Origin: Hadesarchaea archaeon
GTDB taxonomy: Archaea > Hadarchaeota > Hadarchaeia > Hadarchaeales > Hadarchaeaceae
Assembly: GCA_030601665.1 (NCBI GenBank)
Contig: JAUWBP010000014.1
Coordinates: forward strand, 1 to 14,161
Length of the DNA: 14,161 nucleotides
Reading direction: 5' to 3'
The first letter of the stretch is position 1, and each line of letters opens with the position of its first letter. Positions 1 to 14,161 of the stretch are shown here, one piece after another. The notes below the pieces were generated by a model. The model did no database searches. It was not told the DNA's origin and saw only the letters and a program-made list of their open reading frames with translations. A program made the position numbers and the translations under genes.

Positions 1-219
1 CCCGATCTGGTCCTGCCACAGGGAGAGTATAATCGTCCCGGTTTCGTCGCCCACCTTGGCCTCCGCCACCTTCTTTGCTGCTCCGCCGAGTCTGTTGGGG
101 ATCTCTTTTGGCTCCCCGACACCCGTGACCTTCACTAGCACGTTTACTTTATTCGACCTAGGCGTCAGATCTTTTATCTTCGTTATTCCCACTGGGCCCT
201 CTTCTATTTTTCCTTCCAT
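1..219 (-). CDS. OB-fold single-stranded-DNA-binding protein (short archaeal SSB / SOSS-B1-like). Only the N-terminal 73 codons are present; the gene runs off the left edge.
   Basis: Not in the ORF track because there is no stop in the window. The reverse-strand ATG at 219..217 opens MEGKIEEGPVGITKIKDLTPRSNKVNVLVKVTGVGEPKEIPNRLGGAAKKVAEAKVGDETGTIILSLWQDQIG. This follows the single-OB-fold SSB pattern (I.DL.P...NVN..V.V...E......V.E..VGDETG.I.L.LW.DQ). The reading frame is open to position 1. Confidence 0.6.
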   Translation of the reverse strand, partial: MEGKIEEGPVGITKIKDLTPRSNKVNVLVKVTGVGEPKEIPNRLGGAAKKVAEAKVGDETGTIILSLWQDQIG

Positions 220-249
220 TCTATCCCTTTCTCCGTTGTGCGTGCCACG

Positions 250-257
250 TATAAATA
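250..257 (-). promoter_or_regulatory. TATA-box-like element (TATTTATA on the minus strand) upstream of the SSB gene
   Basis: Plus-strand tataaata at 250..257 reads TATTTATA on the minus strand. It lies about 30 nt upstream of the ATG at 219, consistent with a leaderless or very short-leader archaeal transcript. Confidence 0.4.
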
Positions 258-559
258 GTGATGTATGAAACTTTTTTAGTAAATGCTGTCCGATGTATCA
301 AGTTTTAAGAAGGTTAGCACCGTTTCTTTTGCTTCTTCTTTCGCTTTTTGGCCTTTGCCATTTTTCACTCCCCCCTTCCACATTTTGCTAGTATATCTAC
401 ATGCTCCATCGCTATTAAATATCTGATATTTTCCCGATTTATTTTGGTAATTTTTAATAGATTGGTCGTCATTTTTCAGCAATTCATTTCACATTTTTAG
501 ATCCAATTTTTAGAAAACTTTTTGGCCTATATCAGTTTAGTAGAACTTTGTATTAACAC

Positions 560-1903
560 ATGAGTACAAATCGAAAAATTAGAGGCCTGGGGATGGCGAG
601 TAAGAAGAAAGTAAAGAGAAAGAAAAAGATAAGCAGGCGATTTAAAGTCGCATTAGTTAGCGTGGCGATTACAATAGGAATTGTGGTGCTATTTTTAGTG
701 ATAGATTTGGATGGAGACGGGCTAAGTAACCTAGCGGAGCTTCAGCATAACACGGCGATGTTTGACTCAGACACGGACGGCGATGGACTGAATGACGGGT
801 CGGAAGTGAATGTTCACAGAACAAATCCCTTGCTCGTTGATACTGATGAAGATGGTTTGAGCGATGAGTTGGAAATAAACATTCATAGGACAGATCCACT
901 GGCTGTAGATACAGATGGCGATGGGCTCGACGACGAATCTGAAGTGAACACTTACAAAACCAATCCATTGAACGTGGATATGGACAACGATAATTTGAGT
1001 GATTGGTCAGAAATAATCACTTATGGGAGCAACCCCTTGGATATAGACACGGATGGTGATGGAATTCACGATGGATTGGAGGTAAATGTCTACGAAACAA
1101 ATCTTCTCGATAACGACACCGACAACGATAGATTGCTTGATGGTCAAGAAGTAAATGGGTGGTTCATAACAGTAAATGGTTTAGCTTATCCTGTAACATC
1201 GAACGCATTTTCTAGAGATTCAGATGGGGACAATTTGAGCGATTGGTGTGAGTACACTACTTACCGCTCGGACCCAAAAAGCACGAACACTGACAATGAT
1301 AGTCTGAGCGATTTCTTGGAGATACTTTACGGGACAAATCTCGCTGAGGCATCGAGCGTTGCGCAACCACTCGAGAACGGCCCAGAGTATCCGCATCTGA
1401 ATTTGGAAATAGATTACATGGTCGGTCACGCCCCATCATCCGAAGCGATAGGTTATTTCGAATCATATTTTGAGAACGATCTCGGCGTGGAAGTGGAGGT
1501 AATTTACGACGAGATAACTTCGAGCGAGCTAACGGCGATTGGCGTTTCACTGGATTCGCTCAGCATTCTGGAATTAATTTCGATTGAACAGCACTTTCAC
1601 GATAACCCCATTACTCACCTCTACGTGTTTTACGCGAGGGCACTTGAGGAGAATGAAGCAGGGGGGCTGGCTTCGGGTTCTCACGGGGTAGCTTTGAACG
1701 GAGAATACATCTCAGCAAATATCGCGCGCGAAAGAACTATTTTGCTTCACGAGGTGGGTCACGCACTTGGCTTGGAGCATTCTGATAACTCTCAATGTGT
1801 GATGCAATCGGGACCGATATTCTTAAACCCAATTTATTGTTACGATACGTGGGCGCAACGCAATCTCTTGGATATTTGGTCGGTGGATGAGCCATGGATT
1901 TAA
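560..1903 (+). CDS. Membrane-anchored or secreted protein with an N-terminal signal-anchor, about 8 thrombospondin type-3-like Ca-binding repeats and a C-terminal metzincin Zn-metalloprotease domain (archaemetzincin/M54-like or matrixin-like)
   Basis: 447-aa ORF. A basic stretch (KKKVKRKKKISRRFK) is followed by the hydrophobic VALVSVAITIGIVVLFLVI. The unit DTDGDGLxDxxEVNxxxTNPLxV (DxDxDGxxDxxE) repeats through aa 48-258. The catalytic motif is HEVGHALGLEH at 1748..1780, with a CVM Met-turn at 1796..1804. An alternative ATG sits at 593. Confidence 0.8.
   Translation: MSTNRKIRGLGMASKKKVKRKKKISRRFKVALVSVAITIGIVVLFLVIDLDGDGLSNLAELQHNTAMFDSDTDGDGLNDGSEVNVHRTNPLLVDTDEDGLSDELEINIHRTDPLAVDTDGDGLDDESEVNTYKTNPLNVDMDNDNLSDWSEIITYGSNPLDIDTDGDGIHDGLEVNVYETNLLDNDTDNDRLLDGQEVNGWFITVNGLAYPVTSNAFSRDSDGDNLSDWCEYTTYRSDPKSTNTDNDSLSDFLEILYGTNLAEASSVAQPLENGPEYPHLNLEIDYMVGHAPSSEAIGYFESYFENDLGVEVEVIYDEITSSELTAIGVSLDSLSILELISIEQHFHDNPITHLYVFYARALEENEAGGLASGSHGVALNGEYISANIARERTILLHEVGHALGLEHSDNSQCVMQSGPIFLNPIYCYDTWAQRNLLDIWSVDEPWI
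701..1333 (+). repeat. In-frame tandem array of ~69-bp (23-aa) TSP3-like calcium-binding repeats within the 560..1903 CDS
   Basis: Successive units are DTDGDGLNDGSEVNVHRTNPLLV, DTDEDGLSDELEINIHRTDPLAV, DTDGDGLDDESEVNTYKTNPLNV, DMDNDNLSDWSEIITYGSNPLDI and DTDGDGIHDGLEVNVYETNLLDN, followed by more degenerate copies. Confidence 0.75.
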
Positions 1904-1926
1904 GGATGAGCAGAATTCAATTAAAC

Positions 1927-1934
1927 TTTTAAAA
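1927..1934 (+). promoter_or_regulatory. Candidate TATA box (TTTTAAAA) for the EndoQ-ferredoxin-GGR block
   Basis: An A/T octamer preceded by aattaaac lies about 32 nt upstream of the GTG start at 1966, in a 62-bp intergenic gap. Confidence 0.3.
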
Positions 1935-1965
1935 CGTTGGGCAGCAACATCGAGTAGGTATTGAC

Positions 1966-3210
1966 GTGCCAGAACTCCAGACCTACCCCGCCGACTTACA
2001 CATACATTCCAGATATTCTGGCGCGACTTCAACGAGGATGGTCTTGGACACGATCGCGCAACAAGCCAAACTCAAGGGACTGGTATTCGTGGGCACGGGC
2101 GATGTGTTTCACCCGAGATGGTTTGAGAGCATTAAGACGGAGCTGGCAGAGGTCGCAGAGGGCACCCTCGAGCACCCCCGCTATCACACTCGCTTCATCT
2201 TAACGGTCGAGGTCGAAGACAAACACCGCGTACACCACCTAATTTTTTTACCAGCTGTCGCCACCATCGAAAGCGTGCGTGAGGAGCTAGCGAAGCATTC
2301 AAGTGACATAAATGCAGATGGGCGTGCACGAGTTAACTTGAGTGCTCCCGAAATCGTTGACATAGCATTAGCACACGATTGCTTGGTCGGTCCTGGGCAT
2401 GCGTTCACCCCTTGGACGAGCATGTACAAGGAATTCGACAGCATGCAAGCCTGCTACGGTGATCGAGCCAACAAGGTGAGGTTTCTGGAGCTTGGACTTA
2501 GTGCGGATACCTCGCTGGCCGACCGAATTGCTGAGCTCGCGGACGTTACATTTCTATCGTGCTCGGATGCACATAGTCCGTGGCCAGATAAATTGGGGCG
2601 CGAGTTCACCCGCTTCGAGCTAGCGGAGCCAACTTACGCGGAAATCATCAAGGCTATTAAGCGGGAAAACGGTCGGCGCATTTCGTTTAATGTTGGTTTC
2701 GACCCGCGACTTGGCAAGTATCATCTAACCGCTTGTTCACGCTGTTACGAGCAGTTCACGCTCGAGCAGGCGAAGGCGTCGCGGTGGCGTTGCGACAAGT
2801 GCGGCGGGTGGATTAAGAAAGGTGTCCGGGATCGTGTCAACGAGCTGGCGAATTACTCCGAGCCAAAACATCCACCCCATCGGCCCAACTACCTCAGAAT
2901 AGCGCCGCTCGCCGAGGTCATAGCACTGGCGCTCGGCCACAATGACGCCCACGCGCCCGAGGTTCAATCGCTCTGGGAAAAGCTCGTCGGGCGTTTTGGT
3001 AATGAAATTGAGGTGCTCATCGACGTGCCGGCGGAGGAGCTCGCGAATGTGGCAGGGACAAAAGTCGCGGCTGTGGTTAGGGCATTCAGGGAGGGCGCGC
3101 TGAGGGTAGTTCCAGGTGGAGGTGGGCGATACGGTCATCTCGAAATCCCGCTCGAGCTGGCCAAAGCTCAAAAGCTTGGGGGGCAACGTACGCTGGTGGA
3201 ATTCGAATGA
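1966..3210 (+). CDS. endoQ: Endonuclease Q family protein (N-terminal PHP domain plus C-terminal Zn finger; cleaves 5' of deaminated bases such as dU and dI)
   Basis: 414 aa with a GTG start. The N-terminal PHP motif is ADLHIHSRYSGATS, followed by GTGDVFHP, HHLIFLP, GPGHAFTPWTS and SCSDAHSP. The signature block is GFDPRLGKYHLTACSRCY....WRCDKCGGWIKKGVRDRV (a CxxC...CxxC Zn finger), then VVPGGGGRYG. Length and motif order match my recollection of the Thermococcales EndoQ / TIGR00375 family. Confidence 0.78.
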   Translation: MPELQTYPADLHIHSRYSGATSTRMVLDTIAQQAKLKGLVFVGTGDVFHPRWFESIKTELAEVAEGTLEHPRYHTRFILTVEVEDKHRVHHLIFLPAVATIESVREELAKHSSDINADGRARVNLSAPEIVDIALAHDCLVGPGHAFTPWTSMYKEFDSMQACYGDRANKVRFLELGLSADTSLADRIAELADVTFLSCSDAHSPWPDKLGREFTRFELAEPTYAEIIKAIKRENGRRISFNVGFDPRLGKYHLTACSRCYEQFTLEQAKASRWRCDKCGGWIKKGVRDRVNELANYSEPKHPPHRPNYLRIAPLAEVIALALGHNDAHAPEVQSLWEKLVGRFGNEIEVLIDVPAEELANVAGTKVAAVVRAFREGALRVVPGGGGRYGHLEIPLELAKAQKLGGQRTLVEFE

Positions 3211-3386
3211 GTGTGAAGGTTAATGCGGGTGCATGTATCATGTGTGGCGCTTGCCCGGGCGTCTGTCCTGTTAACGCGATCGAGGTTTCAGTCATCGAGG
3301 TACATATCTTAGACGATTGTACGGAATGCGGGCTCTGCGCCAAGGTTTGTCCGATGGGGGCGATAGTGGTTGAGAGAAAAGTATGA
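3207..3386 (+). CDS. Small 2x[4Fe-4S] ferredoxin (59 aa), likely electron donor for the downstream geranylgeranyl reductase
   Basis: Absent from the ORF track, probably because it is short. The ATG at 3207 overlaps the EndoQ stop (ATGA). Translation is MSVKVNAGACIMCGACPGVCPVNAIEVSVIEVHILDDCTECGLCAKVCPMGAIVVERKV, which carries two CxxCxxCxxxCP clusters. The stop TGA is at 3384..3386. Confidence 0.8.
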   Translation: MSVKVNAGACIMCGACPGVCPVNAIEVSVIEVHILDDCTECGLCAKVCPMGAIVVERKV

Positions 3387-4557
3387 CGTCGTGGTGGTCG
3401 GAGCGGGCCCAGCTGGCTCGATGGCTGCACGAGCTGCTGCGCGCGAGGGAGCAAGCGTCTTGTTGTTTGATAAGCGCCGCGAGTTGGGCGTACCGGTACA
3501 GTGTGGTGAGGCCCTGAATGAAGATGTTTTGAAAGAGCTAGACATTAGGCCGGACTCCCGATGGGCACTCAGCAAGACAAATGCGGTGAAGCTGGTTTCG
3601 CCCTCGGGCATCGAGGTGCGCATAGCCGAGCGGAAGATTGTCGGTAAGATCGGCTACATCCTCGATCGCAAGATTTTCGACAAGTACCTTACAACCCTTG
3701 CAGCCAAGGGAGGCGCGGACATCATGGTCGGAACACTAGTTGATGGACTGATTTTAGAGGACGGCAAGCCCCAAGGGGTGAGAGTGCGGGGGGTGAACGG
3801 CAGGCTTGAGGTAAGAGCTGAGGTCATAATCGCAGCCGATGGCGTAGGCTCTAGGGTGGCTCGCTGGGCGGGACTAAACACCTATCTAAAATTGGATGAC
3901 ATCGAAACGGGCGTTCAATTTCAGATGGTGGGAATAAATTTCGAATCCCCCTCGATGATGGAATATTATTTTGGGAACAAGATAGCGCCCGGCGGGTATT
4001 GCTGGGTGTTCCCGAAGGGCGAGGACATGGCGAACGTTGGGCTGGGGATTCTCGGGAGCCGAGCTGAGCGACGGCCGATCGAGTACCTCAGAGATTTCGT
4101 CGCACGCATGCCGAGCCTCTCGAAAGGGAAAATAATCGAGATAAACGCTGGGGGGGTGCCAGTCGGTGGGCCAATCAAGCAAACGGTGAAGGACAACTTG
4201 CTTGTGGTTGGAGATGCGGCTCGACAGGTGAACGCCTTGACAGGGGGCGGCATCGACTCAGCCATGCAGGCGGGGAATATCGCTGGAGAAGTCGCGGCAA
4301 AAGCAGTGGCGGAGGGTGATACCTCAGAGAAACGGTTGAGCGAATATGAGAAGCGGTGGCGCGAGCTCATGGGGAAGCGGCTCGAGCGCTACTTGAGGGC
4401 GAAGAACGTGCTCGTGAGCTTGACGGACGACGATTTGGATCGACTCGCGAAGGCCCTGAGCGAGGTCAAGTTCGATAAGATAAGCCTGACCGACATGCTG
4501 AGGGTGCTGATAAAGGCGCACCCGAAATTGTTTTGGAAGTTGAAGGGGTTGATGTAA
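3370..4557 (+). CDS. Geranylgeranyl reductase family flavoprotein (digeranylgeranylglycerophospholipid reductase-like)
   Basis: 395 aa. The TTG start at 3370 overlaps the ferredoxin 3' end by 17 nt. The FAD-binding motif is YDVVVVGAGPAGS, followed by DRKIFDKYL, GYCWVFPKG and VVGDAARQVNALTGGGI, all typical of archaeal GGR. Confidence 0.85.
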   Translation: MREKYDVVVVGAGPAGSMAARAAAREGASVLLFDKRRELGVPVQCGEALNEDVLKELDIRPDSRWALSKTNAVKLVSPSGIEVRIAERKIVGKIGYILDRKIFDKYLTTLAAKGGADIMVGTLVDGLILEDGKPQGVRVRGVNGRLEVRAEVIIAADGVGSRVARWAGLNTYLKLDDIETGVQFQMVGINFESPSMMEYYFGNKIAPGGYCWVFPKGEDMANVGLGILGSRAERRPIEYLRDFVARMPSLSKGKIIEINAGGVPVGGPIKQTVKDNLLVVGDAARQVNALTGGGIDSAMQAGNIAGEVAAKAVAEGDTSEKRLSEYEKRWRELMGKRLERYLRAKNVLVSLTDDDLDRLAKALSEVKFDKISLTDMLRVLIKAHPKLFWKLKGLM

Positions 4558-4558
4558 C

Positions 4559-5878
4559 CTAGGGTGTTAGCCTCTTTCTATCTCGTGGAAACAACACGCA
4601 CTCCCTGATGTTTTCGATTGCGGTAAGGGTCATCGTTAGACGATCCAGCCCCAGCCCCCATCCCGCGTGCGGCGGAAGCCCAGCTCTGTGGCTCTGAAGG
4701 TGCGATTCGAAGTTCTGCGGGTTCAACCCTTTTTGCTTGAGCTGTTTAACGAGGAGTGCCTCTTGATGAACACGTGTTCCACCCGAAGCCAATTCTATCC
4801 CTTTATGCATCAAGTCGAATGCCTGTGCAAGCTTCGGGTTGTCCTCCTTTGGCATAGTGTAGAAGGGCTTTATTTTCAGCGGCCAATCCACCACAAAATA
4901 AGCCCCACCGATGAGTTCACCGAGTTTTTTTCCGGCTGGGGTCGGCAGGTCCTCCCCCCACGGGACTTTCACTCCTCCTCGCTCTAATTTTTCGAGGGCC
5001 TCGTCGTAGGTTACGCGCTGGAGTGGCTTCTTTGGGACTTCCAGCTTGTGGTTGAGGGTCTTCAGTTCCTCGGCACATTTTCGTTTGACGTCCGAGAATA
5101 CTTCAACGATCAAATCTTCTAGAATTTTCATCACATCCTCAGCCGCTGCATATGCAACCTCGATATCGATCGAAATTGCTTCGTTCAAGTGACGGGGGGT
5201 GTCGTGCTCCTCAGCACGGAAGATCGGCCCAATCTCGAAGACACGATCGAAGCACCCCGTGAGCACCTCCTTGTAGAGCTGGGGGCTCTGGCTGAGGAAG
5301 GCCTCACGCTCGAAATATGAGATAGGAAAAAGCGCGGCACCGCTCTCCGTCGCGGTAGCCACTATTTTTGGCGTGTTGACCTCAATGAACCCCCTTGACA
5401 CGAGGTGATTCCGCACGCTCTGGAGGACTTGGTGGCGGATTTTGAAAATAGCAAGCGACTCGGGACGGCGGAGGTCCAGGGCGCGAGCATCCAAGCGGGT
5501 ATCTAGATTAGCTTTCACCCGCCCTCTCGGATCGAGCGGTAGGGGAACGGAGGCGAGGTTTAAAACCCTGATTTCAGAAGGGAAAATTTCAACGCCTCGC
5601 GGCGCCTGCTTTGCAGCGACCACTTTGCCCCGTACCGCAACCGCCGACTCTTGGGTCAGGCCGTCTATCTTGGTGAGTAGCTTTTTACCGACTTTAGCCT
5701 TTGGTGCCGTGACTTGGATGGAGCCGGAGATGTCAGAGAGGATGAAAAATTTGATTCCCCCAAGGTCACGGACATCTCCAACCCTCCCCATCGCCACGAT
5801 TTCCTTGCCGGCCAGTTGGGCGGTGACCTCGGTGGAGAGGTGAGTTCGTCGTAGGTTTCCTAATTCATCGAGCTTCAT
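4559..5878 (-). CDS. aspS: Aspartyl-tRNA synthetase, archaeal/eukaryal type (class IIb)
   Basis: An N-terminal OB anticodon-binding domain is followed by motif 2 [15 protein letters not shown], then GGTRVH and motif 3 [10 protein letters not shown] prefer the ATG at 5878 ([13 protein letters not shown]...). The track's TTG at 5899 would overlap the upstream gene's 3' end. Confidence 0.88.
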
Positions 5879-5885
5879 AGCAACC

Positions 5886-6401
5886 CTACTCGAATACAAC
5901 TGTGATGTTTTTATTAGTTAGTTTCGTTAAGAGGGCTTGAATCCCTTTGACGTTAGCAGGAAGGCGTTTCAAGTGCGGGCGCGGTACCCGTACACGATGT
6001 TCTTCCTTTCCATCCGAGTAGAGCACGTTGACGCCCAGAACCTTCGCAGGGGTGAGGATATCTTGGGCCAGTTTGCGGGTTTGGGCCCCTTCTTCAATCA
6101 AGCGGATTCTCGCCTGGAGCTGATTTTCGAGCTCCCGAACAACTTTGCCCCCCCGCCCAACGACGAAACGTATCTCTCCCCTCCCAACCATCAGGACAAT
6201 CAAACCGCTACTGCTAATCGCATGTTTGAAGTTTATTTTTTCCAACCCTCGGCGTTTTTGCGCTATCTCAAATAAAGTTTTAGAAATTTTAATATCCAGT
6301 TCGGAGATTCTACCTTCTTTTAGCTTGTTTTCACATCCTTGGCAGAGGATACCGCTCCTGAGGCACACGTTGCAGATAGGTGTTCGCAAACCCAAGCCCA
6401 A
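5886..6401 (-). CDS. Zn-ribbon plus KH-domain RNA-binding protein (NusA-like KH fold)
   Basis: 171 aa. The N-terminus has CNVC....CQGC. A KH GxxG loop sits in VVGRGGKVVRELE, followed by a second KH-like half. Start is TTG. It lies 7 nt upstream of aspS on the same strand. Confidence 0.6.
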   Translation of the reverse strand: MGLGLRTPICNVCLRSGILCQGCENKLKEGRISELDIKISKTLFEIAQKRRGLEKINFKHAISSSGLIVLMVGRGEIRFVVGRGGKVVRELENQLQARIRLIEEGAQTRKLAQDILTPAKVLGVNVLYSDGKEEHRVRVPRPHLKRLPANVKGIQALLTKLTNKNITVVFE

Positions 6402-6450
6402 TAGCCCTTCGTTCTGGCGGTTTAAGGGCTTTCAGACTGGGCAAGAGAGC

Positions 6451-6465
6451 AAAAAAAATAAAAAA
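6451..6465 (-). terminator. Oligo-T archaeal terminator signal downstream of alba
   Basis: Plus-strand aaaaaaaataaaaaa reads T6-A-T8 on the minus strand, starting about 15 nt after the alba stop at 6480. Confidence 0.45.
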
Positions 6466-6479
6466 GAGCGCGGGAGGGT

Positions 6480-6830
6480 CTACTTAGCCCTTCCAAGCAC
6501 TATTTCGACGGTCGAAACATTGGCCGTGCCGCGCTCGCCTTGAACCTCTTCAGTCCCAATCAAAATGTTTTTCACTTGGAGCCCCTGCAGGAATCGATTT
6601 TTGGTAATCTCCGCAACATCGACGGCCCTGCTGATCGCTTTGCCTCGTGCCTTCAAGATGACATCGCCGGAACCCATGTTGAACTGCGTTATCACTGCAA
6701 GCACGTAGTTCATCACGGGCTTTATCCCGATAAAAACCACGTTCTCAGCACTTGGTTTTCTCTTCTCGACAGGTTTCTCTTCAGTTACGGCAGGTTTCTC
6801 TTCAGTTACGGCAGGTTTCTCTTCAGCCAT
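6480..6830 (-). CDS. albA: DNA/RNA-binding chromatin protein Alba with a repeat-containing N-terminal extension
   Basis: The core [52 protein letters not shown]...VSTVEIVL is the Alba fold signature. I prefer the ATG at 6830 ([25 protein letters not shown]...), which has GGGAGG about 8 nt upstream. The track ORF extends to 6914 with non-Alba sequence. Confidence 0.85.
6770..6826 (-). repeat. 21-bp perfect tandem repeat (2.7 copies) inside the alba 5' end, encoding EEKPAVT heptads
   Basis: caggtttctcttcagttacgg occupies 6770..6790 and is repeated exactly at 6791..6811. A partial third copy lies at 6812..6826, and a degenerate copy just upstream at about 6755..6769. Confidence 0.9.
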
Positions 6831-6881
6831 TGTACCTTGCCTCCCTTTGTTTTTTAGACAATTCTCTCTATCTTCGGCCTT

Positions 6882-6896
6882 CATAAATACCTTTTG
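6882..6896 (-). promoter_or_regulatory. Candidate BRE/TATA (AAAAGG-TATTTATG on the minus strand) for alba
   Basis: The reverse complement of 6882..6896 reads aaaaggtatttatga. It lies about 53 nt upstream of the ATG at 6830, leaving room for a leader that carries the GGGAGG Shine-Dalgarno. Confidence 0.35.
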
Positions 6897-7164
6897 GGGG
6901 TCGAACCAAGGCACGAAAAGGTTAAATTATAACTTTTTGATGTTTTTCTGAACTCTAACAGTCAATATCACCAATAATTCCTCATTTTGACAAAATATCC
7001 CTTTATAAGCTCCCGTTCGGCGTGGTCTTTGTTTTTAGGGGAGATTCGTTTTTCAGATTGCCCGATTTTGGACTTGAAAGATTGGCAAGTTGTAAAAAGT
7101 TAAATTTTTACTTTGTAAAGCTTAGCATTTGGCGTGATTCTTCATGTTAAAGATGAGGAAGTGA

Positions 7165-7572
7165 CTAACGCCGTCGTGGGACTTCCTTTGTAAGCTGTAC
7201 CATTCGCTTTTCGATCCTGTCCCGCAGCTCATCCATGTTTCCTTCGCCGCGAGCCAGCGTGACGTAGTCGAGCATGTCGTCTACCATGAGCTCGGCGGTT
7301 TCGGCTTCGAGGATTCCCGCGTAGACAGCTAGCTCGAGCGTGTAAAACGAGCGCATGATAGCGTCACGCCCCCTCCACCAGCGCTTCCAGGCCCCAGGCC
7401 TCTGAATTCGGAGCTTCTCGGCGAGCTCCTCAAAGGTCGCGCCCTCGCTCCAGTAGTGAAGGAGCATGGTTCTGAGCGTTTTTTCGTCTAGGTGGGACCT
7501 CTCCAGCAGCGCGCGGGCGAGCAAATTCTCGCGAAGCCATTTTTCGGCTCGGACGAACTCCTCTCTTGACAT
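7165..7572 (-). CDS. Small DNA-binding protein with a sigma-70 region-4-like helix-turn-helix and a C-terminal helical domain (function unknown)
   Basis: 135 aa. LLERSHLDEKTLRTMLLHYWSEGATFEELAEKLRIQRPGAWKRWWRGRDAIMRSF follows the sigma70_r4/ECF pattern (L.ER.R.V..L.Y.EG.S..EIAE.LGIS.GTVK.R..RAR..L). A strong GGAGG lies 6 nt upstream of the ATG at 7572. Confidence 0.65.
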   Translation of the reverse strand: MSREEFVRAEKWLRENLLARALLERSHLDEKTLRTMLLHYWSEGATFEELAEKLRIQRPGAWKRWWRGRDAIMRSFYTLELAVYAGILEAETAELMVDDMLDYVTLARGEGNMDELRDRIEKRMVQLTKEVPRRR

Positions 7573-7630
7573 TTGTCCTCCATATGTTTCCCTTTTTTGG
7601 AAACAAGATTAAATACCTATTGGAAAGGAG

Positions 7631-8509
7631 TCACCTTAGGAATGGAAAAGCTCGTTTTAGGGCTGAGCGTTTGTTTGCTGCCTTTACAATGCGCGCGTCG
7701 ATCGGCACATCCATCTCCGCAGCATGGTGAATAGAGTTGCTCGCGGCCTTCAAGGCCAACCTCGGGACTCCCTTGCTGAATTTGTAGAGCGATTTAAATC
7801 CACTTGGGGTCAATAAACCGCCGTAGTTGGCGCATCCAGCGGTTCTTAGGCGGAGTTCAAGTAATTCCTTGAGGTTTTTCCTGTTCATCGGCCTTAGCTT
7901 GGAATGAACTTGTATGCGGTCAAGTAGCGCGGGCACCTCGGCTAGGAATCGCCGCATCTGTTTGAGCTCACCGTTAAGTAAAATTGAGATATTTGGGATG
8001 TCGGACAGCACGCGCAGGAATTCACTAACCTCGACCACGTCTGCGCCGCTCTCGGGGACGTCGTCAATGATCACCGCCAGCCGCTCCTGGTGCTCATGTG
8101 GCCATCGGCGCAGGATTTCGAAGAGGCTCGCTTGGTCTTTATTGGCGTCCAGCTCCAGCCCCAAGATTATCGCGCGCAGCAGCTCGTCGGCAGATTTGTA
8201 CGTGGCGCCGTGGATGAGGATGGGCAGGACGTGTTTTGAAGGATCGGGTGCGGTTAGGCTTTCATCCCTCAGTGAGGCGGCCAAGAACTTGCAGGCGGTC
8301 GTTTTGCCCATTCCCAGCGCGCCCGTAAGGACGCCGATCTTACCCTCAGACAGCAACCATTTGAGCTTGCGCAGGTCACCTTTTTGAAATGGGGCGAATG
8401 CATCCACCGAGGGTAGTTCGAGATTGAATGGGTCGCCCTGCATCCCCCAACGCTGAAGGTAGCTCTCAAAACGCTCGTCGCGGCCGATTTTTTCCTCGAA
8501 TGTGGTCAT
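7631..8509 (-). CDS. AAA+ ATPase of the ExeA / TniB / Orc1-Cdc6-like clade (AAA_22-like)
   Basis: 292 aa. Walker A GALGMGKT is at 8300..8323 and Walker B LAVIIDDV at 8060..8080. The N-terminal GDPF motif and the SKGVPRLALKAA sensor-2-like motif resemble ExeA-type ATPases. Its ATG overlaps the upstream gene's TGA (ATGA at 8506..8509). Confidence 0.78.
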   Translation of the reverse strand: MTTFEEKIGRDERFESYLQRWGMQGDPFNLELPSVDAFAPFQKGDLRKLKWLLSEGKIGVLTGALGMGKTTACKFLAASLRDESLTAPDPSKHVLPILIHGATYKSADELLRAIILGLELDANKDQASLFEILRRWPHEHQERLAVIIDDVPESGADVVEVSEFLRVLSDIPNISILLNGELKQMRRFLAEVPALLDRIQVHSKLRPMNRKNLKELLELRLRTAGCANYGGLLTPSGFKSLYKFSKGVPRLALKAASNSIHHAAEMDVPIDARIVKAANKRSALKRAFPFLR

Positions 8510-9306
8510 CTCGCTACCTTCACCTGCAGTTCAAACGTTCCATTTTTACTCTTCAGGTAACCGCGAGCGCTCATTCGCTCACAAAATGTCGTCGTGAGCG
8601 CCTCCGGGCAACGGACACGGGAGGCGAGATCTTTTGGGGTGAAGGTTTTTAACACAATAGCTGCCGAGAGAAGGTCTCCGAAAACGGTGCGTTGAGCTAA
8701 TCCAGCAGGTGTGAGCGCGTCGAGGATGGCGTGACGAGGGGCTTCTGTTATCTTTGGAGTGACGGGTGCTGGCCGAATCTCTTCCTTTTTCGTTTTTTCT
8801 GGCTTTGGGACCGTTATTTTCGGAGATATGGGCACTTCGGGCGTTATTTTACGATTTTGGACCTTTGGAGGGGCCCTATGTGCTTCTTGGTGGCATTTCT
8901 GGCAAAGCGTGACCAAATTATCGGGATCGTTCCGGCTCGTTCCGTCTCTATGATGTACTTCGAGTAGCTCTTTCCCACCACATTTCGAGCAAGTGTAGTC
9001 ATCTCTGATAAGAGTAGCTCGTTTTACAAGCTCCCAATCATCTCGTTGGTAGGAAAAGACGTAGCTTAAGAAGTGTGAAAGGTGTTCATCTTGTGGGAAG
9101 GTAGGCTGAGGGGACGACGGAGGCGAAACTACGGACGGTTTTTCCAGCAAACGTTTTATTTCACTCTCAGATATCCTCCTTTGACCCCCCTCTGGACGCA
9201 CGACTTTGATTTTTCCTTCTTTATCCCACCGTCTGATCGTGTTTGGGTGTACCCCAAGTAAGGTGCACGCTTCCTTCATTGCATAGAACTTTTTCAACTC
9301 TGCCAC
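8506..9306 (-). CDS. Multidomain nuclease: N-terminal MerR/excisionase-type HTH (IS607-recombinase-like), central HNH endonuclease, C-terminal winged-helix-like domain
   Basis: 266 aa. The GTG start at 9306 has AGGTGA 4 nt upstream. The HTH is MKEACTLLGVHPNTIRRWDKEGKIKVVRPEGGQRRISESEIKRLL. The HNH is CSKCGGKELLEVHHRDGTSRNDPDNLVTLCQKCHQEAH at 8878..8991. Pro/Lys-rich linkers contain PKIT repeats. The C-terminal segment FTPKDLASRV....ERMSARGYLKSKNGTFELQ looks wHTH-like. Confidence 0.8.
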   Translation of the reverse strand: MAELKKFYAMKEACTLLGVHPNTIRRWDKEGKIKVVRPEGGQRRISESEIKRLLEKPSVVSPPSSPQPTFPQDEHLSHFLSYVFSYQRDDWELVKRATLIRDDYTCSKCGGKELLEVHHRDGTSRNDPDNLVTLCQKCHQEAHRAPPKVQNRKITPEVPISPKITVPKPEKTKKEEIRPAPVTPKITEAPRHAILDALTPAGLAQRTVFGDLLSAAIVLKTFTPKDLASRVRCPEALTTTFCERMSARGYLKSKNGTFELQVKVAR

Positions 9307-9364
9307 TACTTCACCTTTTTTAACAACTCTTCACTTCTCCTAACAAATTAAGTTTTAGTTTTCC

Positions 9365-9372
9365 TTTAAATA
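9365..9372 (-). promoter_or_regulatory. Candidate TATA box (TATTTAAA on the minus strand) for the three-gene cassette
   Basis: Plus-strand tttaaata at 9365..9372 lies about 60 nt upstream of the GTG at 9306. It abuts the 10-bp perfect palindrome tagttaacta at 9371..9380. Confidence 0.4.
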
Positions 9373-9448
9373 GTTAACTATTCATGACTACTCCTGACTG
9401 CAATTAAGGAATTTCTGACTAAAGCTAACAAAATGTGGTTAACAAAAA

Positions 9449-10417
9449 TTAACAAATTCTAGGCGCGGGATCTCCCACGGGCGATTCAAGCAAGCGTCGC
9501 CCCCCGACAACCGTTTCAAGTATGACATCGCCGGGGTGGTCAGTTGTCACTTCACCTATTACACAGGCTTTTTTACCATATTTTGTCTTTAGGACCGCAG
9601 CGAGAACCTCATCGCAGCGCTCGGGTTCAACCCCGATGATTGCCTTACCCTCGTTTGTTATCTGAAGTGGGTCGATGCCCAGCATCTCGCTCATCGACAT
9701 AACTGCGGGCAGAATCGGGATGTCAGCTTCATTCACTAGGATCCCAACTTTCGCCTTCGAGGCCATATCGTTAAGGGCAGCCGCTAAACCTCCACGTGTT
9801 GGATCCTTCATTGCCGTCACTTTGCCTGCTTTAAGAGCAGCTTCGACGGTTTCCCAAAGGGGCGCGACATCCGAGCTAAGGTCAACATCGACGTTGATAC
9901 CTTCCCGGTGAGCTAAAATGCTGACTCCATGGTCTCCGATGGTCCCGGTGACGATGATTTTGTCCCCCGGTTTAAGGCCGTGATCGGTAACTAGGGTTTC
10001 GGCCACACCGATTCCGGTGGTGGTGAGTACTACCCCATCGAGCGCCCCCTGCTCCATGACCTTCGTGTCGCCCGCTATCAACGGGACATTTGCCTCCCGC
10101 GAGGTGGCATCGATCGATCGACAGATTTTCCGGAAATCTTCAACCAAAAATCCCTCTTCGAGCACGACGGCGCACGCCATCGCCAGTGGGCGGGCCCCCA
10201 TCACCGCGAGGTCGTTCACCGTGCCAGCAATCGCGAGCCTGCCTATGTCGCCCCCAGGGAAGAAAAGTGGTTTGACGGTGTGGGAGTCGGTTGTCAGCAC
10301 GAGGGTTTTGTCGCCAAGCGATATCGTAGCTCCATCGTCTAGTTCATCTAGCCCAACCTCTCCCGCACGCTTAAGCGAGAGCTCTTTCAGCGCGACATCT
10401 ACAATTAATTTCATCAT
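9449..10417 (-). CDS. hypE: [NiFe]-hydrogenase maturation protein HypE (carbamoyl dehydratase, PurM/AIR-synthase-like). The 5' end is apparently disrupted (see findings).
   Basis: 322-aa ORF ending in the invariant C-terminal PRIC. It contains TTDSHTVKPLFFPGGDIGRLAIAGTVNDLAVMGARP and GDHG motifs. The conserved N-terminal ISLIHGAGGAAM block is encoded in frame upstream of the track's ATG but has no canonical start codon. Confidence 0.88.
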   Translation of the reverse strand: MMKLIVDVALKELSLKRAGEVGLDELDDGATISLGDKTLVLTTDSHTVKPLFFPGGDIGRLAIAGTVNDLAVMGARPLAMACAVVLEEGFLVEDFRKICRSIDATSREANVPLIAGDTKVMEQGALDGVVLTTTGIGVAETLVTDHGLKPGDKIIVTGTIGDHGVSILAHREGINVDVDLSSDVAPLWETVEAALKAGKVTAMKDPTRGGLAAALNDMASKAKVGILVNEADIPILPAVMSMSEMLGIDPLQITNEGKAIIGVEPERCDEVLAAVLKTKYGKKACVIGEVTTDHPGDVILETVVGGRRLLESPVGDPAPRIC

Positions 10418-10440
10418 CGCCGCGCCGCCGGCCCCATGAA

Positions 10441-10735
10441 TTAGCGAGATTTTTTCATCCGACGTTTTTTAACCCTCTTCTCAAGTTTCACATTTACAAT
10501 TTCGAGCTCAGTACCCGAAGTTAGAGATGCTCCATGCCTGCCGCATTTTGGGCAGGCAATTCCAAGCCCGGGCTCCGGCAGGTGGGTGTCCAAGCTTTTT
10601 CAGCCATAGCCCAAGGGAGCGGGGCTCGTTGATTTCACCCACGCGCAAATTTACCTCAAGGACCCGTGCTCCTCGGCCGGCCGATATTTGGTGGAGGGAC
10701 TTTGACACACGAGTCGCAAGCTCGACCTCATGCAC
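10441..10735 (-). pseudogene. hypA-like paralogue, frame-disrupted and shortened, retaining only one CxxC pair
   Basis: The GTG at 10735 opens MHEVELATRVSKSLHQISAGRGARVLEVNLRVGEINEPRSLGLWLKKL, a HypA N-domain pattern. That frame stops at 10508. A second frame carries the HypA C-terminal signature IACPKCGRHGASLTSGTELEIVNVKLE and ends at the TAA at 10441..10443. The total span of 295 nt is not a multiple of 3. Confidence 0.55.
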
Positions 10736-10955
10736 TGGCTACACCTCGGGTCACTTCCTCCCAAAAGCTGAGGATTTCCTTGGCATCGGTTTCGTCTATT
10801 ACCTGGATGGCGTAGCCCGCGTGGACGAGCACGTAGTCGTCCTTGCGCACGTTCTCGAGCAAGTCTAGCCTGACATCCCGCCGCGCACCGCCAAAATCGA
10901 CGGTCGCGACCTGTTCATCGATTTTCAACACTTTGCCTGGGATCGCGAGACACAT
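10728..10955 (-). CDS. hypC: [NiFe]-hydrogenase maturation chaperone HypC
   Basis: MCLAIPGKVLKIDEQVATVDFGGARRDVRLDLL...DYVLVHAGYAI carries the canonical HypC MCL(A/G)IPG N-terminus with the essential Cys2. The real start is therefore the ATG at 10955 (GGGGGAG upstream), not the track's 10982. The stop overlaps the hypA-like GTG (GTGCATGA). Confidence 0.9.
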   Translation of the reverse strand: MCLAIPGKVLKIDEQVATVDFGGARRDVRLDLLENVRKDDYVLVHAGYAIQVIDETDAKEILSFWEEVTRGVASA

Positions 10956-11027
10956 CCGGCTTCTCCCCCTCGGCCATCTCACTAGATTAACCTTTTCAGT
11001 GCTTTGGGTTTATCTATTGTGGTATTT

Positions 11028-11723
11028 ATGCAGGCGAAATTTGACTTTCACGTGCACACGATGTACTCAGACGGCGTGGGGACGGCCGCGGCGATGGCGG
11101 AGGCGGCAGAGGCACGGGGATTGGAAGCGGTTGCCCTCACCGATCACGGACCAGAGCTGAGCGTGGGCACCCCCCGGGATAAACTCACCCCCATGCTGCA
11201 GGACATCAGGCTGGCGCAGGAGGACGCGGGCATCCCGGTACTAGCCGGCATCGAGGCGAACGTGGTGGACGAGGGGGGAACTATCGATGTAGATGACGAG
11301 TTCATCGGGAAGCTAGACATCTTGGTGGTCGGTATTCACAAGCTAGGGAAGGCTAAGGATTCGGTTGAGCTCGCTAGAGATTACCTGGGGAGGGCAACCC
11401 ATGCGATCGAGCGCCACAAAATCGACATCTTAGCGCACCCGTTTTACTTGTATCGCGATTTGACACCCCACCTTTTACCGGAAGACCTCGAAAATTTCGC
11501 GAGGCTCGCGGCTGAGCGCGGGGCAGCGATGGAAGTTAACATGAAATACCGGGTGCCAGACGAAGAGTTCTTGAGGCTCTGCTTGCGTGAGGGGGTCAAG
11601 CTGAGCATAGGCACCGACGCCCACACCACGGGTGAGGTTGGCAGGGTCGATTGGGCGCTTGGGGTACTCCGGCGCATAGGGGCGAGACGCGAAGAGCTAA
11701 TTTTGGACGGCTTTTTAAGGTGA
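11028..11723 (+). CDS. PHP-domain metal-dependent phosphoesterase (HisJ/YcdX-like family; substrate unknown)
   Basis: Motifs are FDFHVHTMYSDG, ALTDHG, GIEANV, GIHK, LAHPF, EVN and IGTDAHT, the PHP His/Asp metal-ligand series. I prefer the ATG at 11028 (MQAKFDFHVHT) over the track's TTG at 11004. Confidence 0.75.
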   Translation: MQAKFDFHVHTMYSDGVGTAAAMAEAAEARGLEAVALTDHGPELSVGTPRDKLTPMLQDIRLAQEDAGIPVLAGIEANVVDEGGTIDVDDEFIGKLDILVVGIHKLGKAKDSVELARDYLGRATHAIERHKIDILAHPFYLYRDLTPHLLPEDLENFARLAAERGAAMEVNMKYRVPDEEFLRLCLREGVKLSIGTDAHTTGEVGRVDWALGVLRRIGARREELILDGFLR

Positions 11724-12022
11724 GGACGTCGCTCAAAGTTTTTCCTCCTTCAGCTTGTCGACCCAGCCCGATTCCAGATTTAAGGGCGCCCCGAGCGATG
11801 CATGGGTGGTGTCGAGCTTAAATTTTATGGTGAGTTTGGCTCGAAGTTTTAGCTCATGGGTTCGTCGTTAACGAAGTTGCGTTATCTAGGAACTCTATCA
11901 TGTAAAAAAGTGAATCACATAGAACAGAAATATCGCGAGAAAGCTGAGAAGCGAAACCACCATGACTATAAGCATTCATGAAGAATTCTTTAGCAATGCA
12001 CGCCCGCTATTACGAAGTAAAT

Positions 12023-12430
12023 TCAATGATGTACCGCGCCGTTTCCATGGTTGCCCTCTTCCTCAACCTTTAGGCTCTCGCTGGCCGTCACTCCAACCTC
12101 AATTCTAGCCAATCCGAACGACGCGAGGCCCTTGGGTGGCGTTAATTTGAACGACCCGCAATTGTCACAACCGCCTCCCCAGATGAGGTCCTTCGAGCTG
12201 AACTGCTTGCCGCATCTTGTGCACGTAAATTTAGAGTCAAATAAGACCACATCGAATTGAGTCCCTTCCATCTTGGTCCCTTTTTTAGCTATCTCCAGAG
12301 CCCCTGCGAGCGTTTCATCGGAAATGCCATACATTGGATTCAAAATCACCTTGACTCGGGATAGGGGACCGCCTGTGCTGTGCTTTTCGATGGTCTCGAT
12401 TATGCTCTTTGCGACACCATACTCGTGCAT
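12023..12430 (-). CDS. hypA: Hydrogenase nickel-insertion metallochaperone HypA (full length)
   Basis: The MHE N-terminus (Ni site) and two Cys pairs CTRCG...CDNCG (Zn site) are present, with a His-rich tail HGNGAVHH. GAGGAGGT lies 8 nt upstream of the ATG at 12430. Confidence 0.85.
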   Translation of the reverse strand: MHEYGVAKSIIETIEKHSTGGPLSRVKVILNPMYGISDETLAGALEIAKKGTKMEGTQFDVVLFDSKFTCTRCGKQFSSKDLIWGGGCDNCGSFKLTPPKGLASFGLARIEVGVTASESLKVEEEGNHGNGAVHH

Positions 12431-12870
12431 TTTTTAACCTCCTCGAGAACAGCGTCGAGAAATCTCGTGGCCCCCGCTTTGACTTTGGGGGTCATTTCAT
12501 CTCCGAAATGATTATTATCTCTTATTTCCATGGCCAAGATCACAACTTCGTTTGGTAGGCTCAGGCCCAGCTCACGTCCGAAGTACAAGACTTCTCCGAG
12601 CCCCATATTATGTGGATTTTTTGATATGTAACACGTCACGTCTTTGCCTTTGATTCTGTGAATGTAACCAACGGGTTTTTTACTCGTTACCACTGAATCG
12701 ACTAAAATAACCCACCCCCGGTCAACCAAAACATCCAAAAGAGAAAGCCCCATTTCTCCTGTTTCTATCACTTCTACACTAGGGGGGAGGGAGGAGTGAG
12801 AGGCTAGGGCTCTTGTTACCCTGAGGCCTATAGCGTCATCCCGCATTATGTCATTCCCCAGCCCTATCAC
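12400..12870 (-). CDS. Hydrogenase maturation endopeptidase (HycI/HyaD family)
   Basis: IGLGNDIMRDDAIGLRV matches the GN..(M/L)GDD(G/A)(V/A)G motif. VILVDSV (Asp ligand) and NPHNMGL (His ligand) are present. The GTG start at 12870 has GAGAGG upstream. The gene lies immediately downstream of the large subunit and overlaps hypA by 31 nt. Confidence 0.85.
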   Translation of the reverse strand: MIGLGNDIMRDDAIGLRVTRALASHSSLPPSVEVIETGEMGLSLLDVLVDRGWVILVDSVVTSKKPVGYIHRIKGKDVTCYISKNPHNMGLGEVLYFGRELGLSLPNEVVILAMEIRDNNHFGDEMTPKVKAGATRFLDAVLEEVKKCTSMVSQRA

Positions 12871-12907
12871 AACGCCTCTCGTGAGTTAACCCCCTTGGAA
12901 CAAAACG

Positions 12908-14161
12908 CTACGACTCCAACACCTTCACCACATTCATATTAGAGTCGTGCACAGTCGCCTTCAGAAGAATGTGGCCGGGTATGGAGTGAGTACCACACGC
13001 GTGACATGGATCATAGGCCCTGAAAGCCATTTCTATCATATTTAGCAGACCATCGTTTACTTTACCTCCCTTTATCAGCGAGGTAGCGGCTTTCTCAACG
13101 GAAAGCGCAATTCTTGCCGCGTTGTTCTGGGTTGCAACTATTAGGTTTACTTTCCTCAGCAATCCCTTGTCGTCGGTCTCGTAGTGATGGATTAGCGTGC
13201 CGCGTGGCGCCTCGACGACTCCAATTCCCACGGACGGTTTTTCACTCGGTATGATTCTCAGGTCGGCAGATGTGATTTCTGGATCGTTGACCAGCTCCCG
13301 CATCCGCTCCGCAGCGTAGAGCATCTCAACCCCTCGAGCCCAGTGATTCGCCAAAGTGAAGTGCACCGGTGTTCCCCCTAAGGTCTCCCTGTACTCCTTC
13401 AGCGCAGCATCGGCCAAGGGGGTGGAAATGGCATCGCTGACATTTAAACGGGCCAATGGCGCGACGCAATATACTCCGCTGTTTTTCCCGTCCACAAATC
13501 CTTTCCAACCCACACGCTTCAAGTAGCAGAATTTCATGTAACTCCATGGCTCCACGTGCTCTGATATTTCTTCGATGTACTTGTGAACGTCGAACTTCGT
13601 CACTTCCTTCCCTTCGGGGTCGACGACTCTGATGCGCCCATCATAGAAATTCAGCCTATTGTGTTCGTCCACTAACCCCATGTAGTAGGTCCTGTGCGTA
13701 TAAGCGTCGGATTTCACGAGATCCAAGAGTTTTTTGTCTTTCAGGATAATCGATTTGACGGTGTCGATGGTGAACGTGGCAAATGAAACAGCTTCTTCAG
13801 CGGCCTCTTTGAACTTCGGCAGATCCTCTTGCTTGATGCCTTTAGCTACACCGCCCGGAAGTCCCAATACGGGGTGTATCACTTTGCCCCCCAAGTATGT
13901 CATGAGTTCCCTCAGTTTTTTCCTAGTCATAATCACTCTTTTTCCGACATCCAACCCGAGTTTCTGGATCACCCCCACCACGTTTCGAACTTCCTTGGGA
14001 GCCGTGGGCCCAACTATCAGATCAGGGCCGCCGAGGATGTAGACATGCAACGCGTGGTCCTCGACCATGAAAATGCTGTTCATGAGTTCCCGAATCTTTC
14101 TTGCAGGGCTTGGAGGAGTCACCTTATAGAGATCGTCTAGGGCCTTGGTCGATGCCATGTG
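12908..14161 (-). CDS. [NiFe]-hydrogenase large (catalytic) subunit, probably a cytosolic group-3-type enzyme. The 5' end lies beyond the right edge of the window.
   Basis: The C-terminal Ni-binding motif DPCHACGTH is followed by a ~25-aa extension, the substrate for the adjacent endopeptidase. The frame is open to position 14161, where the preceding codon encodes His, consistent with the end of the N-terminal RxCGxCxxxH motif. The M at 14158 is therefore internal. Confidence 0.85.
   Translation of the reverse strand, partial: HMASTKALDDLYKVTPPSPARKIRELMNSIFMVEDHALHVYILGGPDLIVGPTAPKEVRNVVGVIQKLGLDVGKRVIMTRKKLRELMTYLGGKVIHPVLGLPGGVAKGIKQEDLPKFKEAAEEAVSFATFTIDTVKSIILKDKKLLDLVKSDAYTHRTYYMGLVDEHNRLNFYDGRIRVVDPEGKEVTKFDVHKYIEEISEHVEPWSYMKFCYLKRVGWKGFVDGKNSGVYCVAPLARLNVSDAISTPLADAALKEYRETLGGTPVHFTLANHWARGVEMLYAAERMRELVNDPEITSADLRIIPSEKPSVGIGVVEAPRGTLIHHYETDDKGLLRKVNLIVATQNNAARIALSVEKAATSLIKGGKVNDGLLNMIEMAFRAYDPCHACGTHSIPGHILLKATVHDSNMNVVKVLES

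Follow-up and report, generated by a model that had tools for sequence, protein, structure and literature searches.

A Hadarchaeota-wide operon encoding an AAA+ ATPase and two putative DNA-binding proteins with co-varying promoter sites

Results

Gene organisation of the locus

The DNA analysed here (the window) comprises 14,161 nucleotides of contig JAUWBP010000014.1 of a Hadesarchaea archaeon (GCA_030601665.1). Three minus-strand genes, designated P1, P2 and P3, lie in it between hypE and alba, with open reading frames exactly where a previous sequence-only reading had placed them:

8506..9306, minus strand: P1, 266 aa, N-terminal HTH, HNH and C-terminal winged helix
7631..8509, minus strand: P2, 292 aa, AAA+ ATPase of the ExeA/TniB/TnsC clade
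7165..7572, minus strand: P3, 135 aa, all-alpha protein with sigma-70-region-4-like HTH

P1 and P2 overlap as ATGA, sharing four nucleotides (8506..8509), and this overlap was invariant in all canonical loci with both ends read, while the divergent loci L011 and L138 differ. P3 has its own GGAGG (7577..7581), five nucleotides ahead of the ATG, and a TATA-like box, CTATTTAAA, is located upstream of P1 at 9365..9373. All of this agrees with the previous description, as does the AT-richness of both flanks (GC 0.37-0.40 vs ~0.53 in genes). The left spacer, formerly given as about 250 bp, measures 334 bp (6831..7164), since alba almost certainly starts with the ATG at 6830 rather than with the GTG at 6914. 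The intergenic regions ahead of P1 and between P2 and P3 are 141 and 58 bp long, respectively.

An imperfect direct repeat, TTTCTGA..CTAACA, had also been pointed out on the two flanks. It is present at both sites, but an att-like meaning was rejected: near-identical strains already lack the upstream copy, all other relatives lack the motif, and one TTGTTAG “A-box” in the P1 promoter array described below gives CTAACA when reverse-complemented.

Domain architecture of the three proteins

The domain calls made earlier for all three products were upheld by Pfam, AlphaFold, Foldseek and PDB profiles, that of P3 tentatively and through divergent relatives. P1 is composed of the following parts:

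9139..9285, minus strand: N-terminal MerR/BldC/Xis-type winged HTH, residues 8-56
8869..9093, minus strand: HNH nuclease domain, residues ~72-146
between the HNH domain and the C-terminal winged helix, minus strand: disordered Pro/Lys-rich linker
8509..8745, minus strand: C-terminal winged helix, residues 188-266

Pfam matches of P1 were to HTH_17/MerR (E 7e-12) and HNH (E 9e-7), and matches to the small-terminase PHROGs 4581 and 57 were also recorded. The AlphaFold model (pLDDT 85.5) exhibited a BldC/Xis-like N-terminal winged HTH and a C-terminal winged helix. Foldseek aligned the N-terminal domain with BldC (TM 0.78, rmsd 1.7 Å, 36% identity) and also superposed it on Pukovnik Xis and RacA, and the C-terminal domain matched CAP, MarR, IclR and Z-alpha structures. 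Because the NCBIfam BldC score of 40.5 lies under the cutoff of 77, the P1 HTH is to be seen as a fold-level relative and not as a member of the BldC family; its fold together with the phased direct repeats near its gene places it with the BldC/Xis-type domains.

The HNH motif of the window P1 is intact (C106 C109 H118 H119 N130 C135 C138 H139 H143), and the Pfam HNH profile (PF01844) scored 29.4 bits vs the 21.4 cutoff. Given the ββα-metal motif with four Zn-binding Cys, catalytic His, Asn and terminal His, this P1 is predicted to be an HNH endonuclease. Across 37 lineages, the domain was intact in 17, catalytically dead (degenerate) in 7 and absent in 13, and it is therefore optional, i.e. 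dispensable, being dead or absent in 20 of the 37.

P2 was assigned to Pfam AAA_22 (E 3e-11; 44.1 bits vs cutoff 27). Its best solved relative was TnsC (PDB profile, E 7e-5 over residues 49-253), Cdc6 matched as well, and the only PHROG match was PHROG 296, a MuB-type “DNA transposition protein” (E 3e-13). AAA_15 was absent from the matches, in concordance with the former assignment to ExeA/TniB/Orc1-like AAA+ proteins and not to ABC/AAA_15 ATPases. Walker A (G66-x-G68-K69-T70) and Walker B (D149-D150) were invariant across the family, and so were sensor-1 N179, R198 and the sensor-2 motif G247-x-P249-R250; P2 thus has the AAA+ fold, intact Walker A/B, sensor and Arg residues of TniB/TnsC/MuB-type ATPases. 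The closest homologs outside Hadarchaeota were bacterial ExeA/MshM proteins of equal length (24-30% identity). Membership in ExeA/GspA/MshM (COG3267) itself was rejected: TIGR03015 gave 44 bits on P2, far under its cutoff of 324.5, and no secretin or pilus genes were found in any Hadarchaeota locus.

P3 was the best-conserved protein of the three, and its model (pLDDT 78) consisted of seven helices. The window P3 matched no Pfam family at E<0.1, including Sigma70_r4 (PF04545), which was weakly matched by 5 of 27 P3 members, with the divergent P0270 reaching 27.7 bits vs the 24.1 cutoff. Foldseek against PDB returned no significant solved-structure match for the P3 fold, and a search among 1.84 billion representative proteins yielded only 13 matches.

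A palindrome upstream of P3 co-varies with a single P3 residue

The following features relate to P3 and its promoter:

7318..7440, minus strand: sigma-r4-like HTH of P3, residues ~45-85; the C-terminal half of the protein is helical
7399..7401, minus strand: P3 R58, specificity-linked position
7585..7605, minus strand: putative operator between P2 and P3, the palindrome TGTTTCC-AAAAAAG-GGAAACA
7608..7615, minus strand: TATA-like box TATTTAAT, followed directly downstream by the palindrome and then by the P3 Shine-Dalgarno sequence (7577..7581)

Each of the 34 loci in which the spacer is covered had one copy of the palindrome, and no other perfect-arm copy occurred in 369 kb of loci. It exists in two symmetric variants, TGTTTCC and TACTTCC, which track P3 residue 58 in 38 of 38 loci: Arg or Lys goes with TGTTTCC and Gln with TACTTCC. 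Five of five out-of-sample predictions, counted within the 38 loci, were correct. Residue 58 was the sole P3 column perfectly associated with the operator variant and the sole position changed in 11 of 11 nearest-neighbour contrasts, and only R, K or Q was observed there among 122 homologs. It should be added that, were transcription to read through, the palindrome could alternatively fold into an RNA hairpin, the stability of which is unremarkable (z = -0.32).

The head of P1 and its promoter boxes

Upstream of and within the 5' part of P1 the following elements were recognised:

9320..9431, minus strand: P1 promoter region, the coding strand of which carries four A-boxes (TTGTTAA 9320..9326; TTGTTAG 9340..9346; TAGTTAA 9374..9380; TTGTTAG 9425..9431), straddling the TATA-like box at 9365..9373
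8737..9448, minus strand: exchangeable head cassette of promoter boxes, N-terminal HTH, HNH and linker

P1 proteins carry either head A, with HNH, or head B, without it, and further types were present in L057 and L138. In head-A loci, A-boxes occurred at 4.4 per 130 nt vs a background of 0.09, at the fixed positions -20, -40, -74 and -105/-115 and with a phasing of 10/20 nt; head-B loci had GGACA/TGACA-type boxes in their place. Box type followed head type with 49-fold and 23-fold enrichment in a strand-specific manner, and box clusters were confined to the hypE-P1 spacer, upstream of P1. Physical linkage in one cassette could partly explain this association, instead of recognition.

Over hypE, the window and L016 were 75-85% identical in nucleotide sequence; identity collapsed at the hypE stop and returned to 72-90% from roughly codon 190 of P1. 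The HTH tree was incongruent with those of the P1 C-terminal part, P2 and P3, and identity between A and B HTHs was flat, at 46-49%. Such alignments indicate that the head cassette has been swapped as a block, with sharp boundaries, between lineages. P1 heads exist as ancient interchangeable cassettes, and each type brings along direct-repeat boxes of its own, phased at 10 nt, around the P1 promoter.

Distribution and synteny

All 35 genome matches belonged to Hadarchaeota. In these 35 loci and in those from metagenomes, the gene order PHP/hypE–P1–P2–P3–alba–KH–AspRS was kept as far as the contigs reach, and PHP/hypE remained adjacent even in loci with an altered downstream context (L010, L039, L042-44 and L138). 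The trio occurred together in every relative, including L138, where it was retained after an inversion, which substantiates the previous proposal of a functional unit conserved as such. The outlier L011 has kept a wH-ATPase pair in an unrelated context. Divergence of the trio correlated with that of hypE, AspRS and PHP (r = 0.90-0.96).

An empty junction between hypE and alba, which the previous reading had suggested looking for in relatives, was not seen in this small sample, and there was no tRNA at the locus. Neither the window nor the loci contained a DDE or serine transposase, integrase, terminal repeats or target duplication, in line with the earlier remark on missing integrases and transposases. 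Relatives of P2 and P3 were not detected in IMG/VR, GenBank phage or plasmid collections, and P1 matched viral proteins through its generic HTH only; absence from virus collections is weak evidence here, because archaeal viruses of Hadarchaeota are hardly sampled. Judged from these comparisons, the trio is a previously undescribed, phylum-wide Hadarchaeota operon, with an invariant core made up of the C-terminal winged helix of P1, the catalytically intact P2 ATPase, and P3.

Discussion

A proposed DNA-anchored AAA+ complex with two autoregulatory circuits

The explanation we favour, and consider moderately probable, is a phylum-specific, vertically inherited operon of Hadarchaeota that would encode a DNA-anchored AAA+ complex with two self-contained autoregulatory circuits, and would represent neither a defence island nor a mobile element. 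As the covariation suggests, P3 would bind as a dimer, via its sigma-r4-like HTH, to the palindrome abutting its own TATA box, the classical position of archaeal repressors; in each half-site, base 2/3 would be read by residue 58, Arg or Lys pairing with G and Gln with A. On the same grounds, the BldC/Xis-like HTH of P1 would occupy the 10-nt-phased boxes head-to-tail; lying on both sides of the P1 TATA box and of the predicted transcription start, these boxes may regulate P1-P2. Each of the two proteins probably has essentially one genomic target, because both specificities have switched repeatedly together with their sites. The anatomy of the operon further suggests that ATGA translational coupling could fix the P1:P2 ratio and that the C-terminal winged helix of P1 may tether or load the ExeA/TnsC-like ATPase on DNA; MuB, TnsC and IstB are likewise tethered or loaded by DNA-binding partners. 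In head-A lineages with an intact HNH, the window included, the complex could also nick or cut DNA. It should be added that the diversification of head specificity resembles immunity/incompatibility modules of mobile elements, which counts against our preferred explanation.

Alternative explanations

The sequence-only reading had proposed an undescribed defence or mobile-element module, or alternatively a virus-like packaging one. Because the trio resides at the same locus in all sampled Hadarchaeota, with housekeeping-like conservation and no presence/absence polymorphism, the defence-island and mobile-element readings fail; the latter also conflicts with the missing recombinases and transposases, the lack of a conserved flank repeat and the absence of plasmid copies. 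The virus reading was abandoned as well, the neighbours being cellular housekeeping genes and P2/P3 relatives being absent from IMG/VR and GenBank phages; a terminase/packaging module, which would be expected on viral genomes with large terminase and capsid genes, was rejected on these grounds. What could still be envisaged, albeit as very unlikely, is a fixed anti-virus defence with P1 as sensor and effector nuclease, P2 as ATPase switch and P3 as controller, comparable to restriction C-proteins. The combination of nuclease, NTPase and regulator fits it, as do a small, putatively autoregulated HTH protein with a promoter-overlapping palindrome, the diversifying head specificity and the domain-level PADLOC matches to ZorE HNH (1e-10, 39 bits), mad1 HTH (3e-12) and, weakly, mad8 (4e-3). 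However, PADLOC recovered no system, P2 is no ABC/AAA_15 ATPase, every sampled species has the identical locus amid housekeeping genes, the trio evolves at its neighbours' rate, and the presumed effector HNH is lost or inactive in the 20 lineages mentioned above, with P2 and P3 still strongly constrained. The ZorE match amounted to 24.6 bits in NCBIfam vs a cutoff of 600. Septu was rejected, as P2 (AAA_22) had no AAA_15/PtuA match in Pfam or PADLOC, PADLOC gave no PtuB match, and an HNH so often dead or absent does not suit a conserved effector; so was Zorya type II, with only the HNH core matching ZorE and no ZorA/ZorB in the window or loci. The earlier view that the combination corresponds to no named system stands: PADLOC matched at domain level only (mad1, ZorE), and a literature search found none.

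We consider unlikely, too, that an ancient DNA-processing module, similar to those of transposons or viruses, became fixed in the ancestor of Hadarchaeota and survives as a domesticated remnant, be it an HTH-nuclease plus AAA+ helper from overlapping genes (cf. IS21 IstA/IstB, Mu A/B and Tn7 TnsB/TnsC) or a small-terminase-like HTH-HNH protein. This origin would account for the TnsC and MuB-type matches of P2, for the union of an excisionase/IS607-type HTH with a nuclease and the small-terminase PHROG matches in P1, for the ATGA overlap, for several phased repeats as predicted HTH sites, as with IstA/MuA at element ends, and for the HNH pattern (intact, degenerate or lost), reminiscent of a decaying selfish nuclease. 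Nevertheless, neither transposases (DDE/serine) nor terminal repeats, target duplication or a conserved flank repeat were found, no virus or plasmid copies turned up in the collections searched, the closest P2 sequence relatives are ExeA/MshM and not TniB or IstB, and the trio, fixed in position, co-diverges with its neighbours phylum-wide. Quite unlikely, in our estimate, is a cis-anchored, partition- or replication-initiation-like chromosome-maintenance machine, in which boxes and palindrome would be centromere- or iteron-type sites, P1 and P3 adaptors and P2 the NTPase. ParMRC, TubZRC and SegAB cassettes and iteron replicons combine a site-specific adaptor on phased promoter repeats with an NTPase, and the 10-nt-phased array at the promoter of P1 together with P2 repeats this layout; single-locus cis sites co-evolving with putative binders, a C-terminal winged helix with an Orc/Cdc6-related AAA+, and a single-copy, phylum-wide operon adjoining the chromatin gene alba are in keeping with it. 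Against this, we know of no ExeA-type AAA+ in segregation or initiation, the short intergenic regions (141 and 58 bp) have no obvious unwinding element, the genes here show no switch in orientation, and simple autoregulation accounts for the same sites. Similarly little credence is given by us to a Hadarchaeota-only chromosome-anchored machine in which boxes and palindrome would serve as centromere- or iteron-like assembly sites and not just as operators, the two site-specific adaptors would load the ExeA-type AAA+ there for segregation or replication initiation, and the HNH head cassette would be a homing-type selfish allele spreading by recombination. The least probable reading is that the trio serves specifically to regulate transcription of the neighbouring hydrogenase-maturation genes (hyp/PHP/hycI). 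The persistent PHP/hypE adjacency is in its favour, and two of the three proteins are predicted sequence-specific HTH proteins, but in 369 kb of loci both operator types occurred only at the promoters of the trio and never ahead of hyp, PHP or hycI genes, the repeated switches of specificity point to single targets, and the L011 pair lies in an unrelated context.

Significance

These data remove a false lead, as the vicinity of nuclease, ATPase and HTH genes is insufficient to call a defence system, and replace it with a defined, phylum-wide, uncharacterised operon from a lineage of uncultivated archaea. The two protein–DNA pairs, P3 residue 58 with its half-site and P1 head type with its promoter boxes, provide testable specificity predictions and a clean natural example of what appears to be a transcription factor and a single target site switching specificity jointly, several times. 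The head cassette illustrates the exchange of a promoter and DNA-binding domain as a block within an otherwise vertically inherited gene. Should the ATPase complex act in chromosome maintenance, this role would be new for AAA+ proteins of the ExeA/TnsC clade.

Comparison with known systems

As in IS21 IstA/IstB, Mu A/B and Tn7 TnsB/TnsC-TniQ, a repeat-binding (here, predicted) protein with an N-terminal HTH is encoded just ahead of an AAA+ ATPase from the TniB/TnsC/MuB/ExeA clade, and the two genes overlap. Unlike those elements, the trio has no DDE transposase or element ends, its optional nuclease is an HNH, its position is fixed and its inheritance vertical, and it includes a third, putatively autoregulated HTH protein. 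The ExeA/GspA/MshM proteins (COG3267) comprise the closest relatives outside the phylum and have AAA_22 and a TIGR03015-like region in common with P2; the bacterial proteins, however, belong to PilMNOPQ/secretin operons of type II secretion and type IV pili, whereas P2 is partnered with DNA-binding proteins and not with a secretin, pilus gene or peptidoglycan-binding partner.

Septu (PtuA/PtuB), Zorya II ZorE and MADS share the logic of HNH plus NTPase, and at domain level the P1 HNH resembles those of ZorE and IscB and the P1 HTH resembles mad1. In contrast to these systems, the ATPase is of AAA_22/ExeA and not ABC/AAA_15 type, the HNH can be dispensed with, and the operon does not vary or lie in an island; the remaining genes of the systems are missing. 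As with BldC and Xis, the direct repeats that accompany the P1 HTH vary in number and are spaced by one helical turn; unlike BldC, Xis and RacA, this HTH is coupled to an ATPase and fused to a second winged helix and, optionally, to an HNH.

The trio differs from partition cassettes in having no ParA, actin or tubulin NTPase fold, and to our knowledge no AAA+ occurs in partition cassettes or C-protein systems. Its overall design, nevertheless, is that of ParMRC, TubZRC, archaeal SegAB, pNOB8 AspA-ParB-ParA and restriction-modification C-proteins, namely an operon, in the trio presumably autoregulated, that encodes an NTPase together with a small site-specific DNA-binding protein whose promoter contains the repeats or palindrome it recognises (here, by prediction); and, as in partition cassettes and C-protein controllers, protein and site specificity co-diversify.

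Organisation of the operon and its flanks

The three co-directional ORFs that the sequence-only reading had placed on the minus strand were found exactly there. With the palindrome described below, the features are:

8506..9306, minus strand: P1, HTH-HNH-winged helix protein, 266 aa, GTG start
7631..8509, minus strand: P2, AAA+ ATPase, 292 aa
7165..7572, minus strand: P3, predicted sigma-r4-like HTH protein, 135 aa
7585..7605, P2-P3 spacer: window copy of the palindrome, candidate P3 operator

The claimed ATGA overlap of P1 and P2 was seen in the sequence, the GGAGG lies five nt 5' of the P3 ATG, and the TATA-like box (CTATTTAAA) is located ~63 nt upstream of P1. Both flanks were AT-rich as described (GC 0.37-0.40); the left spacer, however, measures 334 bp and not ~250 bp, since alba almost certainly starts with the ATG at 6830 (alba of relatives begins MAEEKP...). 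The direct repeat suggested for the flanks was not conserved even among near-identical strains and consists of a single A-box, one of the short repeats round the P1 promoter (CTAACA reads TGTTAG on the other strand), and a chance match; on both grounds it was ruled out as an att site.

The AT-rich P3-alba spacer (6831-7164) contains TATA-like sequences and a direct repeat of 30 nt with imperfect copies at 6916-6945 and 7094-7123 (77% identical). An Rfam scan of the whole window, including this spacer, gave no match, and a tRNA scan of the window found none. It should be added that the N-terminal extension of alba (6750-6830, minus strand) carries a tandem peptide repeat, EEKPAVT twice and then EEKPVEK; relatives such as locus L008 lack it or have another version. 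Furthermore, the plus strand at 560-1903 encodes a protein of 447 aa. It has a membrane anchor at the N-terminus, numerous tandem repeats of the calcium-binding type DxDxDG(L/I)xDxxE and, at the C-terminus, the zinc-metalloprotease motif HEVGHALGLEH.

Distribution and inheritance

Homologs of P1, P2 and P3 formed smooth identity gradients, and all named sources were Hadesarchaea/Hadarchaeota MAGs. Scanning one genome per GTDB species with the P2 alignment yielded 35 loci, 35/35 from Hadarchaeota. In all of them the order PHP/hypE – P1 – P2 – P3 – alba – KH – AspRS – GGR – EndoQ was kept (tblastn), as far as each contig extends. Identities to the window of P2, P3 and the P1 C-terminal domain correlated with those of hypE, AspRS and PHP (Pearson 0.80-0.96) and had similar means. 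Inheritance of the trio is vertical, its position is fixed, and it co-diverges with its neighbours. An empty hypE-alba site was sought in metagenomes through hypE, unconditioned on the trio; this sampling recovered mostly non-Hadarchaeota HypE, and the module was present in both of the two informative loci.

No relatives of P2 or P3 were found in 2.9 million IMG/VR contigs or in GenBank phages, and none of P3 in plasmids, where P2 matched only three bacterial megaplasmid 'ATP-binding proteins' (27% identity). Matches of P1 to viral contigs were confined to ~40 residues of generic HTH. The nearest P2 relatives outside Hadarchaeota (24-30% identity) were bacterial ExeA/MshM ATPases in PilMNOPQ/secretin operons. 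The trio had been proposed as a candidate defence or mobile-element module; fixed synteny in 35 loci and co-divergence with neighbours make up the very pattern that the proposal had named beforehand as refuting it, and the trio is not such a module. Its descent from a transposon or virus by domestication is unlikely, even with TnsC of Tn6677 as the best solved relative of P2 (E 7e-5; Cdc6 follows). A defence system that has become fixed is very improbable: a PADLOC check returned domain-level matches only, to the mad1 HTH and the ZorE HNH.

Several irregularities were observed among the relatives. MAG CSMAG_2688 carries the whole hypE-trio region twice (L034 and L037, P2 84% and 59% identical to that of the window), most likely through mixed binning and not through paralogy. 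At L046:6001-6875, P2 is divided between two frames (tblastn pieces 6001-6417 and 6402-6875; extracted ORF 164 aa), either because it is a pseudogene with a frameshift or through faulty assembly of that MAG. Downstream of AspRS lie a LAGLIDADG homing-endonuclease-domain gene in one relative (L137:6813-7417) and a PIN/MazE toxin-antitoxin pair in another (L136:6338-7011), so selfish elements insert near the region and not inside the trio. In several lineages a convergent AsnC/Lrp-family regulator gene stands directly 3' of the module (L008:11345-11836, L137:3907-4422, L011:2619-3065); it is present even in the P3-less outlier L011 and absent from the window.

Domain composition and conserved core

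The domain calls made from the sequence hold. P1 combines HTH_17/MerR and HNH (Pfam), and its AlphaFold model (pLDDT 85.5) has disordered linkers between three folded domains. Structure comparison superposed its N-terminal domain on BldC, Xis and RacA (TM 0.78; 36% identity to BldC) and matched the C-terminal domain to the winged helices of CAP, MarR, IclR and Z-alpha. P2 belongs to AAA_22 (Pfam), with Walker A, Walker B, sensor and Arg residues invariant across the family alignment. P3 is the best conserved of the three (mean column identity 63%); the window protein alone had no family match in Pfam, and divergent family members reached Sigma70_r4 (P0270, 27.7 bits vs a cutoff of 24.1). A deep profile search with P3 gave 13 matches, one of them a spurious Ig-repeat protein.

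The N-terminal HTH and C-terminal winged helix occur in all aligned P1 homologs, and the HNH segment is variable. As called from the alignment, with L030 counted as lacking it, the HNH is intact (C..C/HH/N/C..CH...H) in 17/37 distinct loci, window included, catalytically degenerate in seven (HH replaced by KE, QE, YR, HR, HY, HK or HP) and absent in 13. Degenerate copies retain the Zn cysteines and have often lost the terminal His. The HNH of P1 is optional. L011 (1052-2571) is a divergent form of the module from a hydrocarbon metagenome (P2 45% identical), situated in an unrelated context (EF-1beta, AsnC, his operon) and without P3. The upstream partner of its ATPase is the C-terminal winged helix alone, behind a basic disordered N-terminus, and the ATPase bears an ~80-aa N-terminal extension with four CxxC pairs (zinc ribbons). 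Because the HNH varies, the P2 catalytic residues and P3 are conserved, and L011 keeps winged helix and ATPase, the conserved core is winged helix plus ATPase (plus P3), and not nuclease plus ATPase.

P3 and its palindrome

The P2-P3 spacer has a modal length of 61 nt and contains a TATA-like box, followed directly by a perfect palindrome, T(G/A)(T/C)TTCC-N7-GGAA(A/G)(C/T)A, the spacer between its arms being 7 nt. One copy per locus was present in 34/34 loci whose sequence covers the spacer, and no further copies with matching arms were found in 369 kb of loci. Two symmetric variants occur, TGTTTCC/GGAAACA (22 loci) and TACTTCC/GGAAGTA (11 loci). When all alignment columns of P1, P2 and P3 were scanned for association with the variant, P3 residue 58, directly before the predicted recognition helix, was the only column with few residue types and a perfect association: Arg/Lys goes with TGT at every locus, and Gln with TAC. 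It was also the sole position changed in 11/11 nearest-neighbour contrasts, including pairs 82%, 78%, 75% and 72% identical, and across 122 homologs it is R (74), Q (34) or K (14) and nothing else. Out-of-sample predictions of the pairing were right in 5/5 cases (R with TGT in L057 and L138, K with TGT in L137, Q with TAC in L135 and L136), which brings it to 38/38 loci. Arg-guanine and Gln-adenine are classical side-chain/base pairings.

We infer from this covariation, which a pure RNA hairpin would not predict, that P3 is a dimeric HTH protein binding the palindrome as its operator. Since the palindrome adjoins the TATA box, the usual position for an archaeal repressor, negative autoregulation of P3 is implied. 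An RNA-hairpin reading is possible, but its fold stability is ordinary (z -0.32) and the link to residue 58 would be left without explanation.

Exchangeable heads of P1 and their promoter boxes

The tree of the P1 N-terminal HTH is incongruent with those of the P1 C-terminal domain, P2 and P3, which are mutually congruent. HNH-bearing proteins share HTH type A (…HPNTIRRWDK…RPEGGQRR…) and all HNH-less ones type B (…CTKTIQRWDK…RTPGNRR…), yet the other three trees show operons of the two types interspersed. Identity between A and B HTHs is flat, 46-49%, at a P2 identity of either 50% or 80%, whereas A-A and B-B identities follow that of P2. Between the window (A) and L016 (B), nucleotide identity is 75-85% in hypE, drops sharply once the hypE stop codon is reached and rises again at about P1 codon 190; these limits define an exchangeable head cassette of ~0.7 kb, promoter included (window ~8737..9448).

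In head-A loci, A-boxes ([TA][TGA]GTTA[GA]) number 4.4 per 130 nt of coding strand (background 0.09) and B-boxes are absent; in head-B loci, B-boxes ([TGA][TGA]GACA[TA]) number 3.4 (background 0.15). The boxes are spaced by 10 or 20 nt at fixed positions either side of the TATA box (A: -20, -40, -74, -105/-115; B: -7, -17, -27, -55, -65), and in L040 a box-containing 21-mer stands fourfold in tandem. Further head types occur in L057, with its own repeats, and L138. Outside the hypE-P1 spacer there are essentially no box clusters; where an insertion splits this spacer, they are found at both ends. Lineage-specific insertions flanked by A-box clusters were seen in L029 (2868-4945; two paralogous membrane-anchored proteins of ~280 aa each, opposite strand), L008 (8007-9200; ~1.2 kb without long ORFs), L019 and L020.

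BldC and Xis line up head-to-tail on phased direct repeats, the number of which varies, and, because its N-terminal fold matches theirs, P1 likely binds the boxes in the same way. The case is weaker than that for P3 and the palindrome, since boxes and HTH are physically linked.

Proposed mechanism

P1 would polymerise over the phased boxes and autoregulate P1-P2, and P3 would autorepress from the palindrome. Each probably has essentially one genomic target, as both appear to have switched specificity repeatedly together with their sites. P1 and P2 would be made in a fixed ratio, because every canonical locus read at both ends keeps the ATGA overlap; L011 and L138, both divergent, depart from this. 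The P1 winged helix may tether or load the ATPase on DNA, in analogy to the DNA-binding partners of MuB, TnsC and IstB. In L138 (1761-3914) an inversion has turned the P1-like gene and P2 (309 aa) round, so that they point away from P3 on the other strand, with an 8-nt gap and no overlap between these two genes; the P1-like protein (223 aa) differs in its N-terminal HTH and keeps the C-terminal winged helix, PHP still adjoins, and the palindrome remains with P3. That the trio has stayed together despite the inversion argues that P3 is more than a mere neighbour of P1-P2.

Two further readings were weighed against this proposal. A partition- or origin-like machine anchored in cis, for which the sites would serve as anchors, is improbable, even with Cdc6 among the solved relatives of P2. 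Regulation of the adjacent hyp genes, beside which the trio is fixed, is very improbable. Each of the four alternatives, the domesticated module and the fixed defence system included, is countered by evidence of its own.

Comparison with known systems

A literature search for a description of such an operon found nothing relevant; the sole match naming AAA_22 with HTH concerned unrelated ABC transporters. By their membership criteria, the trio falls outside Septu, Zorya, MADS, ExeA-secretin systems, transposons and terminase modules. We rate it as an uncharacterised operon of this lineage in which regulatory covariation is unusually clear, with two site/protein pairs (P3 residue 58 with the palindrome, the P1 head with its boxes). 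In its working it would most resemble the pairs of AAA+ protein and DNA-binding partner of TnsC, MuB and IstB, and also autoregulated adaptor-plus-NTPase cassettes.
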